64,000 nucleotides of DNA from the IMG/VR virus record IMGVR_UViG_3300046516_001816, positions 1 to 64,000 of that record; one strand, given 5' to 3'. Under the pieces are notes generated by a model. It worked only from the letters and a program-made list of their open reading frames with translations, was not told the DNA's origin and made no database searches. How positions within the stretch are numbered: the stretch's first letter is position 1; every line of letters starts with the position of its first letter. Positions 1-64,000 of this stretch are shown piece after piece. The position numbers and the translations under genes were made by a program.

Positions 1-4
1 CGGC

Positions 5-916
5 TTGCAGTTCTCTTTTTGCGTATTGAAATACATCCGCTACTGGAAGTATGATAGCGAGCGCCACCCGTTCGTGTCCCAGCAGCGGATGTATTTCAAT
101 ACGCTCAAAGAGTACTGCAAGCCGGGTGAGTACTACCTGGGCAACCACGGTACCGAAGACGACATGCTCGGCAAGCGCATGTCCGATGGCTGCTACTCGG
201 TGGTGCGCTTAAAGACACCGGACCCCGCCATTGAAACGGTACGGGATTATACGCTGGAACTCGCGGAAGGCATGGACACCATTGTCATGATCCGCATCGA
301 CCAGTTGTTCTCGACCAACACGCACAAAGAAGTCTCGTCGTATGGCAAGATTGCGATGCCGCGAGCCAAACGCAGTCGTTTGGATTTGAACTGTCTCGAA
401 GAAGAACCGGGGGCGGGCAAAGACGAAGGTGGGGATCGTAAACGCAAGCCGTTGACCCGGGAGTTCCGTCCGCCGAAGCTCGCGATGCGGGCGGTGGAGT
501 CGGTTTCGGACTTGATTGAGAAGCTCGAACTGTACCTTGCAAAGGATCCGCGGATTGTTACCACGGATTTGACGGGTATTTTGTATGAGACGAAAGAAAA
601 ACCGGTCGGTAAGAAGGGTGAAGTCGTCTCGTCTACGGAGTTGCAGGAGCGCTTCGTAGTCGGTTTTGCTGCTCTTGAAGTTCAAGCCAACTACCAAGTC
701 GGGGAGGGCACTGGCCAAGCTGGCATCTCGCTCATGATGGGGATGGATATCCTGAACCGGAACTCGTTGAAGCGGTTGGAGAAATCCAATCCGAAAGTCA
801 CTTTGATTACCTGGCTCGAATCGTCACAAGCGTTTCGGTATGCTACGGTCATTGAAGCGGACGGCGACATCGGAATTTGGGCGGGAGTGTACGGCAACCA
901 GCGTCTGATCAAGTAA
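5..916 (+). CDS. Conserved phiKZ-like protein, probably the C-terminal part of the RNase H (gp155-like); probably 5'-truncated by the window edge
   Basis: Open frame from the window edge with phage codon usage. Its position near UvsX matches recalled phiKZ-like synteny. No RNase H catalytic motif is visible in the window. Confidence 0.45.
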   Translation: MQFSFCVLKYIRYWKYDSERHPFVSQQRMYFNTLKEYCKPGEYYLGNHGTEDDMLGKRMSDGCYSVVRLKTPDPAIETVRDYTLELAEGMDTIVMIRIDQLFSTNTHKEVSSYGKIAMPRAKRSRLDLNCLEEEPGAGKDEGGDRKRKPLTREFRPPKLAMRAVESVSDLIEKLELYLAKDPRIVTTDLTGILYETKEKPVGKKGEVVSSTELQERFVVGFAALEVQANYQVGEGTGQAGISLMMGMDILNRNSLKRLEKSNPKVTLITWLESSQAFRYATVIEADGDIGIWAGVYGNQRLIK

Positions 917-993
917 CACGACTTTGTTAAACCTAACGAGCCTGAAGCGGTAGCGTAGACCAATACCGTTTGGGGCTTACATGGAGTGTATCA

Positions 994-1404
994 ATGAACC
1001 GTGTCACAGACGTCATCCGGGGTCGGTTTGCCAACATGCTCGATCGGCACCTGTCAGCGCGTACGAAACGTCTGCTGTTCCTCGCCTCCTTCAGCGCCCA
1101 ACTGAAGGATCCCAAGGAGATCAACAGCGAGATGCTGCGCAAACTCAATCAGATGCTCGAGTTGTCTTCGGACGACGCGGCCCTGAAGCTGCCGATGCAG
1201 TTGAGTCATGCGATCTGGCGAAATCGTCCGTTGGAACCGGGCCTTCGCTTGTCGTTGCGCACCCAAACGCTTCCGGGTGCAGCTTCGTCTATCGGCCTCA
1301 AGGTCATCAAGGCCATGCCGAAGTGGATGCGCTACGGCGACGACAAACGCATGCAAACGGATGTCGAGCAATTGTTGCGCAACTGGCAACGGGTTGGTGC
1401 ATAA
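994..1404 (+). CDS. Hypothetical protein
   Basis: GGAG at 983 precedes ATG 994; the ORF ends at a bidirectional hairpin. Confidence 0.65.
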   Translation: MNRVTDVIRGRFANMLDRHLSARTKRLLFLASFSAQLKDPKEINSEMLRKLNQMLELSSDDAALKLPMQLSHAIWRNRPLEPGLRLSLRTQTLPGAASSIGLKVIKAMPKWMRYGDDKRMQTDVEQLLRNWQRVGA

Positions 1405-1413
1405 GGCAACGAT

Positions 1414-1466
1414 GCGTCATAAAGCCACTGGGAGCCCCGTAGGAGCTCTCAGTGGCCCTTATGCCC
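1414..1466. terminator. Bidirectional hairpin flanked by TATG(A/C)C motifs
   Basis: Stem GCCACTGGGAGC/GCTCTCAGTGGC between convergent genes, flanked by GCGTCATAA and TTATGCCC. Confidence 0.75.
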
Positions 1467-2297
1467 TTAGGCTTCTGCGTAGACACTCAGCAAGCTTGTC
1501 GTCGTCTTGTTGAGGCTCTCCGTGAGTGCAGTGGCTTTGTACCAAATGGCCACATACTGCTCGACTTCCCGTCCCATCTCGTACGATCCTTCCGCAAGCT
1601 CGTGCAGGATTTGCGGGGTGAGCTGGGCGAGGTCGCCACGCGTGGCTTTGTCGGCGATGATATCGAGATAGTGTGCAGCTTCCTCGATCTTCTTATCCAG
1701 CGTGCGACGGTTGACGTGGTTGATCTGCTCGCTCACCAGATTGAGGGCTTCGAACACCGGCTTCCAGTCGGAGTTGCGTTGGACCACATCGCCATAGAGG
1801 GCGTCGGTTTTGCCGGAACCGGCGATGAAGCATTCGCCGAGCATGCGGTTGAACTCGTCGCGCTGGGCTTTGAGCTGGTGGTAGTAGGCCCGGTCCATTT
1901 TGGTGCTGAGCTGGAAGCTGTGCTCGTTAATGAGCTGTCCCAAAAAGACGGTGAACTTGTTGAGGCGTTCCACAACCTGGACGGCATGAGCAGTCGCCTC
2001 CCCCAGAATGTGCAGATACTGAAGGTACGGGACCCGGAGGCCCTCAGGTACTTTCACCGGCATCTGCGAAAGATTCACATAGTTGCGACCGGCAACCTTC
2101 GAGAGAAACTCGTGCTGCTGCGCGGTAAGCGGCGCAATCGCGGGCGCGTTACGTGACACCAACCCTTGCAGGTGATGCAGCATCGTCTTGGCGACCGGAA
2201 CGATATGTTGCAGGCGTTGTACGGGAGCGGGGATCGAAAGCATCTCCAGTGCGATTTGGTCGCGCTGAGCTTTCAGGTCTTCTACGGGCGTGGTCAT
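1467..2297 (-). CDS. Conserved phiKZ-like protein, probably a virion protein (gp153-like)
   Basis: 276-aa helical ORF with AGGA upstream; divergent from UvsX. Confidence 0.6.
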   Translation of the reverse strand: MTTPVEDLKAQRDQIALEMLSIPAPVQRLQHIVPVAKTMLHHLQGLVSRNAPAIAPLTAQQHEFLSKVAGRNYVNLSQMPVKVPEGLRVPYLQYLHILGEATAHAVQVVERLNKFTVFLGQLINEHSFQLSTKMDRAYYHQLKAQRDEFNRMLGECFIAGSGKTDALYGDVVQRNSDWKPVFEALNLVSEQINHVNRRTLDKKIEEAAHYLDIIADKATRGDLAQLTPQILHELAEGSYEMGREVEQYVAIWYKATALTESLNKTTTSLLSVYAEA

Positions 2298-2413
2298 AAG
2301 CGTGTCCTATGCACTGGGCGAAAAGAGGGGTTGCTATAAAATTGTACCTGCCCGAAGCATTCTTTGGTAGGGCATTACAGATTAATTGGACAACAAGCAC
2401 GGATACAAAAGCA

Positions 2414-3895
2414 ATGCAAATTGACCTTAGAACAAAACTGACGCCGGCTCCGCATGTCAAGTTGCTGATCAACATTGGCGCGTTGCTGGACGTTCCGACT
2501 GGCCACTATATCGAAGGCCGTCGCGGGGAATCGATCCTGCTGGGCGGGCTGGCGCCGATCACCGGGATCGTCGGCATCGGTAACAACTTCAAGTCCACGC
2601 TGATGCACTTCATGACGTTGACCGCCATGAGCCGCATGAAGTTCTCAGCTGGCAAAACGTACGACACCGAAGTGAACATCCACGAATGGCACTTGGCCAA
2701 TATCGTGGCGCGCACCGAATCGTTCTTGGGCGAAGACGTGCTGCAAACCCAGCGCTGGTCGATTACCGACAAGACGATGTACATCGGCGACGAATGGTAC
2801 CGCGAGCACAAGAAGGAGCTCGAGGACAAGGCCAAGCGCAAGGACATCGCGGTGAACACGCCGTTCTGGAATCGCGAACGCAGCGCACCGATGCAGATGA
2901 TGGTGCCGACGTACACCGAGATCGATTCGTTCTCCGAATTCGAAACCTCGGACGTGGTCGATATGCAAGACGTCGATCTGGGCGACTCGAAGGGCAACAC
3001 GATTCACATGCGCCAGGGTCTGCAAAAGACGCGTATCCTGATGGAAGCGCCGCGCATTCACGGCTCGGTCTATGACTACTTGTTGATGACGGCGCACCTG
3101 GGCAAAGAAACGACCATGCAGAACGCGGGTCCGGCGGGCTCGGTGCCGATCGTCAAGCTCAAGCACCTGAAGAACGGCGACAAGATCAAAGGCACGACCG
3201 ACAAGTTCACCTTCGTCACCCACAACTGCTGGCACGCGTTCAATGCGAGTCCGCTGATCAACCAGGGCACGAAGGCACCGGAATATCCGCGTCACCCGGG
3301 CGACGATTTGTTGCTCGACACGGACTTGAACACGGTGCAGATTCGGAACTTGCGCTCGAAGTCGGGCGCCTCGGGCATGGCTCTCACGCTGATCGTGTCG
3401 CAGTCTGAAGGCGTGCTGCCGTCGCTGACCGAATTCCATCACATCAAGGAAAACGAACGCTACGGCATGGAAGGCTCCAACGTCTCGTACTGGCTCACGC
3501 TGTACCCGGCGGCGAAGTTGGGTCGGACCACCGTGCGCTCGAAGATCGACAGCGATCCGCTGCTGCGGCGGGCACTGAACATCACCTCGGAGATGTGTCA
3601 GATGTCGTACCTCTGGCATACGCTGCGTCCCGAGTTCCAGATCACGCCCAAGGAACTGTACGAGAAGCTGAAGGCGGATGGCTACGACTGGAACGTGCTG
3701 CTCAATACGCGCGGCTGGTGGACGCACGAGCTCGGCGAAGCTGATCACTTGCCGTTCCTCTCGGTGATGGATCTGCTGCGTATGACGCTGCCGATCGACG
3801 ATCCGAAGTACTACTTCCCGTACTGGCTCAATGCGGACAAGACGGTGAAGGACGAATACCTTCATCATTTTCAACCTGAACTGAAAGCAGCGTAA
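2414..3895 (+). CDS. uvsX: UvsX/RecA-like recombinase (phiKZ gp152-like)
   Basis: Walker A variant GIGNNFKST, YDTE, and Walker B-like EIDSFS; the N-terminal INIGALLDVPTG is typical of this family. Confidence 0.85.
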   Translation: MQIDLRTKLTPAPHVKLLINIGALLDVPTGHYIEGRRGESILLGGLAPITGIVGIGNNFKSTLMHFMTLTAMSRMKFSAGKTYDTEVNIHEWHLANIVARTESFLGEDVLQTQRWSITDKTMYIGDEWYREHKKELEDKAKRKDIAVNTPFWNRERSAPMQMMVPTYTEIDSFSEFETSDVVDMQDVDLGDSKGNTIHMRQGLQKTRILMEAPRIHGSVYDYLLMTAHLGKETTMQNAGPAGSVPIVKLKHLKNGDKIKGTTDKFTFVTHNCWHAFNASPLINQGTKAPEYPRHPGDDLLLDTDLNTVQIRNLRSKSGASGMALTLIVSQSEGVLPSLTEFHHIKENERYGMEGSNVSYWLTLYPAAKLGRTTVRSKIDSDPLLRRALNITSEMCQMSYLWHTLRPEFQITPKELYEKLKADGYDWNVLLNTRGWWTHELGEADHLPFLSVMDLLRMTLPIDDPKYYFPYWLNADKTVKDEYLHHFQPELKAA

Positions 3896-3916
3896 GCTTT
3901 GAAAGGAAACCGGGCC

Positions 3917-4219
3917 ATGGACTGGATCGAACTCACTCCCGGGCACGAGAACGAAGCGCTCCATATGGGGCTGGAATACGGCGATGAAGTCCTCGTCTTA
4001 AAGACCCATAAGAAGCGCAGCCAGTTAAAGAGCCCGGCAACCTGGACAAGCAGTGGCTTGACGGATGTCTTTCGTGTCGTGGTGATCAATCGCGACAATC
4101 TGCTCGTGCGCCACGACAAGGCCTCCCATTTGCGCTATGTTATCTGGAGACAGGTGCTGGGCTTTCGTAAAGCCGCTAAGCCGTCTCCGGACCCTGAACA
4201 CACTGAACCAACACCATGA
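3917..4219 (+). CDS. Hypothetical protein
   Basis: AAAGGA before ATG 3917; the stop overlaps the next start (ATGA). Confidence 0.65.
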   Translation: MDWIELTPGHENEALHMGLEYGDEVLVLKTHKKRSQLKSPATWTSSGLTDVFRVVVINRDNLLVRHDKASHLRYVIWRQVLGFRKAAKPSPDPEHTEPTP

Positions 4220-4758
4220 ATAAAAACGCACTCGGTCAACTCTCTGAAGAAGACAAGATCGCACTGCGCCAGCAGCTGCATCCTTACATGCAAGCGTCGC
4301 TCGCGCATCAGCTCGACGCCGTGACGGGGACCTACAAGTTCCGGATCGGCTCCGAGGTCAAGCATCTGGAAACCGGCGGCATTTACATCATCACGGGCCT
4401 GCCCAACGAGAACGTCGTGAAAGCCGGGGACGGCTGGGCCGATGCCTACGCGTATCTGATGGTCGACGGTCGCACCGCGTATCGGGCGCAAGAAGCGATG
4501 GAAGACGGACGCTTTGAAGAAGTACCGGCGGGCTCGGCGCTCGAATACGCCAAACAGCTCGCGGAGAACAAACCGACGGTGGTTGAGAAAGCCGTCGCGG
4601 CTGATGCAAAGCCGACCACGATCAAGGTATCGCTCGAGCAACTCGAAGGCGCGCTGCCGTCGGAATGCAGCAAGATCTACACGGACTACGAGAAGGGCTA
4701 CAACAAGGCACTGCGTCATGCACGCGAGTCGCTCAAAGCCCTTTTCCCGGCAGTGTAA
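4216..4758 (+). CDS. Hypothetical protein with a DUF1653-like small beta-barrel domain
   Basis: Pattern GSEVKHLETGGIYII...YAYLMVDGRTAYRAQEAMEDGRF. Confidence 0.6.
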   Translation: MNKNALGQLSEEDKIALRQQLHPYMQASLAHQLDAVTGTYKFRIGSEVKHLETGGIYIITGLPNENVVKAGDGWADAYAYLMVDGRTAYRAQEAMEDGRFEEVPAGSALEYAKQLAENKPTVVEKAVAADAKPTTIKVSLEQLEGALPSECSKIYTDYEKGYNKALRHARESLKALFPAV

Positions 4759-4828
4759 GAGTTATTTAACCTGGCTTAAGCGTTTGAAATTCGGACGCTT
4801 AATAGTATTATTGTAAAAAATTACTACC

Positions 4829-5203
4829 ATGACCCATAGTGTAGCAGTATCTGCTGAGGCAGAAAATACCGTCGCAGCACCCGAAATCAACGTCGAAAAT
4901 CTGGTCGCCTGGATGACCCAGCTGCTGGCCGAGCGCGGCCATCCGCAACCGGCTGCCTGGACGCAATTCCTGATGGCCGGTATCGACGGGCTGCCCGACA
5001 ACGATTACCAGATGTTCGAGATCAATCGCGCGTGGCGCGTGGCTTTTGCTCGCATTGCGGGTAAGGGCTTGATGACCTCGGAAGAGTCGATGAACGTGCG
5101 CTATTCGTTGATCGACAAGTGCCCCGTGGAAAACTGGAAGGAGTCCTTCGTATCAGGAGTCTTGCCGTGCATTCTTCGTCTTCAGTTGCCGATCCAAAGT
5201 TGA
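4829..5203 (+). CDS. Hypothetical protein
   Basis: 124-aa ORF after an AT-rich, promoter-like gap. Confidence 0.7.
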   Translation: MTHSVAVSAEAENTVAAPEINVENLVAWMTQLLAERGHPQPAAWTQFLMAGIDGLPDNDYQMFEINRAWRVAFARIAGKGLMTSEESMNVRYSLIDKCPVENWKESFVSGVLPCILRLQLPIQS

Positions 5204-5712
5204 TCGCGCACCAGCCCCTGTCCCATGACGCGATTGCCAATTTCGACGTAGCGATGTTGATTGCGGGCTCGCGTGGTTTCACCGATTACGACCAGTTTGT
5301 GCAGACGCTCGAAGAAGAGATTCTGTACGAACATCCCAAGGATTCGATCATCTTTATCACGGGCGCGGCCAAAAGCGGCCCAGATGATATGATTATCCGC
5401 TGGTGCCGCGAAAACGGCTACGCCTGGACTGAGTTCCCGGCGGATTGGGATGACATTAGCGTACCGGGTTCCTTTGTGAAGAAGAACCGGTTCGGCAAGC
5501 TTTACAATGCCGCTGCCGGCCATCAGCGCAACCGCTTGATGGCTGAAGTGATGACGCATGCGTGTATTTGGTGGGACGGCAAATCGCCGGGCACTGAAAA
5601 CATGATCCGTGAAGCTGAGCGCGTGGGCATCACGCCTAGAGTCTTTATCGTAAACGGAGAAAGGAAACGGGACACGCGTTATGACGACGTTAGGCAAGCG
5701 CAAGGAAGCTGA
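5200..5712 (+). CDS. SLOG-superfamily (DUF2493/YspA-like) nucleotide-binding protein
   Basis: Motifs IAGSRGFTDY, ITGAAKSGPD, ADWD, AAGHQRNRLM, WDGKSPGTENMI. Probable TTG start overlapping the upstream stop. Confidence 0.8.
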   Translation: MIAHQPLSHDAIANFDVAMLIAGSRGFTDYDQFVQTLEEEILYEHPKDSIIFITGAAKSGPDDMIIRWCRENGYAWTEFPADWDDISVPGSFVKKNRFGKLYNAAAGHQRNRLMAEVMTHACIWWDGKSPGTENMIREAERVGITPRVFIVNGERKRDTRYDDVRQAQGS

Positions 5713-6364
5713 GGCGTTTATTCTGAAATGGATTGCGCGCCTCGTTCCGGGCAGTGACAACGCTGGGCTCTATGGCAACATGTTTGCCAAGATGGATGAC
5801 AAGACGTTTGACGCCTTTATCAAATCAGTCGGTAAGGTGGAAACACGTCTGTCGGTGGTCGTGCCCAACTTTGCGAAAGCGAAGGTCACGATCGAAAACA
5901 ATCTGGCCATTGCCAAAGAGCTCGGGCATGACTTCTACGAACGCCTGTGGATTAAACCCAGTGATGACCAGCCGGCGTATCTGACGCGAGAGAAGTACCT
6001 CGTGATGGATTTGCCGCTGCGTCGTCAAGCACAGCTGCTGGTGAAGAAGATCTCGATTCCGGAAGACAATCAAAGTGTGGACGATCTGACGGGGCAACCG
6101 TCGGGCAAGTCGGACAGCGCCAAGATCTCGTACCCGGAAACGATGGTGCTTACTTCCCTGAAGCTCGATCGCAACCTCACCGAGTTTTTGAAGTACCGAG
6201 GCGGCGACACGCAAGGGTTCAATGCAATGAACGACAGCTTTGCCAAGACGGGGGGTGCTTCGCAAGAAGCGATCAAACATCTGGCAGGCGGTGTTCGCAG
6301 CACACAGACGCTGCGCACCATTCTCACCGCGATGCATTTCTCGGTGGCGGGTCTGGGCGAATAA
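5681..6364 (+). CDS. Virion RNA polymerase beta subunit, C-terminal fragment (gp149-like)
   Basis: Motifs LPLRRQAQLLVKKIS, DDLTGQP, KISYPE, EFLKYRGGD, resembling the beta C-terminal TGQP...GE...D region. Confidence 0.8.
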   Translation: MTTLGKRKEAEAFILKWIARLVPGSDNAGLYGNMFAKMDDKTFDAFIKSVGKVETRLSVVVPNFAKAKVTIENNLAIAKELGHDFYERLWIKPSDDQPAYLTREKYLVMDLPLRRQAQLLVKKISIPEDNQSVDDLTGQPSGKSDSAKISYPETMVLTSLKLDRNLTEFLKYRGGDTQGFNAMNDSFAKTGGASQEAIKHLAGGVRSTQTLRTILTAMHFSVAGLGE

Positions 6365-6382
6365 AGGATAACGGGGTAAACG

Positions 6383-6895
6383 ATGGCATTGACTGCCGAA
6401 GAATGGATTACAGTCGGGGAGGTCTATCAGGACAGCCTCAAGTTCGTGCTGGATAACAACAGCCGGATGCTTGCGCCTGACGTGAACGAGCGCATCATGC
6501 GCTTTATGTACACGTACGTGCTGGTGCAGAAGCCCTTCACCATCACGACTCCGCAAGGCATGCAGCATGCAGTTGAGACTGTCTTCACGGACGAAGCCGT
6601 GCGCGACTTCGTCCTCACGCTGGTCTATGTGTTCTTCAGTCGTTGGGGAGGCACGTCGCAGCGTTTCTCGGAACTCGTCGAGTCCATTGCGTTCGCCGTT
6701 AGCGCAAATGGAAACGGCCCCCTTGGGAATGGTGTAGGTTCGCGCAATGCGATTCCCAAACAACTCCTTGAGGATCTGCCCAAGGAAGACGGGGTACGGT
6801 CACTGCTGGGGGACAACAAATGGATGGTCGTCCTGCTCCTCATGCAACTGGTCGTCGCGTTCCCTGCTCCGCAAGAGAGCAAAACCAAGAAGTAG
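6383..6895 (+). CDS. Conserved hypothetical protein
   Basis: 170-aa ORF in the same operon. Confidence 0.7.
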   Translation: MALTAEEWITVGEVYQDSLKFVLDNNSRMLAPDVNERIMRFMYTYVLVQKPFTITTPQGMQHAVETVFTDEAVRDFVLTLVYVFFSRWGGTSQRFSELVESIAFAVSANGNGPLGNGVGSRNAIPKQLLEDLPKEDGVRSLLGDNKWMVVLLLMQLVVAFPAPQESKTKK

Positions 6896-6980
6896 GTCCA
6901 AACGCAGTACAACTGACGTAAACTAGCCCGGGAGCGGGACCATCTCCCGGATCATCATCTCTAAACGCAGCTATGCAACA

Positions 6981-7697
6981 ATGACTGCAAATAAAAAGAT
7001 CGAGACGTTGATGTTCGAGTTGGATGCATTGCTCGACACGCGACTCGGCACCATTCGAAAGATGGGGGTTGAACACGCCGAACGAGTTCTCACTCAGCAG
7101 TACCTTACGAGGGAGATTGACGAATTCGACGGCATCAGTAGTTCTGCCTTCAAAGAGCTGTACAAGAAGCGTGATGTAGAAACACTGAAGTTTAGTACGA
7201 TAACGGCGTTGGTTCCTCAGCTCAAGGATTTGACGACGTTCTTGAGCGAGATGGCGATCACGCGACCCTATTTCGATGGGGTGCAGATCGCAGTCAATGT
7301 GTGGCCTTACAAACTCTCTGCTGAAGAGCGTAAGGACCTGGGTGATTCCGTGTCGGCTTGGACGGGGGGTCTTGTCCCTGTTACGCTGATTAATATCAAA
7401 CCCGAAGCCCTGACGCCACAACTGGTTAAAACGCAGTTCGCCATGATGTTCATGTACGATTATGGCAGCTGGATGGAAATGCACTCGGAAGCGTTCAACG
7501 AAACTCGGCACCGCTGTGCTGAGATTCACCTCGTCGCTCCTGCCATGTATTTCAATGAGAAGCCGGATGAGAAGACTCTTAAGGAGTTGATCCGCGAAGC
7601 CGCGCACCCCTTCCAGGCCGCCATGATGCTGGCCTCTCCGCTAGTCGGCTTAGAACTCATTGACGTGAAGTATTTTAGCGTCGTAGCACCGCAATAA
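6981..7697 (+). CDS. Conserved phiKZ-like protein with a degenerate HAD-like N-terminus (gp147-like)
   Basis: N-terminal FELDALLDTRLG motif. Confidence 0.65.
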   Translation: MTANKKIETLMFELDALLDTRLGTIRKMGVEHAERVLTQQYLTREIDEFDGISSSAFKELYKKRDVETLKFSTITALVPQLKDLTTFLSEMAITRPYFDGVQIAVNVWPYKLSAEERKDLGDSVSAWTGGLVPVTLINIKPEALTPQLVKTQFAMMFMYDYGSWMEMHSEAFNETRHRCAEIHLVAPAMYFNEKPDEKTLKELIREAAHPFQAAMMLASPLVGLELIDVKYFSVVAPQ

Positions 7698-7803
7698 ACG
7701 TACCCTGAGAACACCCGGCATACAACGCCTACCACTCCTAGCCATGCCCAAATCATCGGGGTAGGCTAGGAGCGGAGGGCTAAATCGTCCGGTTAACGTG
7801 CTC

Positions 7804-8310
7804 TCACTGGCCCGGGGTTAAGCTCTGGGCCATAAAGGTATCGAAGTCCATTTGTGCCGCATCGCTGTCCATTTCACCGGGGACCACTTCGGGTTCGGGC
7901 AGGCCAACGGGTAACTGCGGTACAGCGCGACGTTCTTGAATCTGACCGTCGATCACCATCCCAGCTTGCATGGCACCCGGGGTCTGGAGGACCTGGGCAA
8001 TCAACGCTGCGGCCTGTGCCTGAGACGCACCGATCTTCTCATCGGTCTTCAGGCGTTTGCGACCGAGGGCGGCGCGGTCCATCCCGTCAAGCGCGGCCAG
8101 CACCACCATCTTGTCGCCCTTTTCCAGACTGTTCAGCTTCTCGCCGTCTTCCCCCATCATGGCGGTGACAATCTGCTGACGTTTCTTCTGGGTATAGGTA
8201 AGGACATGGTCCTCGCCTTCGATCACTTGCACAACAATTGGTGCGGCTTGATTTACACCAATCGTTTGAGGCGTGTGATCGTGTTGCGCTTCATCGTCGT
8301 CATAGTCCAT
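7804..8310 (-). CDS. Hypothetical protein
   Basis: GAGGTG precedes ATG 8310. Confidence 0.7.
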   Translation of the reverse strand: MDYDDDEAQHDHTPQTIGVNQAAPIVVQVIEGEDHVLTYTQKKRQQIVTAMMGEDGEKLNSLEKGDKMVVLAALDGMDRAALGRKRLKTDEKIGASQAQAAALIAQVLQTPGAMQAGMVIDGQIQERRAVPQLPVGLPEPEVVPGEMDSDAAQMDFDTFMAQSLTPGQ

Positions 8311-8421
8311 GACACACCTCGGTAGGCTAGATAGTTTGAGTAACATATCATTCTAATGAGCTTCTTCGCTGAATCTCACTTAAATCAAGCCAAAACGAAC
8401 GGTAAACGAATAGGAGTTGTG

Positions 8422-8958
8422 ATGAGAAAATGGATTCTACACTGGAAGGCCTGGTGGATGCGACGCCAGTACCTGAAAGTGCGCTTGCTCAACCCGAAGC
8501 TCACGGACCATCAAGCCGCCCGGGAAACGCTGGAAGCCTTGCTCGGTCATCTGAGCGAAGTGCCGTTCCAGCATTTTCACAAGGATGCGGTGATTGGCGT
8601 GGAGCTGAAAGTCTTCTACAAGACGATCGACGAGTATCGTCAGGAGATGAAAGCGCTCTCGGGCCGCTTGCTCAATGAACAAATGATCCAGACCGCCTGG
8701 GCTGACCAGACGGAAAAAGAAGTCGCCATGGACCGGTTCCTCACCTCCAAGGACGGCTTCTACCTGGACGTCGTCGACGCGATTCATGGATTCAAACATG
8801 AAGCGCTGGTGCTCTGTGCCCTCATGCAGAAAAGCGATCAAGCCAAGTTTGGCGTGCATGAACACAACCGCCGCATGCTGCTCAAGTTTATGGCTAACTT
8901 GCGCACGGTGACGGTGCACCTGATCGACACCAGCCACAGCCTGTCCCCACAGGCCTGA
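8422..8958 (+). CDS. Hypothetical protein
   Basis: AGGAG at 8412 precedes ATG 8422. Confidence 0.7.
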   Translation: MRKWILHWKAWWMRRQYLKVRLLNPKLTDHQAARETLEALLGHLSEVPFQHFHKDAVIGVELKVFYKTIDEYRQEMKALSGRLLNEQMIQTAWADQTEKEVAMDRFLTSKDGFYLDVVDAIHGFKHEALVLCALMQKSDQAKFGVHEHNRRMLLKFMANLRTVTVHLIDTSHSLSPQA

Positions 8959-9006
8959 TGGCAATAAATAAACTAAACCAAGCAGGATTAAACCAAGGAA
9001 AGAATC

Positions 9007-9693
9007 ATGGCACGCAATCAGCTGATGCGTATCTTGAATCGCAAAGATAAAGGAGCGTCACGCGCGTATGGCGTCGGCGGCGTCCTCTCCCGTCTGTGGG
9101 CCCAGATGCTCACGGACTTGGATGTCAATGTAGCGCGCTGGAATGACTACATGCATTCATTTGTGACCGACCCCGGCAATGGGTATCCGCCTACCAAAAA
9201 CGGGCAGACCAGTGCACGCGGGAATCTCACTAAAGAATTCTCACGGCCTCAGATGACCTTTAAGGTCTTTATGAAGGCCCTGCGGTTCTTGAAAGTAATC
9301 CGTGTCGAGATTGCAATCAAATGTCATTACATGGATCGGCCGCCTAGCACGCACGGCACGGAAGTCAACTTTCGCGTCCCGTCCCAGCCTGCGACCACCT
9401 TCATGGAGGACATCAGTCGTCTGAACTCGCCGGAACCCGAGATTCCTCGATACAGTGAGGAAGAAGATGACGAATTCGTGCGAGACATGCTCTCGCTGCT
9501 GTCCAACCCTTTCATGTTCCCGTTCCCGGACGAGGACGTATCGGATCAGGACTTTGAAATCATCCGACCGCAATTTGGGACCACCTCCCAGCCGGCCGAG
9601 GACTTTGGAGGTAATCGTCTAGCACAGATTGCCTACAAGCAGTACCTGGCCGACAAACAACAAATGGAATTTGATCATGAAGAACGCTCCTGA
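9007..9693 (+). CDS. Conserved hypothetical protein with a basic N-terminal half and acidic tail
   Basis: AAGGA upstream; motif RGNLTKEFSRPQMTFKVFMKALRFL. Confidence 0.7.
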   Translation: MARNQLMRILNRKDKGASRAYGVGGVLSRLWAQMLTDLDVNVARWNDYMHSFVTDPGNGYPPTKNGQTSARGNLTKEFSRPQMTFKVFMKALRFLKVIRVEIAIKCHYMDRPPSTHGTEVNFRVPSQPATTFMEDISRLNSPEPEIPRYSEEEDDEFVRDMLSLLSNPFMFPFPDEDVSDQDFEIIRPQFGTTSQPAEDFGGNRLAQIAYKQYLADKQQMEFDHEERS

Positions 9694-10231
9694 GAAGCGC
9701 ACGGCCGCGCTGCTGATGCCGAAGGAAAAGCCGCTGCCCGAGTTCGATGGGAAGAAACACATCAACATCGCAGTGGACGCGGCGACGGAATTGGGGCGAA
9801 TGCTCACGCACTTTGCTTCGACACAGTTTATCCATCCCCTCTACGGTCCATTCAAAACCATGGAGGGCTTCTGGCACTTTATCAAGTGTGAAGAGCAGGA
9901 CGATCTGTTCCGCACGCTCTCCGCTTCGCGGGCCAAAAGCCATGCGAAGACGAAGAAAACTGTGTTCCGTGAAAACTTCATCGACATCATTCATGAAGCG
10001 AACTTCTACAAGATCGAGCAGACGCCCGGCTTGAAGGAGCTCATGGTCGAATCCAGCTTGCCGTTTACGTACTACTACATCTTCGGGCCCGAGAAGGTCC
10101 AGGTGTTTCCGAAGCAAGCCGAATGGCTGTGCGCGGGCTTCGAGGAGATCCGCCGCCTGATGAAGGCGGGTCAGGAATACCCGAAGCAACCGAAGGTGTC
10201 GTTTGCGGAACAACAACCGGCGACGGTCTAA
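9677..10231 (+). CDS. Conserved phiKZ-like protein, possibly NADAR-like fold
   Basis: HINI...TELGRMLTHFAST.F...GPFKTMEGFWHFIK...KIEQ.P.LKELM resembles the NADAR pattern LSNF...F.S.E. Confidence 0.55.
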   Translation: MKNAPEKRTAALLMPKEKPLPEFDGKKHINIAVDAATELGRMLTHFASTQFIHPLYGPFKTMEGFWHFIKCEEQDDLFRTLSASRAKSHAKTKKTVFRENFIDIIHEANFYKIEQTPGLKELMVESSLPFTYYYIFGPEKVQVFPKQAEWLCAGFEEIRRLMKAGQEYPKQPKVSFAEQQPATV

Positions 10232-10239
10232 ACCGACAC

Positions 10240-10277
10240 AGAGAAAAGGGAGGGCCTTCGGGCTCTCTCTTTTTTTT
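10240..10277 (+). terminator. Rho-independent terminator
   Basis: GGGGAGGGCC-TTCG-GGCTCTCTCT followed by a T run. Confidence 0.75.
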
Positions 10278-10295
10278 GTCTGCTAGGAGCGGGCA

Positions 10296-11852
10296 ATGCC
10301 ATCCAACATTATTGCAAGACCCACATTTCAGACGGGACCTCGGGATAACCTGATTACCGTCGACGTCTTCACCGGCACCTCCGGGGGGATTGTCAATTCG
10401 ATTAAAGCGCTTTCGCAAAAGTACGATGTCGATTTGATCGGCATGTTGCGCGCGGGGGCAGCTGTCGCCCAAGCGATTCCCGTGATTGAAGGGATTGCGC
10501 ACGGCAAACTGTTGATGAATCCGCAAGCGGCGATTGCACGGCTACTCACCGCCTCCAACACCTTGGTCGGGGCCCTGGGGGGTCCGATCAATGCCCTGAA
10601 CAGTACCTTCAGTGCGCTCTCGGCCGACGTACAAGCTGGCATTGCTGCGGCCGGTCAAGTGGTCGGGGAAGTGGAAGTGGCCATTGGCGGGGTGGTCTCC
10701 AGTGTGGTCAATGGTGCCATTGGTGACATCCAGGCGCTGGGCGGACTGATCAACCAGTTCGCGGGCGGCAATGGTTTTCTGATGGTGGACGTGCAGGCAC
10801 TCGGAGGCTTTGCCGCCGGCGTGATTAACGAATGTGCCCGCTACGGGATCTCGGGTGCGTTTGCCCAGATGACCAAGAACATCACCGACCCGCGCGTGCT
10901 CAATGCCATCATTGGGTCGACCCTGCCCAACCTGATTTCGGCCTCCGATATTGGAGGCTTGCAGGCGCTGGCCAACGTCGCCAACGTCGTGGGTATTGGC
11001 GCGATCAATCCGCGGATGTTGCCGCAGTTCACCCGGGCGTATGTTCGGATTGGCTCAGGCAGTGTTCAACAGGCCACCCCGTACCAGGACAGTCAGAACT
11101 GGAACGACATGATGGACTGTTACGACACGGCGCAACCGGACTGGAACGTAGCCAGTCGGGCAGGCGACGATCCGAGCGATCCGACCTTGGATATCACCGC
11201 GCTGCAAAACGGCACGGAAGATTTCAATGCGGCGCTCTCGGCAGGGGTGTACAACAACTCGGCCTCGGCGAGCCCGGACGACAATACGCATTTCTATGCG
11301 CTCGCGCCGCTCTATGAGGACACGGACGTCAATCAGCAAATGAAGGACGCCTATCCGAATAGCTATATCGATCCCGCGCTGCGCTCCACCGATCAAGTTA
11401 TCGATCCGCGGCAAGTGCAAAACGATACCACCCCCGCAGTGGATGCGTCCACCAGTGAGACAGCGTATCAGCCGTCGACCAGTGTGACGAATCAAATACC
11501 GGTCAAGCGGGCAGACGGCACCATCAACTCGGCCCAAAAAGCCAAGGAGATGGCCATGGGGTATAACAGCGGAGCGCTCGTGTTTGACGACAATGAAGCA
11601 CCGCAGAACTCCACTGCTACGAATGATTCGGTGGCTGATACGCCCTCGCCCGTCACGTTCTCGCGTAACGGCAAGACGTATATGACCATTACCGGGGGTC
11701 AGGATCGGGGCACGTATCAGATCGAGCCCAACACTACCGGTCAGCAGGCGCAGGCTAATTCGATTAACTGGGGTCAGGGGTATTGGCACAGCGACGAGAA
11801 GTATCTGTACAATCCCGTCGATGCGACCACCTTGCAACCGGTTAAGAACTAA
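10296..11852 (+). CDS. Putative virion structural protein (gp139-like)
   Basis: AGGAG upstream; N-terminal PTFQTGPRDNLITVDVF; Ala/Gly-rich. Confidence 0.6.
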   Translation: MPSNIIARPTFQTGPRDNLITVDVFTGTSGGIVNSIKALSQKYDVDLIGMLRAGAAVAQAIPVIEGIAHGKLLMNPQAAIARLLTASNTLVGALGGPINALNSTFSALSADVQAGIAAAGQVVGEVEVAIGGVVSSVVNGAIGDIQALGGLINQFAGGNGFLMVDVQALGGFAAGVINECARYGISGAFAQMTKNITDPRVLNAIIGSTLPNLISASDIGGLQALANVANVVGIGAINPRMLPQFTRAYVRIGSGSVQQATPYQDSQNWNDMMDCYDTAQPDWNVASRAGDDPSDPTLDITALQNGTEDFNAALSAGVYNNSASASPDDNTHFYALAPLYEDTDVNQQMKDAYPNSYIDPALRSTDQVIDPRQVQNDTTPAVDASTSETAYQPSTSVTNQIPVKRADGTINSAQKAKEMAMGYNSGALVFDDNEAPQNSTATNDSVADTPSPVTFSRNGKTYMTITGGQDRGTYQIEPNTTGQQAQANSINWGQGYWHSDEKYLYNPVDATTLQPVKN

Positions 11853-11868
11853 GCGCTGCATCACCTCA

Positions 11869-11918
11869 CGGCATAAAGGCCCGGGCGCTGGCCCGGGCTT
11901 CTATGCTGTCTTTCTTTT
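11869..11918. terminator. Bidirectional hairpin with CGGCATAA / CTATGCTG flanks
   Basis: GCCCGGG stem between convergent genes. Confidence 0.75.
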
Positions 11919-14072
11919 TTAGTTGTTCGGCACGCCTTGGAAATACATCTTGATAAAGCGTGACGGCAACGCATCGCCCATGAAGGAGGCAAAGTGGGAC
12001 GGCGTCAACCAGCTGCGCCACTGTTGCATCTGCATGGTGAGGTTGAGTTTGAAACGACGGAACGAGTAGATCTGATCCGCAAGCCCGAGCCCGCCCAGCA
12101 CCGCCATGTAATCGGCAAATGGCGTGTCGCCATCAAAGAGCCCGTTCAGTGAGGTGACGGCATTCACGGCGGCATCGCCGACCGCCCCCACCGCGGAGAG
12201 TGCTGCACCCCCCGTCTCCGACTGACTGACGACGTTGTCCTTGACGCCCCCATTCACGTCCGAGGTGCCCGCAGCGTCATTGACCAACCCACTCACGGCT
12301 CCCGTGACCGCTCCGCCTGCCATGCCCAACGCGCCCAAGAACGACGACGCAGCACTGGTCATGCCTTGGGTAATCGGCAGATACACCAGGTTCGAAAGAT
12401 CAAGCACCGTGAAGGTCACATCAATGGCCATGGCGTTGCCATCGTCATCGAAAGGCAGGTTGGCTGTGCCCCGTTGCACCGAGAGACTGTCAATCATGCC
12501 GAGGCGAATCTGGCAGCGACCCCGGTCATAGAGCTCACAGATAAACGGTGAGTTATACGACTGCGGACCCGTGGCCAAGGGCAGCGCGCCGGCGAGCAAC
12601 ATCGCGAGCGGCACGTACAGATTCGTGAGCTGCGAGATCGGGTTGCCGTACGGGCTCACCAGATTGATAGTGTACGACGAGCGCGAGAGTTGCGCGGTGG
12701 CTGACGCCCAGTGTTTGGGAATATCCACAAACGCCGAGCCACCGAGGGCAGCCAGCCCCGACATCCCAAAGCCATCCGCCACCCCCGAGATCAAGTCCTT
12801 CATGCCGTCGAGTGCGTGCCCCACGACCTTACCCATAAAGCCATCACTGATGTCGCCATCTTCGATGTCAAAACGGGTGGACCGTGATTGACTGGCCATG
12901 CTGTTGATCTTGCTGGCGAGGGCCGAGTCTTCCGCGCCGTTACCAAAGGTGTCGGTAACCGCACCCGTGGCATTGACCCGGAACGACACGAAGGCCCCGC
13001 CCTCATCCAACTCAGACTGATAAAACGCCCCCAAGCTATTGAGGTTCGGTCCATTGGTGTCAATCGCTTCGGTGCCTGCGGAGTTATTGCTGTCGTTGGA
13101 GATCAGCTCATTGGCACTCGCCACCTGAGAGGCCGGCACACTGAACCAGTTCTTCAGATAGACCAAGAAGTCGGTCTTGTTGGTATCCTGCAAGGTGGAG
13201 GCCGGACCAAACACACTTTGCAACCCCTTCTGAAGATTGGCTGACGCATTGTCGCTAAAGACCTGCGAGTACAGCTGCATCTGCTTGCGCTCGAGGCGCT
13301 TGGCACGGTTGGCCAATGCATACACGTCCACCCCACCGCCAGCAAAGAAGATATCCGGCAACAAGTCATGCATCTTCTGCAACCCGCTCTTATCGAACTG
13401 GTAGCTGTCCGCAATGCTGTTGGTATTGACCGAGGAGACGTCCGGGTCACCGCCCACCGGGTCATCGTAGTTGCTACCCGACAGCGCACGCGGCACAATG
13501 CCTCGGTTCACAGCGATCTGGTTGACGATGGTTTGCACCACCTGCCAATACACCGGCATCGTGGGCTTGAGGTAGTAGTACTTGGTCGAGGGCTTGCCCG
13601 CAAAGAACTTAAACGCCATGCCTGCCAAGTGAATGGCCAGCAGCTTCCAGCTCATTACCGAGACGACAAAGCCCACCGCGCGACCGATGTTGTACAGCAA
13701 GCCGGTGGCGTCGCGCCCCGTGCGCGCCAACACGCCGGCGCCCGTGTTATAGAAGTGCGTGAAGAACTGCGTCATCGAGTTAAACTGCGGCACCCCAAAA
13801 CGCAGATGGATGATCTGATTGTGATCGTCGATCGCTTCGGAGTAATACACGCCCATGCTCTTACCACCCTGAAAGCGCGTGCTGGCTTTGGGGTCGGCAT
13901 AGCGTGTGAACTGCGGGGGCGGGTTGATACAATGATTCCCACCCGGTGTGGTATCCGTGTACTTCAAAGACGCGCTGGTGAAAAAGCGATTCGCTTTGTC
14001 AATCGCCTCCAAGTCAGTCGAATTCAACAGAAAGGACTGCTTCATCCAGCTTGTGTTAGTTGCAGTAGCCAT
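11919..14072 (-). CDS. Virion baseplate/tail-associated protein (gp182-like)
   Basis: AAGGAGG upstream; motifs KYTDTTPGGN..INPPPQFTRYAD, MG.YYSEAIDD, SPYGNP; lies downstream of the giant tail protein. Confidence 0.75.
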   Translation of the reverse strand: MATATNTSWMKQSFLLNSTDLEAIDKANRFFTSASLKYTDTTPGGNHCINPPPQFTRYADPKASTRFQGGKSMGVYYSEAIDDHNQIIHLRFGVPQFNSMTQFFTHFYNTGAGVLARTGRDATGLLYNIGRAVGFVVSVMSWKLLAIHLAGMAFKFFAGKPSTKYYYLKPTMPVYWQVVQTIVNQIAVNRGIVPRALSGSNYDDPVGGDPDVSSVNTNSIADSYQFDKSGLQKMHDLLPDIFFAGGGVDVYALANRAKRLERKQMQLYSQVFSDNASANLQKGLQSVFGPASTLQDTNKTDFLVYLKNWFSVPASQVASANELISNDSNNSAGTEAIDTNGPNLNSLGAFYQSELDEGGAFVSFRVNATGAVTDTFGNGAEDSALASKINSMASQSRSTRFDIEDGDISDGFMGKVVGHALDGMKDLISGVADGFGMSGLAALGGSAFVDIPKHWASATAQLSRSSYTINLVSPYGNPISQLTNLYVPLAMLLAGALPLATGPQSYNSPFICELYDRGRCQIRLGMIDSLSVQRGTANLPFDDDGNAMAIDVTFTVLDLSNLVYLPITQGMTSAASSFLGALGMAGGAVTGAVSGLVNDAAGTSDVNGGVKDNVVSQSETGGAALSAVGAVGDAAVNAVTSLNGLFDGDTPFADYMAVLGGLGLADQIYSFRRFKLNLTMQMQQWRSWLTPSHFASFMGDALPSRFIKMYFQGVPNN

Positions 14073-14147
14073 GGGCTACCTCCTTGATTGTCACCGCAAA
14101 ATAAAAGGCAGGCAGGAGCCGAAGCCCCCACCTGCCTCACTACATCA

Positions 14148-17100
14148 TTAAACCATCTTGCTCATGGAGACAGGTGGCTTTACCATCTGCTGCATTTGCG
14201 GTTGCGGCTTGCTACTCACATTCGGATTCGGTGCTTGTGACGACTCGTCCGAGGCGGGTTGCCCTTTCTGAATGTCCGCCAGCATCGCGTAGATGTTCTT
14301 GAGGACATCACGGGATTCAGTCTGAATACCCAACTGCTTATTCAGTACATCCCCCACGTTGCCCATCACGGCCATCTTATCCTCATGCTGCGCTTGCTGC
14401 ACCGCGGCGATCTGCTGCGCGGGTGAACGACGCACCGCTTGCGCGGAGCCCAAACCAAAACCAAACGGATTGTTATCCGGTGCACTGCCGCTATTCTGGC
14501 CGTACATCTTGGTCTTGCCAGCTGCGCCCTCTGACGATCCGCTGTCAGCCGGTGCGGCATTGGTTTGCACCGCAGGCGTCGGTGTGCCCGTAGCAGCGGG
14601 ACTGGGTGCGGCCCCTGACGGTGCGTTGCCGGCAGCGGCAGAAGACTTCGCCACGGCGGCCTTTTGAGCATCCGTGAGCTCCGGGGTCGCCTTGTTCTTA
14701 CCCTGGAAGAACTTGTCATCGCTCTTGCTGTCCGCACCGGCCAGACCCGCATTGCCATGACCCGCATCGTTCTTGCTCGATACGGTGGTGACCCCCGTTG
14801 CCCCGGCGTCCGGCTTACCGTCCTTACCGTCAGCTGCCCCGTCCGCATTCAGCTTCCCAGCCTTCGCGTCCGCCAGATACTTCTGGAACTTCGACTGACG
14901 ATCATCCAAGCCGTTGAGTCCGCCGTTCACTGCATAGGTGACGTTCTTCACATCGCCCGCTTGTGCCGCGGAGCTCGACACCCGATCCTTCCAGTACGCC
15001 ACCGCCAACTGCGCGGCCACCTTCGGATCCGACGCCAGGTCCGGATTGTTGAGCAGATCCACCCCGATCATCTTGCCGTAACGGGCGTAGTTTGCCTTAC
15101 CCGTCAACTGCACGACGCCACGGCCTCGGTACTTAAAGCCATCACCCGGATCGGTGTTGCCCATCTTGCGGCCAAACTTCCCACCGTAGATCACGTTCGC
15201 AATGGCTTCTGCGCCTTGACCGGCCAGATCGTTCGAGCTTACGCCTGCTTCGCGCAGACGCGGACCGAAGAGCTTATCCAGCACCGACGGTTTGTAGTTC
15301 AGATTTTCCGAGAGCGACTTAAAACCACCGCTCTCATGGTCCATCTGCGCCATAAACATCGCCTGCTCGGTTGGGTTGGTAATGCCGGCTTTCGCCAACG
15401 CTGCCATCACCGCATCCTTCACCTGCTTGGCGCTGCCCGTGACGGCCTTGTAGGCTTTACCCAGCGTCGCCCCAAAACCCTTCATCGAGTCACCGACGCC
15501 GGAGACGACGGCCTTGCCCTTGTCGTAAGCATTGCCCAACGCGGTCTTCGCCTTGTTATAGACGTTGCTCACGGCGGTCTTTGCCCCATTCCAGGCATTG
15601 CCCAGCGTCTCTTTCATCGAGTCCAAGAAGCTCTTCCCGTTGGTCTGCTCCTTGCGCTGATCGGTCCAGCCCTTACCCCCGTCACCCGCTTCCACGGACT
15701 TCGGCTTCTTCTCGGTTTTCGTCTTGTCCGTCACGCCGTCATTAAGCGTCTTGGCCGAGACCTTGTCGTTCAGGAAGTCCATGATCTGTTCCACCGACTT
15801 TTGGTCCGTGTTCAGTTCATAGTTCTGCCACGGACTGTCCGTGATCTCCCAGACCGACTTGCCCTCAGGCGACTTCGACGCCACAATCAGCGGCGCCAAC
15901 TTCGCAGCGACCATCGGCTCCATCATGGTCTGATGGATATCCTTCTTGCCCGTGGCCTTCATGAGCGAACCCACGTAGGTCAGGTAAGTCGGCAAGAAGC
16001 GCCGCATGAACCACGCCACCCAGCGATAGGCGACCGTGTTATGCGTGCCGGAGACCCCGAAGCTCGCGCCCACTTGCTTGAGCACGTCATGCGGATCCCC
16101 AGTGAAGCGACACTGATAGTCGTTCAGCTTCTTATCCACGGCGATCAAGGGCAGGCAGACCTCTTCCAGCGTCTTCAAGGTGGTGACCTTATCCTGCTCG
16201 AGCGCCTTCAACCCGTAGGTCCGGAACCGCAGCGAGGACAGGGCGTCCACCTTGTTCTCGATCTTGGTAAGCGTCGGGCTGATCCCCACCGAAGCGGTCG
16301 TCTTCCCCGTCTTCTTCGGATCGTCCTTCTTCTTATCAAAGAGCCCACCCAGCCAATGCAAGCCCATGGCCGCCCAGCCCACGGGCGTGTACTTCAGGAA
16401 CTTGCCATACCCACGGGCGAGTTTCTCCATCGTGGTTTGTGGCTTGACCTTGCCGTCCTTATCCTTAGCCGGTTCACGACCGAGGATACCATCCATGATG
16501 CTCGAGCCCAGCTTCTTGATCGTCCCCTTAAGGTCCGATTCCTTCTCGATGGTTTTACGGGCTTCGGCCACCAACGCCGCAACTTCTTTGCGACCTGCCT
16601 TCAGGCCATCCTTGCCGTGGATAAAGAACACGTGCCAGGTATGCCAGGGTGATTCGTCAAAGCCGTAGGGACCGGCAGGATTCGCAATTGCTGACAGGAA
16701 CTTGAGTTTCAGTTCCTTATCCATCTTGTCAACGTTCTTCAGGCTCGCCTTGGGATCGACGCCATGCAGCGCCGTCATCGTGGTCAAGAACACCGGCTTA
16801 AAGCGCAGCGAGAACCATTGCAACCAGCTGCGCAGGTCCTGCTTATTGTTCTTGTCCACGCCAAACGGACCAAACGCTTCATCGGCACTGAATTTCTTCT
16901 TGTCGAGCTGCGCTTTGCCGTTCTCGTCGTAGATCACGTGCTTGAGCATGCTTTCTTCAAACTCACGCAAGTCGTTGACCTTTTCCCAGTCATCAGGCAT
17001 CACACCGTACTGCGCCATCCGTACGGCCTCCAGCGGGAGCACCTTCTTGCTCATCGCATGCTTGATGCCCTTGTAGCTGGCCCGAAGCCCCAAGCCCGCC

Positions 17101-20100
17101 ACGGTTACTGCCGCTGCCCCCAGGACCACCGGGGACGCAATAATCCCAGCGACTGCCGTGGCCGCCATGCCTAAGCCTGCGGCCAGGACGGACCCCAGAC
17201 CCAACTCCAGACCGAGGCCTGCAATCGTGCCTTCGGCGCCTGCGGCCAGCGCGCCGGTGCCGGCGGCAGCAGCCCCTGACCCCGCTGCGGTCGTGGCCGC
17301 CCCTGCGGCGGCTTCAATGCCCGTGGTCGCTGCGGCCCGCGTCGCGACCTGAGCTGCCGTGCGTCCTGCAAATTTCCCGAAGAGCTTCTTGCCTGCCAAC
17401 TTGGCCGCTTGCGTGCCGGCGTAGTCCGTGACGGCATCCTTCCCCGCCTTGATTGCAGCATGACCCTTGTCCTTGGCTTTCGCGAGTTCCTCCGCATCTT
17501 CCAACAAGGTGGCCAGCGCGCCGAGCTTACCCAGTCCCTTCTTCTTGGCAAGCTTCTCAAGTGCTTTCTTGCCGAGCGTCTTGGACTTCTTGGAAGCCAG
17601 GTCTTTACCCTTCTCCCACGCATAGCCCTGGAGCGCGTCTTCGCCCTTGTCGATGGCTTGGTCCTTGATCTTTTCAAACCAGGACTTGTTCTTCTCTTTG
17701 TTCTCCTTATCCTTGTCTGCTTGGTCCTTCGCGTCTTGCTTCTTGAAGTGACCGAAGAGTCCCTTGATCCCGGCGCCAATGGAGCTCATGGTGCCAAAGA
17801 GACCCGAGCCGCCCGGATTGACACCCGAGGCTGCTTGCGCGTCCTTCTTCTCGCCCTTGAGCTTATCTTCCAGGTCTTGCCACGAACCCTTACGCTTAGG
17901 CTTGGGCAGTCGGTCTTCCAACAGATCCCGAATCTCGGTGAGACGCGTGATCATCGTCTTCGAACCCGAGAAGACAATACCGTCCTTACCGAACCAGTTA
18001 AAGAAGAACTGACCGATCGCCTCGAACGGTTTCTTGATCAGGTTGGCGGCAAACGACAGACCATCATTGACCAGTCCCTTAATCTTCAGGAACGGCTTCT
18101 TGATGGTGTCCATCACCTTCTGACCCGCGGTGCGCACCGGCTTACCCTGCCAGTCGTAGAGCCCGCCTGCCAAGTCTTCGCGCGTCAATGCCAGACGCGG
18201 GTTCTTGGGCATCGACTGATCCATAATCGGACCATCAATCTGACCCGGCCGGAACACAGGCTTACCGGTGAGCGTCGAGATATAGCCACCGGCTTTCATC
18301 GTGCGTGCCAGCAAGACCGGTTCGGACTTGCCCTTCACGTAGATGTCAATCGGCTGGTCGAGGAAGTGGACCGCGAGGTCCACGGTCTTCTTGCCCCAGT
18401 CAATCGCCTTCGGGATATAGTCAAACACCGAGCCGGAGTTGTTCCACCACTCCAGCCCCATCTTCGCAAACTTACCCAGCTTCGCGCCAAGCGCCGTGAT
18501 CAGCTTCTTGCCGCCACCGATGGTATACGCGTACTTGATGTCCTTGAGCGAGAGCACCAGGTTGTTGTTGTCGTAGATGTCTTCAATATCACCCTTGATG
18601 TCCTTGTAGGAATGGATGATATCGCCCGTCACGCGATCACGGTAATGACCCGCGCGGAGTTTCCACGCCAGCAACGCCGGTTCCTTCAAGCCCGGGATAT
18701 AGATGTCGTCCCAGCGATCGGCGAGGTTCAGCGCCTTTTGCTTACCCGAAGCGAAGAGCTTACCGGCTTGGTCGCGAATGGCCTTCGACTTCTGCCAGCC
18801 TTCCTTACCCTTATCCCACGCCCGACCCGGCAAACCGGTGACCCAGTTCTTGGCGTTCTTCACACCCTGCCAGGCACCCGACAGCGCATCGCCCACGGTC
18901 ATCTGGTACAAGCCCTTGATCTTGCTGCCCGCTTGACCCGCGCCCCCCTTCAGGCGCGACATCAGATCTTCCCCGCTGATCTGATAGTTGTTGATGGTCA
19001 TGCCGTCGCCACCGTCAAACTTCTTGCGGATCGCCGTGAGCTGCTCCAGCATTTGCTCAGCGACACTCAGACTGCTGTTGGCTTCGATCGCATGGATGAT
19101 GGCGTCTTGACCCGCGAAGTGGACTTCGCTCGCCCCGTACCCCATGCTCTCCACCAGGTGGTGGTTCTTGACGGGGCTGACCTTGCGACGACGCTGGTAA
19201 CTCGCCAGGCGCTTCTTGGCGTGACGTTCGGCCTTGTTCTGTTGCGCTTGTTGCAGATGCGTTAACGACGGCGAGGCTTGCACGCCGGACGCCCCCTTTA
19301 CGCGACCGTAGCCCCGTGCCCCACCCATCGCGACACTGAGGCGCTTCTCGGCTTCATTGACGATATGGTTGACCACACTGTTGATGTGGTTGTGGATCTC
19401 GTGGTTATACTGATCGTGCGAGTCGTGTGCCGTGTTGTAGCTACGGTTGTCGTTGCGCGTGCTGTTCGACGTCCGGTTGTGGGTGGTCGAACGGTTATCC
19501 ACCTTGGCCGTGATATTGCCCTGGCGATCGACGTAGTACGTGTCGCCCCCGTAGGTCACCGTTTGACGATGATCGTGGTTCGTCTTCGAGACGCGCTTGC
19601 CGCCCTTGATATTGGTCACCACCGAGCCCAGGCCCGAGTGCACCGCGGACTTCACGCGCTGACCAATGCCGCGACCCCGACCGTGGGTGATATGGTGACC
19701 CCCTGGTGCATGGACATTGCCGGCAAAGCCATGCATGCCCAAACCGCCTGCTGCATGGAGGGCTTGCGGATCGTAGCTACCGTCATCGAACAGATTCTGG
19801 AAGCGCTTCAGGTTGATAAAGTTGCCCGTCTTATCGAGCAGCCCCATCTCGTTGACATAGTCCCCGTAACCCGAATTCATCAGCGTCTGAATATCCGAGC
19901 GTCCATCTGGCATGCTGTAGGACAGATCGGTCATCAACTTCTGAAAGCGCATCTTGCGCGAACCGTCTTGGTCGCCCTTGAAGTAATCGCGGAACAACTG
20001 CGACATCTCCGGGCCTTGCATGTAGTGCTCGCGGTTAAAATACGTCTGGGGGGCACCCAGGCGCTCCGGCGAACCAATGCGACGATTCAGGTTGTCTTCG

Positions 20101-21749
20101 CGCAACGTTTCCAGCAGCGCCTTACGCAACTCCGGGCTGATCTTCTTGCCCGTTTGCTTCTCGAGCTCCCCGACCAGGGTATCCGCACTGCGCTTGACCG
20201 TGCCGCGCGAGCCTTCGCTAAAGAGCGAGTTGTAAATCGCCTTGCCGGTTTCCGCCCGCGACTTGAACTTCCCCGAGGTCGGATCGAAGGTCGTCAGATC
20301 CACCTTGGTGTTGCCGGTGCGCATGATCTGGAGTTCCTGGTAAATGCGCGCCAGATACCCCGGGATCACTTCAGTCAACGACTTGCGTGCCAGCCCATTG
20401 AAGACGGCCGGCTCTTGCAGGTTACGCAAGTTGTCGCGCTCGATGCCCGTAGAGATGGCACCCGCTTCCTTCACGCGGTCTTTGCCCCACTTCGCGAGCC
20501 TCCCCAGCCCAAACGGCAGGTCGTTGCCCTTCTCGGACATCGCCAGTTCCATCAGGTGCTGCGGCACATTGCCCGTCACATACTCCAGGCCGTTGCTGCC
20601 CTTCTCGATCTGCTTGCCGTATTTGGACTTGCGCGCCCAGCCGCCGAGCTTCTTACCGAGCTTGCCCGCCAAGCCCCCGGCCAGTTGCCCGCCGACCATA
20701 CTGCCGGCCATCTCAGCCCCGCCCGGACCGCCCATGCCTTCCAAGGCACTGGCCGCGTCCATGCCCATCTCCATGCCGGAGATGCCCATGCGGGCGCCAT
20801 CGACAAAGCCCTTAACCTGACCTTGAATCGAATTGGTGATACTCGCCGTCAGCTTCTGCATGAACTGACTGTTGCTGCCCATGAGGCTTTGCCCCATGGT
20901 CGAGAAGAACTTGTTGCGCAACAACGTCGGGTAGTCTTGCGACACCTTGATCTTCAGCACGTCCGGCAAGCCCGTGTTCTTCTGGATATTCTCCAGCAGC
21001 TCCTTGGTCTTGACCGCACTCTCGCGTTGCAGCTGCAAGCTATCCATCGCGACGAAGTAATGGCGGTACTGCACTTCCAGCGCTTTGCGCTGATAGTTCA
21101 CCGTCACTTTGTCTTGGTAGTCCACCAGACGTTGCAAGGCCAGCCGCATGCCGTTGAGCATCCCCAACTGCATGTTGTCCTTGTTGTTCTGCATCTGGTG
21201 ACGGATGTCCGCTTCGGCCTTGTCCTCGGCACGAGCCTGGGCGTGTGACTCCGCTTGATACTTAAAGATGTCCCCGAGCTGCGCTTGCAGGGACTGATCA
21301 CGCATGCTGTCTGCATTGACTCCGGAGGCTCCGTCCTCGTAGGAGTCGGACCACTTCTTCAAGCGGTCACTCACGGCCTTGGGCAAGAACTTCTCACCGG
21401 CCGGCATGAGCTTCTTTGTTGCCCGCTTCATGTCGTTCAGAAGCGGCTTCACCTCGCGAGCCGAAGAATCGTATAGACTCTTCAAACTCTGACCGGTCTG
21501 GTCAGCCAGATCCAAGGCAGAACCATAGCCTTGGGGGAGTGCTGACTTCAAGGTCTTGCGGATAAACGAATCCGAGCGGGACGCATCCCAAATTCCCGAG
21601 CCGACGCCCTTGGCGAAATCCTTGCCGGCTTTGATCGCGGGATTGCGATCGTCCTTGACGCGCTTTTCGGAGTAGTCAAACGAGGGGATGTTCAGCGACG
21701 AGTCGAACCCCATATCGTCAGCTGATTTAAACTTCTTCTGTTTGGCCAT
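14148..21749 (-). CDS. Giant tail/tape-measure-like virion protein with a C-terminal GH19 peptidoglycan hydrolase domain (gp181-like)
   Basis: About 2530 aa; divergent from the vRNAP beta' gene. GH19 motifs FMAQMDHESGGF, ENLNY, GDGFKYRGRGVVQLTGKANY, NPDL, AVAYW, VNGGLNGLDDR at about 14880-15420. GGAG precedes ATG 21749. Confidence 0.88.
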   Translation of the reverse strand: MAKQKKFKSADDMGFDSSLNIPSFDYSEKRVKDDRNPAIKAGKDFAKGVGSGIWDASRSDSFIRKTLKSALPQGYGSALDLADQTGQSLKSLYDSSAREVKPLLNDMKRATKKLMPAGEKFLPKAVSDRLKKWSDSYEDGASGVNADSMRDQSLQAQLGDIFKYQAESHAQARAEDKAEADIRHQMQNNKDNMQLGMLNGMRLALQRLVDYQDKVTVNYQRKALEVQYRHYFVAMDSLQLQRESAVKTKELLENIQKNTGLPDVLKIKVSQDYPTLLRNKFFSTMGQSLMGSNSQFMQKLTASITNSIQGQVKGFVDGARMGISGMEMGMDAASALEGMGGPGGAEMAGSMVGGQLAGGLAGKLGKKLGGWARKSKYGKQIEKGSNGLEYVTGNVPQHLMELAMSEKGNDLPFGLGRLAKWGKDRVKEAGAISTGIERDNLRNLQEPAVFNGLARKSLTEVIPGYLARIYQELQIMRTGNTKVDLTTFDPTSGKFKSRAETGKAIYNSLFSEGSRGTVKRSADTLVGELEKQTGKKISPELRKALLETLREDNLNRRIGSPERLGAPQTYFNREHYMQGPEMSQLFRDYFKGDQDGSRKMRFQKLMTDLSYSMPDGRSDIQTLMNSGYGDYVNEMGLLDKTGNFINLKRFQNLFDDGSYDPQALHAAGGLGMHGFAGNVHAPGGHHITHGRGRGIGQRVKSAVHSGLGSVVTNIKGGKRVSKTNHDHRQTVTYGGDTYYVDRQGNITAKVDNRSTTHNRTSNSTRNDNRSYNTAHDSHDQYNHEIHNHINSVVNHIVNEAEKRLSVAMGGARGYGRVKGASGVQASPSLTHLQQAQQNKAERHAKKRLASYQRRRKVSPVKNHHLVESMGYGASEVHFAGQDAIIHAIEANSSLSVAEQMLEQLTAIRKKFDGGDGMTINNYQISGEDLMSRLKGGAGQAGSKIKGLYQMTVGDALSGAWQGVKNAKNWVTGLPGRAWDKGKEGWQKSKAIRDQAGKLFASGKQKALNLADRWDDIYIPGLKEPALLAWKLRAGHYRDRVTGDIIHSYKDIKGDIEDIYDNNNLVLSLKDIKYAYTIGGGKKLITALGAKLGKFAKMGLEWWNNSGSVFDYIPKAIDWGKKTVDLAVHFLDQPIDIYVKGKSEPVLLARTMKAGGYISTLTGKPVFRPGQIDGPIMDQSMPKNPRLALTREDLAGGLYDWQGKPVRTAGQKVMDTIKKPFLKIKGLVNDGLSFAANLIKKPFEAIGQFFFNWFGKDGIVFSGSKTMITRLTEIRDLLEDRLPKPKRKGSWQDLEDKLKGEKKDAQAASGVNPGGSGLFGTMSSIGAGIKGLFGHFKKQDAKDQADKDKENKEKNKSWFEKIKDQAIDKGEDALQGYAWEKGKDLASKKSKTLGKKALEKLAKKKGLGKLGALATLLEDAEELAKAKDKGHAAIKAGKDAVTDYAGTQAAKLAGKKLFGKFAGRTAAQVATRAAATTGIEAAAGAATTAAGSGAAAAGTGALAAGAEGTIAGLGLELGLGSVLAAGLGMAATAVAGIIASPVVLGAAAVTVAGLGLRASYKGIKHAMSKKVLPLEAVRMAQYGVMPDDWEKVNDLREFEESMLKHVIYDENGKAQLDKKKFSADEAFGPFGVDKNNKQDLRSWLQWFSLRFKPVFLTTMTALHGVDPKASLKNVDKMDKELKLKFLSAIANPAGPYGFDESPWHTWHVFFIHGKDGLKAGRKEVAALVAEARKTIEKESDLKGTIKKLGSSIMDGILGREPAKDKDGKVKPQTTMEKLARGYGKFLKYTPVGWAAMGLHWLGGLFDKKKDDPKKTGKTTASVGISPTLTKIENKVDALSSLRFRTYGLKALEQDKVTTLKTLEEVCLPLIAVDKKLNDYQCRFTGDPHDVLKQVGASFGVSGTHNTVAYRWVAWFMRRFLPTYLTYVGSLMKATGKKDIHQTMMEPMVAAKLAPLIVASKSPEGKSVWEITDSPWQNYELNTDQKSVEQIMDFLNDKVSAKTLNDGVTDKTKTEKKPKSVEAGDGGKGWTDQRKEQTNGKSFLDSMKETLGNAWNGAKTAVSNVYNKAKTALGNAYDKGKAVVSGVGDSMKGFGATLGKAYKAVTGSAKQVKDAVMAALAKAGITNPTEQAMFMAQMDHESGGFKSLSENLNYKPSVLDKLFGPRLREAGVSSNDLAGQGAEAIANVIYGGKFGRKMGNTDPGDGFKYRGRGVVQLTGKANYARYGKMIGVDLLNNPDLASDPKVAAQLAVAYWKDRVSSSAAQAGDVKNVTYAVNGGLNGLDDRQSKFQKYLADAKAGKLNADGAADGKDGKPDAGATGVTTVSSKNDAGHGNAGLAGADSKSDDKFFQGKNKATPELTDAQKAAVAKSSAAAGNAPSGAAPSPAATGTPTPAVQTNAAPADSGSSEGAAGKTKMYGQNSGSAPDNNPFGFGLGSAQAVRRSPAQQIAAVQQAQHEDKMAVMGNVGDVLNKQLGIQTESRDVLKNIYAMLADIQKGQPASDESSQAPNPNVSSKPQPQMQQMVKPPVSMSKMV

Positions 21750-21815
21750 TGTTGGCTCCACTTAACTGGGTCTACTCTGACCCCTCATAGATTTTCGCTA
21801 TTTAAGGAAACAAAC

Positions 21816-23441
21816 ATGGAAAGGCAAGCAATCCCTTTCAATATCAGCTTGCTGGAATTGACGGATGCGAAGATTGCACACATGCGTCCGGTGACCAGCT
21901 TGGACTTTCTGGAGGGTAATAGCACGGCCCCGCATCCCAATGGCTTGTTCTCCGCGGAGATCTTTGGGAAGGTCGGTGACGAAGCGCGCATGCGTCGATT
22001 CTCCTATATCAACGTGAAGACCACGGTGTTTCACCCGACGGTGTACCGTGCGCTGCTCGCGCTCAAGCGCCTCTATGGCGACATCATGGCGGGCACCGAG
22101 TACGCGGTGTGGAACTCGCTCGCGAAAGACTTCGAGCGCAGCGACGTGGTCCATGGGCAAACGGGCTTTAACTTCTTTGTCGAACACTGGAAGGATATCG
22201 AGTTCCAGGAAACGAAGAGCGATCAGCGCGAACAGAATATCCTGCTGATCCAGAAGTATAAGCAACGGGCCATGACGAGCCGGATCGTGGTGTTGCCTGC
22301 GGGCATGCGCGACCTGGAGTATGGACCGGACGGACGGATGCGGGAAGATGAAATCAACACCATCTACCGCTCGCTCATTGCCAAGTCCAATGCGATTACC
22401 GAGTCGGTACTGCGGGCCAATCCCGAGATGATCAACACAGTGCGCTACTCGATTCAGAATACGTTTAACCAGCTGTACGACCTGCTCGAGGCGATGGTCG
22501 AAGGTAAGCGCAAACTGATTCTGGGCAAGTGGGCAAGCCGCCGGATCTTTGACGGCACGCGAAACGTGATCACGGCCATGAATACGTCCAGCGAGATGCT
22601 GGGGGCCAAAGGCAACGTTGGCTACAATCACTCGGTGACGGGCCTTTACCAGGGTCTGAAAGCAGCGCGACCGGTCGCGGTGTTTGCGATCAAGAACGGC
22701 TTCTTGCAGAAAGTGTTTACGGGTCCGGGACAGCCGGCCAAGCTTGTAAACAAGCAAACGCTCAAGCTCGAGAACTGTGACCTGCGTCCCGAGTACTACG
22801 ACAAGTGGATGACCACCGAAGGCATCGAGAAGCTGCTCACGGCATTTAGTGAAGAAGACGTACGCCACAAGGCAATCGAAATCGACGGTCACTGGCTGGG
22901 CTTGATGTATAAGGGTCCGGACAAAACCTTCCGCTTCTGTCAGAGCATCGACGAGCTACCTGAAGGACGGGATCCGAAGGACTTGCATCCGCTCACGTTC
23001 TGCGAGCTGCTGTATCTGTCGACCTACCGCGAGCTTGACGATAAGCTCCCGGCGTTCGTGACCCGTTACCCGATTACCGGGATGGGTTCGATCGTGCCGT
23101 CGATCATGAAAATCAAGACCACGATTCGTCACGAGGTGCGCCGTGAACTCGGTCCGGACTGGCAACCGCTGCCGGAAGACTACACGGCGTATGAGTTTCC
23201 GGTGCCCGGTGGGGAGTTCGTCAATTCGATCTCGCCCCACACCTCGAAGCTCGCGCGCCTCGGGGCTGACTTTGACGGTGATACGTCATCGTTTAACGTC
23301 ACCTACACTGACGAATCGATTCAGGAGATGCGGGAGTTCCTGGCTTCCAAACGTGCGTACGTAGGCACGGATGGCCGACCCATCGCGTCCATCGCGATCT
23401 CGACGGTCAATCTGGTGCTTTACAACATGACAGGCGACTAA
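21816..23441 (+). CDS. Virion RNA polymerase beta' subunit, catalytic fragment (gp180-like)
   Basis: Motifs GLFSAEIFG, RNVIT, TRYP and the catalytic loop LGADFDGD. Confidence 0.93.
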   Translation: MERQAIPFNISLLELTDAKIAHMRPVTSLDFLEGNSTAPHPNGLFSAEIFGKVGDEARMRRFSYINVKTTVFHPTVYRALLALKRLYGDIMAGTEYAVWNSLAKDFERSDVVHGQTGFNFFVEHWKDIEFQETKSDQREQNILLIQKYKQRAMTSRIVVLPAGMRDLEYGPDGRMREDEINTIYRSLIAKSNAITESVLRANPEMINTVRYSIQNTFNQLYDLLEAMVEGKRKLILGKWASRRIFDGTRNVITAMNTSSEMLGAKGNVGYNHSVTGLYQGLKAARPVAVFAIKNGFLQKVFTGPGQPAKLVNKQTLKLENCDLRPEYYDKWMTTEGIEKLLTAFSEEDVRHKAIEIDGHWLGLMYKGPDKTFRFCQSIDELPEGRDPKDLHPLTFCELLYLSTYRELDDKLPAFVTRYPITGMGSIVPSIMKIKTTIRHEVRRELGPDWQPLPEDYTAYEFPVPGGEFVNSISPHTSKLARLGADFDGDTSSFNVTYTDESIQEMREFLASKRAYVGTDGRPIASIAISTVNLVLYNMTGD

Positions 23442-23443
23442 AC

Positions 23444-26400
23444 ATGCTTTTGTACGAATACTTCTACCGTCAGTTTGGGGTACGGCGTTCTTCCCAGCTG
23501 ATTAAACCACCGCTGCCCGGCGTGGATAAGCTGGTGCTACCTCGGCGCAGCCTGTTCCACTTCCTGGGCGACGGTCCGATGGCCAGTGGTCCGGACACGC
23601 ATCAGCTGGAATTCAACGGGATCACCAAACCGATCCTGGTGGAAACGATTCTGTCGCAGTCGGGCACCCTCGGTCAGCCGCGCCCGATTCCGATGGCCAC
23701 CACCACGCTGATGTCGCAGTGGTTCCAGAAGAACCGCCGCTATCGCAAGCTCATCAATTTCGAAACGGGCACCCGCGACGAAACGATGCTGGTGGTGATC
23801 AACTATGCGTTCCTGTGGCGCATGTACCGCTATCCGCGTTCGCTCTACACGAACCTGAACCAGTGGCATAACGTCGCCGAGACGCTGTGGTCGACCGTGG
23901 GCAGTTTGTCCGATAGCTCGGACCGTCATCAGTTTATTCCGGTGACGCTGCCGCGCGTGCTGCCGTCGCTGGTGGATCTGCAAACCGCGGAAACAGCGAT
24001 GCTCTCGGCGCGCACCGCCAAGCGCTTTGCCACGCACGAGTCCTTGCAGCTGCTGGAAATCTGGAAGTGGCTGGGGCCGAACCGTCAGACCTCGATGCTC
24101 TCGCATATTCCGGAGAAGCGCCTCGCACGGGTGAACCTGCTGATGGAAGAGGCGGGGCGCTGGTTTGTGGTGAATCTGAATGTGCTCAACTCCTGGCGCA
24201 TTGCCACCAAGGAAGAGCTCGACGCGAACCCCGATGCCAACCAGCACGGGCTCGATCCGCATATGCTTCAGAAGTACTTCCTGCGCATGTGCATGTCGCT
24301 CATGGAAGTGCGCACGGCCGCCGCCCCTGAAATCAGTGCAGCGAGCCAGGAAGGCGTGGACTCTGATGTCAAGGTCGACCTGGTCGCCAATGTGGTCGAT
24401 GAGCATGATCCGGAAACGGGGATTGCAGTGAAGTCGGTCACCGAGCCGTTCCTGGATCCGGTCGCCCATCTGAAAGCCACCCAGCAGGTGGACGCCGAAG
24501 TGCAGGACGTGGCAGACATGCACCTGGAGCTGCTCACCAATCAGCAGAAGGCCAAAGCCACGGCCAAGGTGATTGAGCTCAAAGAGAACGCACCGGATGA
24601 GCGCGGCGTGGACATCAAGCGGGACCTGGCGCTGGAAAAGCAGCTCGAAGCAGACTTGCAGCAGCTGGAGCACATTGCCAATCTGGCGATGCCGGAGGTC
24701 GATGAAGCCGCCCCGATTGAGCACCAAGCGCCGATCGATCCGCCGGTCGCTCTCACGCCCGAAGGTGCGGTCATGAAGATCTGTGACCGGCTGGCGGAGC
24801 AAGGGCTGCTGTCGGCTGGGGAGCACCGTCGCTACAAGTCGCTCTCGGAAGCATACAAGAAGATTGTGGCGCCGGACGGCAACTCGACGCTGGAACACTT
24901 CGTGCATATTCCGAAGGAAGACGTACAGATCGCCGAGTCCGCCACGATTCCGGATATCAAGACGGTCACCGACAAGACGATGCTCAAGTCGAGTCTGATT
25001 GATTTTGATGCGAAGTACATCCAGAAGGTCATGCAGAAAGACATCGCGGCGATGGTGTTGAATCTGCAACAGGCGGGCCTGTGTATTACCGATTACGAAG
25101 TCGAGGACATCGATGACGTGATGGGCCAATACAAGATGTACACCGCGCGGGTGACGCCGGTGGACGGGGCCACCTCGACCTTTCGCTTTCGCTTGCCGGT
25201 GGTGCGCGAAGACGGCACCTTTACCAGCAACGGCGTGAAGTATCGCGTCCGTAAGCAGCGGGGCGATTTGCCGATTCGCAAAATCGGGCCGGACAAGGTG
25301 GCGCTTACGTCCTACTACGGCAAGGTGTTTGTCAATCGCTCCACGAAGAAGGTCAATGACTATCCGTCGTGGTTGATCAACAACATCCAGGCGATGGGGT
25401 TGGACCGCGAGAACACGATTGTCACGGACCTGCATACGGCGGACGTGTTTGACAACCTCTTTGAAGCACCGCGCCTGTACTCGCTGCTCTCGATGGCGTT
25501 TCGCAGTTTCACGCTCTACGGCTACGTGTGGAACTTCGATCACACCAAGCGCAAAGAGTTGTTCGGGGAGAATGCGCTCAAGCTCTATGAGAAAGATCAG
25601 CGCACGCTCGTGGCGGTGAAAGCCGATGACCCCAACACCTACATGGTGATGGATCACCTGGACACGCTCTATAGTGTCACGACGGATCAGGGCAAAGAGC
25701 TGGTGGCGCTGCCCTCGATTGAAGAGATGCTCAAGCTGCCGGCTGAGAAAGCGCCGGTGGAGTTTGCCCAGGTGAAGATCCTGGGTCGGGACGTACCGTT
25801 GGGTGTCGTGCTCGGCTATGAGCTTGGGCTCGATAAGCTGATGCGCATGTTGAAGGTCACCCCGCGCCGGGTGCCGGCTGGTCAGCGTGTGGGTTTGCAG
25901 CCCGACGAGTACGATCTGGTGTTTGCCGATGAGACGCTGGTGTTCCCGCGGCATAACCGGTTTGCCTCGATGGTGATGGCGGGCTTTAACGAGTACCATC
26001 GTCAGCTGCGCAGCTACCCCGTGCATGAGTTTGATAAGCGCGGTGTGTATCTGAACTTGCTGGAGTCGGCCGGGGCGTCACAGCGCTACCTGCGTGAAAT
26101 CGATTTGCAGTACCAACTGTTTATCGATCCGATCACCAAGGAATTGCTGATCGACATGAAGGAGCCCACCGACTATCAGAGCCTGTTGCTCAAGGCCTGT
26201 TCGATGCTGCTCACCGACACGCACCCCGACGAGCTCGACTCCAAGTGGATGCGCATCAAGGGCTATGAGCGGATGGCCGGGGCCGTGTACTCGGAGATTG
26301 TGCGCTCGATTCGTATTCACAACGGCAAGGTCGGCAAGAGTCGCAGCCCGATTGATTTGAATCCGTTCCAGGTCTGGAAGAATGTCACGCAAGATCCAGC

Positions 26401-27832
26401 GAAGGTGCAGATCAATGAAATCAACCCGATCCAAAACCTGAAGGAAGGCGAAGCCGTTACGTACTCCGGCGTGGGTGGTCGAGGTGGTCGCTCGATGACG
26501 AAGTCCACCCGTGTCTACCACAAGAACGACATGGGTACGATTTCGGAATCCACGGTGGACTCCTCGGACGTGGCGATCAACACCTATCTGTCGGCGGACC
26601 CGCAGTTCAGTTCACTGCGCGGGCTCTCCAAGGGCTACAGTTTCGAGAAGCAAGGAGCCACCCCGCTGCTGTCGACCTCGGCGTTGATTTCGCCGGCGGC
26701 CGATCGAGACGATCCGAAGCGGGTGAACTTTATCGGCATTCAGCAATCGCACGGCATTGCTTGCAAGGGTTACACACAGGCACCGATTCGCACCGGCTAT
26801 GAGCAAGTGATTGCCCACCGCACGGGTGACCTGTTTGCGCTGACGGCGAAGAAACCGGGGAAGGTCCTCTCGGTCAATGAGCACGGCATGCAGGTGCAGT
26901 ATGAGGACGGTGAGCTGCAAGGCATTGAGCTAGGTCGGCGCTATGGATCAGCGGCGGGTCTCACGATTCCGCATGAAGTCAAGACCACGATGAAAGCAGG
27001 CCAGGTCTTTAAGCCCGGTCAGCTGCTGTGCTTTAACGACGGGTTCTTTGAACGCGATCTCTTGAATCCCGACGGCGTCATTCTGAAGAACTCCATCACC
27101 GTGAAGACGGCGTTGTTGGAGGCGATGAATACGCTGGAAGACTCCTCAGCGATTTCGAAAGAAGCCGCCGAACTCCTGACCACGAAGACCACGAAGGTGC
27201 GCACCATCGTCGTGAACTTCGAACAGGAAATCCATAAGCTGACCAAAACGGGCACGCCGGTGGGTTCTGAGGATATTTTATGCGTGATTGAAGATGCCGT
27301 GACCGCCGGCAATCGCCTCTTCGATGAGGCGTCGCTGGATACGCTGCGACTGCTGTCGGCGCAAACCCCGAAGGCGAAAGCCAAGGGTGTCGTAGAGCGG
27401 ATCGAAGTGTTCTACCATGGTGACTTGGAAGACATGAGCGAGAGTCTACGGGCTTTGGCTCAAGACTCCGATAAGCTGATGCTCAAGCGCACCCGGTCCA
27501 CCGGCGGCAAGGGCTACACCGGCAGTGTTGACGAGAGTTATCGCGTCGACGGTGAACCCCTCTTGCTGGACACGGCGGCAATCAAGATCTACATCACCGC
27601 GGAAGTCTCAGCGGGCGTGGGGGATAAGGGTGTCTTTGGCAATCAGCTGAAGACGGTGTTCGGTGAAATCATGGAGCATGATCTGTTGACCGAATCGGGT
27701 ACGAAGGTGGATGCGCTCTTTGGCGCGGTGTCCATTCAGGCTCGTATCGTGTCGTCTCCGGATATTATCGGCACCACCACCACCTTGCTGGAAGTGATTG
27801 CCAAAAAGGCGTTGGAGATCTACCGTTCTTAA
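23444..27832 (+). CDS. Virion RNA polymerase beta subunit, large fragment (gp178-like)
   Basis: 1462 aa; motifs DDPKRVNFIGIQQSH, EDSSAIS, GVGDKGVFGNQLKTV. Confidence 0.93.
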   Translation: MLLYEYFYRQFGVRRSSQLIKPPLPGVDKLVLPRRSLFHFLGDGPMASGPDTHQLEFNGITKPILVETILSQSGTLGQPRPIPMATTTLMSQWFQKNRRYRKLINFETGTRDETMLVVINYAFLWRMYRYPRSLYTNLNQWHNVAETLWSTVGSLSDSSDRHQFIPVTLPRVLPSLVDLQTAETAMLSARTAKRFATHESLQLLEIWKWLGPNRQTSMLSHIPEKRLARVNLLMEEAGRWFVVNLNVLNSWRIATKEELDANPDANQHGLDPHMLQKYFLRMCMSLMEVRTAAAPEISAASQEGVDSDVKVDLVANVVDEHDPETGIAVKSVTEPFLDPVAHLKATQQVDAEVQDVADMHLELLTNQQKAKATAKVIELKENAPDERGVDIKRDLALEKQLEADLQQLEHIANLAMPEVDEAAPIEHQAPIDPPVALTPEGAVMKICDRLAEQGLLSAGEHRRYKSLSEAYKKIVAPDGNSTLEHFVHIPKEDVQIAESATIPDIKTVTDKTMLKSSLIDFDAKYIQKVMQKDIAAMVLNLQQAGLCITDYEVEDIDDVMGQYKMYTARVTPVDGATSTFRFRLPVVREDGTFTSNGVKYRVRKQRGDLPIRKIGPDKVALTSYYGKVFVNRSTKKVNDYPSWLINNIQAMGLDRENTIVTDLHTADVFDNLFEAPRLYSLLSMAFRSFTLYGYVWNFDHTKRKELFGENALKLYEKDQRTLVAVKADDPNTYMVMDHLDTLYSVTTDQGKELVALPSIEEMLKLPAEKAPVEFAQVKILGRDVPLGVVLGYELGLDKLMRMLKVTPRRVPAGQRVGLQPDEYDLVFADETLVFPRHNRFASMVMAGFNEYHRQLRSYPVHEFDKRGVYLNLLESAGASQRYLREIDLQYQLFIDPITKELLIDMKEPTDYQSLLLKACSMLLTDTHPDELDSKWMRIKGYERMAGAVYSEIVRSIRIHNGKVGKSRSPIDLNPFQVWKNVTQDPAKVQINEINPIQNLKEGEAVTYSGVGGRGGRSMTKSTRVYHKNDMGTISESTVDSSDVAINTYLSADPQFSSLRGLSKGYSFEKQGATPLLSTSALISPAADRDDPKRVNFIGIQQSHGIACKGYTQAPIRTGYEQVIAHRTGDLFALTAKKPGKVLSVNEHGMQVQYEDGELQGIELGRRYGSAAGLTIPHEVKTTMKAGQVFKPGQLLCFNDGFFERDLLNPDGVILKNSITVKTALLEAMNTLEDSSAISKEAAELLTTKTTKVRTIVVNFEQEIHKLTKTGTPVGSEDILCVIEDAVTAGNRLFDEASLDTLRLLSAQTPKAKAKGVVERIEVFYHGDLEDMSESLRALAQDSDKLMLKRTRSTGGKGYTGSVDESYRVDGEPLLLDTAAIKIYITAEVSAGVGDKGVFGNQLKTVFGEIMEHDLLTESGTKVDALFGAVSIQARIVSSPDIIGTTTTLLEVIAKKALEIYRS

Positions 27833-27923
27833 TTGAGCCCCAGGGTGGCTGCTGGCACTGCGGTGTCGGCGGCTGCCTCTCTTTTTTTGTGTTTGTATGC
27901 GGTCCTCGCTGATAGGAATTTTC

Positions 27924-28112
27924 ATGAAGAACAGAGAATCTGAAAAGACGCTCGTGACGCTGGCGAACGCCACGGAACTCGTGCGTGTCGTGGTGCAGGG
28001 CGTTGTCGGCAACGACGTTGCAGACACGATCGCAGGCTCGCCGCTCACGGGCGATGTCATCAACCAGATCGCCCTGACGAAGTTTCAGGCTGCGCTCCAA
28101 ACGTACCTGTAA
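27924..28112 (+). CDS. Small hypothetical protein
   Basis: AGGA before ATG 27924; its stop runs into the AAGGAG of the next gene. Confidence 0.7.
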   Translation: MKNRESEKTLVTLANATELVRVVVQGVVGNDVADTIAGSPLTGDVINQIALTKFQAALQTYL

Positions 28113-28124
28113 GGAGCATCCACC

Positions 28125-29552
28125 ATGTTGAATCAAAATTCGTTGATGGCCGCGGTGCCGTTGACCGAACGTCTCGAATGCGCCCGCATGGCGCTCTACC
28201 CGATTTCGAGCACGCCGCTCGAAGCGATGGTGAACGCCACGCGCTCGGACGAAGGGCTCTTCGATGCTGCCCAAGGCAATGTCGAAGTCTTTATCGGTCA
28301 CGTCGCTACGATGGCCAACAAAGTGCAGCCCGCCTATGGCGTGTCGCACCATAACGCCACGCTCGACCCGATTGCCACGATGGCGATCCAAGCCGTGTCG
28401 CGTCACCTGCAAGTCGCCAAGAACGTGGTACGGCCGGTGATCAACGATCTCTACACCCGTGTGAAGAGCTCGCTCGCTGAACTGAACGCGTCCTCGCTGC
28501 TGGGCATGGAAGTCGACGTGCTGCGCGAACCCGCGCCGCTGGGCAACGCGCAACTCGCCAACGCGGTGCGCAAGCTCGACGGGCTCACGATCGAAGATCT
28601 GCCGATGCGCATGCGTCTGCCCGATCTCGGCCCGAAGGAACTCGCGGAACTCGTGATGTCGGGCTCCAGCCAGCTCGATACGGCGATTGCCGAGTGGATG
28701 TCGCAAGACGAAGGGCTGCTCCAGTATATCTGGCGCCATGTCTTCCAGCAAAACCCGCTCGACAACCCGAAGACGTTCCTGCAACTGATCACCGATCGCG
28801 TGCATGGCGTGAACAACGCGCTGGCGATCTATCTGTTCAGCCGCAAGCTGATGGAAGGCAAGCCGCTCGAGGGCACCGAGATGAGTCTCTCGGGCTACAA
28901 GCAACAACTCGTTGACCTGCGTAACCAGTCGGCCGCCGCCCTGTGCCGGGCGCTGGACCGTATTGACCGCTCGATCAAGAACGGCGTGCTGGTGCGTGAA
29001 ATCGTCGACAATAAGACGATCGTCTACGAACCGCTCTACCGCAAGTTCCTCGAAGAAGGCGGCAGCAACGAAGTGCTCTTCGCCAATGCGATCGGTGGCC
29101 AGAAGTTCTTCACCACGCTCAAGGACCTGCTCGCGAATAAGGCGCAACTCACGGAGCGCTGGAATTTCCATGCCGCCCTCGTGCGCACCGAAGAAGCGAA
29201 CCAGCGCTTTGTGAAGACCAAGGACTTCTTGCGTCTGCACTTTTTCGCGCAGCTCGCGGAAATCGCCCACACCGACGAAGGCACGGAAAGCAATATCGCC
29301 GAAGTCAAGAAGCTCTTTGACGTCGTGATGAAGGACGTGCGCGACGCGGACATCGACGATCTGCACAACCTCTGCATGAAGCTCGTGTGCCGGGCGCGTT
29401 TCTACAAGACCGACGCGGAAGTGATCCTCACGGGCATCTCCAATGCGATGAAGGACAATCCGCAAATCCACCCGCGTGAAGCGGCGACGATTTCCGCGAT
29501 CAACTACGTCGCGGTGTGGGTGGCGCGTCAGATGAAGCTCGTGTCGATGTAA
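28125..29552 (+). CDS. Conserved phiKZ-like core protein (gp177-like)
   Basis: 475-aa ORF with AAGGAG and strong codon bias; synteny between vRNAP and protease. Confidence 0.7.
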   Translation: MLNQNSLMAAVPLTERLECARMALYPISSTPLEAMVNATRSDEGLFDAAQGNVEVFIGHVATMANKVQPAYGVSHHNATLDPIATMAIQAVSRHLQVAKNVVRPVINDLYTRVKSSLAELNASSLLGMEVDVLREPAPLGNAQLANAVRKLDGLTIEDLPMRMRLPDLGPKELAELVMSGSSQLDTAIAEWMSQDEGLLQYIWRHVFQQNPLDNPKTFLQLITDRVHGVNNALAIYLFSRKLMEGKPLEGTEMSLSGYKQQLVDLRNQSAAALCRALDRIDRSIKNGVLVREIVDNKTIVYEPLYRKFLEEGGSNEVLFANAIGGQKFFTTLKDLLANKAQLTERWNFHAALVRTEEANQRFVKTKDFLRLHFFAQLAEIAHTDEGTESNIAEVKKLFDVVMKDVRDADIDDLHNLCMKLVCRARFYKTDAEVILTGISNAMKDNPQIHPREAATISAINYVAVWVARQMKLVSM

Positions 29553-29586
29553 GCGTCACCCCATCTTCTGTTAACCTGGAGTGGTA

Positions 29587-30312
29587 ATGAATCCGAAGCA
29601 TATGGTCCGCGATGCGGACAAAGTCAAAGCCGCGCTGCGTGAAACGGAAGATGGCAAGTTGGTGGCACTCAAACCGGTGAAGATTTACGTGCCGACCCGG
29701 TTTGAGGAGCGCGGGCTCGCCAGCATCGGGATCGAAACGATGATCTGTGGTGTCTACGCGATGACCATCGAAGACAGCTACTACGCGGTGAGTCTGATCA
29801 ATGCAATGATCCGCGTGGAACCGTCCTCGATGATGAAGGTGCTGATCGACGGCGATGAGTACTTTGAATTCGAATTCGACAAGGGTGCCACGGTATTCCC
29901 CTCGCTGGATCTGGTGAAGACCGACTCGCTCGTGTACAAGATCTATAACGAGATCGTCGCTGGGGGGCACACGCCCTGGTATTTGAGCTACACCGACTTG
30001 GCGCTCATCTTCGATACGGCGAAAGAACACGCCGGCGCGAACATCGGGCAGAACCACGAAGTCACGGAGTTGCTCGTGTCCATCGTCGCACGCGACCCCA
30101 AGAACCGTCACGAGTATTACCGTAAGACGATTCAAGCGATCAGCGATCTTCAAACCAACAAGCCTGTCTTCATTCCGCTACGCTCGGTGGAATTTGCGGC
30201 GAGCAATACACTAAACAAACTCGCAGGCAGTTACTTCAGTCGCGGCGTTGTGAGTGCGCTTGTCACACCGACCACCCGTCTTGAGCGCTTGGACGCGCTT
30301 CTCAGTCAGTAG
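29587..30312 (+). CDS. Conserved phiKZ-like core protein (gp176-like)
   Basis: GGAG upstream; motifs RDADKVKAAL, PWYLSY.DL..IFD, NKLAGSYF. Confidence 0.72.
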   Translation: MNPKHMVRDADKVKAALRETEDGKLVALKPVKIYVPTRFEERGLASIGIETMICGVYAMTIEDSYYAVSLINAMIRVEPSSMMKVLIDGDEYFEFEFDKGATVFPSLDLVKTDSLVYKIYNEIVAGGHTPWYLSYTDLALIFDTAKEHAGANIGQNHEVTELLVSIVARDPKNRHEYYRKTIQAISDLQTNKPVFIPLRSVEFAASNTLNKLAGSYFSRGVVSALVTPTTRLERLDALLSQ

Positions 30313-30325
30313 TGGAGTTTTGAAA

Positions 30326-31078
30326 ATGAATAACTATGTGCGCTTTGGGTTCACGGCCTTGAATGGCCTGAACAAGACTGGCAGCATCAAGCCAGACGAT
30401 GCGGGGTATTACCCGGTGGTGCTGGGTGGGCTGGACATCTACAACTCGGCCAACCAGTTCTATCCGTACGCGCCGGCCAAGGAACTCTTCACGGGCTCCA
30501 GCCAGCTGATGCGCCGGGTGAGCAATGGCGCGCTGCGCGGGGAGTATGGTCATCCGAAGTTCATGCCGGGCATGAGTCAGGATCAGTACGCGCAACGCAT
30601 CCTCGCGATCTGGGAAGAGAACGTCTCGCACCACATCAAAGAAGTCACGCTGGATTTCGATAACTACAAGGATCCGTCAGGTCGCAAGTGTATCGCGATC
30701 ATCGGCATGGTGAAGCCCTCTGGTCCGCGCGGCGAAGACCTGCGCTCGTCGCTCGAGAACAAGGACGAGAACGTGTGTTTCTCGATCCGGGCGTTTACGC
30801 GTGACGAGACGTACGGTCGCACCACCAACCGGATCCTGCGCAACATCGTGACGTGGGACTATGTGAACGAGCCGGGCATCTCGATTGCCAACAAGTTCGC
30901 CTCACCCGCGCTGGAAGAGATCGACAACGTGATGTTCACGCGCAAGAATTTCGAGCGTGTGGCCAATTTGCCGGGCATCGGCATGGAGTCGGTGCGCCTC
31001 ACCACCAGCGAGTTGTTCGAGAGCCTCGGCTGGGGCACTCAGAAGGGCGTACAAGCGCCCGGCTGGGCCAAGTGGTAA
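30326..31078 (+). CDS. Prohead (head maturation) serine protease (gp175-like)
   Basis: Motifs GEYGHP (His), FSIR (Ser), TWDYVNEPG; C-terminal ALE and GME are possible autocleavage sites. Confidence 0.88.
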   Translation: MNNYVRFGFTALNGLNKTGSIKPDDAGYYPVVLGGLDIYNSANQFYPYAPAKELFTGSSQLMRRVSNGALRGEYGHPKFMPGMSQDQYAQRILAIWEENVSHHIKEVTLDFDNYKDPSGRKCIAIIGMVKPSGPRGEDLRSSLENKDENVCFSIRAFTRDETYGRTTNRILRNIVTWDYVNEPGISIANKFASPALEEIDNVMFTRKNFERVANLPGIGMESVRLTTSELFESLGWGTQKGVQAPGWAKW

Positions 31079-31094
31079 GCAGATAGCCATGAAC

Positions 31095-31136
31095 GGCTAC
31101 AGAGGCTCCTAGGAGCCTCTGTAGCCTTTTATGCCG
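31095..31136 (+). terminator. Perfect palindrome followed by TTATGCCG
   Basis: GGCTACAGAGGCTCCT-AGGAGCCTCTGTAGCC then TTTTATGCCG. Confidence 0.8.
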
Positions 31137-31162
31137 CATGCCTGCATTCAATCTTTTTTTAC

Positions 31163-31173
31163 TGATATATCAC
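31163..31173 (+). promoter_or_regulatory. Putative phage-RNAP early promoter (ATATATCA)
   Basis: The same motif occurs in AT-rich gaps at 49724 and 54584 and resembles the phiKZ early TATATTAC consensus. Confidence 0.55.
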
Positions 31174-31273
31174 TATCCTGAGCCCAACCGCAAGAAGCCT
31201 TGCAAACGGGATAAAACTTACACGCATAGCGTATTGAATGATTGACTTTAAACAACGGAGATTTAGGAACTCT

Positions 31274-31822
31274 ATGGAAACGACTACCTCGGCACTCTTA
31301 CTCTTCAAAGACGCGAAGTATCGCGTGAGTGCTTTACTCGGCCTGCTCAAACAAGCACCGGTCATCGAGGTCAAACGAGACGACATCAACCCCATCACCG
31401 TGCTGCTGCCGGAGAACGCCAAGTTCAAGGTACAGCTCGAGCCGGACACCCCGGAATTGAAACTCGGTGAAGTCGTCTTTTTCAAGCAGGAAGGCAAGTA
31501 CACCGTACTCATGGGTCAGACCAAAGCCCAGCGCGCCCTGCAAGATGGACAAGCGATCCTCAAAGGTCGACTCGTCACATCGGTCGGTATGAAGAAAGCG
31601 TTGGTCGTGGACATCGTGCGCGAGACCCTGCGCGCAAGCGATCAACCCACGGCGATTCAACAAGCCTTTGCCAAACAAATCGAACGTAAGGCATCGGACG
31701 CACGCACGCATTCCCCGCGCTCAGACGATCGGCCAGCCCGGCCGCCGCACAAGCGCCCCGCCCCCTTTAACGCAACCGTTACGCGGAGAGGCTTCGCGAG
31801 CCGTAACGGAAGCGGGCAGTAA
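31274..31822 (+). CDS. Conserved hypothetical protein
   Basis: AGGA before ATG 31274; basic C-terminus. Confidence 0.7.
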   Translation: METTTSALLLFKDAKYRVSALLGLLKQAPVIEVKRDDINPITVLLPENAKFKVQLEPDTPELKLGEVVFFKQEGKYTVLMGQTKAQRALQDGQAILKGRLVTSVGMKKALVVDIVRETLRASDQPTAIQQAFAKQIERKASDARTHSPRSDDRPARPPHKRPAPFNATVTRRGFASRNGSGQ

Positions 31823-31892
31823 CTTCTCCACGAAACCTTAGCTAAGGGTTTGCAGCATCCTTCACCAATCGAGACCAGTAAAAGGAATCATC

Positions 31893-32435
31893 ATGAGCAA
31901 CATGGCAGACGTCGCAGCAGTCAAAGCAGTTACCCTCAAGCCCACCACGCAAGAACTCGCCGATCGCATGAAGAAGGAGATCAAGGTCGAGAAGAACGGC
32001 CAGGGCAAGATCAGCGAAAACTGGTACGTCGACAACCTCGGCGCCGAAGCAGTGCCCGAAGCCATCAAGGCGAAGTACCCGGGCATCGAAGCGGACATCG
32101 TGCCGATCGTCAAGGGCGTGATGGACTTCAACACGCGTGTGGCAGCCGCCGGCGGCTTCGCCTTCGGTCAACACGCCGAGAAGGTCATGCACAGCCACAA
32201 GGACGTCACCCGCTGCGAACTCGAAATCCCGACCATCGGCAAGGACGGCTTCGAGTTCACGTACGACCGCGAGCGTCAAGTGCCGTCGCGTAACGCCGAT
32301 GGCACCACGGGCACGAAGACGGCGTACGGCATGCTGCGCGTGGGCTATCGCACCTACGGCGCGGAATCGGTCGGCGAACTGAAGAAGGCCAAGGCTTTGC
32401 TGTCGCAATCGGCCACGTCCGTTTTCGGCGGTTAA
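31893..32435 (+). CDS. Hypothetical protein, probably highly expressed
   Basis: AAAGGA upstream; very strong codon bias. Confidence 0.8.
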   Translation: MSNMADVAAVKAVTLKPTTQELADRMKKEIKVEKNGQGKISENWYVDNLGAEAVPEAIKAKYPGIEADIVPIVKGVMDFNTRVAAAGGFAFGQHAEKVMHSHKDVTRCELEIPTIGKDGFEFTYDRERQVPSRNADGTTGTKTAYGMLRVGYRTYGAESVGELKKAKALLSQSATSVFGG

Positions 32436-32623
32436 GTCACCACAGTCGGCGCGCTGCGCGAAGAGTAAAAAGCTACTCACGGGAGGTATCTCATGAATAC
32501 GCTTTTACTTCTTCGCCAGCTGAGCAGCAGTCGTTAGTGCACTTCTTAGCGCACTAACGGATGACTTGTTCTCCTGGGCGAGAGGGGCAACCCTCTCGCT
32601 TTATGCCCTCTTTCTTTTTTGGT

Positions 32624-33061
32624 ATGACGATCATGGCTAAGACAATCCAGATCTACACAGTACAGATGGCAAAGTGGCGGCTGGCACGTGAACTTGGGAT
32701 TCATTTTCTGGACATCACCGCTAAGAGTGGTCAACCAGAATTCGCTCCAATGTACGAAGACGTGATGGCCTTTAAGCACCACAAGCTGAATTGGGATGAA
32801 TATGAGAAGATTTACCGACAGCGTATGTGGCAGTCTAAGCGAGACAATCCGGAGGCCTGGGCGAAACTGAAAGAGCTTCCCGAGAAAGTCGCGCTGGCGT
32901 GTTATTGCAAACCCGACGAGCGTCACTGTCATCGCCATATCTTCAAGGAGATTCTGGGTGACTATTTGAAGGATGCCCATTACGACGTGAGCTTCAAGGG
33001 TGAGCTGACCACTTACTTACCTACACCAAAACAAGATGCTCTGGAGAAAACATGTACCTAA
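32624..33061 (+). CDS. DUF488-like protein
   Basis: Pattern IYT...DIT...FAP...Y..Y...ALACYC......CHR. Confidence 0.7.
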   Translation: MTIMAKTIQIYTVQMAKWRLARELGIHFLDITAKSGQPEFAPMYEDVMAFKHHKLNWDEYEKIYRQRMWQSKRDNPEAWAKLKELPEKVALACYCKPDERHCHRHIFKEILGDYLKDAHYDVSFKGELTTYLPTPKQDALEKTCT

Positions 33062-33285
33062 CCCTTGACATTGGGCTGTTGGTGATCATCGTACTCTGGC
33101 TGACGATCGGCTGGAAGGTGTTCAAAAGCCTGCCCGGTAGCAACCTGGTGGCGTTCAGTCGCTACCATCCGAGACTGGCACCGTTTATCGTGCTCGCGCT
33201 CATTATCTTCTGGCCGGTGGCACGGATCATCTGGACCGTGACCTCGACCGTAACTGCCAACCTCGATAAATACAAAAAGAAATGA
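33052..33285 (+). CDS. Small membrane protein (2 TM)
   Basis: GGAG upstream, two hydrophobic stretches, basic tail. Confidence 0.7.
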   Translation: MYLTLDIGLLVIIVLWLTIGWKVFKSLPGSNLVAFSRYHPRLAPFIVLALIIFWPVARIIWTVTSTVTANLDKYKKK

Positions 33286-33509
33286 CTTACTACGTCGTCT
33301 GGGCCCTGATCTATTTTCTGCTGGGCCTCGCTTGGTTTGACCGTCATCCGGATGTGTGGAAGATCATCCTGAAACATTCGGGTAGCGGCGCTGGAGCCGT
33401 GATCACGGGCAACATCGTCATCCTCACCTGGATCGGCTGGTGCTTTGCCTATCAGCATCACCTGCGTCGCGAGCGCCTCGCTAAACGCAACAAGTTTCGT
33501 CGTAATTAA
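33282..33509 (+). CDS. Small membrane protein (2 TM)
   Basis: ATGA overlap with the previous gene; two hydrophobic stretches; Arg-rich tail. Confidence 0.7.
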   Translation: MTYYVVWALIYFLLGLAWFDRHPDVWKIILKHSGSGAGAVITGNIVILTWIGWCFAYQHHLRRERLAKRNKFRRN

Positions 33510-33534
33510 AAACAAAAACCCAAGGAAAAAAGCC

Positions 33535-34008
33535 ATGACCCTCACCAGCTTCATCAATGAGCCTCACCTGTACTCCCGGGTGCTGCTGGGCATCATCGTG
33601 TTTTTGCTGTCCTGTCTGTGGTTGATCGCCGGCGTGGCGCTCACCCGCTCCAAGTGGTTCGGAGACAATGGCACCATCGCCATGATCCACTACAACTTCC
33701 GCGGGCTGGGCTGGGCGATGTTCTTCTTCTATGTAGTCTGCTGGCCGGCGGCTTTGTTAGCGCGACTGATTATCGAGTTTATCTGGGCCCCGGTCTATTA
33801 TTGGTACGCGGGCTTGAGCGAGCAGATTACCTTGCGCATGACGGCTGATACACGTGCGAGCTTGAAGGAGCTGGAAACCGGCGACCTCACGGAGCTCTTT
33901 CGGCGCATGTGTGGTACGTATCACTTTATCACCGATGCGAAAAAGAAGGGCGGGACGTTTTACCTGATCGATGCTCAAGGTGAGCACCACCATGTGGATT
34001 TCCCCTAA
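33535..34008 (+). CDS. Membrane protein
   Basis: AAGGA upstream; N-terminal transmembrane helices. Confidence 0.7.
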   Translation: MTLTSFINEPHLYSRVLLGIIVFLLSCLWLIAGVALTRSKWFGDNGTIAMIHYNFRGLGWAMFFFYVVCWPAALLARLIIEFIWAPVYYWYAGLSEQITLRMTADTRASLKELETGDLTELFRRMCGTYHFITDAKKKGGTFYLIDAQGEHHHVDFP

Positions 34009-34012
34009 TTGA

Positions 34013-34054
34013 CGGCATAAGAGCCCTCCCCGGTTGGGGAGGGCTTCTATGACG
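34013..34054. terminator. Bidirectional hairpin with CGGCATAA / CTATGACG flanks
   Basis: Stem AGCCCTCCCC/GGGGAGGGCT between convergent genes. Confidence 0.8.
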
Positions 34055-34091
34055 TGTGCTTATTTTTTTGGTCTGAACGAGCCCCAAAACC

Positions 34092-35078
34092 TTAAGCGAT
34101 GACTTGCTCGCCCGGATTGGCGATGACCGACTCACCCGCGTCGAGCGTCATCTGTGCCGTGATCGGCTCACCCGTAGCGTACGTCGACGCGACCGGATCG
34201 ATCTGGCTAGCCGCGATCTGATCCACCTCGTTCTGGTAGCCCGTGTTCGTGTAGAGCACGTTCTGGTCGATCGAGTTCACGAAGGCGTTTTCCGTGTACG
34301 GGTTGGCACCAGCGATGCTGATCGAGGTGAGCAGCTGCTGCGCAAACGCGTCCACGCCCAGGCCGTACTGTGCGATACCTGCGTAGGTGATTTCCACTTG
34401 CAGGTTTTCGTTTTGCACGGTCAGGTCGCGCGAGCCGACGATGTCGCCCGTGGAGAGCGGGAACATGTTCGTCACGAGCCAGGACTTCACCACACGCGTG
34501 TGGGTCGGATCCGGTTCGATGAAGATCATCGTCGCGGTGTACATGTCCGCGAGCATGTCGGTCGGCGGACCGCCAGCCGAGTTCACGTCGGCCGTCGACA
34601 GCGTGGCGATGTTCGCGAACTTGGTGTCCGGGTCCATCATCAGGTTGGTGATCCAGCCCTGGTGGAACATCGTGACGGGCATGCCGTACTTTTCGTTCCA
34701 CGAGAACTGAGGCACCGAACGCTCACGCTTGACGTCGGTCACGTCCTGCTGCATGTTACCGCCGCCGCCGACCGGCGTTTCCGCCACTTCGACGTTCAGA
34801 CGCGCGTTCAGGCCGCTGATGCGCAGCGCGTGGAGTTCCACGAGTGCGCGCAACGTACCCACCCAGACGTCCGGGTTCGGCAGATACTGGAAACCCAGCG
34901 GGGCTTCGATGAGCAAGCAGATCAGGTTCTTTCGAATGTACTGCTGGTTGCTCACCCACTGATTGTAGTTGGGTGTGAAACCCATCTGACCACCATACTG
35001 GAGGTCCAGCATGGGGTTGTTGTGACCTTGTGCGAACGCCGAAGTGTTCTGCAAGATCGCATTAGCGAGACGACCCAT
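34092..35078 (-). CDS. Tail tube protein (gp30-like)
   Basis: Directly downstream of the sheath; motifs DLQYGGQMG, EKYG.P, IFIEPDP, NMFP. Confidence 0.82.
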   Translation of the reverse strand: MGRLANAILQNTSAFAQGHNNPMLDLQYGGQMGFTPNYNQWVSNQQYIRKNLICLLIEAPLGFQYLPNPDVWVGTLRALVELHALRISGLNARLNVEVAETPVGGGGNMQQDVTDVKRERSVPQFSWNEKYGMPVTMFHQGWITNLMMDPDTKFANIATLSTADVNSAGGPPTDMLADMYTATMIFIEPDPTHTRVVKSWLVTNMFPLSTGDIVGSRDLTVQNENLQVEITYAGIAQYGLGVDAFAQQLLTSISIAGANPYTENAFVNSIDQNVLYTNTGYQNEVDQIAASQIDPVASTYATGEPITAQMTLDAGESVIANPGEQVIA

Positions 35079-35151
35079 GATTCAGATTCTCCTGTTGACA
35101 AAAGCGTGACGCGCCGCGCGCGGAGGTGCGCACGCTTTCGTCTGGGTGTGG

Positions 35152-37266
35152 TTAGTTGCCCGACGTGAGGCTGTCGAGGCGGTACGATTCGATCGCGAGC
35201 GTGCCCACCGTCTTCATGTTCGGTGCGTAGATCTGGATCTTCAACGTCCAGCTGTAACCACGCTGAGCGTCCTGACCCGTGATCGTCGTGACCGGCACGA
35301 TCTTGAAACGGTTGTCGAAAATACCGTTGACGGCATTCGTCACGAACTTGTTGATCGCGCTGATCAACTGGCCGTTGCTCATGCTCGTCACGCCCGAGTA
35401 CGTACGACGGGCCTTGTCGCCGATCTTCTCCAGGTAGCAGATTGCCACCGCGTTGAAGAACGAGTTCAACACCGAGGTGTCGTCGTCATAGATCGTCTTC
35501 AGGGCCGGGAAGTACGCCTTGCGACGCTCGAACAGTTCCACACCCACCATACCGTTGGTCCAGTCCTTGTTGCGCACTTGCGCCGGCCAGAACGTCACGT
35601 TGATGTCGCTGAACAGATCGATTTCCGAACCCGGGGTCATGTCGAAGGACTTGCCCGACTTCCACTTGCCGTTGCCCGCACCCATGTACGCAGCCGCCTT
35701 GTAAGCGACTTCGAGCGTGAGGGGGAGCGGCTTCGTGTACTGCGAACCCGTGAGCGTGCCCGAACCGGGCACCACCATGCCGCGCATCGTCGGCGTACCG
35801 AAGTAGTCCGACTCCGGGAACTGCTGGAGGTAGGCCTTCAGTGCCACTGCCATCGACGATTCTTCCGATGCCGTCAGCGTGGGCGACAGGGTCGAGAACG
35901 TCGAGAGGACCACGAACAGATCCTTACGCTGCGAGATGAACTGCGCGAGCGCTTGCTTCGTGGTGAGCGGATAGCCCGAGTCGTAGAAGATCGATTCCGG
36001 GGAACCGACCATATCCATCACCGGGTTGGTCGTGTCGGCATACGCCGCGATGAAGTCCGACACCAGGCCTGCGAACAGCGTGTCGTTCATCGTACCGTCA
36101 GTGCCGCCGGCGGCGTACAGATTGCTGGCCGGCGACAGGTAGACTGCATCCACGTCACCCGTGTTGAGCGCGTACGTCGAGTACGGCACGCCTTGCGACG
36201 TTTGCGCGCCCACGAAGTTGAACAGCCACTCTTCGCCTGCGGCGCCCGTGAAGTCGCTGTAGGTCGTGAGTGCCGCGTTGTGCGCGTATTCCGCTGCGTA
36301 GAACTGGGCAACCAGCGCCTGGATGTTCGCATCGTACACGTGGATCTGACCGAACGGACCGAACTGGTCGGCCGTGCCGTCTGCCTTGTTCAGCGCCTGC
36401 CAGGCCGGGATAAAGATATCCTGGATCGACACTTGCGCATCGAGGGCGAGGTTGATCGTGTTCGGCTTGAACGTGAAGTCCAGGAACTGCGCGCCGTCGA
36501 TCGTCGAGATCGCCTTGGCCGTGCCCGTCGTGGTCGACTTCTGCACGCAGGCGATCCGGAACGGATACACGCCGTCGTTTTCGAGGATCGACTGGTTCAG
36601 CGGCGTGCTCGACTTCAACGTCGGGGCCCAGAGGCGGATCCCGTTGTTGTTGCCGTACGCGCCGAAGCTCGGCACTTGCAGGTCGAGGATCGGGGTGCGC
36701 TGGGACGTGCCCGTGCCGCCCGTGAACGTCAAGTCACCTGCCTTTTCTACCGCCGCGCCAAAATCGCTCACGCCTTCGACGACTTGGACTTGTTCCAGCA
36801 CCCATTTGGCGATGAAGCCCGGGGCCGTCGCGCCACCACCGGTGACCGGCACGGGGTTACCCGAGGTGTCGGTCTTGAACGAACCGTCGGCATTGCGCTG
36901 GTATTGCGGCATCTGGACGGGCAGCACGTCCAAGAACAGGCGCAGCGTGGCCGGGGGTGCTGCATCGGCCGGTTGCATGCGCTTGACTTGAATCGCGTTG
37001 CCCTGACCGTTCACGAGTTTCGCGAGTACGGTCGCGTGGTTAGCCCACGGCTTGCGCAGATCGAAAGAATCCGCGCCGTAAATCGTCGTCAGGTCCGCAC
37101 CGCTGACAAGCTCAGTCGTCAGTGGGCCTTGCTGGGTGTAGAGCGGAATCAGCGGCAAGTGCTGCGGAATCTGCTCCGGCGCCGGTGTCACCTGTTGGGT
37201 GCTGAGGTCATCAGCGCCCTGGAAGATGGTCATCGGAGCGCCATTGACAATCTGTGCAGTTGTCAT
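35152..37266 (-). CDS. Contractile tail sheath protein (gp29-like)
   Basis: 704 aa; motifs NGAP...G..D.S, PQHLP, YDSGY, FPES.YFGTP, D..RGYSW, NMKTV. Confidence 0.88.
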   Translation of the reverse strand: MTTAQIVNGAPMTIFQGADDLSTQQVTPAPEQIPQHLPLIPLYTQQGPLTTELVSGADLTTIYGADSFDLRKPWANHATVLAKLVNGQGNAIQVKRMQPADAAPPATLRLFLDVLPVQMPQYQRNADGSFKTDTSGNPVPVTGGGATAPGFIAKWVLEQVQVVEGVSDFGAAVEKAGDLTFTGGTGTSQRTPILDLQVPSFGAYGNNNGIRLWAPTLKSSTPLNQSILENDGVYPFRIACVQKSTTTGTAKAISTIDGAQFLDFTFKPNTINLALDAQVSIQDIFIPAWQALNKADGTADQFGPFGQIHVYDANIQALVAQFYAAEYAHNAALTTYSDFTGAAGEEWLFNFVGAQTSQGVPYSTYALNTGDVDAVYLSPASNLYAAGGTDGTMNDTLFAGLVSDFIAAYADTTNPVMDMVGSPESIFYDSGYPLTTKQALAQFISQRKDLFVVLSTFSTLSPTLTASEESSMAVALKAYLQQFPESDYFGTPTMRGMVVPGSGTLTGSQYTKPLPLTLEVAYKAAAYMGAGNGKWKSGKSFDMTPGSEIDLFSDINVTFWPAQVRNKDWTNGMVGVELFERRKAYFPALKTIYDDDTSVLNSFFNAVAICYLEKIGDKARRTYSGVTSMSNGQLISAINKFVTNAVNGIFDNRFKIVPVTTITGQDAQRGYSWTLKIQIYAPNMKTVGTLAIESYRLDSLTSGN

Positions 37267-37462
37267 GGTTGAGTTCCTGTCAATAATGGTATGGTTTCGA
37301 AGACGATGCGCCGCATCATAGTAATTCGGGCGTTTTTTACGTGGGTCACGGTGAGCTTTGCGTGCATAACACGCCTCACTCGGCCCGTCCGAATTTCGTT
37401 TTTATAAGACATAGGATGCTAGATAAAATTTGTCTAGTATTAGATTCCATGAGGCTTGGGCT

Positions 37463-38383
37463 ATGAATCATTTTGCTACCGCATACGACACGACGGTGTG
37501 CGCGGGCTACGTACTGGACAAATTGCAAGAAGGCATCCAGCTCGCCCTGATCAAAGGTGATCTGGCATTTAGCCGGATTCCCAACACCCGCATCTTTCAA
37601 GTAAAGGCGATGGGGGCCACGATGGCCTCGATCCCGGAGTTCGCGCATCCGTTCCCGTTTGAGTATAACGGCGAGAAATGTCTGGCGATCGACGTGCGTC
37701 CGTTCGGCCATTACGATCGCCTCAAGGGTGACTTCGTGGTGCGCAACCCGATCGAGTATCAGTTGCTGGTCACGCGGGCCAAACTCAACGACATCTGGTT
37801 GAGCGACGAGTACGCGACGCTGCGTGATATCTCACCGATGGCACTTGCCTACTTTGCGTCCTGGATTGCGGAGAACGTGGCGCGCCGCTTTGGTCTCGAT
37901 CCGCGTGAGCAGTTGAACCTGGCGATTCTCGCAGCCTTCCACTACCAGTGCCTGTTCCTGCACGACGACCAGCTCCCGGAAGCGGGCAAGCTCAAGATGG
38001 TGGCGGCGATTTCGCGGGCGCTGCGCTGCTCGGCGCAAGATGTGCTGGCCGTGCTCGATGAACAACACCAGCCGTGCTTCTCGATTGCGCAGTTCTGCGC
38101 GGAAGCGAAGACGGCCACCAAGAGCGTGCGGCTGCAAGACTTCAATCCGGGCGTGCTGATCTCGATCATCAAGGGCACCTGGTTTGGCGTGCACTCGCAA
38201 GAACTCCTGGGCGTGGCGACGGAACATCCGCCCACCTGGCTGGCGGTGCTACTGGCCGCGCACGTCGAGCGCACCTACAAGAATACGATGCTCGGACGCC
38301 TGGTCGAGAAGCAAGCGCAACGCGAAGGCGGACAGCAGTTCGTGCGAGCCGTGGGTAAGCTCACCGAGTTGGCGACGATTTAA
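37463..38383 (+). CDS. Virion structural protein (gp28-like)
   Basis: N-terminal TAYDTT; motifs FAHP, IDVRPF, EHPPTW; synteny. Confidence 0.7.
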   Translation: MNHFATAYDTTVCAGYVLDKLQEGIQLALIKGDLAFSRIPNTRIFQVKAMGATMASIPEFAHPFPFEYNGEKCLAIDVRPFGHYDRLKGDFVVRNPIEYQLLVTRAKLNDIWLSDEYATLRDISPMALAYFASWIAENVARRFGLDPREQLNLAILAAFHYQCLFLHDDQLPEAGKLKMVAAISRALRCSAQDVLAVLDEQHQPCFSIAQFCAEAKTATKSVRLQDFNPGVLISIIKGTWFGVHSQELLGVATEHPPTWLAVLLAAHVERTYKNTMLGRLVEKQAQREGGQQFVRAVGKLTELATI

Positions 38384-38452
38384 ATCCCCTGACGCCTGGA
38401 GCGAGCTCAGTCGGGCTCGTCTCCAGGTTTTATTCACCAATCGGGATGGCTT

Positions 38453-41086
38453 ATGGCTTACGATTACTTAGTCGACAATGCACTACGCAATGTGTGGTGC
38501 GCGCCGACCTCAGAAAAACAAGACATCTTTCAGCTCGCGCGCATGACTCCCGATGGTGGAGCCTTCAATAGCGTGCAGCTGATGTGGCATAACGTGGGCT
38601 TGCCCACGGCCGCTGAAGGCTACCATGTCTATCAGCTCGGGCAGATCAACCCACGCATGTTGGGTCTGCTGTTGCCGTCGCCGAATGTGTGGACCTCGTT
38701 CACCGCCGCGATGAACGCGAAGAACCTCGTCGCCGATCTGTATACGAATAAAGGCGTGCAGTTCCCGCGCTTTCAATCGTACTATTTGATCACCCCCGAG
38801 AAGCTGGTGGTGGTGGCGGTGAAGGTCAACCCGAAGATCAATGCGAATCTGGATACGGAAGCGGTGTTCCTGCGCTTGTACAGCAACGGCTTCTTTAACA
38901 GTCACCGGGCGCGCGCCGGCAATGCGGTGAACTATATCCAGACCGCGGGGATTGTGCCGTCGAAAAAGAGCGACATCCTCGCGCTACAAGATACGATCAC
39001 CGCGCTTTCGCAGCAACCGGGGTGTGTCTACGCCTTTGTCAATGGCTACAAGGTCGCCGCAGTCAATGTGCTGACAGTCGCCATGGGGGACTCGGTCGAG
39101 TATGTCTACGACAGCTCGATCTACAAGGTGGTGGATTTCCCGTACGAGAACCTGCCCACGTTTAACTCCTCGCTCGATAACAAGTACAAGTTTCTCTTGC
39201 ACTACGCGGGGAGCTCGGACAATGTGATTGACTTCCAGGGCGACGTGGATGTCTGGATCAATTACAACACGGGCAATGGGAACTCGCAGGGCGTGTTCTA
39301 CCACCACAACGCCAAGGACGCGATTCGCAACGTCACGCACCGGGACTATTCGCTGCCCACCGCGTACGTCGCCGGCTTCGTGCAGGATCAAGACGCCTGG
39401 GATGATGCCACCAATGTGACGATTCGGCTGCATGTGCGCCAAGCCGCGTTTGCACGCCCGCTCGTGTTTGAGAACAACCGCATTCTGGATCTCTACACGC
39501 TGCCTGACCAAGCGATTCTCTCGGCAATGGTGGGCGTGAATTCCACGCTGCCCAACTGGCAAGCGGGCACCCTCGAAGCCTCCGAGTACGTGCAGCTGAT
39601 GAATGTGAGCGATACGCGCACGGTCACGCGTCAGATGGTAGAAGACGCGTATGGTTACAACGCAGTAGCCAATCTGGTGGGCGCTTCGCCGCTCGTGCCG
39701 ACGCCCATGTCGGGCAAGCTGATCGTGATGTTGCCGTACAACCTGCAAAGCAATTCGACTGCCTGGGAGTACGACAACGAAGGAACCTTGCTGGGTTTCT
39801 ATGCACACACCAACGGCGGGGCCTACACCTGCACGAATGCTAACTGCGCGCTGGTGGAGATGGTGAGTGGCAATGCGAGCCAGCAGCTCGATGACACGTA
39901 CGGGCAGACCACGCAGCTGATTGACCCGACGCTCGATTACCGGATGTATATCTGCGCGATCGATCAGGGTAACGGCATGCCGACCTACGTGTGGCAAGAC
40001 GTGACGGGCTCGTCGATGTACACGATCCTGAACAACACGCTGTCCTGGTCACTCAATCCGACGCAGTGGTACACCTGTGTGCGCTCCAACAAAACGCATC
40101 TGGCGTATCAGCTCTTTATCCAGCCGAGCGAGGGGATCCTCTCGATTCAGTTGCAGCAGGAAGGCATTCGCAATTATATCTTGCAGATGTTTGCGATGCA
40201 GATTCCGATGGGTCAGTTCGATGTGTTCTTGAATGGTCGCACGATGGTGCCGGACATCGACTACAAGTTCATCTTCCCGAACTTGATGATCAACAACATC
40301 GAAGCACTCGACTATCCGCAAGATCGCCAGCAGGTGATCACGTTGCGCTGGCAAGGGTTCTGTAACACGGACCTGACAATGCCGCTCGCGGATGTGAGTA
40401 CAGGGTTCGTGCAGTACGGGCTCTTGGCCAACACGAACAAGTACACGATCATCGATGACGAGCCGCTGCGCATCTCGGTGGGCGGGGGCGTGTTTCCGCT
40501 GTCGAGTCTGTCGTTCCCGGAAACCAGCGCGGATATTCTCACGCCGGTGCCGGCCAATGGCAAGCCGTACATGCTGCAAAAGACCGTGGTGCCAATGCGG
40601 GGGGTGACCAACCAGGGCACGTATGCGTATCGCGCACAGTCCCAAGTCATTGATGCGGCGCTGACCGACTATATGACCAAGTACTTCCCGCTGCCCAGTG
40701 CGTCGGGCCCGGACACGATCACGGAGCTGTACCCGGTGTTCAGCCCCTTCCTGTGTCGCATCATCTATGACCTGGTCAATGGCACGATCGAGACGTCGCA
40801 GTTCCAGACGTTCTATAACGACAAGTTTGTGAAGCAAGTCTGTGCGCCCTACGAGTATCTGTTGGCGTTTGACCCGACGCAGACCAACAACCAACCGGAT
40901 GCGCGGTTTGTCACGATCCGGCCGCACAACCTGAATGTCACGATCGGTCTGAACCTGTACTGCTACAACTTCCTGCAAAGCGTGGTGCGGATTTATCTGC
41001 GGGGCTTGGTGCAGTTGAATAACTTCGTGTCCATTGCGAACCTCGGCGCGCAACAAGGCACGAATGGTCAGTCGGCCAGCCAGTAA
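38453..41086 (+). CDS. Virion structural/baseplate protein (gp27-like)
   Basis: 877 aa; N-terminal YLVDNALRNVWCAP; synteny with sheath and terminase. Confidence 0.75.
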   Translation: MAYDYLVDNALRNVWCAPTSEKQDIFQLARMTPDGGAFNSVQLMWHNVGLPTAAEGYHVYQLGQINPRMLGLLLPSPNVWTSFTAAMNAKNLVADLYTNKGVQFPRFQSYYLITPEKLVVVAVKVNPKINANLDTEAVFLRLYSNGFFNSHRARAGNAVNYIQTAGIVPSKKSDILALQDTITALSQQPGCVYAFVNGYKVAAVNVLTVAMGDSVEYVYDSSIYKVVDFPYENLPTFNSSLDNKYKFLLHYAGSSDNVIDFQGDVDVWINYNTGNGNSQGVFYHHNAKDAIRNVTHRDYSLPTAYVAGFVQDQDAWDDATNVTIRLHVRQAAFARPLVFENNRILDLYTLPDQAILSAMVGVNSTLPNWQAGTLEASEYVQLMNVSDTRTVTRQMVEDAYGYNAVANLVGASPLVPTPMSGKLIVMLPYNLQSNSTAWEYDNEGTLLGFYAHTNGGAYTCTNANCALVEMVSGNASQQLDDTYGQTTQLIDPTLDYRMYICAIDQGNGMPTYVWQDVTGSSMYTILNNTLSWSLNPTQWYTCVRSNKTHLAYQLFIQPSEGILSIQLQQEGIRNYILQMFAMQIPMGQFDVFLNGRTMVPDIDYKFIFPNLMINNIEALDYPQDRQQVITLRWQGFCNTDLTMPLADVSTGFVQYGLLANTNKYTIIDDEPLRISVGGGVFPLSSLSFPETSADILTPVPANGKPYMLQKTVVPMRGVTNQGTYAYRAQSQVIDAALTDYMTKYFPLPSASGPDTITELYPVFSPFLCRIIYDLVNGTIETSQFQTFYNDKFVKQVCAPYEYLLAFDPTQTNNQPDARFVTIRPHNLNVTIGLNLYCYNFLQSVVRIYLRGLVQLNNFVSIANLGAQQGTNGQSASQ

Positions 41087-41108
41087 CTTATCCTAGCGGA
41101 GTCTTTTA

Positions 41109-42803
41109 ATGTCGACAATCAATCTCCCGACCGGGTCCGACGGCGGGGTGCCGATCTACAATCCGAATGGGTTGTGGCAGATCTGGCCGCTGGCCAATCT
41201 GTTTCGCGGTCAGGCGGGCACCAATATGTACATTGGCAAGGTCAACGACTATGTCTGCGACTATACGACCAATGACTGGTATCGGATTTCCTACGTGGAT
41301 CCGACCACCTACGTGCCGACACTGGTGCCGCTTTCCACCGCGCCCAATGCCGTGCTCACCTCGGGCGATCTGCTTCAGGGCGTGGGTGCGGGCTCAGGTG
41401 CTGATACGTTCCGCGTCTACCTGGACGAGTCGGTGATCCCTTACTCGCTCGCCGTCGATGCGCGCCTGTGGTTCCCGGGCACCGAAGTCGTCGCCGTGAA
41501 GATCTTCACGGGATCGGATTTCTCGAACAACAACAACTGTATCAGCGCGTACTACAGCCAGTCGGGTACGCTGCAAAGCCAGGCGATCCAAACGGTCGAG
41601 TCGCAAGTCACGTTCCCGGACGGCTCGGTCGGTGCAGTGATGACGATTCCGGTGTGCTACACCAACGTCGATCTGCCTGATGGTACGCCGGTCACGGCGG
41701 TGGCCTACTACGCGTCCGGCATGGTGGCCTCCAAGCGTCAGCTGATGATTGAGAAGTCGTCGTTCATTCGTCTGGCGGACTCGGGGGCCAAGTACGTGCA
41801 GAGCATCCAGTTGCTCTCGCCGTATATGTCGCAGACGAACCCGAACCAGATTCAGTTCCCGGTCAACGTGTTGCTCGCGGGCCTGAACATCATGGGTCAG
41901 GTGAACTACAGCGACGGCTCCTCGGTGAAACTGCCGGTGGATGGCACGAAGTTCCAGATCATGGGCTTCGATGGTTTTGTCTCGAGCATCGTCGGCGAAG
42001 AGTTCGACATCGTGCTCAAGTACAACCTCTCGAGCGACGAAGCGGTGTACGGGGCGAATTCGGTGAACAACCAAAAGTTTATCACCGAAACCTACACGGC
42101 TAAGTCGATCAATGCCGATGGTGCTTACACGCTGAAACTGTACGCCTACCCGGTCTGGATCAACGCGGTATCGGGTTACCGCCTGCAATGGTTCCTGTAC
42201 GATCTGGATCGCAGCCAGTGGTGGGACGTGACGAGCCTGGTGACCTTCTCGGCCTCCAGCCCCGCTTTCCAGCCGCTCACCTACGGCACGCTTCAGAACA
42301 TCACCGCCCAGGTGCTGCTCTCGCGGGTTGACGGTAGCTTCACGAACTACAACTTCACCGACTCGGTGGCGATCACCTTGTTGCAACCGGGCACGAATGC
42401 GTCGCCCTGGCAGGTGCAGTTCAGTCCGGGTCAAGTGCCGGCCTACGGTCCGGGCTTGGTGGCGAATGTGCAGGAGCTCGCCGCCAACAGCTACACGATC
42501 GATCTGAGCTCGGGCTTTGCCGATCAAGCCTCGTGGCTGAATGCGCTCTACTACAACAGTGAGCCGCTCACCGATCCGGCGCAAGAAGCAGTGGTCCCGG
42601 CACCGAACTACTTCGCGATCCAGTTGCCTGATGGCACGGAAATCGAAGCACCGATCGCGGCCTGGAACGCTGTGCAGTCCACGACGGTGCCACTGACGAA
42701 CTACGGCACGCTCTTTGTAACGTTCTTCCTGAGGACGTCCACCAACGATCTGCAACTCTCGATCGCGGGTGTACCGATTCAGATCACGAACATGACGAAC
42801 TAA
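41109..42803 (+). CDS. Virion structural/baseplate protein (gp26-like)
   Basis: 564 aa, beta-rich; directly upstream of the terminase. Confidence 0.72.
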   Translation: MSTINLPTGSDGGVPIYNPNGLWQIWPLANLFRGQAGTNMYIGKVNDYVCDYTTNDWYRISYVDPTTYVPTLVPLSTAPNAVLTSGDLLQGVGAGSGADTFRVYLDESVIPYSLAVDARLWFPGTEVVAVKIFTGSDFSNNNNCISAYYSQSGTLQSQAIQTVESQVTFPDGSVGAVMTIPVCYTNVDLPDGTPVTAVAYYASGMVASKRQLMIEKSSFIRLADSGAKYVQSIQLLSPYMSQTNPNQIQFPVNVLLAGLNIMGQVNYSDGSSVKLPVDGTKFQIMGFDGFVSSIVGEEFDIVLKYNLSSDEAVYGANSVNNQKFITETYTAKSINADGAYTLKLYAYPVWINAVSGYRLQWFLYDLDRSQWWDVTSLVTFSASSPAFQPLTYGTLQNITAQVLLSRVDGSFTNYNFTDSVAITLLQPGTNASPWQVQFSPGQVPAYGPGLVANVQELAANSYTIDLSSGFADQASWLNALYYNSEPLTDPAQEAVVPAPNYFAIQLPDGTEIEAPIAAWNAVQSTTVPLTNYGTLFVTFFLRTSTNDLQLSIAGVPIQITNMTN

Positions 42804-42879
42804 TTCGTCAGCCTCCTGCCCCAGCTTCTCACGAGGCTCGGGTGGGAGGCGGATGAATTAAACCAAGCAGGTGAGATAA

Positions 42880-45126
42880 ATGATTCTCTTCGAAGACGAT
42901 TGGAAGAAATACCCCACAGCGATCATCGATACGATGACCAGCAATCAGAGTTATGTGCGCTTAGCCAAGCTCTACCAGAAAATGGGGATTCGCAATAACG
43001 CGTTCTGTCTGGCGCTGATTAACCCACAGTTGCAAGGGCTCAATCCGTTTGATCCGGACTTGACGCTCGAACAGATGGCGATGATTGCCATTGAATGCGC
43101 GACCAACCCCTGGTACTACATGCGTGAAGTCGCGCGGGTGCCGGCCATTGGTGCAGGCGAAGCCACCCCCTTCGAGGGCAACCGCGGCAACGTCGCGTTG
43201 TTCTGGTGTTTCTTTAACCACGTGATGACGTTCCTGATTCAGATCCGTCAGACCGGTAAGTCGCTCTCCACTGACTTGCTGATGACGCTGCTGATGAACT
43301 TCATGTGTCAGAATACGGAAATCAACTTGTTGACCAAGGATGAGATTCTCCGTAAGACCAATATCGACCGGTTGAAGAAATGTATCGATGAATTGCCGCC
43401 GTACCTGATTCAACGGAACGCCAAACTCGATACGAATAACACCGAAGCGATTACCATCAAGGCGCTTCAGAACATCTACAAAACGCACGTGCCGCAAGCA
43501 TCGGAAAAAGGCGCGTATAAGCTTGGCCGTGGTTTGACCTCCCCGATTATGCATATCGACGAGGCCCCCTTCCAGCCGAACGTGAAGATCGCGGTGGGCT
43601 CGGCGCTGGCGGCCACGGGTGCGGCAGTCGATAAGGTGAAGGCCAAGGGCGGGATGTACGGCACCATCTTCACGACGACGGCGGGCAAGATCGATGACAA
43701 GGATGGCGCGTTTGTCTACGGGCTGCTCCAAGAAGCGGCGGTGTGGACCGAGAAGTTCTACGACGCGAAGAATGCGCAAGAGCTCGAGAAGATGATCCGC
43801 GGGGCCAGTCGGGGCGGCGGTGGTGGGGTGTTCCGGGTGAACATTACGCTGAACCACCGGCAGTTGGGCAAGACCGATGCGTGGTTGCGTGAAAAGCTCG
43901 AAGCCTCCACGGCCTCGGGTGATGACGCGAACCGCGATTACTTTAACATGTGGACAGCCGGCTCGCTCACCAATCCGCTGCCGATCAGTGTGCTGAAGGC
44001 GATTAGCCAAAGCGTGAAAGAAGTCAAGCACACCGAGATCAGTCCGGAAGGCTATATCACCCGCTGGTATATCGAAGAGCACGAGATCGAGGAACGCATG
44101 CGCACCTCGCGCTTTGTGGTCGGTATGGATACGTCCGAAGCCTCGGGGGGCGATGATATCTCGCTGGTGATGATGGACGTCGAGACGCTGGAAGTGATTG
44201 CTGCGGGCACGTTCAACGAAACCAACCTGATTACCTTTGCGTCCTGGGTGTGCTCCTGGTTGACCCGCTGGGAAACGACCACCATGATCATTGAGCGGCG
44301 CAGCACGGGCGGCATGTTGATGGATTACCTGTTGCTGATGCTGCCGTCGATGGGCGTGGATCCGTTTAAACGCGTCTACAACCGTGTGGTGCAAGAGTAC
44401 GACGAAATGCCCGATCGTTGGAAAGAGATTCAAGTGCCGATGGGGCGGCGGCCGCAAGAGATCTATGTGCGGCAAAAGAAGGCCTTTGGCTTCTCGACCT
44501 CCGGGGGCCTGGGTCAAACGTCACGCTCGGAGCTCTACTCCACCACGCTGCAACTGGGGGCCAAGCGCGCCTGTCACATGGTGCATGACAAGTCGCTGAT
44601 TGATCAGATCACCTCCTTGATTTCCAAGAACGGTCGCATCGATCACCCGACGGGCGGGCATGATGACATGGTGATTGGCTGGTTGCTCTGTCACTGGTTG
44701 CTCACCAAAGGCAAGCAGCTTTCCTACTACGGCATTGATCAGCGTCGGATTGGGACGGCTTTGGGCGGCGAGCAAACCGAAGAGACCAAGCGCGACCATG
44801 CCTTCCGTCAGGAGCAGGAGCTGTTGCGTGAGCGCATGGAAAAGCTCGGCGACGAGCTGGGTCGGGAGTCAGATGAGTGGATCATCAAACGACTGGAGCA
44901 TCAGCTGCGCATTCTCAACAGCCAAGTGGTCCGGGAAGAAGGCGAAGTGTTCTCGCTTGATACCTTGATCAACAAGGCCAAGGAACAGCGCCGCGAACGC
45001 GTGCGCTCCAAGTCAGGTATGCAGAAGTCGGGCTATGCGTCGTCGCAGTATGGTAACGCGCATCTCACGGTGACCGACAAACCGCCCACGATGGGCAGTT
45101 ATTACAACCGTTTTATGATGCGCTAA
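42880..45126 (+). CDS. terL: Terminase large subunit
   Basis: Walker A RQTGKS, Walker B MHIDE, coupling motif TTTAG, nuclease motifs GMDTSEA and HDD. Confidence 0.92.
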   Translation: MILFEDDWKKYPTAIIDTMTSNQSYVRLAKLYQKMGIRNNAFCLALINPQLQGLNPFDPDLTLEQMAMIAIECATNPWYYMREVARVPAIGAGEATPFEGNRGNVALFWCFFNHVMTFLIQIRQTGKSLSTDLLMTLLMNFMCQNTEINLLTKDEILRKTNIDRLKKCIDELPPYLIQRNAKLDTNNTEAITIKALQNIYKTHVPQASEKGAYKLGRGLTSPIMHIDEAPFQPNVKIAVGSALAATGAAVDKVKAKGGMYGTIFTTTAGKIDDKDGAFVYGLLQEAAVWTEKFYDAKNAQELEKMIRGASRGGGGGVFRVNITLNHRQLGKTDAWLREKLEASTASGDDANRDYFNMWTAGSLTNPLPISVLKAISQSVKEVKHTEISPEGYITRWYIEEHEIEERMRTSRFVVGMDTSEASGGDDISLVMMDVETLEVIAAGTFNETNLITFASWVCSWLTRWETTTMIIERRSTGGMLMDYLLLMLPSMGVDPFKRVYNRVVQEYDEMPDRWKEIQVPMGRRPQEIYVRQKKAFGFSTSGGLGQTSRSELYSTTLQLGAKRACHMVHDKSLIDQITSLISKNGRIDHPTGGHDDMVIGWLLCHWLLTKGKQLSYYGIDQRRIGTALGGEQTEETKRDHAFRQEQELLRERMEKLGDELGRESDEWIIKRLEHQLRILNSQVVREEGEVFSLDTLINKAKEQRRERVRSKSGMQKSGYASSQYGNAHLTVTDKPPTMGSYYNRFMMR

Positions 45127-45131
45127 CTTGA

Positions 45132-45169
45132 CGGCATAAGGGGAGGGCGCACGCCCTCCCTCTATGACG
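45132..45169. terminator. Bidirectional hairpin with CGGCATAA / CTATGACG flanks
   Basis: Stem GGGAGGGCG/CGCCCTCCC between convergent genes. Confidence 0.8.
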
Positions 45170-45589
45170 TTAGAATAACCGAGCGTCTTGACGACGTTCT
45201 AGCTTGGCGACGAGCAAGTCCAAGTATGCCTCGATTGCCCGCTGTTTCTGGTACTGCTCTCCCAACCAGTGGCACTCACGGGGAAAGGTCGCCGCAAACT
45301 CACCGGCAACATCCCGGAGCAGTTGGGGTGCGTCCGCCGTTACGATAGCCGAAATCCGGTACACTGCCATGCGCCGCGTCGGTACCCACAAGCGTTGAAA
45401 GATCCGCTTGTAATACGTAGCTTGGCAATTCAGTGTCACCTGACAGCCGTGCACACTGTGCACCGTCAGACTCGCGACGTGATTGACCACATCCTGATCG
45501 AACATGACGCGGGAGGGGCCTGTCGCCCGCTTACATGTTTGAACAAGTGCATTGAAGAGAGAACCCCCGAAACCACCGAAAAAAGCCAT
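45170..45589 (-). CDS. Hypothetical protein
   Basis: 139-aa ORF ending at the hairpin. Confidence 0.65.
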   Translation of the reverse strand: MAFFGGFGGSLFNALVQTCKRATGPSRVMFDQDVVNHVASLTVHSVHGCQVTLNCQATYYKRIFQRLWVPTRRMAVYRISAIVTADAPQLLRDVAGEFAATFPRECHWLGEQYQKQRAIEAYLDLLVAKLERRQDARLF

Positions 45590-45630
45590 GATGGGAGTGC
45601 CTTAAAAAGGAAATGAATCGACGCATGTTC

Positions 45631-46857
45631 TTACTTCGTGTAATACGTCATGGTCATTGTCCGGGCAACCAAATACAACAGTACCGCAGTGCGCACCGAC
45701 GCAACGACGCTTTCGTTTTTATTTCCCGTAGCCTGCTTGACACACCATTCGGTCTTCTCGCGCAACGAGAACAACGCGGGATCGATCGAGCGAGAAGACG
45801 TGTACACCCCGCGCAATCGGGCCAGAAGCGTCGGGAGGTCGACGTGGTTGGCCACCATCATGCGTTCTTCCGCTAGGTAGTCGAAGCTATGGATCAGCAC
45901 TTCATTCAGGAGCTCTTCAATCTTCTTGGCCCCTGAACGACGATAGTTGTCTGAGAGCCACACGAGCGTTTCGCGAAACAGGCGCGGGGGCGTCGTGTAC
46001 ATCAGCTTCTCGATAATGCCGAGGAGCTCCTCTCGGATAAACGACCCGCGGTCCGTCACGATCGCATGCAAGTAGCGCGTGTAGGCAAGCAGGTTCTTGT
46101 TCTTGTCTTTCAGGATGACTTCGCCGTCATAGTCCACCAGGGCCGAGGTCGACTGAATGCGCACGCCCTGGTGGTGAATCGTCAAGAACACGTCATAGAT
46201 GTTCTTCAGCATATCGCGAATACGACCTTGCGTGTCGTTAAGCAGATACACCACGCCGAGATCGTTATCGAACTTGACAATGGTTTCCCAGTGAATGCTC
46301 TCAGGGCTGATCAAGTCTTCGCTGCGCTGATTCAGTACCGCGTTCCAGCTGCCGAGCTGCTTGATCGCATACTTGTTCGAGAGTGACGCATACGTCGCTT
46401 CCGCGGTTTCCCGGTTCGCCGGATAACGGAAGTGACGATACAGTCGCGAGGTGAGGAACTTGTACTGCAACACCAAGGCCACGTCCATCATGCCCTGGTG
46501 CTTTTGCTCGCGCGAGAGCTTGGGCGACGTGTAGATCGCATGCAGCAACCAGGCGCACGAGATATTGATCGTGTCTGAGGACACGTGGTGGTTCGCATTC
46601 ACTGTGGGCAGGGCGAGCAGTTCTTCGGTCAAAGCATGTTGGTCGACGTGTAAGATTTCATCGAACCAGGCACTCTGGTCCGCGTCGGTAAAACGCACGA
46701 CTTGCACGCCCGTCAGATTGCCACCGAAGAAGTTGATATGATCTTCGTTCTTGTGCATCCAGCGGGTGCGATACGTGGAGAGCTTCTTGATGAAAGCCGT
46801 ATCGATGATAAGACCTCGACAGGCCTCGTTAAAGACATCCTGAATATTCTTGGCCAT
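45631..46857 (-). CDS. Conserved phiKZ-like virion protein (gp32-like)
   Basis: GAGGA upstream; motifs KNEDHINFFGGNLTGV, NDTQGRIRD, YTSSRS.D. Confidence 0.75.
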   Translation of the reverse strand: MAKNIQDVFNEACRGLIIDTAFIKKLSTYRTRWMHKNEDHINFFGGNLTGVQVVRFTDADQSAWFDEILHVDQHALTEELLALPTVNANHHVSSDTINISCAWLLHAIYTSPKLSREQKHQGMMDVALVLQYKFLTSRLYRHFRYPANRETAEATYASLSNKYAIKQLGSWNAVLNQRSEDLISPESIHWETIVKFDNDLGVVYLLNDTQGRIRDMLKNIYDVFLTIHHQGVRIQSTSALVDYDGEVILKDKNKNLLAYTRYLHAIVTDRGSFIREELLGIIEKLMYTTPPRLFRETLVWLSDNYRRSGAKKIEELLNEVLIHSFDYLAEERMMVANHVDLPTLLARLRGVYTSSRSIDPALFSLREKTEWCVKQATGNKNESVVASVRTAVLLYLVARTMTMTYYTK

Positions 46858-46938
46858 GCCTAAGTCCTCGTGGGTTCCGGATCACACGATTTGGCGGCAT
46901 AAGTGCCGGACCGAAGCCCGGCACCTTGGCTCATGGAG

Positions 46939-47028
46939 TTACCACAACCACCACGGGGTCATCATCATTTCCAATCCGGCGCGCTGCATCGGAATGCACC
47001 ACAGAGTCCACATCGTCATCCCACACAT
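46939..47028 (-). CDS. Unannotated 29-aa Met/Trp-rich peptide MCGMTMWTLWCIPMQRAGLEMMMTPWWLW
   Basis: AGGAG 6 nt before ATG; lies between the previous stop and a hairpin+TTATGCCG. Confidence 0.55.
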   Translation of the reverse strand: MCGMTMWTLWCIPMQRAGLEMMMTPWWLW

Positions 47029-47065
47029 GTCCTGCTCCTGATAAACGGCTTGGTGACGCGTCTGC

Positions 47066-47500
47066 TCAATCCTTGGCGGCCTTGAGTTTCAGCTTGTACT
47101 CGGGCGCATGCCCCTTGAACTCAGGGTCGATCGACTTGAGATGGATCTCGTAGCCGTTGCCGGACGTGGTGATGTTCGCACGGATGTGCTGATTGGCGAG
47201 CGACTCCAGCTTGGACTTGAGACCCCCGGCTGCGCCCTGCAACTTCTTGAGCACGGCCTGGAAGCGCTTGTCTGTGCCTTCGTCCTTCTTCGCTTCGAGG
47301 GCAATCGTTTCCATTGGTGCGTCGATCTCTTCGGTCGCGATGAACTGAGACTCTACCGGCACCTGTTCCACCAGGCGTTCACCCAGTTGCACGAAGAACT
47401 CGCGCGTTTCGTCTTCGGACAGATGGCCGATCGATTCGAGGGCGAGTTCCACCGGTGTTTTGGACTGAGGTTCTGCCCAGGTAAAGATTCCTTTCTTCAT
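47066..47500 (-). CDS. Putative head protein with A-x-E protease sites
   Basis: AAGGAG upstream; acidic N-terminal half with ALE, ATE, ALE. Confidence 0.7.
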   Translation of the reverse strand: MKKGIFTWAEPQSKTPVELALESIGHLSEDETREFFVQLGERLVEQVPVESQFIATEEIDAPMETIALEAKKDEGTDKRFQAVLKKLQGAAGGLKSKLESLANQHIRANITTSGNGYEIHLKSIDPEFKGHAPEYKLKLKAAKD

Positions 47501-47510
47501 GGACTGCTCC

Positions 47511-48170
47511 TTAACGCTGCACCAGAGTCATCTCAAGCTCCTTTCCATCTGGCAAGAAGACACTCTCGCCAAAGGTCGGGAACTTCGCGCTCTCGTGCAG
47601 TTCAAAGTTCTTCGCATCTCGTACCAAGTACGCGATCACGATCTCGTTGGTGATATGGAACATCCGCGCATGTTCGCGCGCAAAGTCCACACTCACGATG
47701 ATATCGCCAAAGTCTTCGCTGGTGCCGCGATTAAACGTGAACGACAACATGCGCTCAGGCACATACGCTGCTTTCTGACCGACGTCCACCGTAGCGAACG
47801 CGGCCTCCGGTCCTTTGTTGCTCGAAGGAAAGCCCCGGAACAACTTGCCGCGCGACTTTGGCTGCTGAATCTTCTCGAACACCTTCTTCGCTTCGCGCAG
47901 CTTAGGCAGGATCGCATAGTCGGTATGAACAATCCAGCGCTCGACCGCCGCGAGGAGCTCAGCGTGCTTGATCATCTCCCGCACCGCGTGTTCGTCGATG
48001 TCTTCCTTCTGGAAGGTGACTTGCGGGAAGTACCGCGCCCGCCCGGCCAAGAGCATCAGCAATTTGCCAAAGAAACCTTTCGACTGATATTGCTCGTCGT
48101 AGGCTTCTTCTTTCTCCAGGCTGATGCCCAGGCTCTGCCAGTCGTCTTCGGCGCGCTGCTCAGTGGCTAT
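47511..48170 (-). CDS. ORF lacking a good start; probable -1 frameshift (or indel) continuation of the upstream gene
   Basis: The frame stays open 36 codons upstream of the TTG at 48062 (IATEQRAEDDWQSLGISLEKEEAY...) back to the A9 run. Confidence 0.6.
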   Translation of the reverse strand: MATEQRAEDDWQSLGISLEKEEAYDEQYQSKGFFGKLLMLLAGRARYFPQVTFQKEDIDEHAVREMIKHAELLAAVERWIVHTDYAILPKLREAKKVFEKIQQPKSRGKLFRGFPSSNKGPEAAFATVDVGQKAAYVPERMLSFTFNRGTSEDFGDIIVSVDFAREHARMFHITNEIVIAYLVRDAKNFELHESAKFPTFGESVFLPDGKELEMTLVQR

Positions 48171-49078
48171 TTTTTTTTGCCGGCAAACTTTAGCGCGGTA
48201 GCCTTGTCGTGGGACTGGCTGAAGTACGCGGCCAGTTGCTTGGGCGTCGTGATCTTGTCGCCCGCTTCCTTCGTGATCTTCTTGCCCTTAAAGTGCAGTT
48301 CGATCTCGCCGATGAATTCCTTCATCTTCTCAGCCTTGAGCTTGGTGATCTTCTCACCGGCCGGGAAGAACTCGCTGTCCGCACCGAGGTTCACGTCGAA
48401 CTTGTCCTGCGCCATCTTGACGACGACCCCGAGCACGTCCGGATCACAGAAGTCAAGCCCTTGGCCTTCATCACCCGCGGCATGGCCTTCGGTGAGCTTG
48501 GCCTGGCCCTTACCGAACTTCAGTGCCTTGACCTTGTCCTTGACTTCCTTGCGCTTTTCGGCGAAGGCTTCGAGCGACGGGAAGATCTGCACGCCGGCGC
48601 GATCACACATTGCTTCGAGGGCTTTGGCGTACTCGTTGACCGATTCGGTCGCCGGGTCGCCATTCATCACCAGCACAAAGTCGGGGTTTTCCGGATCGAA
48701 CTCGGTGATCTCTTGCGAGACTTCCACCACGTCTTCGGGTTTCACGTCCGCTTCGTCGACACCGTACACGGTGGTAGCGCCATCCTGAACGTCTTCTTCG
48801 CCCAGGATCTGAACGTCTTCAGCCAGGTCAGCCAGGGAGAGCGCGTCATTGGCTTGCGACTCGGTCGCCACGCCTTCGACAGCGGCTTCTTCCTGTTGCT
48901 CGACCGGCTTGTTCTTGTTGTACATCTGAGCGAGCGCTTGCGAGAACTGCTCAGCGAGCGGCCCTTTCAGGACCATCAATTCTTTCTGGCCCTCTTCATG
49001 AGCTTCGGGTTGGCCACTACCAGTGTCCAGGGTACCGAGTTCACCTTCGAGCGCCATTTGCAAAAACGAAGTCATCAT
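48167..49078 (-). CDS. Acidic putative head protein with A/S-x-E sites and a C-terminal ACP-like segment
   Basis: Multiple ALE/ATE/SLE; LGADS and EIELHF...DKITTPKQLAAYF; the start is one of the ATGs at 49075-49087. Confidence 0.75.
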   Translation of the reverse strand: MMTSFLQMALEGELGTLDTGSGQPEAHEEGQKELMVLKGPLAEQFSQALAQMYNKNKPVEQQEEAAVEGVATESQANDALSLADLAEDVQILGEEDVQDGATTVYGVDEADVKPEDVVEVSQEITEFDPENPDFVLVMNGDPATESVNEYAKALEAMCDRAGVQIFPSLEAFAEKRKEVKDKVKALKFGKGQAKLTEGHAAGDEGQGLDFCDPDVLGVVVKMAQDKFDVNLGADSEFFPAGEKITKLKAEKMKEFIGEIELHFKGKKITKEAGDKITTPKQLAAYFSQSHDKATALKFAGKKK

Positions 49079-49170
49079 CATCCTCATTGGAGAGTGCAGT
49101 GCACAGAATAAGGGGTAAATCTTATTCGGCATTAGAGCGCCTGCCACGAAAAGGTAGGGTTAGGTATGTC

Positions 49171-49680
49171 CTGGCCCCCGCCGAGCCCGCCTGCGCCCGC
49201 TGCGCGCCCCCCAGCCTGGTCCTCGCCCGCCCCGCGCCCCGGCCGCCGCCCGCCGCGCCCATTACGTTCTCATTTGGAGGTTTTCTTTACCATCCGGTAG
49301 ATCTTCTACCAACATTAAACCAGTCAGTGCTTTGCCGTTGTTTGCTTCGCCGTTAAGGCTTTGCTACCTAGAGGATGGGCCATCGAGCCCATCCGTCTAT
49401 ACATCTACTTCGATTTTTCCAAAAAGAAAACACTTCATGCAAGGGGTTGGTCGTTCTCCCCTGAGCTGGTCCTGTTGGGACCAGCGATCTTTTCATAGAC
49501 ACCAATATGTCATTCTAGTATTTTCTTACTGCATACTGGACATAGTTATGCATTGAGGTACTATAGAACAATAAGAAAAACAAGAGGTACCCTCAATACT
49601 TATATATGGGAAGTTATGGTTTTGGAAGAGGGGCCCATATTCTAGTAAAAGGGGGAGACCCCCTTTTACTCATATATAAG
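49171..49680. other. Non-coding divergence region: C-rich tract followed by AT-rich nested palindromes
   Basis: 49171-49260 is almost all C/G. Palindromes at 49552-49597, 49599-49608/49671-49680 and 49644-49670. Confidence 0.7.
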
Positions 49681-49763
49681 ACTGTCTACAGTTGGGGAGA
49701 AACCTTTACAAACTAACTTCAGACATATATCACCTACCTGATCCCCAATCACGGAGGTGCGAG

Positions 49764-50084
49764 ATGAAACGCAAACGAGGCAGCAGTCGTCTGATCAAAC
49801 GCCCCAGGCAGTTTTCGATTCAGGACACGCCCACGCCTGAGCTCCAGGACGAGCTTGAGCAGTGCCGCATTGTGACGCGCGCGCTTAACGATGCGTTCGA
49901 ACAAATCTGGGAAGCGCAACCGCCCCACGGCGATTACGGTATTCGTCCCAATATCAAGGAGTACGAGCTCACTCGGCTCTTGGGCCGTGCTGAACGCGGC
50001 ATCCTGGATGTGCTTAACTACTCGATGGCTCAGACGCATGACATCGAGCACGAGTTGCGTCGTCGAAAACAATACAAGCGATAA
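49764..50084 (+). CDS. Hypothetical (early-type) protein
   Basis: GGAGG before ATG 49764; ATATATCA motif at 49724. Confidence 0.7.
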   Translation: MKRKRGSSRLIKRPRQFSIQDTPTPELQDELEQCRIVTRALNDAFEQIWEAQPPHGDYGIRPNIKEYELTRLLGRAERGILDVLNYSMAQTHDIEHELRRRKQYKR

Positions 50085-50151
50085 AAACGGGGCAGGGCTT
50101 TGGCCTTGCCTTTATGCCGCTTGGCAAACTTTACTGCGCACCCAGTAGCGT

Positions 50152-50667
50152 ATGAGACGCTCTAAGGAGAGCTTAGTGAGACAGATTAAGTTGTGGCAGG
50201 TCGACACGCCTCGGATGCTCGAGCCCGTGTTGAACAAGTTGTGCATGCGTTTCGAGTTTCCGGAAGACAGTCGCGATCCCATCTGCCTGGTGGCAGTGAC
50301 TGGATTTATCGATGCGCAGTTTAACCACAAGGTCATCACGATGCTGGGTGTGATGAATCCGGATCGCATTATCCAAGCCACTATCGGTGACAGCGTCTCG
50401 ATTGGCATGGATGAGATTGCGCAGCTGGCGATGCACTACGTGGTGTTGTTCGAGTCAATTGACCAAGCCAATACCTTTGTGCTGCTCAGCGGCGGGGACA
50501 CGCCCGGCCAGGTCCTGGACGAAGGCATTGCGGTCGGTGAAGAGTTTGGTCGCGCTTTCCTTGTGGAGCAGCTGATCAAGCATCTGAACCTCGGTGCGTT
50601 TCAAACCAACAGCAATCTCGAGATGCTCAACAAGACTCGAGACTTTCTTAACAAACTTAAAGGGTAA
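50152..50667 (+). CDS. Hypothetical protein
   Basis: Open frame; AAGGAG at 50164 suggests a slightly later start. Confidence 0.65.
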   Translation: MRRSKESLVRQIKLWQVDTPRMLEPVLNKLCMRFEFPEDSRDPICLVAVTGFIDAQFNHKVITMLGVMNPDRIIQATIGDSVSIGMDEIAQLAMHYVVLFESIDQANTFVLLSGGDTPGQVLDEGIAVGEEFGRAFLVEQLIKHLNLGAFQTNSNLEMLNKTRDFLNKLKG

Positions 50668-50668
50668 C

Positions 50669-51205
50669 ATGTTTCCGTACGCCAAAGCACCCACGCCCCC
50701 GAAACACATCACCGAACAGATCAAGCCGTACAAGGAATACTTCGACGGCAAGTTCGACGAGATCGAAGTCCACACGGCGCTGCCCTTTGATATCACCGAA
50801 GACGGCTTGCGCTTCGATCAGCACGAAGACAACTTCACCATCGTGCCGGGCAAGTATCTGACTGCGACGCTCGCCAATGGCAAGCGCGTGGTGGCGCTCG
50901 GTACGGCGCTGGGCGTGGTGGCGATGTACGAAGTCGACTACGACATTCCGGTACCCAAAGAACACTGGGTGAAAGAAGGCACCGAGAAGTTTACGGTAAC
51001 CAACTACACCCTGCATGCGCCTGAAATCTTCTGGACCACCGGGCTGCTGAAACTCACGTTGCATGGCAAGACGGATCTGTCCACTTTTATCGATCTCTTC
51101 GGTTATCCGAAGCGTGAAGGCCGCGACGACCACAATGTCCACAACATCGCGAACCGTCTTAACACGATTCACGCCGCGATTGTCTCACGCGGTTGCAGCA
51201 AGTAA
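50669..51205 (+). CDS. Hypothetical protein, paralogous to the C-terminal domain of the next gene
   Basis: Shares G.Y......G.R..ALGT and F.TGLL motifs with the next ORF. Confidence 0.75.
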   Translation: MFPYAKAPTPPKHITEQIKPYKEYFDGKFDEIEVHTALPFDITEDGLRFDQHEDNFTIVPGKYLTATLANGKRVVALGTALGVVAMYEVDYDIPVPKEHWVKEGTEKFTVTNYTLHAPEIFWTTGLLKLTLHGKTDLSTFIDLFGYPKREGRDDHNVHNIANRLNTIHAAIVSRGCSK

Positions 51206-51238
51206 CCCTCCCCAACTAAAACCAAGGTAAAACGCATC

Positions 51239-52351
51239 ATGACGAAAAAGACCACGACGGCTTCGAACGCCGCAGCCGCCAAGCGCGCTTTGAAGAAACC
51301 CCTGACGAAGCCGACCGACGCCCAGGTGAAGGAAGCCGAAACGAATGCGGTCGCCGGTGTGATGAAGACGCGTCGTTCGGCGAAGAAGCCCACTGCCGCG
51401 AATCTGGAAGCGGCCCGCAAGAACATCACCGAGCATGTCAGCAAAGACGCCGCGGTTGTGAACGGCGTGCCCTGCGCGCTTATCGACAATACCGATGCCA
51501 GGCGTCGCGTTGCGGCGAAAAAGGCTCCGGCACAAAAGGCTACGACGCCCGCCGACGGTGGCAAGCCCGAAGCCATTCACGCGGCTGCGAAGAAAGCTGC
51601 GAAGCTGGTGGACGCGCCTGCTGACGCGGCCGTGAAGACGACGCGCAAGCGTACCCCGAAACTGATCGAGAACGCACCGGTGAAGACGATCGCCCGTGCG
51701 GAACTGGACCACGCATGGAATCCGGTGACGCTGCCGATGAAGCTTGCAAAGGCTGATTTTCTGGGCAACGAGTTCCTGGCCACGATTCCGGATGCGGCGA
51801 CGCGTGTCAAGACGTATCACGTGGTGTACTTCCTCGAACACTGGTTTGCCGTGATCGAGCGCGAGATCAAGGTCCCGGAGCTCAACAACGCCGACTTCCA
51901 GAACTGGGTGGACAGCGAGCTGCGTCTGCAACTGGAAGATGGCGAGTACGCGCGTCTGGTGTTTAGCGATGGTCGTCGCGGCATTGCGTTGGGCACGCTG
52001 TTCCATCCGGCGGTGTTGTTCCAGCGTACGGACGATTTCCTGGCGCTGCTCAAGAAGTCGGACGCCAAGCGCTATGAGGAAGCGAAGAAGCAGCCGGAGC
52101 TTCAGCCGCGCATTTCGATGCAGATGGCGATCCCGATGTTCTTCACGGGACTGTTGGGTGAGGCGACGAGCCGGCTCACGCTGGACGGCCTGCATACTGT
52201 CTTCGGTTCGCCGATGACATATATCACGCCGAAGGGCTTTAACATGAACATCGCGTTCTCGATGCGCGACGCGCGGGATTTCCTCAACAAGCAGGTCTTG
52301 CTTGACCATTTGGAAGGTGAAAAGCTGTCCGACGGCAAGGCGGCGGCGTAA
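51239..52351 (+). CDS. Protein with a Lys/Ala/Thr/Pro-rich (histone-H1-like) N-terminus and a globular C-terminal domain
   Basis: Repeated AAKKA- and KKP-type segments in the first ~140 aa. Confidence 0.78.
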   Translation: MTKKTTTASNAAAAKRALKKPLTKPTDAQVKEAETNAVAGVMKTRRSAKKPTAANLEAARKNITEHVSKDAAVVNGVPCALIDNTDARRRVAAKKAPAQKATTPADGGKPEAIHAAAKKAAKLVDAPADAAVKTTRKRTPKLIENAPVKTIARAELDHAWNPVTLPMKLAKADFLGNEFLATIPDAATRVKTYHVVYFLEHWFAVIEREIKVPELNNADFQNWVDSELRLQLEDGEYARLVFSDGRRGIALGTLFHPAVLFQRTDDFLALLKKSDAKRYEEAKKQPELQPRISMQMAIPMFFTGLLGEATSRLTLDGLHTVFGSPMTYITPKGFNMNIAFSMRDARDFLNKQVLLDHLEGEKLSDGKAAA

Positions 52352-52415
52352 CTGCCAAATCCTGTGCTGTTAAAAAACACCAGACCAGATAAACCATTCA
52401 AGGATTTCGACTAGC

Positions 52416-53141
52416 ATGAGCCAGAAGAATCAGGGCAACTCGCACAACCTGCTCTACCAGGACTACCAATTCCCGCTCGAAGACCGCAAGTTCCTCGACG
52501 ACGTCGCGTACCACATCTACTCCGTGCCGGCCAAGCGCCTGACGGACGCGATCCGTGAAACGCTGCGCATCCTCACGAACTTCAAGGTCAAGATCCAGTA
52601 CGCGCTGCACGTGACGGATTCGTCGCCGCAGACCGACGCTTGGCGCGTGGTCAACGAACACATCGCGCTGATCGGCCAGCACGACCTGCCGTTCGTCACG
52701 ATCGAAATCGCCAACGGTCCGCTCATGGTGCAAGACAAGGCGATTTACCTGTCGCCTCTCGAACTCGCGAAGTCGTTCGACGCGATGCTGCTCGAGATGT
52801 CGGGTTCATTCACCGAATGGTGGCTGGAAGGCACCCAGACCTTCGAGCAAGACAAGTCCAAGCAACTGTTCAACAAGTACACGGTGGCCAATACGTTCCA
52901 GGTGGCTACCCTCGGCTACGAACTGCGCCGCATCCTGCTCGACACGTCCACGGCCTGGGAAGGTCGCTGCTACAAGGACGCGCACGGCAAGCTGCAACTG
53001 ATGCTCACGCAGAAGGGTCCGATGCAGTTCGACGACGAGCGCGTCGTCGTAAAGGTCTCGATCATTCCGCCGGCCGTGTTCAATGCGGCTGTAGTGGAAG
53101 TGACCGAGCGCGAAAAGCAGAAGGCTCAGCAACCTGCGTAA
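52416..53141 (+). CDS. Hypothetical protein
   Basis: AAGGA upstream; strong codon bias; followed by a UUCG hairpin + TTATGCCG. Confidence 0.78.
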   Translation: MSQKNQGNSHNLLYQDYQFPLEDRKFLDDVAYHIYSVPAKRLTDAIRETLRILTNFKVKIQYALHVTDSSPQTDAWRVVNEHIALIGQHDLPFVTIEIANGPLMVQDKAIYLSPLELAKSFDAMLLEMSGSFTEWWLEGTQTFEQDKSKQLFNKYTVANTFQVATLGYELRRILLDTSTAWEGRCYKDAHGKLQLMLTQKGPMQFDDERVVVKVSIIPPAVFNAAVVEVTEREKQKAQQPA

Positions 53142-53230
53142 GTGTAATACCTTCATCGTTACAAAGTGTCATTGCGCCCCGGGTTCGCCCGGGGCCTTAT
53201 GCCGTCAACTAAACCAAAACGGAGCAGTCC

Positions 53231-53701
53231 ATGTCTGATATCAAACATTCCCCCGAAGTGCAACCCACCATCGACACCAAAGACATCGAGAACTTCATTG
53301 ACCGTCGCCAGTGGGAAATGCTTCCGGAGAAAACGTACCTGCAACGCTTCACGGTTACGCACGCGCTGCGCCGCCAACTGCCCTACGGCAAGTGGACCTG
53401 TGCGGATGGTCGTGAAGTCGTGTTCAACCGTGAGTACCAACCGATCCTGCAACGCCTCAACGGCGTCTGCGCCTACGCCAATCCGGGCGAGTGGGTCGAG
53501 AACATCATCGACACCGAAATGTACTACGACGACCTCACCAACCCGATCGGTGCTACGAAGTACGCCGGCCATCTGCCTGAAGCCCGCGTGCGTCGTATGT
53601 GCAAGCGCTCGATGTTGATTTGTTTGAAGGTTCTCAAGGAGTTCACCCCGGAAGAAAGGGGATCGGTGAGCCGTGAGTGGAGCATCAAGCAAAGCTATTA
53701 A
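53231..53701 (+). CDS. Hypothetical protein
   Basis: GGAG upstream; motif LPYGKWTCADGREVVFNREYQPI. Confidence 0.75.
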   Translation: MSDIKHSPEVQPTIDTKDIENFIDRRQWEMLPEKTYLQRFTVTHALRRQLPYGKWTCADGREVVFNREYQPILQRLNGVCAYANPGEWVENIIDTEMYYDDLTNPIGATKYAGHLPEARVRRMCKRSMLICLKVLKEFTPEERGSVSREWSIKQSY

Positions 53702-53755
53702 GTTAGCTGGCATAAACCCCTCCCTCACGGGAGGGGCGTAGACTGCCTTCTTTTT

Positions 53756-54559
53756 TTAGCGATTGCCGCCGAGCATCAACCGCAACGTGCGCGTGTAGCG
53801 TTCCCGGTCGTTCATATACGCGACCTTGGTCCACTTGTCCCGCAGATGATCCTGGTAGTTCTGTTCGGCATCCGCGTAACCGTCGATGATGTCCTTGATC
53901 CGGCCAATCGTCTGACCCCCACGCAGTTCCCCGACATCCAGGTCAATCACGTAGTTGTTGTAGATATAGGACTTGACCGCGTACTCCACCAGCTTGGCAA
54001 AGACGTGGTAGCTGCGCAGCTGGATGTTGTTCAGGTTCTCATCGTTGGCGACGATACAGCGCAGGTATGCGTTGGCCGGCATCGTCATCACGTCTTCGAT
54101 CAGCACGATGTTCTCGCCAATCAAACTGATCCGGGCAGTGGAGGTTTGTGGAATCATCCCCATCGCATCCATCACGGCTTGTCCGGCTTGGAGCATCATG
54201 TTGTTCTGACCGTTCGCCGCGACCCCCGCAGCACTGATACGCGACGGATCGGCAAAGGACACGTTGAGCACCGACATGATGGACGCGCCATTGGTGCGAT
54301 CTTTCGGGATGCGGTAGACCGACTGGTACATCTCGTCGCCCCCGGTGCGCAGCCCATCCAGACAGATCCAGATCTCACGGCCTCCCACGAGGTTACAGTC
54401 GACCAACACGCGCGGCCGCATAACCAAGGCCATAATCTGCTCATCGACGCTCTTGGGCGTATCGCGCCAGCGCTCGGTGCGGTTCACAAAAACCGTATGC
54501 AGGATTTCCTTGGGAATCCGGAACTGCACTTCGGTGAGGGCTTTCGAAATTGGGTTCAC
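53756..54559 (-). CDS. Conserved phiKZ-like virion protein
   Basis: AGGAG with GTG start; motifs NPISKAL..V.FRIP.EIL and AVKSYIYN. Confidence 0.75.
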   Translation of the reverse strand: MNPISKALTEVQFRIPKEILHTVFVNRTERWRDTPKSVDEQIMALVMRPRVLVDCNLVGGREIWICLDGLRTGGDEMYQSVYRIPKDRTNGASIMSVLNVSFADPSRISAAGVAANGQNNMMLQAGQAVMDAMGMIPQTSTARISLIGENIVLIEDVMTMPANAYLRCIVANDENLNNIQLRSYHVFAKLVEYAVKSYIYNNYVIDLDVGELRGGQTIGRIKDIIDGYADAEQNYQDHLRDKWTKVAYMNDRERYTRTLRLMLGGNR

Positions 54560-54640
54560 ACTGGACTCCTAAAAAATTCGGTGATATATCATATTCTTGA
54601 GTCGCCTATCAAATGATTTCGATTTACAAGGAGCTAAACC

Positions 54641-54838
54641 ATGGGTCAAGTTATTCCGTTTACGGCACGCCGGGCTGCCCAGCGCGTAGCTGAACAAAAA
54701 CAGAAGCGTGATGCGGAGCTTGCTCCTGTCATGCAAGCACTGCGCGATAAGGACGCCGGCGCATTTGAAATTGCACTGAAAGAATGCCTCGGACTGGATA
54801 TGTTTGATATGGCCCAAAGTGCGCTGCGGAACAGTTAA
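54641..54838 (+). CDS. Small hypothetical protein
   Basis: AAGGAG upstream; ATATATCA motif at 54584. Confidence 0.7.
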   Translation: MGQVIPFTARRAAQRVAEQKQKRDAELAPVMQALRDKDAGAFEIALKECLGLDMFDMAQSALRNS

Positions 54839-54917
54839 CCGAAGAGATACTTTTTTACAGCCCCTCATGTTGTTATGTGAGGGAATACCACTCCAGTGAT
54901 TTACAAGGAAACGAACC

Positions 54918-55913
54918 ATGACGACTCATGAACGTGAGCGCGGTCGCGTGCGGTTGTATGCATGCGGTGGCGCTGGCATCAACATGGGCAGCAAGCTCGC
55001 GCACTTCAAGAACGAACCCAGCGAAGCTTACGCCCAGCTCGACACGGTTTACGTCGACACCTCTAAGTCCAACCTCCATGCGAAGATCGATGCGGAATCG
55101 ATCTATCTGATCGACGGCCTCGACGGCTCCGGTCAAGTGCGCAAGGAAAACTACGGCGCGATTTCCGAACGCGTGCGGGATATCCTGCAAACGTTCAAGC
55201 CCGTGGACCTGAACCTGATGCTGCATTCGCTCTCCGGCGGCAGCGGCTCCGTGATCGCCCCATCGATTGTCTCGGAACTGCTCTCGAAGGATCTGCCGAC
55301 CATCGTCATCTGCGTGGGTGACGACTCGACGAAGAAATTCGCCGAGAACACGCTCAATACGCTGAAGTCGTACGAGCAGATCGCGAAGCTGCGCAAGGCG
55401 CCGGTGTTGATGTACTATCTGCAAAACGGCCCCGACATGCCGCGTGCGAAGATCGACGAGCGGGTGCAGGCGCTGGTCGCCTCGCTATGCATGCTGTTCT
55501 CGCGTCGCAACCGTGAGCTCGACAGCAAAGACCTGTACAACTGGGTGAACTACCCGAATGTCACGTCGCATGCACCGGGCCTCACGGCACTCACGCTGGT
55601 TACGTCGCTCAACCCAGCTACGCTCGGCACGCTGGGCAACCTGATCTCGATCGCCACCCTCACCAAGGGTGATGTCGACCCGACGCTCTCGATTCGCCCC
55701 GAAGTGCAGTACGTGGGCTACGTCGACGATACGCTCGGCGGCGACTTCAAGGCGCCGTATCATTACGTTACCTCCGATGGTGTCTTCGGCGACGTCGCGG
55801 CGCACCTCAATGGCGTGCTGCGCGAACTCGACGACCAATCGGCAGCTCGCCTGAAAAAGGGCGGCATCAGCACCGGTGCGGACCAGGTCACTGATTCCGG
55901 CATGGTGTTGTAA
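54918..55913 (+). CDS. phuZ: Phage tubulin PhuZ
   Basis: Motifs ACGGAGIN, VDTS.SN, DGSG..R, tubulin signature SGGSGS, ELD..D, and C-terminal DSGMVL. Confidence 0.95.
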   Translation: MTTHERERGRVRLYACGGAGINMGSKLAHFKNEPSEAYAQLDTVYVDTSKSNLHAKIDAESIYLIDGLDGSGQVRKENYGAISERVRDILQTFKPVDLNLMLHSLSGGSGSVIAPSIVSELLSKDLPTIVICVGDDSTKKFAENTLNTLKSYEQIAKLRKAPVLMYYLQNGPDMPRAKIDERVQALVASLCMLFSRRNRELDSKDLYNWVNYPNVTSHAPGLTALTLVTSLNPATLGTLGNLISIATLTKGDVDPTLSIRPEVQYVGYVDDTLGGDFKAPYHYVTSDGVFGDVAAHLNGVLRELDDQSAARLKKGGISTGADQVTDSGMVL

Positions 55914-55917
55914 CTGG

Positions 55918-56505
55918 CTTAAGGACATCTTCAGGCTATGGGAGACCGTAGCCTGGAAAGTGTTCTTAGGTAACAAGGTTCTCTCGGAAAGGGCCGCAGC
56001 GTCGCGTCGTTGCGTACCCGTCTCTAGACCTGTCACGCGCCTAACCGTTGGGGATACCGCCGTAAAGAGGATACGGTATGGACCCCCAACTGACAGGCTT
56101 ACCGAGACATCCGAGAGCTACCTGTCAGTTCTTCCACCTACAACGAACAAATACAAGCCTGCTTCTTAGTGGGTTGATCATAGCGGTCTGACCAATGTCG
56201 AGACTTGAGTTCCGTTTACCGGGTTGATCGCCTGGACCGGTTCCGAATGAGGACAGAGGGTTACTGATACATGTCGGGGAGAAGACCAGTATAAGTCCGG
56301 AGTAGCTTCTGGGGATAGGTCTCGGTGTATCCGCATCGCGCGCGATCGTAAGGTCAGGAAGACCAAATCTATTTGCCAGCGTCCAGGATCGGGAAACCGA
56401 GGAGACGTTTGTGGCCCAACCATGCAATTGCGGCTGGTTTGGAATACCTACAAAACGGGGTAGGCATTCGAAAGCAGCTGCGGGTAGTAATGCGAGTGAG
56501 ACCAA
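55918..56505 (+). ncRNA. Candidate structured ncRNA or long UTR (region A)
   Basis: Many nested inverted repeats and no credible ORF. Confidence 0.55.
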
Positions 56506-56510
56506 TCATC

Positions 56511-56990
56511 ATGCATAAAAGACCTACCAAAATCATCGTCCTGCGACACGCAGAGAAACCGATCGATCCGATCGACCAGCGCTTAGCGCATCGCGGATAT
56601 AAACGGGCTGAGTACTTGGCGGAGTTCATTCCGAAGAACTTCGGGCGACCGAGCATGATCTTCGCGACCGAACCCACCAAGAGCAGCTTCCGACCGTTTC
56701 TGACGATGCAACCATTATGGGATGCAGTAAAAGAATCCTGGATGGATGTATCGATTGACGATGAGGCCGCTTTACACCTCGGGCACAAGTTGCGCGCAGG
56801 AGACCTCTCAGTTGGCGAAAACGTCGTCGTCTGCTGGCACCATGGCAAGATCCCGGAATTGATGAAGGGGCTCGGGTGCAGCGTGCACGACTACCCGGCG
56901 AAGTGGCCGGATAACGATTACAGCACCATCTACGTCGTGACCTATGAAAAGGGCGAGGCGGTGGTGTCCCAGTATAAACAGCTCTTCTAG
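56511..56990 (+). CDS. Histidine phosphatase superfamily protein (SixA/PGM-like)
   Basis: Motifs [30 protein letters not shown]. Confidence 0.85.
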
Positions 56991-56998
56991 GATTCGCA

Positions 56999-57241
56999 GT
57001 GGAAAACATCGAACAACAAGTCAAGCGCATCGTCGCTGCGCAACTCGGTCTGGAAGTGGCTGACATCAAGAACGACAGCCATATCACGCACGACCTCGGC
57101 GCGGACTCGCTCGACAAGATCGAACTCGTGATGGCGCTCGAAGACGATTTCAAGCTGGACATTCGCGACGAGGATGAAGAAAAGCTCCTCACCGTGCAGA
57201 ACATCATCGACTACGTGTCGGCCGAAAAGGCCAACGCGTAG
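56999..57241 (+). CDS. acpP: Acyl carrier protein
   Basis: 80 aa, acidic; phosphopantetheine motif [20 protein letters not shown]; TVQ..IDY. Confidence 0.95.
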
Positions 57242-57250
57242 CAGTCTTTT

Positions 57251-58144
57251 TCGGCGCGCGCCGGACGACTGGTAAGTGCGGGATACAGACCGCGCTCACC
57301 GGGGGCTCTCGTGATTCAATCAAGATCTTCTCCCGTTATAGGGACGTCCATCTTGGCGGGCGACGCGGCTTGCATACCCGCGTCGTAACCCGCGCGTGCG
57401 CGCGCCGACGGGTGAGCGTCAATCGGTGCAGTATCTAGATGTTGGTTTGTTTAGGTATTTCGGTTGACTCTTTGGAAAAGCGGCTCTTTGAAAAAGCGGT
57501 TTGGCTGACTTCGATCTCGGGCGTGGGAACCTGGGGTGGACGGGCACTCATTGACCGACTGGCGCTCACCGCTACTCGCCCTGCCTTTCGCAGGGCGCAT
57601 CTGGGCCCAATGTACACCAGCTCTTGTCGCTCGCCGCGGGCTTACATTTTTGGCGATTTGGATTCACCGCGGCTGGCGGGGGCAACAATAACGTACATTG
57701 AGGAAGATTGGCCACGACCCATTGGCCCCATCAACGCTACGGGCGCGAGAACGCGAAAGAGTACAGGTGTCAAAATGAAATAGGTTTAGCCCAGCGCACT
57801 TTTTCATGATCCCAAACCGCAAGGACTAACGGCACGCTTGGCGCCTGCCGGAAGCACGCGGGAGAGGGACGGCGATACCATTCCTATGAGTAATGGCTCT
57901 TTTTAAAGAGTCCGACGTACGAGACCCGTCCACGGGCATTACGGAGCCAAGCGGAGCTGCCTGCGCGATCTACGCATCGCCAATAGGAGTGACCGCCTAC
58001 CTGCTGTAAGCGTGAGTCTCACTGAAGTCGAGATAGGACCGCAACTGCTCAGCGTGGGAAATATAGAGCACACCCGGAAGGGCTTCCAGGATCGTGAGCG
58101 CGAGCCACGAAGCGAAGCCCTTCCCCCTTCTTTCTTTTATGCCG
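57251..58144 (+). ncRNA. Candidate large multi-domain structured ncRNA (region B, about 900 nt)
   Basis: At least four long-range closing helices; ends in a terminator + TTATGCCG; no credible ORF. Confidence 0.6.
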
Positions 58145-58230
58145 TCAGGACGCGTTTACAGCCTCTGTAGCGGCTTGGTTACAATAAAGAAATACCGGAC
58201 ACCGGAATCATGTGTCCATAAGGAGCTAGC

Positions 58231-58605
58231 ATGCATAGACAAGCGGTTCTGGTCCAAGACATCGGGCAGTTGCGTTCCATGCTGGACCCGGTGATCTGTT
58301 CTGTTCTGGAACCCTTTATCTATGTCGGCTTGACATTGGAGGGGGTGATCGAATGGATCATCAAGGAAGAGCTGTGGAAGGCCTATCAGTTTCCGATTGA
58401 CAACCATTTCCCCAAACAAAACCCGCATCGTGAGTTCTACAATCTTGTTAAAAGCAAGATGGAACACCCGACGTTGGAACAAGTCGTTCAGCATTTCGTT
58501 CGTGTCCCCAAGTTATACGGCGACAATTTGGCCGTTGTCGCTGTGAAAGGACGGAATCTGTACATTCATTATTACTTAAACCAACAACTCCAATACCCAA
58601 CATGA
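58231..58605 (+). CDS. Hypothetical protein (paralog array member)
   Basis: AAGGAG upstream; C-terminal KGRNLYI. Confidence 0.72.
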   Translation: MHRQAVLVQDIGQLRSMLDPVICSVLEPFIYVGLTLEGVIEWIIKEELWKAYQFPIDNHFPKQNPHREFYNLVKSKMEHPTLEQVVQHFVRVPKLYGDNLAVVAVKGRNLYIHYYLNQQLQYPT

Positions 58606-59258
58606 ACGAGTACCCGACCGTAGATGCACTCAGTCTCGATCCCATGCCGACCGCTGCGATGGTGGAAATGGTCGTGGGCGACTATCTTCGGGCGCCGGAT
58701 GCAGGGATTTATTTCAAAGGCAAGATCGAACCAGTGATGGTGCCGGGGCGTCTGTATCGTCAGCAACCCATGATGAATGGCGTGAAGTCTGGCGAGGCCT
58801 ACATCGTGGCTACCTTGGCCGATCTGAACCCACGCTTTCCGGTGATCGATGAGTTCCACCAAGTCGTCGTCACCCCCAACCAGATCCCGTTTCTGGATTT
58901 CGCCCCGAGCTTGCCCGTCGCGGGCTTGCGCGTCGTGCGCCGTGCGGTGGAAGACATCATCGAAAGCTACGGCAGTACCCCGGCGGGCAGTCGTGTCAAT
59001 GTTGATCCGGTGCAGCTCTACACCGAGTTCCTCAGCGACGTTCTCTTGCAAGAGCAGCAGGAAGTGGCCGAGCACGTGATCGATCAGATCACGGGCATCG
59101 TGGGGGAGATCCGGGCCCAGGTTCGGAACTTCTGTGGCGACAACCGTTGGGTCATGCATTTTCTGCGTGAACTCTACGGCACGTTCCTGATCGAGAAGTC
59201 GATCGATTGGCGCGTGATCGAGTACCATCGACTGACGAAGACCAAATATGGACGTTGA
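58602..59258 (+). CDS. Conserved hypothetical protein
   Basis: ATGA overlap; C-terminal F.GDNRW.MH...DWRV.EY. Confidence 0.75.
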   Translation: MNEYPTVDALSLDPMPTAAMVEMVVGDYLRAPDAGIYFKGKIEPVMVPGRLYRQQPMMNGVKSGEAYIVATLADLNPRFPVIDEFHQVVVTPNQIPFLDFAPSLPVAGLRVVRRAVEDIIESYGSTPAGSRVNVDPVQLYTEFLSDVLLQEQQEVAEHVIDQITGIVGEIRAQVRNFCGDNRWVMHFLRELYGTFLIEKSIDWRVIEYHRLTKTKYGR

Positions 59259-59694
59259 TCCGTTTGTCATGAATGCCGAATGCTACGTGATTAACCTCGC
59301 GGTTCTGAAGCGTCAGCTCGAGGCAGAGCTCCATCAGTACTGGGGCAGCAACGGCGGCTTTCGAAGCATTCTGGAACATCATGGGTCGCAGCAGTGGGTA
59401 ACGATGGCGGGCACGGCGCCCAAGATCGTGGATGACATTCTCGCCGCCTTGATCAGCGAACTGTTCACCGAGACGCAAACCGATCTGCGTAATGCCGGTC
59501 AGCTCGTCATGACCGAGCAAGCGCTGATGCAGCGGGCACGACTCGATGAACGCATGGCGCATCAGTTTGCTGAGGACCTCTTTAGTCATTTCGTGAATTA
59601 CGTCGGCGGTCACATTCCCCATTTGACTTTCGGCGGGCATGATGGGTTTAAGTTCCAGATCAAGGGGCTGGACCTGATCATCTATCGTCAATAA
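59248..59694 (+). CDS. Hypothetical protein (paralog array member)
   Basis: Overlapping operon gene; C-terminal KGLDLII. Confidence 0.72.
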   Translation: MDVDPFVMNAECYVINLAVLKRQLEAELHQYWGSNGGFRSILEHHGSQQWVTMAGTAPKIVDDILAALISELFTETQTDLRNAGQLVMTEQALMQRARLDERMAHQFAEDLFSHFVNYVGGHIPHLTFGGHDGFKFQIKGLDLIIYRQ

Positions 59695-59717
59695 ACCTAT
59701 AACCAAGGAAGGAGCGC

Positions 59718-60218
59718 ATGACACCGATCATTTTGGACACGCGCGCGCTCTTGCAAGAGTACGCCGACTTTGCCCCATTCTTTCAGTTCTACGAGATGGG
59801 GTTGCGAGACCTGATTCGCGAAGCTGTGATTACCCGGAGTTTCAATAGCCCGTACACCACGCAGTATCATCCTGGCCACCGCTACTCGCAGGGACTGGCC
59901 GCTAAAGTGAAGATGGATTTCGAGTTTGCCCTCGATCATCATCACGACAGCTTTGGTGCGGATACGCCGGTGGCACTGTATAACCTCAAGAGTGCGCTGA
60001 ACAATATCGAGGTGATTGGTCAGATCGCGGAGGCAATGGAGCGTAGCGTGGATGATTTGTTGTTCATGCATTTGCGCACCAAGCTCTTTGAAATCGCGCA
60101 GGAAGGAAGCGGTGAAGCTGTACGGCCGAGATGGATAGGTCCGGACCTCGCTGTTTTTATTCGGATGCTAAGTCACAAGGAGCTCCGTATATGGGTTCCG
60201 CCCCATCACTTGTCGTGA
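59718..60218 (+). CDS. Hypothetical protein (paralog array member)
   Basis: AAGGAG upstream; IILDTR and GPDLAV. Confidence 0.72.
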   Translation: MTPIILDTRALLQEYADFAPFFQFYEMGLRDLIREAVITRSFNSPYTTQYHPGHRYSQGLAAKVKMDFEFALDHHHDSFGADTPVALYNLKSALNNIEVIGQIAEAMERSVDDLLFMHLRTKLFEIAQEGSGEAVRPRWIGPDLAVFIRMLSHKELRIWVPPHHLS

Positions 60219-60586
60219 TAGATTCTCCAGCTGAGCTCCGGTTGTTGCGGAGTTGGCTGGGGGATCCGAATATGCCGTCGATTGATTTCACGATGCTCTT
60301 CCAGACGCTGTACGACGCGATAGCGACACGAGACAAATATTATCAGCTCGCGCTTTATCATCTGGCGACCCGGATGGCGCATCACGACTATTTAATCGAA
60401 ACCAACACCCTGAGTCAAATGGACCGGGATGACTTGGAGCGCATGATCATTAACGCCGGGCACGCGATCGCCCAGCAACTCGATGCCATGCGACTTTATC
60501 ATCCGACAGGTCAATTACTCTATCGATTTCGCGAGTATCGACATGACAACATTCTCATCTTTGAACTCGCGCCGCTCACCCGATAA
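60191..60586 (+). CDS. Hypothetical protein (paralog array member)
   Basis: AAGGAG before ATG 60191. Confidence 0.72.
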   Translation: MGSAPSLVVIDSPAELRLLRSWLGDPNMPSIDFTMLFQTLYDAIATRDKYYQLALYHLATRMAHHDYLIETNTLSQMDRDDLERMIINAGHAIAQQLDAMRLYHPTGQLLYRFREYRHDNILIFELAPLTR

Positions 60587-61037
60587 CCTGGTGATCTCGA
60601 CGCGTGAAGTAATCAAACCCCTGCTGAAATATGTGCAAGCGTACGGTATGCAGGAAGGCAATATCTTGCATCAGTTGGTGCAGTCCTTAGCGGTGGAGCA
60701 GGATGCGGAAGCCGAGCTGTCGTTTCTCTGTATCGCGCCGCTGGAAGAACGCCTGCATGATCCGAATGACGTGACTGACGGCGAGCTCTTTTTGCCCACC
60801 GAGGCCATGGCGGAATACAGCAATGTCTTGCATCGACTCGGCCAGCACTTGTATCGGGAGCTGCGCCGCCATCGGATGTATCAGTTAGGCTATCTGCCGT
60901 ACCACTACCACAGCCGACACTGTGGGGACCTGGTCCTCACCCGGTTGATGGTGCCGGAAATCGATCCGCCCAAATACAAGACCCCCGATCGGTTTGATCT
61001 GGAGGACTTCTATCATCGCCTGGAGATCTTCCGGTGA
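60543..61037 (+). CDS. Hypothetical protein (paralog array member)
   Basis: Overlapping operon gene; LVISTRE and CGDLVL. Confidence 0.7.
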   Translation: MTTFSSLNSRRSPDNLVISTREVIKPLLKYVQAYGMQEGNILHQLVQSLAVEQDAEAELSFLCIAPLEERLHDPNDVTDGELFLPTEAMAEYSNVLHRLGQHLYRELRRHRMYQLGYLPYHYHSRHCGDLVLTRLMVPEIDPPKYKTPDRFDLEDFYHRLEIFR

Positions 61038-61423
61038 ATATGGGCGAACGCGTGATCCTGCCGGCCAAGGACCTGATCAACGAGCTCCGAGAAAAGCTCG
61101 CGCCTTATCAGGTGCCGGGTGCCAGTTTTGAGGAAATCGTGCGTCAGTGCCTGGACGTCTATATGGAATGGAATGGGGAAGAAGAGCAGATTGCCATGCT
61201 TCCTTATTTCAATCGTATAGAAGTCCCCGCACTTTTTGGCGATCAGTACCAGAATGTGTACGAGAGCGTCTCACATGCCGTTCAGAACTTTGCGCAGCAA
61301 GTCTACCTTCGGTTGATGCGTTACGGGTTTTTCCCGAAGACGAATATTCGACCGAACATGGACTTTACGTTCGAACGCTTTGTGCTAGGCGGGGATATTG
61401 TGTTAAGTTATTTCCCCTTCTAG
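61034..61423 (+). CDS. Hypothetical protein (paralog array member)
   Basis: GGAG upstream; VILPAKD and GGDIVL. Confidence 0.7.
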   Translation: MNMGERVILPAKDLINELREKLAPYQVPGASFEEIVRQCLDVYMEWNGEEEQIAMLPYFNRIEVPALFGDQYQNVYESVSHAVQNFAQQVYLRLMRYGFFPKTNIRPNMDFTFERFVLGGDIVLSYFPF

Positions 61424-61461
61424 TTAAAAGAGGGTCCGCCCTCTTTTTTTTGTGAGCGATC

Positions 61462-61890
61462 ATGACGTATAACTATCAACTCGGCCAGATTCTGAGCTTT
61501 GACACGAATGCCGCTTCGGTGCTCGGCCAGAGCTTTGAGAACGTGACGGTCCTCTCCTTGATGGATCCGCAATCGGCGAACAACGTGATTGACATCGTAG
61601 GCATGCACGCCGCAGTGTATCCGTTGCTGGTGCAAGCGGGCTTGTCGGTGCCCAACGATCCGAGTCAGTACAACTATCTCAAGATCCGGACCCAGGCGGG
61701 TAAGGTCACGTGTCTGGGGATGCCCTGGATTAACGAGTCGACCATTACGGCCACCACCAACCAAGTCATCACGGCGGTGATTGCCGGGGTGACGGCCGCC
61801 GACGTGCAAGGCGTGCAGAACGCACTGATTGCCAACGGCTACAACCAGTTTAAAGTGACGATCACGCCGCTCTCCACCACGGGTGGTTGA
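61462..61890 (+). CDS. Conserved phiKZ-like protein upstream of the DNA polymerase (gp49-like, SH3-like fold possible)
   Basis: SFDT...VLG..F.NV.V...H..VYP...NDP.QYNY...G.PWI pattern; synteny. Confidence 0.72.
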   Translation: MTYNYQLGQILSFDTNAASVLGQSFENVTVLSLMDPQSANNVIDIVGMHAAVYPLLVQAGLSVPNDPSQYNYLKIRTQAGKVTCLGMPWINESTITATTNQVITAVIAGVTAADVQGVQNALIANGYNQFKVTITPLSTTGG

Positions 61891-62003
61891 TAGTATGTAG
61901 GGCATAAAGCAGGGAAGATAGTAGTTCGGGGGTAGTACGAGCAGGACCGCAGGTTGACCATGTTGTACCGTTGTAGAAGTGTTTCAGTTTCCTTGGTAAT
62001 TGT

Positions 62004-62037
62004 GCCTAGTCATCCCCCCGGGTGACTAGGTCTTTTT
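62004..62037 (+). terminator. Rho-independent terminator
   Basis: Stem CCTAGTCATCC/GGGTGACTAGG followed by TCTTTTT. Confidence 0.75.
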
Positions 62038-62079
62038 GCCGGCATGTGGTTGATTAGTATAAAACTTATCGCGTTTGTA

Positions 62080-62435
62080 TATGTTACGACGGAGTGCCAT
62101 GCTCCGTGTAGGAAGGGTGTTGATGCGTGCTCCTCGGGCTTTTGGTGGCGGGCGCGGGCAGCAACACTAATGGGATCGGCTAAACCCATTTGCTAAGTGT
62201 CGAAAGATGACGACAGCGAGAATCTCGTTGGGGAACGAGAAGACGCCAACCAGGAAGGGTTGAAGCTGGTTTCTTTAAAGGTGGTGTGCCAAGGCTTTTC
62301 CTTGGGGCATGCGGTGCATCACTGAACACGGGGCTGATCGCGCCCTCGTGAAGGAGAAGCTAAGCTCCCGTTCCTGTTTTTCACGTTGGGGAGGGTCTTT
62401 CGGGAACCCTCCCCTTCTTTTTTCCTTTTATGCCG
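62080..62435 (+). ncRNA. Candidate stand-alone sRNA made of tandem hairpins (region C)
   Basis: Seven or more consecutive hairpins bounded by two terminators. Confidence 0.5.
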
Positions 62436-62493
62436 TCTCGCTTATTTTTACCGTCCGGGTGTACCTTATGAGAATAAGACAAGGAGTTCCCCC

Positions 62494-64000
62494 GTGGCAT
62501 TTGACAACCCCTTTGCTTTACAGGCTAATGAATACGTCCGCGATCTGGACGTGTTCAAGCATTACGTGAATCAGACCGTGACGTACCTCGTGAAGATGAC
62601 CGGGTGTACGGAAGACGAAGCGAAAGAGTACGTGAAAAAGAACCTCGGTCCCGACGGCAAGTTCCCGTTCAAGGATCCGAAGGTGTGGTATCTCGAGCGC
62701 AATGAGCACGGCGATCGGGAAAAGAAAGAAGGCACGCTGGCGCAGTATATCGGTGAGGCGATTCAGAAGGAGCAGTTGATTGCCCCGACCTTCACCACGT
62801 ATTTGCCGGTCAAGCAAAAGCAGTCGCTGCTCGCCATGTTCATTGACGCGAACGTGAAGCGACGCAAGGTGGCTAAGCACGCCATGTTCGAAGCCAAGAT
62901 GGCGGGTAACGAAGTGCTGCGAATTTTGAAGGATAACGAGCAGACCAATATGAAGCTCTCGAACAATGCTTGTTCGGGCGCGCACGTGTCGGCCTCCACG
63001 CCGCTGTATAACAAGACCGCTCACTCGACGCTGACCTCTAACTGCCGGGTGACCGCAGGCTATGGCTCGGCCAATAACGAGAAGTTCCTGAACGGCAATC
63101 GGCACTATTGGTCGCCGGACATCGTGAAGTACAATATCACCTCGATCATCAACAACACGGACTATGTGGCGATTCGCCATGCGATGGATAAGTTTGACAT
63201 TCGCAATCCGTCGGTCGAAGAAGTGATGGACTGCATCGAGTATTCCACCAAGCTCTACTGGTGGGATAAGCGCCATATGCAGTTGATTCGTCAGTATGTG
63301 GAAACATTGACGCCGATCGAGCGCGCGGCGTTTGTCTACACAGGTGACCTGTACCACCTGATGAAATACAACGACGGCGTGGCCCGTACCTTTATCGAAC
63401 GCTTGTCGTTGCCGGTGAAGGTGGCGCATCCAGAACCGGGTCCGGTGATCAAGAACGCCCACGAGGATCATCTGGCGCTGGCTAAACAGTTGCTGCCTGA
63501 TCTGATGCGCGGCAAGAAGTTGGAAGACATCAAGGGCACGGAAACGGAAGGCATTCTGGCGTCGACCGTGCAGCATGTGGCCGATACCGTGACTGCATAT
63601 GCAGATCTGATCAAAGCGTTTTGGGTCACGAAGAATGTCCCGGCGTCGCTTGCGCGCTTTCCGGAATCCATTCGTCGTTCCGCACTGATGGGTGACACCG
63701 ACTCGACCATCTTTACCGTGCAGGATTGGGTGAGCTGGTACAACAACGGTCGTATTGGGTATGATGATCGTTCGTCGGGGGTGGCAGCTACGATGATCTT
63801 TCTGTCAGCCCAGGCCATCGTGCACTTGCTCGCCCGAATGTCGGCGAACTTTGGCGTGGAAGAAAAGCGGACGTTCCAGACCGCGATGAAGAACGAGTAC
63901 AAGTTTGACGTGTTCGTTCCGACGCAGGTGGCCAAACACTACTATGCGCTGATCGGCTGTCAGGAGGGCAACCTCTACAAGGAGTTTGACACCGAAATCA
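62494..64000 (+). CDS. Family-B DNA polymerase, polymerase-domain subunit (phiKZ gp50-like), 3'-truncated by the window
   Basis: Absent from the ORF track. AAGGAG at 62481 and GTG at 62494 give MAFDNPFALQANEYVRDLD...; motif B-like QTNMKLSNNACSG; motif C GDTDS in frame at 63691. Confidence 0.9.
   Translation, partial: MAFDNPFALQANEYVRDLDVFKHYVNQTVTYLVKMTGCTEDEAKEYVKKNLGPDGKFPFKDPKVWYLERNEHGDREKKEGTLAQYIGEAIQKEQLIAPTFTTYLPVKQKQSLLAMFIDANVKRRKVAKHAMFEAKMAGNEVLRILKDNEQTNMKLSNNACSGAHVSASTPLYNKTAHSTLTSNCRVTAGYGSANNEKFLNGNRHYWSPDIVKYNITSIINNTDYVAIRHAMDKFDIRNPSVEEVMDCIEYSTKLYWWDKRHMQLIRQYVETLTPIERAAFVYTGDLYHLMKYNDGVARTFIERLSLPVKVAHPEPGPVIKNAHEDHLALAKQLLPDLMRGKKLEDIKGTETEGILASTVQHVADTVTAYADLIKAFWVTKNVPASLARFPESIRRSALMGDTDSTIFTVQDWVSWYNNGRIGYDDRSSGVAATMIFLSAQAIVHLLARMSANFGVEEKRTFQTAMKNEYKFDVFVPTQVAKHYYALIGCQEGNLYKEFDTEI

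What the first reader, a model, noticed from the sequence alone, without database searches (positions are those of the whole stretch)
54918..58144. Candidate new system: phuZ - structured RNA - His phosphatase - ACP - large structured RNA
A two-gene metabolic cassette (histidine phosphatase with acpP 8 nt downstream) is sandwiched between two large structured non-coding regions. I see no hairpin+TATGCCG signal between the phuZ stop and 58137, so it may all be one transcript. Both RNAs share a design in which a central arm is flanked by two copies of its complement (CCTGTCA x2 around TGACAGG; GCGCTCACC at 57292 and 57562 around GGTGAGCG at 57411). Inference: a co-regulated RNA-protein module acting on host lipid or stringent-response physiology (host ACP is known to interact with SpoT and to be a cofactor for several toxins), or on phage compartment membranes.
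Basis: inference. Interest (0 to 1): 0.8.

Follow-up and report, generated by a model that had tools for sequence, protein, structure and literature searches.

The report
Two new large phage RNAs flanking ACP
Two long gene-free stretches next to the tubulin gene of an uncultivated jumbo phage are conserved, intricately folded RNAs of two previously undescribed families that always accompany a phage acyl carrier protein gene. Large structured RNAs are rare, and what these two do is unknown.

Summary
The sequence facts hold. phuZ (54918-55913) is followed by a 597-nt ORF-free stretch (ncA, 55914-56510). Then come a SixA-like histidine phosphatase (56511-56990), an acyl carrier protein (ACP; 56999-57241) and a ~900-nt ORF-free stretch (ncB, 57242-58137).

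Both stretches are real structured RNAs on the + strand:
- They are conserved in 12 phage lineages.
- They show no codon periodicity.
- 90-94% of predicted pairs are kept, against 34-47% in slid controls, with many compensatory changes.
- G-U pairs far outnumber A-C mismatches.

Neither RNA matches any Rfam 15 family. Sequence search finds neither in GenBank phages, and domain models find neither in five cultured relatives.

A promoter-like TATATCAT lies at 54585. The first hairpin+T-run+TATGCCG signal comes at the end of ncB. Together these fit one phuZ-to-ncB transcript, but that is an inference.

The proposed four-part module is only partly right. ncA, ACP and ncB always occur together. The phosphatase is optional: two lineages lack it, one has it twice, and one has it alone. 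The "arm flanked by two complements" design is not conserved; only the downstream pairing is.

Both RNAs carry an invariant hairpin with a CAGGA/RGN internal loop, which suggests a shared partner. Function is unknown. My best guess is that they are stable RNA or RNA-protein scaffolds, with cis-acting UTRs of the ACP cassette as the main rival.

The parts
54585..54592 (+). Promoter-like TATATCAT, the probable start of the phuZ transcription unit. A mirrored copy on the - strand faces the divergent DUF7484 gene.
   Evidence: TATATYAY occurs 24 times in the genome, and 14 copies are intergenic although only 9.4% of the genome is non-coding. The block is conserved in relatives, including FLC9. It resembles the phiKZ predicted promoter TATATTAC (PMC7058600, Table 2).
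54641..54838 (+). Small ORF (65 aa) of unknown function, upstream of phuZ.
   Evidence: It has a positive codon-usage score. It has no Pfam or PHROG hit.
54918..55913 (+). phuZ, the phage tubulin gene.
   Evidence: Pfam Tubulin plus TubZ_C_2. It is 43% identical to the FLC9 homologue and 36-40% identical to annotated PhuZ/tubulin in RTH11, RSL2 and RP12.
55914..56510 (+). ncA, a structured non-coding RNA of about 560-600 nt from an undescribed family.
   Evidence: RNAalifold predicts 82 pairs, 41 of them with compensatory changes. My full-length analysis gives 126 pairs, 89% paired and 65 covarying, against 17-30 in slid controls. G-U pairs number 119 against 27 A-C. There is no codon periodicity. 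No Rfam hit at E<=10.
55930..55957 (+). The 5' hairpin of ncA, directly after the phuZ stop codon.
   Evidence: The outer helix 55918-55927/55961-55970 covaries.
   Evidence: Pairs at columns 223-232/270-279 are kept through several pair types in 8 lineages. The downstream complement is found in most lineages.
56333..56507 (+). The ncA 3' domain (model R1), running up to the phosphatase Shine-Dalgarno sequence. It is roughly 95% identical between the window and L001 over about 130 nt by eye from the alignment, while flanking genes are about 70% identical.
   Evidence: Across 12 lineages 90% of pairs are kept against 34-47% when slid, and 17 pairs show compensatory change.
56381..56406 (+). The ncA copy of the shared hairpin with a 5'-CAGGA / 3'-RGN internal loop.
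   Evidence: The loop is invariant and the stems covary in 12 lineages. The ncB model R2 also hits this site (E 0.036).
56432..56479 (+). Long conserved hairpin of ncA (19-21 bp).
   Evidence: Helix 4, with 9 pairs showing compensatory changes.
56511..56990 (+). SixA-like histidine phosphatase (159 aa), an optional cargo gene.
   Evidence: It is absent in L054 and L057, doubled in L055, and stands alone in L056.
56999..57241 (+). Acyl carrier protein (80 aa) with a conserved phosphopantetheine-attachment serine. It is always present together with ncA and ncB.
   Evidence: It is the only PP-binding gene in the genome, and the phage has no PPTase gene.
57242..58137 (+). ncB, a structured non-coding RNA of about 810-900 nt from an undescribed family. 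Its 5' domain spans about 57250-57700 and its 3' domain about 57700-58125.
   Evidence: RNAalifold predicts 82 pairs, 37 of them compensatory. The full-length analysis gives 162 pairs and 72 covarying, against 26-39 when slid. G-U pairs number 150 against 51 A-C. There is no codon periodicity. No credible Rfam hit. L055 keeps only the 3' half.
58075..58125 (+). Terminal hairpin of ncB carrying the CAGGA/RGN internal loop. It also serves as the hairpin of the hairpin+T-run+TATGCCG signal.
   Evidence: Helices 4 and 5 of R2 are 98-100% paired, with 10 pairs compensatory in 10 lineages.
58126..58144 (+). T-rich run followed by TATGCCG. This is the probable terminator tail and the start signal of the next transcription unit.
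   Evidence: It matches the genome-wide hairpin+yyTATGCCG pattern. It sits in the same place after ncB in L003, L012 and L013.

Best explanation
Shown: the two ORF-free stretches flanking the phosphatase-ACP genes are two distinct, conserved, highly structured RNAs read from the + strand. ncA is about 0.6 kb and ncB about 0.9 kb. They belong to no described RNA family. They are confined to one clade of nucleus-forming jumbo phages whose relatives turn up in Paraburkholderia and Caballeronia assemblies. They always occur together with a phage ACP gene that lies between them, while the other genes between them vary. Both RNAs contain the same invariant hairpin with a CAGGA/RGN internal loop.

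Inferred: the stretch from a TATATCAT promoter at 54585 to the ncB terminal hairpin and T-run at about 58137 is one (probably early) transcript. It would carry the 65-aa ORF, phuZ, ncA, the phosphatase, the ACP and ncB. ncA and ncB would then be cut out or persist as stable folded RNAs. In L001 a tRNA starts exactly at the ncB 3' end, so RNase P could make that end.

Most likely mechanism (inference, not tested): ncA and ncB act as large RNA or RNA-protein scaffolds of the GOLLD/ROOL/OLE kind. They would dock one common partner through the shared CAGGA hairpin. Their work would be tied to the phage ACP, which must be primed by the host AcpS because the phage has no PPTase gene.
For: - Conservation and covariation: RNAalifold; pair counts with shuffled and slid controls; lineages not used to build the models keep the pairs; full length.
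- Strand: G-U far outnumbers A-C.
- Non-coding: no 3-nt periodicity, with ratios of 1.04-1.05 against 2.0-2.7 in the neighbouring genes.
- No known family: Rfam at E<=10 on the window and at E<=1 on six relatives; no tRNA or tmRNA.
- Synteny and co-occurrence.
- Absence from five cultured relatives and from GenBank phages by blastn.
- Shared hairpin.
- Transcription-unit signals.
- tRNA arrays abutting ncB.
- Size, many helices and long-range closing helices, as in other large ornate RNAs.
- The review PMC13282480 mentions only unspecified phiKZ non-coding RNAs and no such family.
Against: - There is no expression data. No RNA run could be listed, so the transcript, its ends and its stability are all inferred.
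- No separate promoter or terminator sets ncA apart from the mRNAs. ncA ends at the phosphatase Shine-Dalgarno sequence. Both points fit a cis-acting leader equally well.
- The shared CAGGA hairpin is short and has no further copies in the genome, so a common partner is only a suggestion.
- The co-occurrence of the RNAs with the ACP may reflect a single gain in one clade. The PhuZ tree is unresolved at the base.
- Only 10-12 lineages are available. The helices in the central, variable parts differ between alignments.
Confidence: 0.5

Rival explanations
1. ncA and ncB are cis-acting untranslated regions of the ACP cassette. ncA would be a giant 5' leader, either a riboswitch-like sensor or a protein-bound translational operator. 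ncB would be a 3' trailer that stabilises, terminates or localises the mRNA. They would control when, where or how much ACP (and phosphatase) is made, and would not act in trans.
For: - They always bracket the ACP gene, and variable cargo genes lie only between them.
- ncA runs right up to the phosphatase Shine-Dalgarno sequence. An invariant CUC/GAG pairing may tie its 5' part to that region.
- ncB ends in the operon's terminator-like hairpin.
- No internal promoter or terminator signal is seen.
Against: - At 0.6 and 0.9 kb each they are larger than the cis-regulators I know of (own knowledge).
- In L054 and L057 about 110 nt separate the R1-modelled ncA 3' domain from the ACP start.
- In L004, L029 and L007, extra sequence or ORFs separate the ACP from ncB.
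- In L001 and L007, tRNA genes follow ncB in the same unit.
- The ncA 3' domain is conserved far above the level of the coding genes.
- No Rfam riboswitch or leader matches.
Confidence: 0.3
2. ncA and ncB are the 5' and 3' parts of one element, either a self-splicing intron-like ribozyme or a mobile RNA-bracketed cassette. The protein genes would sit in an internal loop as cargo.
For: - The ends are constant while the cargo between them varies: ACP alone; phosphatase plus ACP; phosphatase plus ACP plus a 156-aa ORF; or two phosphatase-ACP pairs.
- All parts are absent together in FLC9, RTH11, SURPRISE13, RP12 and LucasX.
Against: - No group I or group II intron match at E<=10.
- No conserved or covarying intermolecular helix between ncA and ncB beyond a parallel-orientation control, 5 candidates against 3.
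- The element lies between genes, not inside an exon.
- L055 keeps ncA but only the 3' half of ncB.
- No endonuclease, reverse transcriptase or transposase lies in or beside it.
Confidence: 0.07
3. The gaps are not functional RNAs. They would be decayed genes, or DNA-level elements such as an origin or a packaging or partition site for PhuZ-driven positioning.
For: They sit next to phuZ, and no expression data are available.
Against: - Compensatory base-pair changes keep dozens of helices intact.
- The strand-specific excess of G-U over A-C is an RNA signature, not a DNA signature.
- There is no residual codon periodicity and no conserved ORF.
- There are no repeats or paralogues in the genome.
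Confidence: 0.03

Closest known systems
GOLLD and ROOL RNAs (large ornate bacterial and phage RNAs; cryo-EM shows RNA-only multimeric complexes, bioRxiv 10.1101/2024.12.08.627333)
   Same: - They are very large (0.5-0.9 kb), richly structured non-coding RNAs of unknown function carried by phages.
- GOLLD and ROOL are often next to tRNA genes (own knowledge). ncB is directly followed by tRNA arrays in L001 and L007.
   Different: - No match to either Rfam model at E<=10.
- The hosts are different: a Burkholderiaceae jumbo-phage clade, as against mostly Firmicutes, Actinobacteria and rumen or lake metagenomes.
- There are two different RNAs in one operon, always with an ACP gene between them.
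- Multimer formation was not tested.
OLE RNA (about 600 nt, in Firmicutes; membrane-associated RNP with OapA; sits in an operon with isoprenoid and lipid-related genes, own knowledge)
   Same: It is a large structured RNA embedded in a protein-coding operon linked to lipid-type metabolism, and it acts with dedicated proteins.
   Different: - No Rfam OLE match.
- No oapA-like membrane protein gene was recognised beside it.
- The setting is a phage, not a bacterial chromosome.
Non-coding RNAs of phiKZ, and the stable RNAs in the phage T4 tRNA region
   Same: They are phage-encoded non-coding RNAs. The jumbo-phage review PMC13282480 notes that phiKZ expresses ncRNAs of unknown role. T4 has small stable RNAs beside its tRNA cluster (own knowledge).
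   Different: Those are small RNAs with no reported large conserved fold. blastn found no similar sequence in any GenBank phage.
Phage auxiliary acyl carrier proteins (PHROG 5934)
   Same: The window ACP matches phrog_5934 (E 7e-22). ACP genes occur in other large phages such as BCSR5 and Bajun.
   Different: In those phages the ACP sits in dense gene arrays, with no flanking large RNAs and no phosphatase.

Membership tests
Any Rfam 15 family (including GOLLD, ROOL, OLE, HEARO, raiA, group I/II introns, RNase P, tmRNA, SRP, 6S and riboswitches) | A match to the family's covariance model | tested here: not met
   cmscan of ncA and ncB alone at E<=10 gave no hit for ncA. For ncB it gave only a chance-level snoRNA hit (15.6 bits against a gathering score of 50). 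Six relatives' loci gave only tRNAs.
tmRNA / tRNA | A tRNA-like domain and tag reading frame detectable by ARAGORN or Rfam | tested here: not met
   ARAGORN found none in the window. There is no Rfam tmRNA hit. By my reading of the alignment, the A/C-rich stretch before the 56157-56174 hairpin has no consistent reading frame across lineages.
GOLLD/ROOL-type ornate RNA (functional kind) | Homo-oligomeric RNA-only assembly | not testable with these tools
   This needs native gels or cryo-EM of in vitro transcripts.
GOLLD/ROOL-type ornate RNA (functional kind) | A large, covariation-supported multi-helix fold in a phage or prophage, often near tRNAs | tested here: met
   tRNA arrays lie after ncB in 2 of 12 lineages.
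Riboswitch / cis-regulatory leader | A conserved aptamer directly upstream of the regulated ORF, with an expression platform that alternates with a terminator or Shine-Dalgarno-sequestering helix | tested here: inconclusive
   ncA abuts the Shine-Dalgarno sequence, and an invariant CUC/GAG long-range pairing is predicted. No alternative pairing is conserved, and there is no terminator between ncA and the ORF.
Histidine phosphatase superfamily, branch 1 (SixA-like) | An N-terminal RHG-type motif with the catalytic His, plus a conserved Arg and a second His | tested here: met
   R12-H13 (RHAEK), R61 and H110-H111 are invariant in 14 homologues.
Histidine phosphatase superfamily, branch 1 (SixA-like) | The fold, and a score above the family threshold | tested here: inconclusive
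   The fold is met: the AF2 model has pLDDT 91, and the top Foldseek hits are SixA 2rfl (E 8e-8, probability 1.0). The Pfam His_Phos_1 threshold is not reached. The window protein has no hit, and distant homologues score 16.6-20.2 bits against a cut-off of 21.7. The profile against PDB SixA gives E 0.07.
Acyl carrier protein (PP-binding, AcpP-like) | A Pfam PP-binding score above cut-off and a conserved DSL serine for phosphopantetheine attachment | tested here: met
   It scores 43.6 bits against a cut-off of 20.8. LGADSLD is invariant in 12 sequences.
PhuZ (phage tubulin of nucleus-forming jumbo phages) | A tubulin/FtsZ GTPase domain plus the phage tubulin C-terminal domain, with homology to annotated PhuZ | tested here: met
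   Tubulin scores 35.6 bits against a cut-off of 33. TubZ_C_2 scores 19 bits, below its cut-off of 27. It is 36-38% identical over 98% of its length to RefSeq 'tubulin PhuZ' of RSL2 and RP12.

The most novel reading that the evidence does not exclude
ncA and ncB, with the phage ACP, form a dedicated RNA-protein machine. This would be either an RNA-scaffolded carrier-protein complex or GOLLD-like RNA cages that hold or position holo- or acyl-ACP. The shared CAGGA hairpins would be the docking sites. That would be a kind of RNA-ACP partnership not known in any system. It would give nucleus-forming phages an RNA-based way to handle acyl or phosphopantetheine chemistry or to capture host ACP partners.
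Probability: 0.12. Interest if true: 0.92.

Novelty: new variant of a known kind. Interest (0 to 1): 0.76.

Why it matters
Large structured non-coding RNAs above about 500 nt are very few in bacteria and phages (own knowledge). Recent cryo-EM of three of them revealed unexpected RNA-only assemblies (bioRxiv 10.1101/2024.12.08.627333).

Here are two more candidate families:
- They have solid covariation support.
- They sit in nucleus-forming jumbo phages, where no such RNA has been described. The 2026 review PMC13282480 lists none.
- They are strictly linked to a phage ACP gene.

Related phage genomes appear as contigs of roughly 220-286 kb (one search read a 219,538-bp Logan copy) in assemblies labelled Paraburkholderia sp. 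BCC1886 and P. adhaesiva, and as a 144-kb contig in one labelled Caballeronia arationis. That points to the host range. If those strains still carry the phage, the RNAs could be tested directly.

If the RNAs turn out to be only UTRs, they would be an unusually elaborate example of UTR control. That would still be notable, but less so.

Tried and rejected
- **Known RNA families.** Rfam at permissive thresholds on the window and on relatives gave nothing. ARAGORN found no tRNA or tmRNA.
- **A tmRNA-like tag frame in ncA.** By my reading of the alignment, there is no consistent frame across lineages.
- **Paralogues or repeats in the phage's own genome.** None were found.
- **Homology between ncA and ncB.** Only the CAGGA hairpin is shared.
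- **A k-turn reading of the CAGGA loop.** I rejected it by inspection, because the non-bulged strand lacks the required GA next to the outer stem in most lineages. A CsrA/RsmA site (A(N)GGA) is only a partial fit, so I left it as an idea.
- **Extra copies of the CAGGA hairpin in the genome.** There were 5 loose matches against 7.2 in shuffles, so there is no enrichment.
- **Intermolecular ncA-ncB helices.** None exceeded background.
- **RNA-seq support.** No RNA run could be listed, and the only DNA run held 6% of the sampled words.
- **Pattern scans of GTDB genomes.** The ncA pattern gave 0 hits. The ncB hairpin pattern gave 10 hits in unrelated taxa. None of them shows the complementary flanks that form the outer stem in ncB. 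They lie in GC-rich, coding-looking sequence, and I estimate about 2-10 chance matches, so I judged them to be chance.
- **IMG/VR and JGI metagenome scans.** Apart from the window's own genome, only L001 and L029 turned up.
- **FLC9's 770-nt gap after phuZ.** It shows no similarity to ncA or ncB by nhmmer or by the covariance models.
- **Loss versus gain of the RNAs in L056.** The PhuZ tree is unresolved at the base, so I draw no conclusion.
Full report
**Setting.** The window is the first 64 kb of a 284,983-bp single-contig virus record with 56.7% GC, rated complete by CheckV. Its PhuZ is 43% identical to that of Burkholderia phage FLC9, and 35-40% identical to those of Xanthomonas and Ralstonia jumbo phages. 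Closer PhuZ homologues (57-75% identity) come from metagenomes and from assemblies labelled Caballeronia arationis, Paraburkholderia sp. BCC1886 and Paraburkholderia adhaesiva. In the two Paraburkholderia assemblies the table lists longest contigs of 284-286 kb, the size of this phage; one search read a 219,538-bp Logan copy of the BCC1886 contig. The likely hosts are therefore Burkholderiaceae. This is inferred from the record names.

**Observation check.**
- The layout is as described: phuZ at 54918-55913, a 597-nt ORF-free stretch, a 159-aa ORF at 56511-56990, an 80-aa ORF at 56999-57241, and then 989 nt without a credible ORF up to the next gene at 58231.
- The ORF list offers a TTG start at 56373 for the first ORF. 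Homologues all begin at the position of the ATG at 56511, so that extension is spurious.
- The first ORF has no Pfam hit. Its family keeps an invariant RH...R...HH pattern. Its AlphaFold model (pLDDT 91.4) matches SixA phosphohistidine phosphatases first (2rfl, E 8e-8, probability 1.0), followed by other histidine phosphatases. 'Histidine phosphatase' stands, but the substrate is unknown.
- The second ORF is a standard AcpP-type ACP. PP-binding scores 43.6 bits, it matches phrog_5934, and LGADSLD is invariant in 12 sequences.
- The genome has no other carrier protein and no phosphopantetheinyl transferase. Priming would therefore depend on the host enzyme (inference).

**The two gaps are structured RNAs.** Homologues of the phosphatase and of PhuZ led to syntenic DNA from 12 distinct lineages: the window, L001, L003, L004, L007, L008, L012, L013, L029, L054, L055 and L057. 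Both gaps align across these lineages. Blocks of near-identity alternate with variable stretches. By eye from the alignment, the 3' 130 nt of ncA is roughly 95% identical between the window and L001, while the flanking genes are about 70% identical.

| Measure | ncA | ncB |
|---|---|---|
| RNAalifold pairs (with compensatory changes) | 82 (41) | 82 (37) |
| 3'-domain model on independent lineages, pairs kept | 90.2% (12 lineages) | 94.0% (10 lineages) |
| Same, with partners slid 1-3 columns | 34-47% | 42-47% |
| Same, pairs changed on both sides (slid control) | 17 (2-9) | 15 (2-7) |
| Full length: pairs, % paired, covarying (slid control) | 126, 89%, 65 (17-30) | 162, 82.5%, 72 (26-39) |
| G-U pairs against A-C mismatches | 119 against 27 | 150 against 51 |
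| Variability by codon phase, max/other ratio | 1.04 | 1.05 |
| Single-sequence MFE z-score | -4.5 | -2.4 |

- The G-U excess places the RNA on the + strand and rules out a purely DNA-level element.
- The codon-phase ratios compare with 1.97 for phuZ and 2.67 for the phosphatase gene, so neither gap is a hidden or decayed gene.

**Not a known family.**
- Rfam 15 gives no match for ncA at E<=10. For ncB it gives only a chance-level snoRNA match. Six relatives' loci yield only tRNAs.
- ARAGORN finds no tRNA or tmRNA in the window.
- blastn of the whole stretch against 50,697 GenBank phage records finds only the ACP core in two unrelated phages.
- Models R1 and R2 find nothing in the complete genomes of FLC9, RTH11, SURPRISE13, RP12 and LucasX. 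Apart from a 770-nt gap in FLC9, the regions downstream of phuZ in those phages are packed with genes and lack an annotated ACP.
- The 2026 jumbo-phage review mentions only that phiKZ expresses non-coding RNAs (PMC13282480).

**Transcription unit (inference).**
- Two sequence signals recur in this genome. A GC hairpin followed by yyTATGCCGyc has 65 copies, mostly between genes. TATATCAY has 24 copies, 14 of them intergenic although only 9.4% of the genome is non-coding. The second resembles the promoter TATATTAC predicted for phiKZ (PMC7058600, Table 2).
- A conserved TATATCAT lies at 54585, in the divergent region before the 65-aa ORF and phuZ. It is kept in relatives, FLC9 included.
- The next hairpin+T-run+TATGCCG on the + strand is at 58075-58144, at the end of ncB. 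The same holds in L003, L012 and L013. In L001 the signal comes after eight tRNA genes that follow ncB. Only L008 has an extra TATGCCG after phuZ.
- This fits one transcript from about 54590 to about 58137. The ncB terminal hairpin would double as its terminator. No RNA run could be listed, so this remains untested.

**What belongs together.** ncA, an ACP gene and ncB are present together in every lineage that has any of them, always in that order. The genes between the RNAs vary:

| Lineages | Content between ncA and ncB |
|---|---|
| L054, L057 | ACP only |
| Window and most others | phosphatase + ACP |
| L004, L029 | phosphatase + ACP + a 156-aa ORF |
| L055 | two phosphatase-ACP pairs; ncB reduced to its 3' half |

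- L056 (P. adhaesiva assembly) has the phosphatase after phuZ, but no ACP and neither RNA.
- More distant phosphatases stand alone in other phage contigs.
- ACPs of other large phages sit in dense gene arrays.
- The phosphatase is therefore an optional passenger, and the conserved core is RNA-ACP-RNA.
- The PhuZ tree does not resolve whether L056 lost the core or branched off before it was gained. The co-occurrence may rest on a single evolutionary event.

**Shared motif.**
- Both RNAs contain a hairpin whose 5' strand reads CAGGA and whose 3' strand reads RGN, across an internal loop between two short helices.
- The loop letters are invariant in 12 ncA and 10 ncB copies. The flanking helices change by compensatory substitutions.
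- The ncB model finds the ncA copy on its own (E 0.036).
- The motif is not enriched elsewhere in the genome.
- It is not a canonical k-turn and is only a partial fit to a CsrA/RsmA site. That is my reading.
- It is the best pointer to a common partner or a common tertiary module.

The central arms do pair with the downstream complements, and this is kept by covariation. For ncB the upstream complement is seen in the window, plus one one-mismatch site far upstream in L007. For ncA an exact upstream copy occurs in the window, in L012 and at one distant site in L007. A switch between two alternative partners is therefore not a conserved feature.

**Mechanism.**
- Shown: two new structured RNAs, their strand, their synteny with the ACP, and the shared hairpin.
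- Inferred: co-transcription with phuZ, and possible 3'-end formation by RNase P where a tRNA abuts ncB. In L001 the tRNA starts at 9642 and the ncB model match ends at 9643.
- Most likely in my judgement (about 0.5): they persist as folded RNAs that act as scaffolds, alone or with proteins, in a process that involves the phage ACP.
- Main rival (about 0.3): they are giant cis-acting UTRs of the ACP cassette.
- An intron-like single element gets little support, because no intron model matches and no conserved ncA-ncB helix was found.
- A non-functional or DNA-level reading is contradicted by the covariation and the strand asymmetry.

**Verdict.** The finding is best described as two undescribed families of large structured RNAs in a clade of nucleus-forming jumbo phages, tied to a phage ACP. 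It is worth experimental follow-up.

Noticed in passing
window and whole genome; e.g. 53198, 58138, 62429 (+); 45138, 34019 (-): A GC-rich hairpin followed directly by yyTATGCCGyc recurs 65 times, mostly between genes. Some copies are palindromic (CGGCATA-hairpin-TATGCCG) between convergent or divergent genes. It is probably a combined terminator and promoter signal, and FLC9 has it too.
   Followed up: partly
G000:C1:203184-205326 (outside the window): A 2.1-kb stretch has no ORF above 84 aa in a 57% GC genome. It begins with a TATATTAC promoter-like motif at 203254 and has no Rfam match. It may be a third large non-coding RNA region.
   Followed up: partly
G000:C1: 231613-232306, 232643-233374, 192082-192659, 75100-75625; window 49148-49748: Further ORF-free gaps of 0.5-0.7 kb appear in my rough gene map, and none has an Rfam hit. 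The one at 49148-49748 ends with a TATATCAC motif at 49726.
   Followed up: partly
L001:9642-10779; L007:6766-7046: tRNA arrays follow ncB directly: 8 genes in L001 and at least 3 in L007. In L001 the first tRNA starts at the last base of the ncB hairpin match. The window's own four tRNAs lie elsewhere, at 215.7-216.8 kb.
   Followed up: yes
L054, L055, L056 (NCBI/Logan assemblies): Close relatives of this phage sit as separate contigs in assemblies labelled Paraburkholderia sp. BCC1886 and P. adhaesiva (longest contigs listed as 284-286 kb; the BCC1886 copy read was 219,538 bp) and Caballeronia arationis (144 kb). This points to the host range and possibly to a carrier state.
   Followed up: partly
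L019:6994-7763 (Burkholderia phage FLC9): FLC9 has a 770-nt unannotated gap right after phuZ, ending in a hairpin plus TTTTTTTATGCCG. It is unrelated in sequence to ncA and ncB. It may be another RNA in the same slot.
   Followed up: partly
L055:6577-8147 and 8192-8692: The phosphatase-ACP pair is duplicated in tandem, with copies 34-39% and 38-47% identical to the window proteins. ncB lacks its 5' domain in this lineage, which shows that the two ncB domains are separable.
   Followed up: partly
L004:2438-2908; L029:1772-1830: An extra 156-aa ORF of unknown function lies between the ACP and ncB in L004, with no Pfam hit. L029 matches only its first ~60 nt (93% identical) before the held locus ends.
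   Followed up: partly
window 54581-54592: The TATATCAT promoter-like motif before phuZ overlaps a mirrored TATATCAC on the other strand, facing the divergent DUF7484 gene (53756-54559). A second such back-to-back pair lies at 84022/84026.
   Followed up: no
window 56352-56364: A small ncA hairpin reads GGUC-AGGAA-GACC in eight lineages and GUUCAGUGAG... in the four most distant ones. Its GGA-containing loop resembles CsrA/Rsm-type binding hairpins (own knowledge).
   Followed up: no

What the first reader, a model, noticed from the sequence alone, without database searches (positions are those of the whole stretch)
55918..56505. About 590-nt structured region between phuZ and the His-phosphatase, with a built-in two-state switch
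It opens with a long GAGA-capped hairpin (55918-970). A nested rod follows: CTCTCGGA 55981-88 / TCCGAGAG 56110-17; GTCTC / GAGAC; CCTGTCA 56029-35 / TGACAGG 56091-97; GTTGGGG / CCCCAAC; ATACCG / CGGTAT. The same TGACAGG arm can instead form a perfect 10-bp helix, AACTGACAGG 56088-97 / CCTGTCAGTT 56121-30, which excludes the first. A third domain (GGTCTC 56318-23 / GAGACC 56498-503; TATCCGCA / TGCGGGTA) closes 7 nt before the phosphatase ATG. Inference: a riboswitch-like leader or a processed ncRNA.
Basis: partly seen in the sequence, partly recalled or inferred. Interest (0 to 1): 0.75.

Follow-up and report, generated by a model that had tools for sequence, protein, structure and literature searches.

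The report
New large structured RNA beside phuZ
The roughly 560-base gap after the tubulin gene phuZ of this jumbo phage holds a real, conserved, doubly pseudoknotted RNA.

Summary
In this one sequence they are no more frequent than chance; comparison with relatives decides which are real.

I found 15 distinct homologous copies, all directly 3' of phuZ in related jumbo phages. Some sit in Caballeronia and Paraburkholderia assemblies. Compensatory changes support one fold of about 520-600 nt on the + strand:
- a long hairpin P1;
- a 5' core (P2-P6) with two pseudoknots;
- hairpin P8;
- a long-range helix P9 around a variable middle;
- a 3' domain (P10-P14).

Paired cells are 89% and 86% in the two domains, against 29-51% in slid controls. 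Of 85 pairs, 52 have changes on both sides.

The competing CCTGTCA pairing exists only in this phage. The proposed closing helices of the third domain are not conserved either.

No Rfam family matches, and no tRNA or tmRNA is found. There is one copy per genome.

The first downstream gene varies, so this is not a phosphatase leader. An acyl carrier protein gene always follows, and two close relatives lack both the RNA and that gene.

Function is unknown. My best guess is a stand-alone folded ncRNA; a cis leader of the acyl carrier protein module is the main rival.

The parts
54918..55913 (+). phuZ (phage tubulin), upstream flank. Its stop codon ends 3 nt before P1.
   Evidence: PHROG 4733 E 2e-86 and Pfam Tubulin. 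357 homologues.
55917..55971 (+). P1: long imperfect hairpin (about 25 bp, GAGA loop in the window) that opens the RNA.
   Evidence: Local fold z = -7.4 in the window. All 15 homologues fold into one long hairpin here with different sequences. Only the window copy has a T-rich tail.
55979..56139 (+). 5' core, nested helices P2-P6. P2 55981-88 / 56110-17. P3 hairpin 55991-56019. P4 56020-24 / 56104-08. P5 56047-53 / 56084-90. P6 56057-64 / 56072-81, with an invariant G-U pair and a bulged AU.
   Evidence: Model R1 scores 108-168 bits in 15 loci. Counted together with the two pseudoknots, 89.4% of cells pair against 29-48% when slid, and 34 of 50 pairs change on both sides.
56003..56039 (+). Pseudoknot PK1: the P3 loop CGCGU (56003-07) pairs with ACGCG (56035-39).
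   Evidence: At least six different pairing sequences in relatives, such as GUGCA/UGCAC, GUCUG/CAGAC, GGUGUU/AACACC and CUGCC/GGCAG. Helix 3 has 4 of 5 pairs with changes on both sides.
56088..56130 (+). Pseudoknot P7: 56088-97 pairs with 56121-30. It spans the 3' strands of P4 and P2.
   Evidence: An 8-11 bp duplex in 14 of the 15 homologues, each with a different sequence (z -3.0 to -6.1); L122 has a weaker interrupted duplex (z -1.7). Helix 8.
56029..56035 (+). It is an exact copy of part of the P7 3' strand.
   Evidence: Pairing with 56091-97 is significant only in the window (z -2.7). It is absent from 13 relatives, and L122 has an unrelated pairing. I judge it fortuitous.
56131..56155 (+). 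Conserved unpaired C/A-rich linker.
   Evidence: Conserved block in alignments A4 and A6. No pairing partner found.
56156..56175 (+). P8 hairpin (8 bp, 4-nt loop).
   Evidence: RNAalifold columns 301-320: 6 of 8 pairs have compensatory changes.
56176..56347 (+). P9 long-range helix (56176-86 with 56331-47) around a variable middle domain. The middle domain includes an insertion at about 56255-56325 that is present in only 4 of 15 sequences.
   Evidence: RNAalifold pairs 321-339 / 483-509. The same duplex geometry appears in all 15 with covarying extensions; the middle spans 88-206 nt.
56329..56503 (+). 3' domain. P10 hairpin 56352-64. P11 56375-83 / 56404-15, with the internal loop CAGGA (56384-88) opposite GGA (56401-03) and the P12 hairpin 56389-56400. 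P13 56416-21 / 56432-37. P14 56438-51 / 56460-73.
   Evidence: 83% nucleotide identity to L002, although the flanking proteins are only 54-58% identical. Model R2 scores 88-156 bits in 15 loci. 86% of cells pair against 34-51% when slid, and 18 of 35 pairs change on both sides.
56474..56510 (+). Tail after P14, with a purine-rich stretch (GAGTGAGA) that looks like the ribosome-binding site of the next gene.
   Evidence: The core-to-start distance ranges from about 0-40 nt to 145-171 nt among homologues. No conserved terminator or sequestering helix.
56511..56990 (+). SixA-like histidine phosphatase, downstream flank.
   Evidence: AlphaFold pLDDT 93.7. Foldseek top hit SixA 2rfl, E 7e-8. 3 of 12 homologues hit PF00300.
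56999..57241 (+). Acyl carrier protein gene (GTG start, 80 aa). It travels with the RNA.
   Evidence: PF00550 E 3.5e-11. Present downstream of the RNA in 15 of 15 loci. Absent from the two close relatives that lack the RNA.
58030..58139 (+). Second conserved structured element at the far end of the module. Stem 58076-86 / 58114-24 encloses CAGGA plus a hairpin and is followed by a T-rich run at 58125-39 (terminator-like).
   Evidence: 10 homologues; 10 of 19 predicted pairs have compensatory changes. Coordinates.

Best explanation
Shown: window 55917 to about 56475 (+ strand) encodes one large RNA with a single conserved fold. It belongs to a family that is not in Rfam and is confined, as far as I searched, to one clade of PhuZ-encoding jumbo phages linked to Burkholderiaceae. 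The fold consists of a long opening hairpin (P1), a 5' core with two pseudoknots, a hairpin (P8), a long-range helix (P9) that joins the two halves around a variable middle, and a four-helix 3' domain. There is one copy per genome. It is always the first element of an accessory module inserted between phuZ and the conserved backbone genes. That module always holds an acyl carrier protein gene and often a SixA-like phosphatase.

Inferred: P1 starts 3-7 nt after the phuZ stop codon with no conserved terminator, so the RNA is probably made as the continuation of the phuZ transcript. I think it most likely acts through its compact tertiary fold as a stand-alone RNA, that is, a scaffold for a protein, a self-assembling RNA or a ribozyme, and not by toggling between two secondary structures. 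The long P1 duplex is a plausible cutting site that would free it from the phuZ message. The actual function is not known.
For: - 15 distinct homologues, all directly 3' of phuZ.
- The nucleotide sequence is more conserved than the flanking proteins.
- Covariation: 38 of 78 RNAalifold pairs. 5' core with both pseudoknots: 89.4% paired against 29-48% slid, 34 of 50 pairs compensatory. 3' domain: 86% against 34-51%, 18 of 35.
- P1, P7, PK1 and P9 recur in the homologues with different sequences.
- G-U pairs outnumber A-C pairs 74 to 34, which favours the + strand RNA.
- It is not coding. The spacing between conserved anchors falls in all three residue classes mod 3, and every + frame carries 2-13 stop codons.
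- Single copy in the 285-kb genome.
- The first downstream gene varies, and the core-to-start distance ranges from about 0 to 171 nt.
- tRNA arrays lie in the same island in 3 relatives.
- No Rfam family matches at the curated or at permissive thresholds, in the window or in 9 relatives.
Against: - There are no expression data. No RNA run was listed for this sequence, so the transcript ends, any processing and the RNA's stability are all inferred.
- The strict co-occurrence with the acyl carrier protein gene, the shared strand and a tail that in 9 of 15 runs into the next start codon fit a cis-regulatory leader equally well.
- The 15 sequences come from related phages, so pair counts overstate the number of independent events.
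- The model-fitted alignments lean towards the model's structure.
- The pairing details of the middle domain and of P13 are less certain.
Confidence: 0.45

Rival explanations
1. Cis-acting leader of the downstream module. The folded RNA senses a metabolite, a protein or a state of the acyl carrier protein, and controls translation or stability of the phosphatase and acyl carrier protein genes that follow it.
For: - Same strand as the genes that follow and directly upstream of them.
- An acyl carrier protein gene lies downstream in 15 of 15 RNA-bearing loci. The two nearest relatives without the RNA (L100, L108) also lack that gene but keep the phosphatase.
- In 9 of 15 the conserved tail ends within about 40 nt of the start codon.
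- Pseudoknots and a kink-turn-like loop are common in riboswitches.
Against: - It is 3-5 times larger than known riboswitch aptamers.
- I found no conserved terminator, anti-terminator or helix that hides the ribosome-binding site.
- The first downstream gene differs among relatives: phosphatase, acyl carrier protein or an unrelated 180-aa protein.
- In 5 relatives 145-171 nt of other sequence separate the core from the start codon.
- The RNA is not found next to 80 cellular homologues of the phosphatase.
Confidence: 0.3
2. 3' untranslated element of the phuZ message. The structure protects, processes or localises the phuZ mRNA.
For: - P1 begins 3-7 nt after the phuZ stop codon in every homologue.
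- The element is always attached to phuZ.
- No promoter-like site lies between the two.
Against: - Close relatives (L100, L108) and all more distant PhuZ phages, except possibly L111, keep phuZ without it.
- A stabiliser would not need two pseudoknots and about 14 helices.
- Its presence tracks the acyl carrier protein gene, not phuZ.
Confidence: 0.1
3. One reading: a riboswitch-like two-state switch in which TGACAGG 56091-97 alternates between CCTGTCA 56029-35 and CCTGTCAGTT 56121-30.
For: Both pairings are exact and mutually exclusive in the window. The competing duplex is stronger than in shuffles in the window (-12.0 kcal/mol, z -2.7).
Against: - The competing arm has no counterpart in 13 of 14 relatives, whereas the 10-bp helix covaries in 14 of the 15 sequences.
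- The 10-bp helix is compatible with the rod as a pseudoknot.
- About 10 exact 7-mer complements are expected by chance in this sequence.
Confidence: 0.04
4. A DNA-level element (replication origin, packaging site or protein-binding array) or a degraded gene, rather than an RNA.
For: It is a long non-coding gap in a compact genome and contains four GATC sites.
Against: - Compensatory changes preserve helices, including two pseudoknots, which a duplex DNA site does not need.
- G-U pairs exceed A-C pairs 74 to 34.
- There is no GC-skew turning point at this position.
- There is no conserved reading frame.
Confidence: 0.03

Closest known systems
GOLLD and ROOL (large 'ornate' RNAs of phages and prophages; Rfam RF01998, RF03087)
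   Same: Same size class (about 500-800 nt). Many helices with pseudoknots. Carried by phages. Function unknown. Often near tRNA genes, and here tRNA arrays lie in the same island in 3 of 15 relatives. The general properties of GOLLD and ROOL are from my own knowledge and from the abstract of bioRxiv 10.1101/2024.12.08.627333.
   Different: No match to either model, even at E <= 10. The hosts differ: jumbo phages linked to Burkholderiaceae. The position is fixed after phuZ and before an acyl carrier protein gene. Nothing here tests whether it self-assembles.
Riboswitches and T-box leaders
   Same: Structured RNA upstream of, and on the same strand as, a gene it always accompanies. It has pseudoknots and a kink-turn-like internal loop.
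   Different: Several times larger. No conserved expression platform. The only candidate alternative pairing is not conserved. The first downstream gene varies. No Rfam riboswitch or T-box match.
Group I self-splicing introns of phages
   Same: A phage-borne RNA of a few hundred nucleotides with a pseudoknotted core.
   Different: It lies between two complete genes. PhuZ ends at its normal C-terminus in all homologues, and the next gene starts with its own ATG, so there are no exons to join. No match to the Rfam intron models. The order of helices does not follow the P3-P7 pseudoknot plan (my own reading).
RNase III processing hairpins between cistrons of phage T7 early mRNA
   Same: P1 is a long imperfect duplex (about 20-30 bp) placed between two functional units of one probable transcript. 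The T7 comparison is from my own knowledge.
   Different: Cleavage is untested. P1 is part of a much larger conserved fold.
Non-coding RNAs reported for phage phiKZ
   Same: A PhuZ-encoding jumbo phage that expresses ncRNAs. [quoted passage not shown]
   Different: The cultured-phage collection has no sequence like this RNA. The more distant PhuZ loci I scanned with models R1 and R2 lack it.

Membership tests
Any Rfam 15 family (4227 models) | Score at or above the family's curated gathering threshold | tested here: not met
   No matches in the 64-kb window. At E <= 10 the region gives only one chance-level hit, ZFAT-AS1_1 at 13 bits. In 9 relatives only tRNAs pass, and none of those lies in the homologous region.
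Riboswitch | Conserved ligand-binding fold supported by covariation | tested here: inconclusive
   A conserved fold is strongly supported, but nothing shows that it binds a ligand.
Riboswitch | Conserved expression platform: mutually exclusive helices, a terminator or a helix that hides the ribosome-binding site | tested here: not met
   The competing helix is specific to the window. There is no conserved terminator. The tail and its distance to the start codon are variable.
Riboswitch | Consistently upstream of genes of one pathway | tested here: inconclusive
   An acyl carrier protein gene is always within about 1.9 kb downstream, but the first gene varies. The RNA is absent next to 80 phosphatase homologues.
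Riboswitch | Ligand-dependent structural change | not testable with these tools
   Needs in-line probing or a similar assay.
Group I intron | Interrupts a gene whose exons join into one product | tested here: not met
   It lies between a complete phuZ and a complete downstream gene.
Group I intron | Match to the intron covariance model | tested here: not met
   No hit at E <= 10.
GOLLD / ROOL | Match to the family covariance models | tested here: not met
   No hit at E <= 10.
GOLLD / ROOL | Homo-oligomeric assembly | not testable with these tools
   Needs native gels or cryo-EM.
tRNA / tmRNA / tRNA-like | Cloverleaf or tRNA-like domain | tested here: not met
   ARAGORN finds none in the window.
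Kink-turn motif (P11/P12 junction) | Helix, 3-nt bulge, tandem G-A / A-G pairs (CAG-GA opposite G-GA) | tested here: inconclusive
   CAGGA is present in 15 of 15. The opposite strand reads GGA in about 10 of 15 and GGC or GGU in the others. This was read by eye, with no 3D test.
Intrinsic terminator (P1) | G+C-rich hairpin followed by a U run, conserved among homologues | tested here: not met
   Flagged in the window only. The homologous hairpins have no U tail.
Protein-coding gene | Conserved open frame, with insertions and deletions in multiples of three | tested here: not met
   The P2 strand spacing is 128-157 nt and falls in all three residue classes mod 3. Each + frame has 2-13 stop codons.

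The most novel reading that the evidence does not exclude
This is a new class of large, complex-folded RNA specific to PhuZ-encoding jumbo phages, comparable in intricacy to ribozymes or to the self-assembling GOLLD and ROOL RNAs. Its activity (catalysis, assembly, or scaffolding of a phage protein) would be functionally tied to the phage's own acyl carrier protein module. A second, smaller structured element that shares the CAGGA-hairpin junction would close the same transcription unit.
Probability: 0.35. Interest if true: 0.85.

Novelty: new variant of a known kind. Interest (0 to 1): 0.7.

Why it matters
Large RNAs with many conserved helices and pseudoknots are rare, and in the past they have turned out to be ribozymes, ribonucleoprotein cores or self-assembling cages. 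Non-coding RNAs of jumbo phages are almost unstudied. A 2026 review gives them a single sentence.

This RNA comes with enough sequence diversity to build a model. It has a fixed genomic address next to phuZ and a strict partnership with a phage acyl carrier protein gene. Relatives also sit in the genome assemblies of cultured strains (Caballeronia arationis LMG 29324 and Paraburkholderia sp. BCC1886), so it can be tested directly.

The case also shows that attractive alternative pairings read from a single sequence can be chance.

Tried and rejected
- **Rfam.** Searched at curated and permissive thresholds on the window and on 9 relatives. Nothing relevant.
- **tRNA / tmRNA.** None in the window.
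- **RNA-seq evidence.** No RNA run was listed; one soil DNA run holds 6% of the words.
- **Cultured phages and plasmids.** No similar DNA.
- **Short exact-word scans of viral contigs.** Two 17-mer hits and seven degenerate-motif hits were chance matches, with no PhuZ nearby and no score from the model.
- **151 genomes sampled from the family of the Paraburkholderia adhaesiva genome.** No match, but this scan had no positive control.
- **Metagenome scan with the phosphatase.** 80 distant homologues, none with the RNA.
- **Replication origin.** No skew signal.
- **Coding.** Rejected.
- **RNAalifold's long-range helix, columns 103-107 / 553-557.** Rejected in favour of the local P12 hairpin, which covaries.
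- **A second possible switch in the 3' domain.** I considered the upstream CCNAAYC competing with the P14 3' strand for GGUUUGG. Covariation instead places CCNAAYC with GGCNGG, as P13.
- **11-nt tetraloop receptor.** CCUAAR and GUAUGG are both conserved, but they sit about 7 bp apart in the supported fold, and the GAAA loop of P12 is not conserved.
- **The CAGGA-hairpin junction as a repeated genomic motif.** Only one strict instance in the genome.

Full report
**Setting.** The window is the first 64 kb of a 284,983-bp viral record that is rated complete. ORF 54918-55913 is PhuZ (PHROG 4733, E 2e-86; Pfam Tubulin). The next gene starts at 56511. That leaves 597 nt with no credible gene.

**The flanking genes.** The downstream 159-aa protein has no Pfam hit of its own. 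Three of 12 homologues hit His_Phos_1. An 80-aa acyl carrier protein gene follows at 56999-57241 (PF00550, E 3.5e-11).

**Check of the observation.** Taken alone they are not remarkable. The gap holds 14 exact complementary 7-mer pairs, and dinucleotide shuffles give 10.5 +/- 4.0. The folding energy is low on both strands, with z = -4.1 on + and -3.0 on -. Rfam gives nothing, and ARAGORN finds no tRNA or tmRNA.

**Relatives.**
- A syntenic IMG/VR contig (L002) shares 83% nucleotide identity over window 56330-56508. Its PhuZ and phosphatase are only 58% and 55% identical.
- A PhuZ protein search found many relatives at 55-75% identity.
- Fetching their contigs and scanning viral and genome collections gave 15 distinct copies of the element. 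Each starts right after the phuZ stop codon.
- Some copies lie in assemblies of Caballeronia arationis LMG 29324 and Paraburkholderia sp. BCC1886. This points to Burkholderiaceae hosts.
- Cultured-phage and plasmid collections hold nothing similar.

**The conserved fold.**
- RNAalifold on nine sequences predicted 78 pairs, 38 of them with compensatory changes.
- I built two covariance models and realigned all copies: R1 for the 5' core (window 55979-56139) and R2 for the 3' domain (56329-56503).
- For the 5' core, with both pseudoknots written in, 89.4% of cells form standard pairs, against 29-48% when the 3' partners are slid by 1-3 columns. 34 of 50 pairs change on both sides, and no shuffle out of 500 reaches any measure.
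- For the 3' domain the figures are 86.0% against 34-51%, with 18 of 35 pairs.
- Examples: the window's CTCTCGGA/TCCGAGAG corresponds to ACTCGTC/GACGAGT in most relatives and to ACGCGTC/GACGCGT in L112. GTCTC/GAGAC corresponds to GTCCC/GGGAC.
- P6 keeps an invariant G-U pair and a bulged AU, while its inner four pairs vary.
- P1 is a single long hairpin in all 15, with unrelated sequences.
- P8 covaries.
- P9 is a long-range helix (GAUC with GAUC, then GCG-type with CGC-type strands plus covarying extensions). It encloses a variable middle of 88-206 nt and ties the two halves into one molecule.
- G-U pairs outnumber A-C pairs 74 to 34, as expected for an RNA read from the + strand.
- The spacing between conserved anchors differs by amounts that are not multiples of three, and all + frames carry stop codons. 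It is not a gene for a protein.

**The proposed switch.** The 10-bp helix 56088-97 / 56121-30 recurs as an 8-11 bp duplex in 14 of the 15 copies, each time with a different sequence (z from -3.0 to -6.1). L122 has a weaker interrupted duplex (z -1.7). Its 3' strand lies beyond the 3' strands of P4 and P2. It is therefore a pseudoknot that coexists with the rod, not a replacement for it.

The competing pairing of 56029-35 with 56091-97 is stronger than shuffles only in the window (z -2.7). One relative, L122, has an unrelated pairing, and the other 13 have nothing.

In the supported fold, the stretch just after 56029-35 (56035-39) pairs with the P3 loop (56003-07). This second pseudoknot shows at least six different complementary sequence pairs among relatives.

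With about ten chance 7-mer complements expected per sequence, one fortuitous competitor is unsurprising.

GGTCTC 56318 lies in an insertion shared by only four copies. GAGACC belongs to a purine-rich tail next to the start codon. TATCCGCA/TGCGGGTA has no equivalent in relatives.

**Genomic context.**
- The RNA is single copy in its genome.
- Two close relatives, L100 (from Paraburkholderia adhaesiva) and L108, lack it. More distant PhuZ phages lack it too, except for a partial, divergent copy in L111 that keeps P2, P3 and P6.
- Every RNA-bearing locus has an acyl carrier protein gene downstream. L100 and L108 have neither the RNA nor that gene, but they keep the phosphatase.
- The first gene after the RNA is the phosphatase in nine copies, the acyl carrier protein in five and another protein in one.
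- The distance from the conserved core to the start codon ranges from about 0 to 171 nt.
- None of 80 metagenomic homologues of the phosphatase has the RNA nearby.
- The backbone DUF7484 - phuZ - [module] - p124 - p218 is shared by all. The RNA therefore heads an accessory module.
- At the far end of that module lies a second conserved structure (window about 58030-58139). It has the same CAGGA-plus-hairpin junction and a T-rich tail.
- In three relatives, tRNA arrays follow this second element.

**Interpretation.** The existence, strand, extent and main architecture of the RNA are well supported. Its function is not known.

The intricate fold, the variable downstream neighbour, the lack of any conserved expression platform and the company of other RNA genes lead me to favour a stand-alone folded RNA (0.45). 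It is probably transcribed with phuZ and possibly released at P1. A cis leader of the acyl carrier protein module is a serious rival (0.3) because of the strict co-occurrence.

I found no description of such an RNA in the searched literature. No expression data could be obtained.

Noticed in passing
window 56999-57241 (+): An 80-aa acyl carrier protein gene with a GTG start (PF00550, E 3.5e-11) sits in what looked like a gap after the phosphatase gene. It is present downstream of the RNA in all 15 related loci.
   Followed up: yes
window 58030-58139 (+): A second conserved structured element. Stem 58076-86 / 58114-24 encloses CAGGA plus a hairpin, the same junction as in the 3' domain of the main RNA. 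A T-rich run follows at 58125-39, like a terminator. It is conserved in 10 relatives, with compensatory changes in 10 of 19 pairs. In L002 it ends 2 nt before a tRNA array.
   Followed up: partly
window 57242-58030 (+): The 114-aa ORF at 57439-57783 has no homologue in any relative and is probably not a gene. Short nucleotide islands at 57497-57557 and 57702-57738 are conserved in several relatives. Their nature is unknown.
   Followed up: no
L002:6642-7779, L112:7715-7991, L124:6657-6930: tRNA gene arrays (8, at least 3, and 3 genes) lie in the same island downstream of the RNA and the acyl carrier protein gene in three relatives. The window's own genome has its four tRNAs far away, at 215.7-216.8 kb.
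   Followed up: partly
L098, L099, L100 (genome contigs): Related jumbo-phage genomes of 144-286 kb occur as contigs in assemblies of Caballeronia arationis LMG 29324, Paraburkholderia sp. BCC1886 and Paraburkholderia adhaesiva ZD32-2. This suggests Burkholderiaceae hosts and offers cultured material.
   Followed up: partly
L111:4640-4840: A phage whose PhuZ is only 42% identical has, about 180-340 nt after phuZ, a divergent stretch. It keeps a P2-like helix (CACTCGTAGTA / TACTATGAGTG), a P3-like hairpin and the P6 motif. The family may be wider than the 15 clear members.
   Followed up: partly
window 56040-56045 and 56076-56081: CCUAA(R) and GUAUGG are conserved in nearly all copies and are identical to the two strands of the classic 11-nt GNRA-tetraloop receptor. 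In the supported fold they are about 7 bp apart, at the base and top of P5, so the canonical receptor cannot form as drawn.
   Followed up: partly
window 56255-56325: An insertion of about 70 nt in the middle domain is shared only with L086, L112 and L125. It contains AAGUCCGG, a string that recalls the conserved region I of RNase P RNA, but no RNase P model matches.
   Followed up: no
window 56176-56347: Three conserved GAUC-containing elements (the P9 5' strand, the loop of a middle-domain hairpin, and the P9 3' strand) are mutually complementary palindromes. Which two pair, or whether the loop makes an intermolecular contact, cannot be decided from invariant sequence.
   Followed up: no

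What the first reader, a model, noticed from the sequence alone, without database searches (positions are those of the whole stretch)
57251..58144. About 900-nt multi-domain structured non-coding region downstream of the phage ACP gene
In a gene-dense genome this stretch has no credible ORF but is tiled by long-range helices: TCGGCGCGCGC 57251-61 / GCGCGCGCCGA 57398-408; GGTGAGCGTCAATCGGT 57411-27 / ACCGACTGGCGCTCACC 57554-70; CGCCCTGC 57577-84 / 57590-97; CTGGGC 57601-06 / GCCCAG 57789-94 enclosing CAATGTAC / GTACATTG; CGCTTGGC 57835-42 / GCCAAGCG 57946-53; then terminator 58076-124 + TTATGCCG. G-U-compatible mismatches on the + strand point to RNA structure. I see no hallmarks of tRNA, tmRNA, RNase P, SRP or hammerhead ribozymes. 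Inference: a large ncRNA of GOLLD/ROOL size, possibly a new class.
Basis: partly seen in the sequence, partly recalled or inferred. Interest (0 to 1): 0.85.

Follow-up and report, generated by a model that had tools for sequence, protein, structure and literature searches.

The report
New large structured jumbo-phage RNA
The gene-free stretch after the phage acyl-carrier-protein gene is a real, conserved, about 890-nt multi-domain folded RNA that matches no described RNA family, so it adds a new class to the very short list of giant structured phage RNAs whose function is unknown.

Summary
Window 57244-58134 (+) has no conserved ORF. Homologs exist in at least nine other jumbo-phage contigs (soil, rhizosphere, root), always in the synteny tubulin (PhuZ-like) | gene-free ~600 nt | SixA-like phosphatase | ACP | this element | ORF124.

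Sequence is conserved only in blocks, but the helices are kept through compensatory changes:
- 3' domain: 96% of cells paired against 44-56% in slid controls, 13 of 19 pairs changed on both sides.
- Central-3' domain: 89% against 36-42%, 17 of 35 pairs.
- The closing helices of three 5' domains recur in nearly all homologs with different sequences.

An H-type pseudoknot and a terminal hairpin with an invariant internal loop are conserved. The RNA ends at the phage's generic terminator signal (hairpin + UUUAUGCCG, 31 copies in the genome).

Rfam 15 gives no hit at E<=10 in the window or at E<=5 in eight homologous loci. Literature searches found nothing matching.

Four of nine relatives have tRNA genes beside it, as with GOLLD and ROOL, but it belongs to neither family. 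Function is inferred only.

The upstream gene-free region (55914-56510) is a second, even more strongly structured conserved RNA that carries the same hairpin module.

The parts
57244..58134 (+). The whole element ('ncB'): about 890-nt structured non-coding RNA. It runs from the conserved GUUUU..UCGGCGCGC start just after the ACP stop codon to the end of the terminal hairpin and U-rich tail.
   Evidence: nhmmer and CM homologs in L002, L003, L094, L095 (5' part only), L098, L099/L101, L103, L104-L108 and L117. No conserved ORF. No Rfam hit.
57251..57408 (+). Domain 1, closed by helix P1 (57251-61 with 57398-408). It holds a hairpin at 57269-57302 with the conserved loop GGGAUACAGACC, plus a GCGGG...CCCGC hairpin. 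This is the most variable domain: two to four hairpins depending on the phage.
   Evidence: P1 is kept in 10 of 10 homologs with compensatory variants: UCGGCGCAC/GUGCGCCGA in L099, GCAGCGCGC/GCGCGCUGC in L003, CCGGCGC/GCGCCGG in L104. End-to-end closure is 7-14 bp against about 3.4 bp in shuffles.
57411..57570 (+). Domain 2, closed by P2/P2a (57411-27 with 57554-70). It contains the most conserved block of the RNA, GGACGGGCACUCAUUGACC (57538-57556; consensus GC.(C/U)UCAUURAC).
   Evidence: P2a covaries: UCGG/CCGA, CCGG/CCGG, UCAG/CUGA, CCAG/CUGG, UGGG/CCCA. P2 differs between clades: GUGAGCG/CGCUCAC against CGCGA/UCGCG. Independent folds close this domain in 8 of 10 homologs. End-to-end pairing is 8-18 bp against about 3 bp in shuffles.
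57577..57597 (+). P3 hairpin (optional).
   Evidence: A hairpin sits at this place in 6 of 10 homologs with entirely different stem sequences: CGCCCUGC, CGCCCCUC, CGUCGCCC, CAGCCCCC, CUCUCGGC, CUGCCGGCG. It is absent in L098, L104, L117 and L103.
57606..57703 (+). Domain 3: a long stem-loop. P4a is CC 57606-07 with GG 57702-03. P4 is CAAUGUAC 57608-15 with GUACAUUG 57693-700. The apical extension is G+C-rich.
   Evidence: Separate MFE folds give the same architecture in 10 of 10 homologs. The P4 sequences all differ: AUGCC/GGCAU, AUGUC/GACAU, CUCGC/GCGAG, AUCC/GGAU, CAUC/GAUG, CUUAUC/GAUAAG. End-to-end pairing is 11-13 bp against about 4 bp in shuffles in 9 of 10. MAFFT cannot align this region.
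57710..57727 (+). P5 hairpin: stem GGCCA/UGGCC with the near-invariant loop CGACCCAU.
   Evidence: Five pairs are present in 10 of 10 homologs. C-G changes to U-A in 4 sequences and A-U to G-C in 1.
57728..57990 (+). Central region. It holds the conserved AUGAAAU (57776-82) and several hairpins. In relatives it holds P6, P7, P8, P9 and P10.
   Evidence: In the relatives, 35 pairs in 8 helices are 88.9% paired against 36-42% in slid controls, and 17 pairs changed on both sides. The window aligns to this model only from 57961.
58038..58069 (+). H-type pseudoknot. S1 is ACCGC 58038-42 with GUGGG 58054-58. S2 is GCUC 58047-50 with GAGC 58066-69. It is preceded by the conserved GA.GUCRUGAYGG.
   Evidence: S1: the G-U pair is replaced by C-G in 3 lineages. 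S2 variants: GCUC/GAGC, GCCC/GGGC, GUCC/GGAC, ACUC/GAGU. The two stems interleave.
58076..58124 (+). Terminal hairpin module. An 11-12 bp stem is followed by an invariant asymmetric internal loop (5' AGGAU, 3' AG, plus one bulged base) and a short inner hairpin CG...CG.
   Evidence: Eleven of 12 stem pairs changed on both sides and 97% of cells are paired. The loop sequence CUUCCAGGAUCG is invariant in 9 of 9. A second copy of the module lies at 56376-56414.
58125..58146 (+). U-rich tail and the UUUUAUGCCGU signal: the phage's generic terminator (possibly terminator plus promoter) motif that marks the end of the transcription unit.
   Evidence: There are 31 copies of T3+ATGC(C/T)G in the 285-kb genome, nearly all directly after a G+C-rich hairpin. 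The motif is also conserved after the element in L094, L104 and L117, and in Burkholderia phage FLC9.
55914..56510 (+). Companion element 'ncA': a second conserved, structured gene-free region between the tubulin-like gene and the phosphatase gene. It carries the same hairpin module (56376-56414).
   Evidence: An alignment of 7 homologs gives 102 predicted pairs, 48 with compensatory changes. z ranges from -3.9 to -10.2. No Rfam hit. The 97-aa ORF at 55876-56169 is not called in any relative.

Best explanation
SHOWN: window 57244-58134 (+) encodes a previously undescribed family of large (about 800-900 nt), multi-domain folded RNA.
- It is carried by a clade of soil and rhizosphere jumbo phages that encode a PhuZ-like tubulin.
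- It has at least three helix-closed 5' domains, a conserved hairpin with the loop CGACCCAU, a nested central-3' domain, an H-type pseudoknot, and a terminal hairpin with an invariant internal loop.
- It lies on the coding strand at the end of the tubulin-phosphatase-ACP gene block and stops at the phage's generic terminator signal.

INFERRED:
- It is made as the 3' end of that transcript.
- Where tRNA genes abut it (L002, L098, L117, and L003 at a short distance), tRNA-processing enzymes release it as a discrete stable RNA.
- It acts through its three-dimensional fold rather than by base-pairing to a target. It would be an architectural or scaffold RNA of the GOLLD/ROOL kind, possibly self-assembling or binding a phage or host factor through the conserved unpaired blocks and the hairpin module.
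- It probably works together with the upstream structured RNA (ncA), which carries the same module.

The confidence given (0.6) is for the whole statement. I hold the claim that this is a genuine new structured RNA family at about 0.9, and the scaffold or assembly mechanism at about 0.25.
For: Homologs in nine further contigs share the same synteny.

Covariation:
- 3' domain: 96.3% paired against 44-56% slid. 13 of 19 pairs changed on both sides. 0 of 500 shuffles reach the observed values.
- Central-3' domain: 88.9% against 36-42% slid. 17 of 35 pairs changed on both sides. 0-2 of 500 shuffles.
- P1, P2/P2a, P3, P4 and P5 are kept with different sequences.
- Both pseudoknot stems covary.

Other support:
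- G-U 41 against A-C 12 favours + strand RNA.
- No conserved ORF.
- No Rfam family.
- One copy per genome.
- The upstream neighbour varies: ACP, an extra 155-aa or 46-aa ORF, or a tRNA. The element is therefore an independent module, not simply the ACP 3' UTR.
- tRNA genes lie next to it in 4 of 9 relatives.
- It ends at the genome-wide hairpin + UUUAUGCCG signal.
- Contigs of a close relative occur in four root metatranscriptome libraries.
- GOLLD and ROOL are likewise phage-borne, often beside tRNA islands, and GOLLD has a conserved 3' and variable 5' region (10.1101/2024.12.08.627333).
Against: - There is no direct evidence for a discrete stable transcript, its ends or its abundance. The RNA-seq contigs have about the same depth as the neighbouring genes, and DNA carry-over cannot be excluded.
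- No run was listed that holds the window's own element.
- Thermodynamic z-scores are modest.
- In the window's phage the tRNA genes are 158 kb away, so the tRNA link is facultative.
- No conserved self-complementary loop that would predict oligomerisation was found.
- The family is small: ten sequences in about four clades, so some covariation counts reflect few events.
- The alignments used for counting were fitted to the model structure.
Confidence: 0.6

Rival explanations
1. Cis-acting untranslated regions. On this view ncA (5') and ncB (3') are giant structured leader and trailer of the phosphatase-ACP mRNA. They would control its stability, translation or processing, for example by blocking exonucleases or binding a regulator through the shared hairpin module. 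They would not be trans-acting RNAs.
For: - Both structured regions flank the same two small genes in every homolog and share the AGGAU/AG hairpin module.
- All lie on one strand, apparently in one transcription unit bounded by terminator signals at 50111 and 58135.
- RNA-seq contig depth is similar to that of the genes.
Against: - About 1.5 kb of conserved structure for 0.72 kb of coding sequence would be without precedent.
- Extra ORFs or a tRNA are inserted between ACP and ncB in L003, L095, L098 and L117 without loss of the element.
- A tRNA between ACP and ncB would sever the trailer from the mRNA.
- No conserved complementarity exists between ncA and ncB.
Confidence: 0.2
2. RNA component of a ribonucleoprotein with a neighbouring gene product (ACP, the SixA-like phosphatase, ORF124 or ORF218), as OLE RNA works with the Oap proteins.
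For: - The synteny of the RNA with these genes is strict in all full-length homologs.
- The invariant unpaired blocks and the conserved internal loop look like recognition sites.
- The neighbours have no known function.
Against: - No neighbour has a recognisable RNA-binding domain.
- Synteny in phages is often just inheritance.
- Phosphatase homologs occur in other phages without the RNA.
Confidence: 0.1
3. A ribozyme or a remnant of a mobile RNA element (group I or II intron, retroelement template, guide RNA of a nuclease).
For: Its size, several domains, a pseudoknot and conserved unpaired nucleotides are typical of large ribozymes.
Against: - No match to any intron, RNase P, self-cleaving ribozyme or guide-RNA family at E<=10 in the window or E<=5 in eight homologous loci.
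- It interrupts no gene.
- No reverse transcriptase, endonuclease or transposase is nearby.
- It sits at a fixed genomic position, one copy per genome.
Confidence: 0.04
4. A DNA-level element, such as a replication origin or a centromere-like site for the adjacent tubulin (as tubC is for TubZ systems).
For: It lies within 1.4 kb of the tubulin gene, is gene-free and is rich in inverted repeats.
Against: - Helices are maintained by compensatory changes with G-U, not A-C, intermediates on the + strand.
- There are no iterated direct repeats.
- A terminator closes it.
- PhuZ phages RSL2, RP12 and RTH11 lack any such region.
Confidence: 0.03
5. A decayed gene or spacer whose helices are chance products of G+C-rich sequence.
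For: The window's own z-score is weak. Both strands fold about equally well.
Against: - Conserved blocks, indels that are not multiples of three, and helix-preserving double changes well beyond the shuffled and slid controls.
- The same domain closures appear in up to 10 of 10 divergent sequences.
Confidence: 0.02

Closest known systems
[quoted passage not shown]
   Same: - Phage- or prophage-encoded.
- About 800 nt or more.
- Many helices and pseudoknots.
- Often beside tRNA islands.
- Conserved 3' region with a less conserved 5' region.
- No known protein partner or function (10.1101/2024.12.08.627333).

Here: 800-900 nt, variable domain 1, conserved 3' half, and tRNA genes adjacent in 4 of 9 relatives.
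   Different: - No sequence or structure match to the Rfam library, in which I understand GOLLD is held.
- Different hosts: jumbo phages with PhuZ-like tubulin from soil and rhizosphere.
- It comes paired with a second structured RNA (ncA).
- Multimer formation is untested.
ROOL RNA (Rumen-Originating, Ornate, Large)
   Same: A large ornate RNA of phages and prophages, often near tRNA islands, with several pseudoknots and unknown function.
   Different: [quoted passage not shown] There is no model match here. Here the domains are mostly serial and each is closed by its own helix.
OLE RNA
   Same: A large (about 600 nt) ornate RNA with blocks of invariant nucleotides, fixed in one gene neighbourhood.
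   Different: OLE is bacterial (Gram-positive extremophiles and anaerobes) and works with the Oap proteins (PMC9723947 abstract). There is no model match here and no such proteins nearby.
The 712-nt gene-free region after the tubulin gene of Burkholderia phage FLC9 (LC667451.1, L196:5494-6205)
   Same: - Same position: directly downstream of the closest cultured tubulin homolog (43% identity).
- Followed by the ORF124-like gene.
- Ends in a hairpin + UUUUUUUAUGCCGU.
- Strongly structured, z = -7.0.
   Different: - No detectable sequence or model similarity to ncA or ncB.
- No phosphatase or ACP genes there.
- No homolog in GenBank phages.
- Homology is therefore unproven. It is a positional analogue only.

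Membership tests
GOLLD RNA | Scores with the family's covariance model (Rfam) | tested here: not met
   cmscan of the whole window at gathering score gave 0 hits. Scanning 57100-58300 at E<=10 gave only a chance snoRNA hit. Eight homologous loci at E<=5 gave nothing inside the element.
GOLLD RNA | Encoded by phages or prophages, often next to tRNA islands | tested here: met
   The window is part of a 285-kb virus record. tRNA genes abut the element in L002, L098 and L117 and lie about 440 nt from it in L003. This is not so in the window's own genome, where the tRNAs are at 215.7-216.8 kb.
GOLLD RNA | Conserved 3' region and less conserved 5' region | tested here: met
   Domain 1 varies in hairpin number and L003 lacks part of it. 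The 3' 140 positions score 113-134 bits in all homologs. This is a resemblance in layout, not homology.
GOLLD / ROOL RNA | Self-assembles into a homo-oligomeric RNA-only nanocage | not testable with these tools
   This needs native gels, mass photometry or cryo-EM of the transcript.
ROOL RNA | Scores with the family's covariance model (Rfam) | tested here: not met
Group I / group II introns, RNase P RNA, tmRNA, OLE, known self-cleaving ribozymes | Match to the family model; for tmRNA and tRNA also ARAGORN | tested here: not met
   No Rfam match. ARAGORN finds no tRNA or tmRNA in the window. The element interrupts no gene.
Structured non-coding RNA (generic) | Helices maintained by compensatory changes beyond controls | tested here: met
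   0-2 of 500 shuffles reach the observed values, and slid controls are 36-56% paired against 89-96% observed. Searches cover the 5' helices.
Structured non-coding RNA (generic) | No conserved open reading frame | tested here: met
   ORFs inside the element differ in frame, strand and position between homologs. Gene callers left the gap empty in most contigs.
Structured non-coding RNA (generic) | Transcribed as a stable RNA | tested here: inconclusive
   Contigs of a close relative of L002 cover the element in four RNA-seq libraries, but at the depth of the neighbouring genes, and DNA carry-over is possible. No run was listed for the window's own sequence.
Intrinsic (factor-independent) terminator | Stable G+C-rich hairpin followed by a U-rich tract at the end of a transcription unit | tested here: met
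   The 58076-58124 hairpin is followed by CCCCCUUCUUUCUUUUAUGCCG. The same hairpin + UUUAUGCCG arrangement occurs 31 times in the genome. The simple scanner missed it because its loop limit is 8 nt.
H-type pseudoknot | Two interleaved stems, each supported by covariation | tested here: met
   S1: G-U changes to C-G in 3 lineages. S2: four different paired sequences. The order of strands is S1-5', S2-5', S1-3', S2-3'.

The most novel reading that the evidence does not exclude
PhuZ-encoding (probably nucleus-forming) jumbo phages of soil proteobacteria carry a new class of giant structured RNAs at a fixed place next to the tubulin gene.
- There are two per locus in this clade, ncA of about 600 nt and ncB of about 890 nt. 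They share a hairpin module with an invariant 5x2 internal loop.
- An unrelated-looking but very strongly folded 712-nt RNA sits at the same place in the cultured Burkholderia phage FLC9.
- These RNAs would act as RNA-only or RNA-protein architectures comparable to GOLLD and ROOL nanocages, in a phage lineage and cell-biological setting where no such RNA is known.
Probability: 0.3. Interest if true: 0.88.

Novelty: new variant of a known kind. Interest (0 to 1): 0.78.

Why it matters
Very few bacterial or phage RNAs larger than 500 nt with elaborate conserved folds are known: GOLLD, ROOL, OLE, HEARO, raiA and the classical ribozymes. Each new one has proved informative. Cryo-EM recently showed that GOLLD and ROOL form RNA-only cages.

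This element is a new, independently evolved example with good covariation support. It sits in jumbo phages that build a tubulin spindle, and it comes with a partner RNA and a recurring hairpin module.

It gives structural biologists a defined 890-nt construct (57244-58134) to test for folding and self-assembly. It also gives phage biologists a candidate function to look for. The related locus in the cultured Burkholderia phage FLC9 could make the question experimentally tractable.

Tried and rejected
Searches that found no further members:
- DNA search of GenBank phages with the element: no match.
- Exact-pattern scans with the 18-nt core in metagenome and genome collections: 19 hits, all chance, with unrelated flanks.
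- The pattern GGACCGCAACNNNCTCAGCGTGG was mis-specified, because the spacer is 2-3 nt.
- The pattern CACGACCCATTGRCT in IMG/VR gave 79 hits, with no new member by nhmmer.
- Seventy ACP-linked IMG/VR loci: only the three known phages carry the element.
- The downstream ORF124 found no relatives in IMG/VR.

Methods that failed:
- mafft-qinsi was not functional.
- MAFFT + RNAalifold fails on the variable domains, so per-sequence folds and covariance models were used instead.
- A full-length RNAduplex of ncA against ncB was meaningless.

Structural ideas considered and dropped, all by inspection:
- A kink-turn in the hairpin module: the G-A/A-G register does not fit in most homologs.
- An 11-nt tetraloop receptor in ncA (CCUAAG...UAUGG): the flanks do not pair.
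- Pairing of the P5 loop CCCAU with AUGGG of the 3' domain: no compensation in L003 or L117.
- Pairing of GUCRUGA with UCAUURAC: no covariation.
- A long-range CCUUG/CGAGG helix: at noise level.
- Conserved complementarity between ncA and ncB: none at 6-8 nt.

Other negatives:
- Literature searches for a described jumbo-phage large RNA found nothing matching.
- The phosphatase has no Pfam, PHROG or PDB sequence match. Its label rests on one JGI name and on RHA...HH motifs read from the translation.
Full report
**1. What is in the window**

The window is the first 64 kb of a 284,983-bp virus record. Genes around the finding all lie on the + strand:
- a tubulin/FtsZ-family gene with a phage TubZ C-terminal domain (54918-55913);
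- a gene-free 600 nt;
- a 159-aa protein (56511-56990) that one source names a SixA phosphohistidine phosphatase;
- an 80-aa acyl carrier protein (56999-57241; Pfam PP-binding 3.5e-11);
- the finding's region;
- ORF124 (58231-58605) and further ORFs with no Pfam or PHROG family.

The only sizeable ORF inside (57439-57783) has no family match and no counterpart in relatives.

**2. Known families excluded**

- Rfam 15 (4227 models) gives nothing in the whole window at gathering score.
- At E<=10 in 57100-58300 there is only a chance snoRNA hit.
- At E<=5 there is nothing inside the element in eight homologous loci. Those scans did find the flanking tRNAs, so they worked.
- ARAGORN finds no tRNA or tmRNA in the window.
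- Folding energy alone is unimpressive. For the window z is -1.7 (20 shuffles) and -2.4 (12 shuffles). The minus strand gives -1.5. Across nine homologs the mean is about -2.7, ranging from +0.9 to -7.4.

**3. Homologs**

Exact-pattern scans with the most conserved 18-mer in the metagenome and genome collections returned only chance matches. GenBank phages hold nothing similar.

Relatives came in through the neighbouring phosphatase gene:
- two IMG/VR contigs, L002 and L003;
- through its protein homologs, contigs from JGI, Logan and NCBI assemblies.

nhmmer found the element in L094, L095 (5' part only, at the contig end), L098, L099/L101, L103, L104-L108 and L117. That makes ten distinct sequences in about four clades.

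All share the order tubulin | gap | phosphatase | ACP | element | ORF124. Some relatives have additions:
- L003 and L095 have an extra 155-aa ORF between ACP and the element.
- L098 has a 46-aa ORF there.
- L117 has a tRNA-Thr there.
- L002 and L098 have tRNA genes starting right after the terminal hairpin. In L003 a tRNA array follows after one small ORF.

Other facts about distribution:
- The window's own four tRNA genes lie at 215.7-216.8 kb.
- Seventy other ACP-carrying phage loci, and two other phage groups that have the phosphatase, lack the element.
- There is one copy per genome.

**4. Conservation pattern**

Sequence identity is confined to blocks:
- UCGGCGCGC / GCGCGCCGA;
- GGGAUACAGACC;
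- GC.CUCAUURAC;
- AGYCACGACCCAUUGRCU;
- AUGAAAU;
- CAUAUAG;
- CUAAUUGCUG;
- GA.GUCRUGAYGGGACCSCAAC..CUCAGCGKGG.AA..AUAGAG;
- CUUCCAGGAUCG.

Between the blocks, lengths differ by indels that are not multiples of three, and sequences are unalignable by MAFFT.

**5. Structure and covariation**

*3' domain.* A covariance model of the 3' domain (R1) aligned all homologs.
- Of its 19 pairs, 96.3% of cells are standard pairs, against 44-56% when partners are slid by 1-3 columns.
- 13 pairs changed on both sides.
- No shuffle in 500 reached any observed measure.

*Central-3' domain.* A second model (R2) has 35 pairs in 8 helices.
- 88.9% of cells are paired, against 36-42% slid.
- 17 pairs changed on both sides.
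- 0-2 of 500 shuffles reached the observed values.
- These alignments are fitted to the models, which favours the structure. The slid control shares that bias only partly.

*5' half.*
- P1 has three independent compensatory variants.
- P2a shows five different paired sequences.
- P2 differs completely between clades.
- P3 is a hairpin with six unrelated stem sequences, and is absent in four homologs.
- P4/P4a is found by separate MFE folding in 10 of 10 homologs, with at least six different stem sequences.
- P5 keeps 5 pairs in 10 of 10 with C-G to U-A exchanges.
- End-to-end closure of domains 1, 2 and 3 is 7-18 bp in nearly every homolog, against 3-4 bp in shuffled sequence.

*Pseudoknot.* The stems ACCSC/GKGGU and GCUC/GAGC interleave, and both covary.

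*Strand.* Among modelled pairs, G-U occurs 41 times and A-C 12 times, as expected for an RNA read from the + strand.

CGCTTGGC/GCCAAGCG lies in the stretch (57847-57960) where the window's copy departs from all relatives, so it cannot be judged.

**6. The 3' end**

The terminal hairpin (58076-58124) has a stem in which 11 of 12 pairs changed on both sides. Its internal loop, in contrast, is invariant.

It is followed by a U-rich run and UUUUAUGCCGU. A genome scan shows 31 copies of T3+ATGC(C/T)G, almost all right after a G+C-rich hairpin. In the window these lie at 31127, 50111, 58135 and 62426 (+) and 11877 (-). This is evidently the phage's standard terminator signal. It may double as a promoter signal, by analogy with the TATG late promoters of phiKZ-like phages, which I recall from memory.

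The element is therefore the last part of a transcription unit.

The hairpin is nevertheless special. Its module (stem, 5' AGGAU / 3' AG loop, inner CG..CG hairpin) occurs only twice in 285 kb. The second copy is at 56376-56414, and the equivalent place in L003 has one too.

**7. A second structured RNA**

That second copy lies in the gene-free region between the tubulin and phosphatase genes (55914-56510).
- The region is conserved in seven homologs in the same block-wise way.
- RNAalifold predicts 102 pairs, 48 with compensatory changes.
- z-scores run from -3.9 to -10.2.
- It has no Rfam match.
- The 97-aa ORF there is not called in any relative.

The phosphatase-ACP pair is thus bracketed by two large folded RNAs. 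No conserved complementary word of 6-8 nt links the two.

**8. Expression**

- No sequencing run was listed for the window's own element.
- For L002's element, DNA runs from soil and rhizosphere hold it fully.
- Four root metatranscriptome libraries hold parts of a close relative.
- Laid on L002, their contigs cover the element. One 3.5-kb contig spans phosphatase, ACP, an inserted 625 nt, the element and the first tRNAs. Three shorter contigs cover domains 1-2.

Depths equal those of the neighbouring genes. Contigs carry no strand or end information, and DNA carry-over cannot be excluded. This is consistent with transcription but is not proof.

**9. Relatives among cultured phages**

The tubulin is closest to that of Burkholderia phage FLC9 (43% identity), followed by Xanthomonas and Ralstonia jumbo phages annotated PhuZ.

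In FLC9 the tubulin gene is followed by a 770-nt gene-free gap and then homologs of the ORF124 block.
- The gap folds far better than shuffles, with z = -7.0.
- It ends in a hairpin plus UUUUUUUAUGCCGU.
- It has no Rfam hit and no relative in GenBank phages.
- It shows no detectable similarity to ncA or ncB.

RTH11, RSL2 and RP12 have no such gap. FLC9 may carry a positional analogue. Homology is unproven.

**10. Interpretation**

Shown:
- The element is a conserved, multi-domain, + strand RNA structure.
- It is absent from Rfam 15, and targeted literature searches found no description of it.

Inferred:
- It is a functional folded RNA rather than an mRNA trailer. It keeps its integrity while its upstream neighbour changes, and in several phages it is bounded by tRNA genes whose processing would cut it free.
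- Its layout and context resemble GOLLD and ROOL: a variable 5' domain, a conserved 3' half, pseudoknots, a phage origin and frequent tRNA neighbours. It fails their model test, so it works perhaps like them but is not a member.
- The main rival is that ncA and ncB are cis-acting untranslated regions of the phosphatase-ACP message.

Nothing here tells what the RNA does. The scaffold or assembly mechanism is my best guess, at roughly one chance in four. The claim that this is a genuine new structured RNA family I hold at about 0.9.

Noticed in passing
window 55914-56510 (+): A second conserved, strongly structured gene-free region (ncA) lies between the tubulin-like and phosphatase genes. It has 102 predicted pairs, 48 compensatory, and z from -3.9 to -10.2. 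It carries a copy of the terminal-hairpin module at 56376-56414. The ORF at 55876-56169 is probably spurious.
   Followed up: partly
window 31127, 50111, 58135, 62426 (+) and 11877 (-); 31 sites genome-wide: A genome-wide signal consisting of a G+C-rich hairpin directly followed by (C)UUU(U)AUGCCG(U/C). It is most likely the phage's standard terminator, perhaps combined with a promoter. It is also present in Burkholderia phage FLC9.
   Followed up: partly
L196:5494-6205 (Burkholderia phage FLC9, LC667451.1 7078-7789, minus strand): A 712-nt unannotated gene-free region directly after the tubulin gene of a cultured jumbo phage. It folds with z = -7.0, has no Rfam hit and no relative in GenBank phages, and shows no detectable similarity to ncA or ncB. 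It is a possible positional analogue and an experimental handle.
   Followed up: partly
window 58147-58230 (+): A conserved leader of ORF124 (GUAAAGAAAUACC.GACACCGGAAU.AUGUG...AAGGAGCUA) is shared with L094, L104, L117, L099 and L103, and in part with FLC9. It is probably a promoter or 5' UTR element.
   Followed up: no
window 61906-62425 (+) and 49148-49691 (+): Two more stretches with no ORF of 100 aa or more. The first ends at a terminator signal (62426). z is -2.5 and -3.1 respectively. No comparative analysis was done.
   Followed up: partly
own genome G000:C1:202921-205317 (outside the window): A 2.4-kb stretch without any ORF of 100 aa or more, the longest in the genome. Other such gaps are at 94252-95094, 148062-148626 and 231613-232195.
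   Followed up: no
L002:6477-6554: ARAGORN reports a tRNA of undetermined identity with a four-base anticodon (cgaa) inside the tRNA array that follows the element. It could be a frameshift-suppressor-like tRNA or a miscall.
   Followed up: no
L003:6390-6474 (-) and 5610-5719 (-): Weak sub-threshold matches to the Y RNA-like family YrlA (E 7e-4 and 0.06, 35 and 28 bits against a gathering score of 69) lie inside the tRNA array downstream of the element. They may only reflect tRNA-like modules.
   Followed up: no
L098:4918-5726: This homolog looks recombinant. Its 5' half (domains 1-2) is closest to L002, at 77% over 345 nt. Its 3' half shares long identical stretches with L099 and L103.
   Followed up: no
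window 56511-56990 (+): The 'phosphatase' has no Pfam, PHROG or PDB sequence match. The label rests on one JGI annotation and on LRHAEK / CWHHGK motifs typical of the histidine-phosphatase fold. In other phages its homologs sit beside radical-SAM, 2OG-Fe(II) oxygenase and tRNA methyltransferase-like genes.
   Followed up: partly
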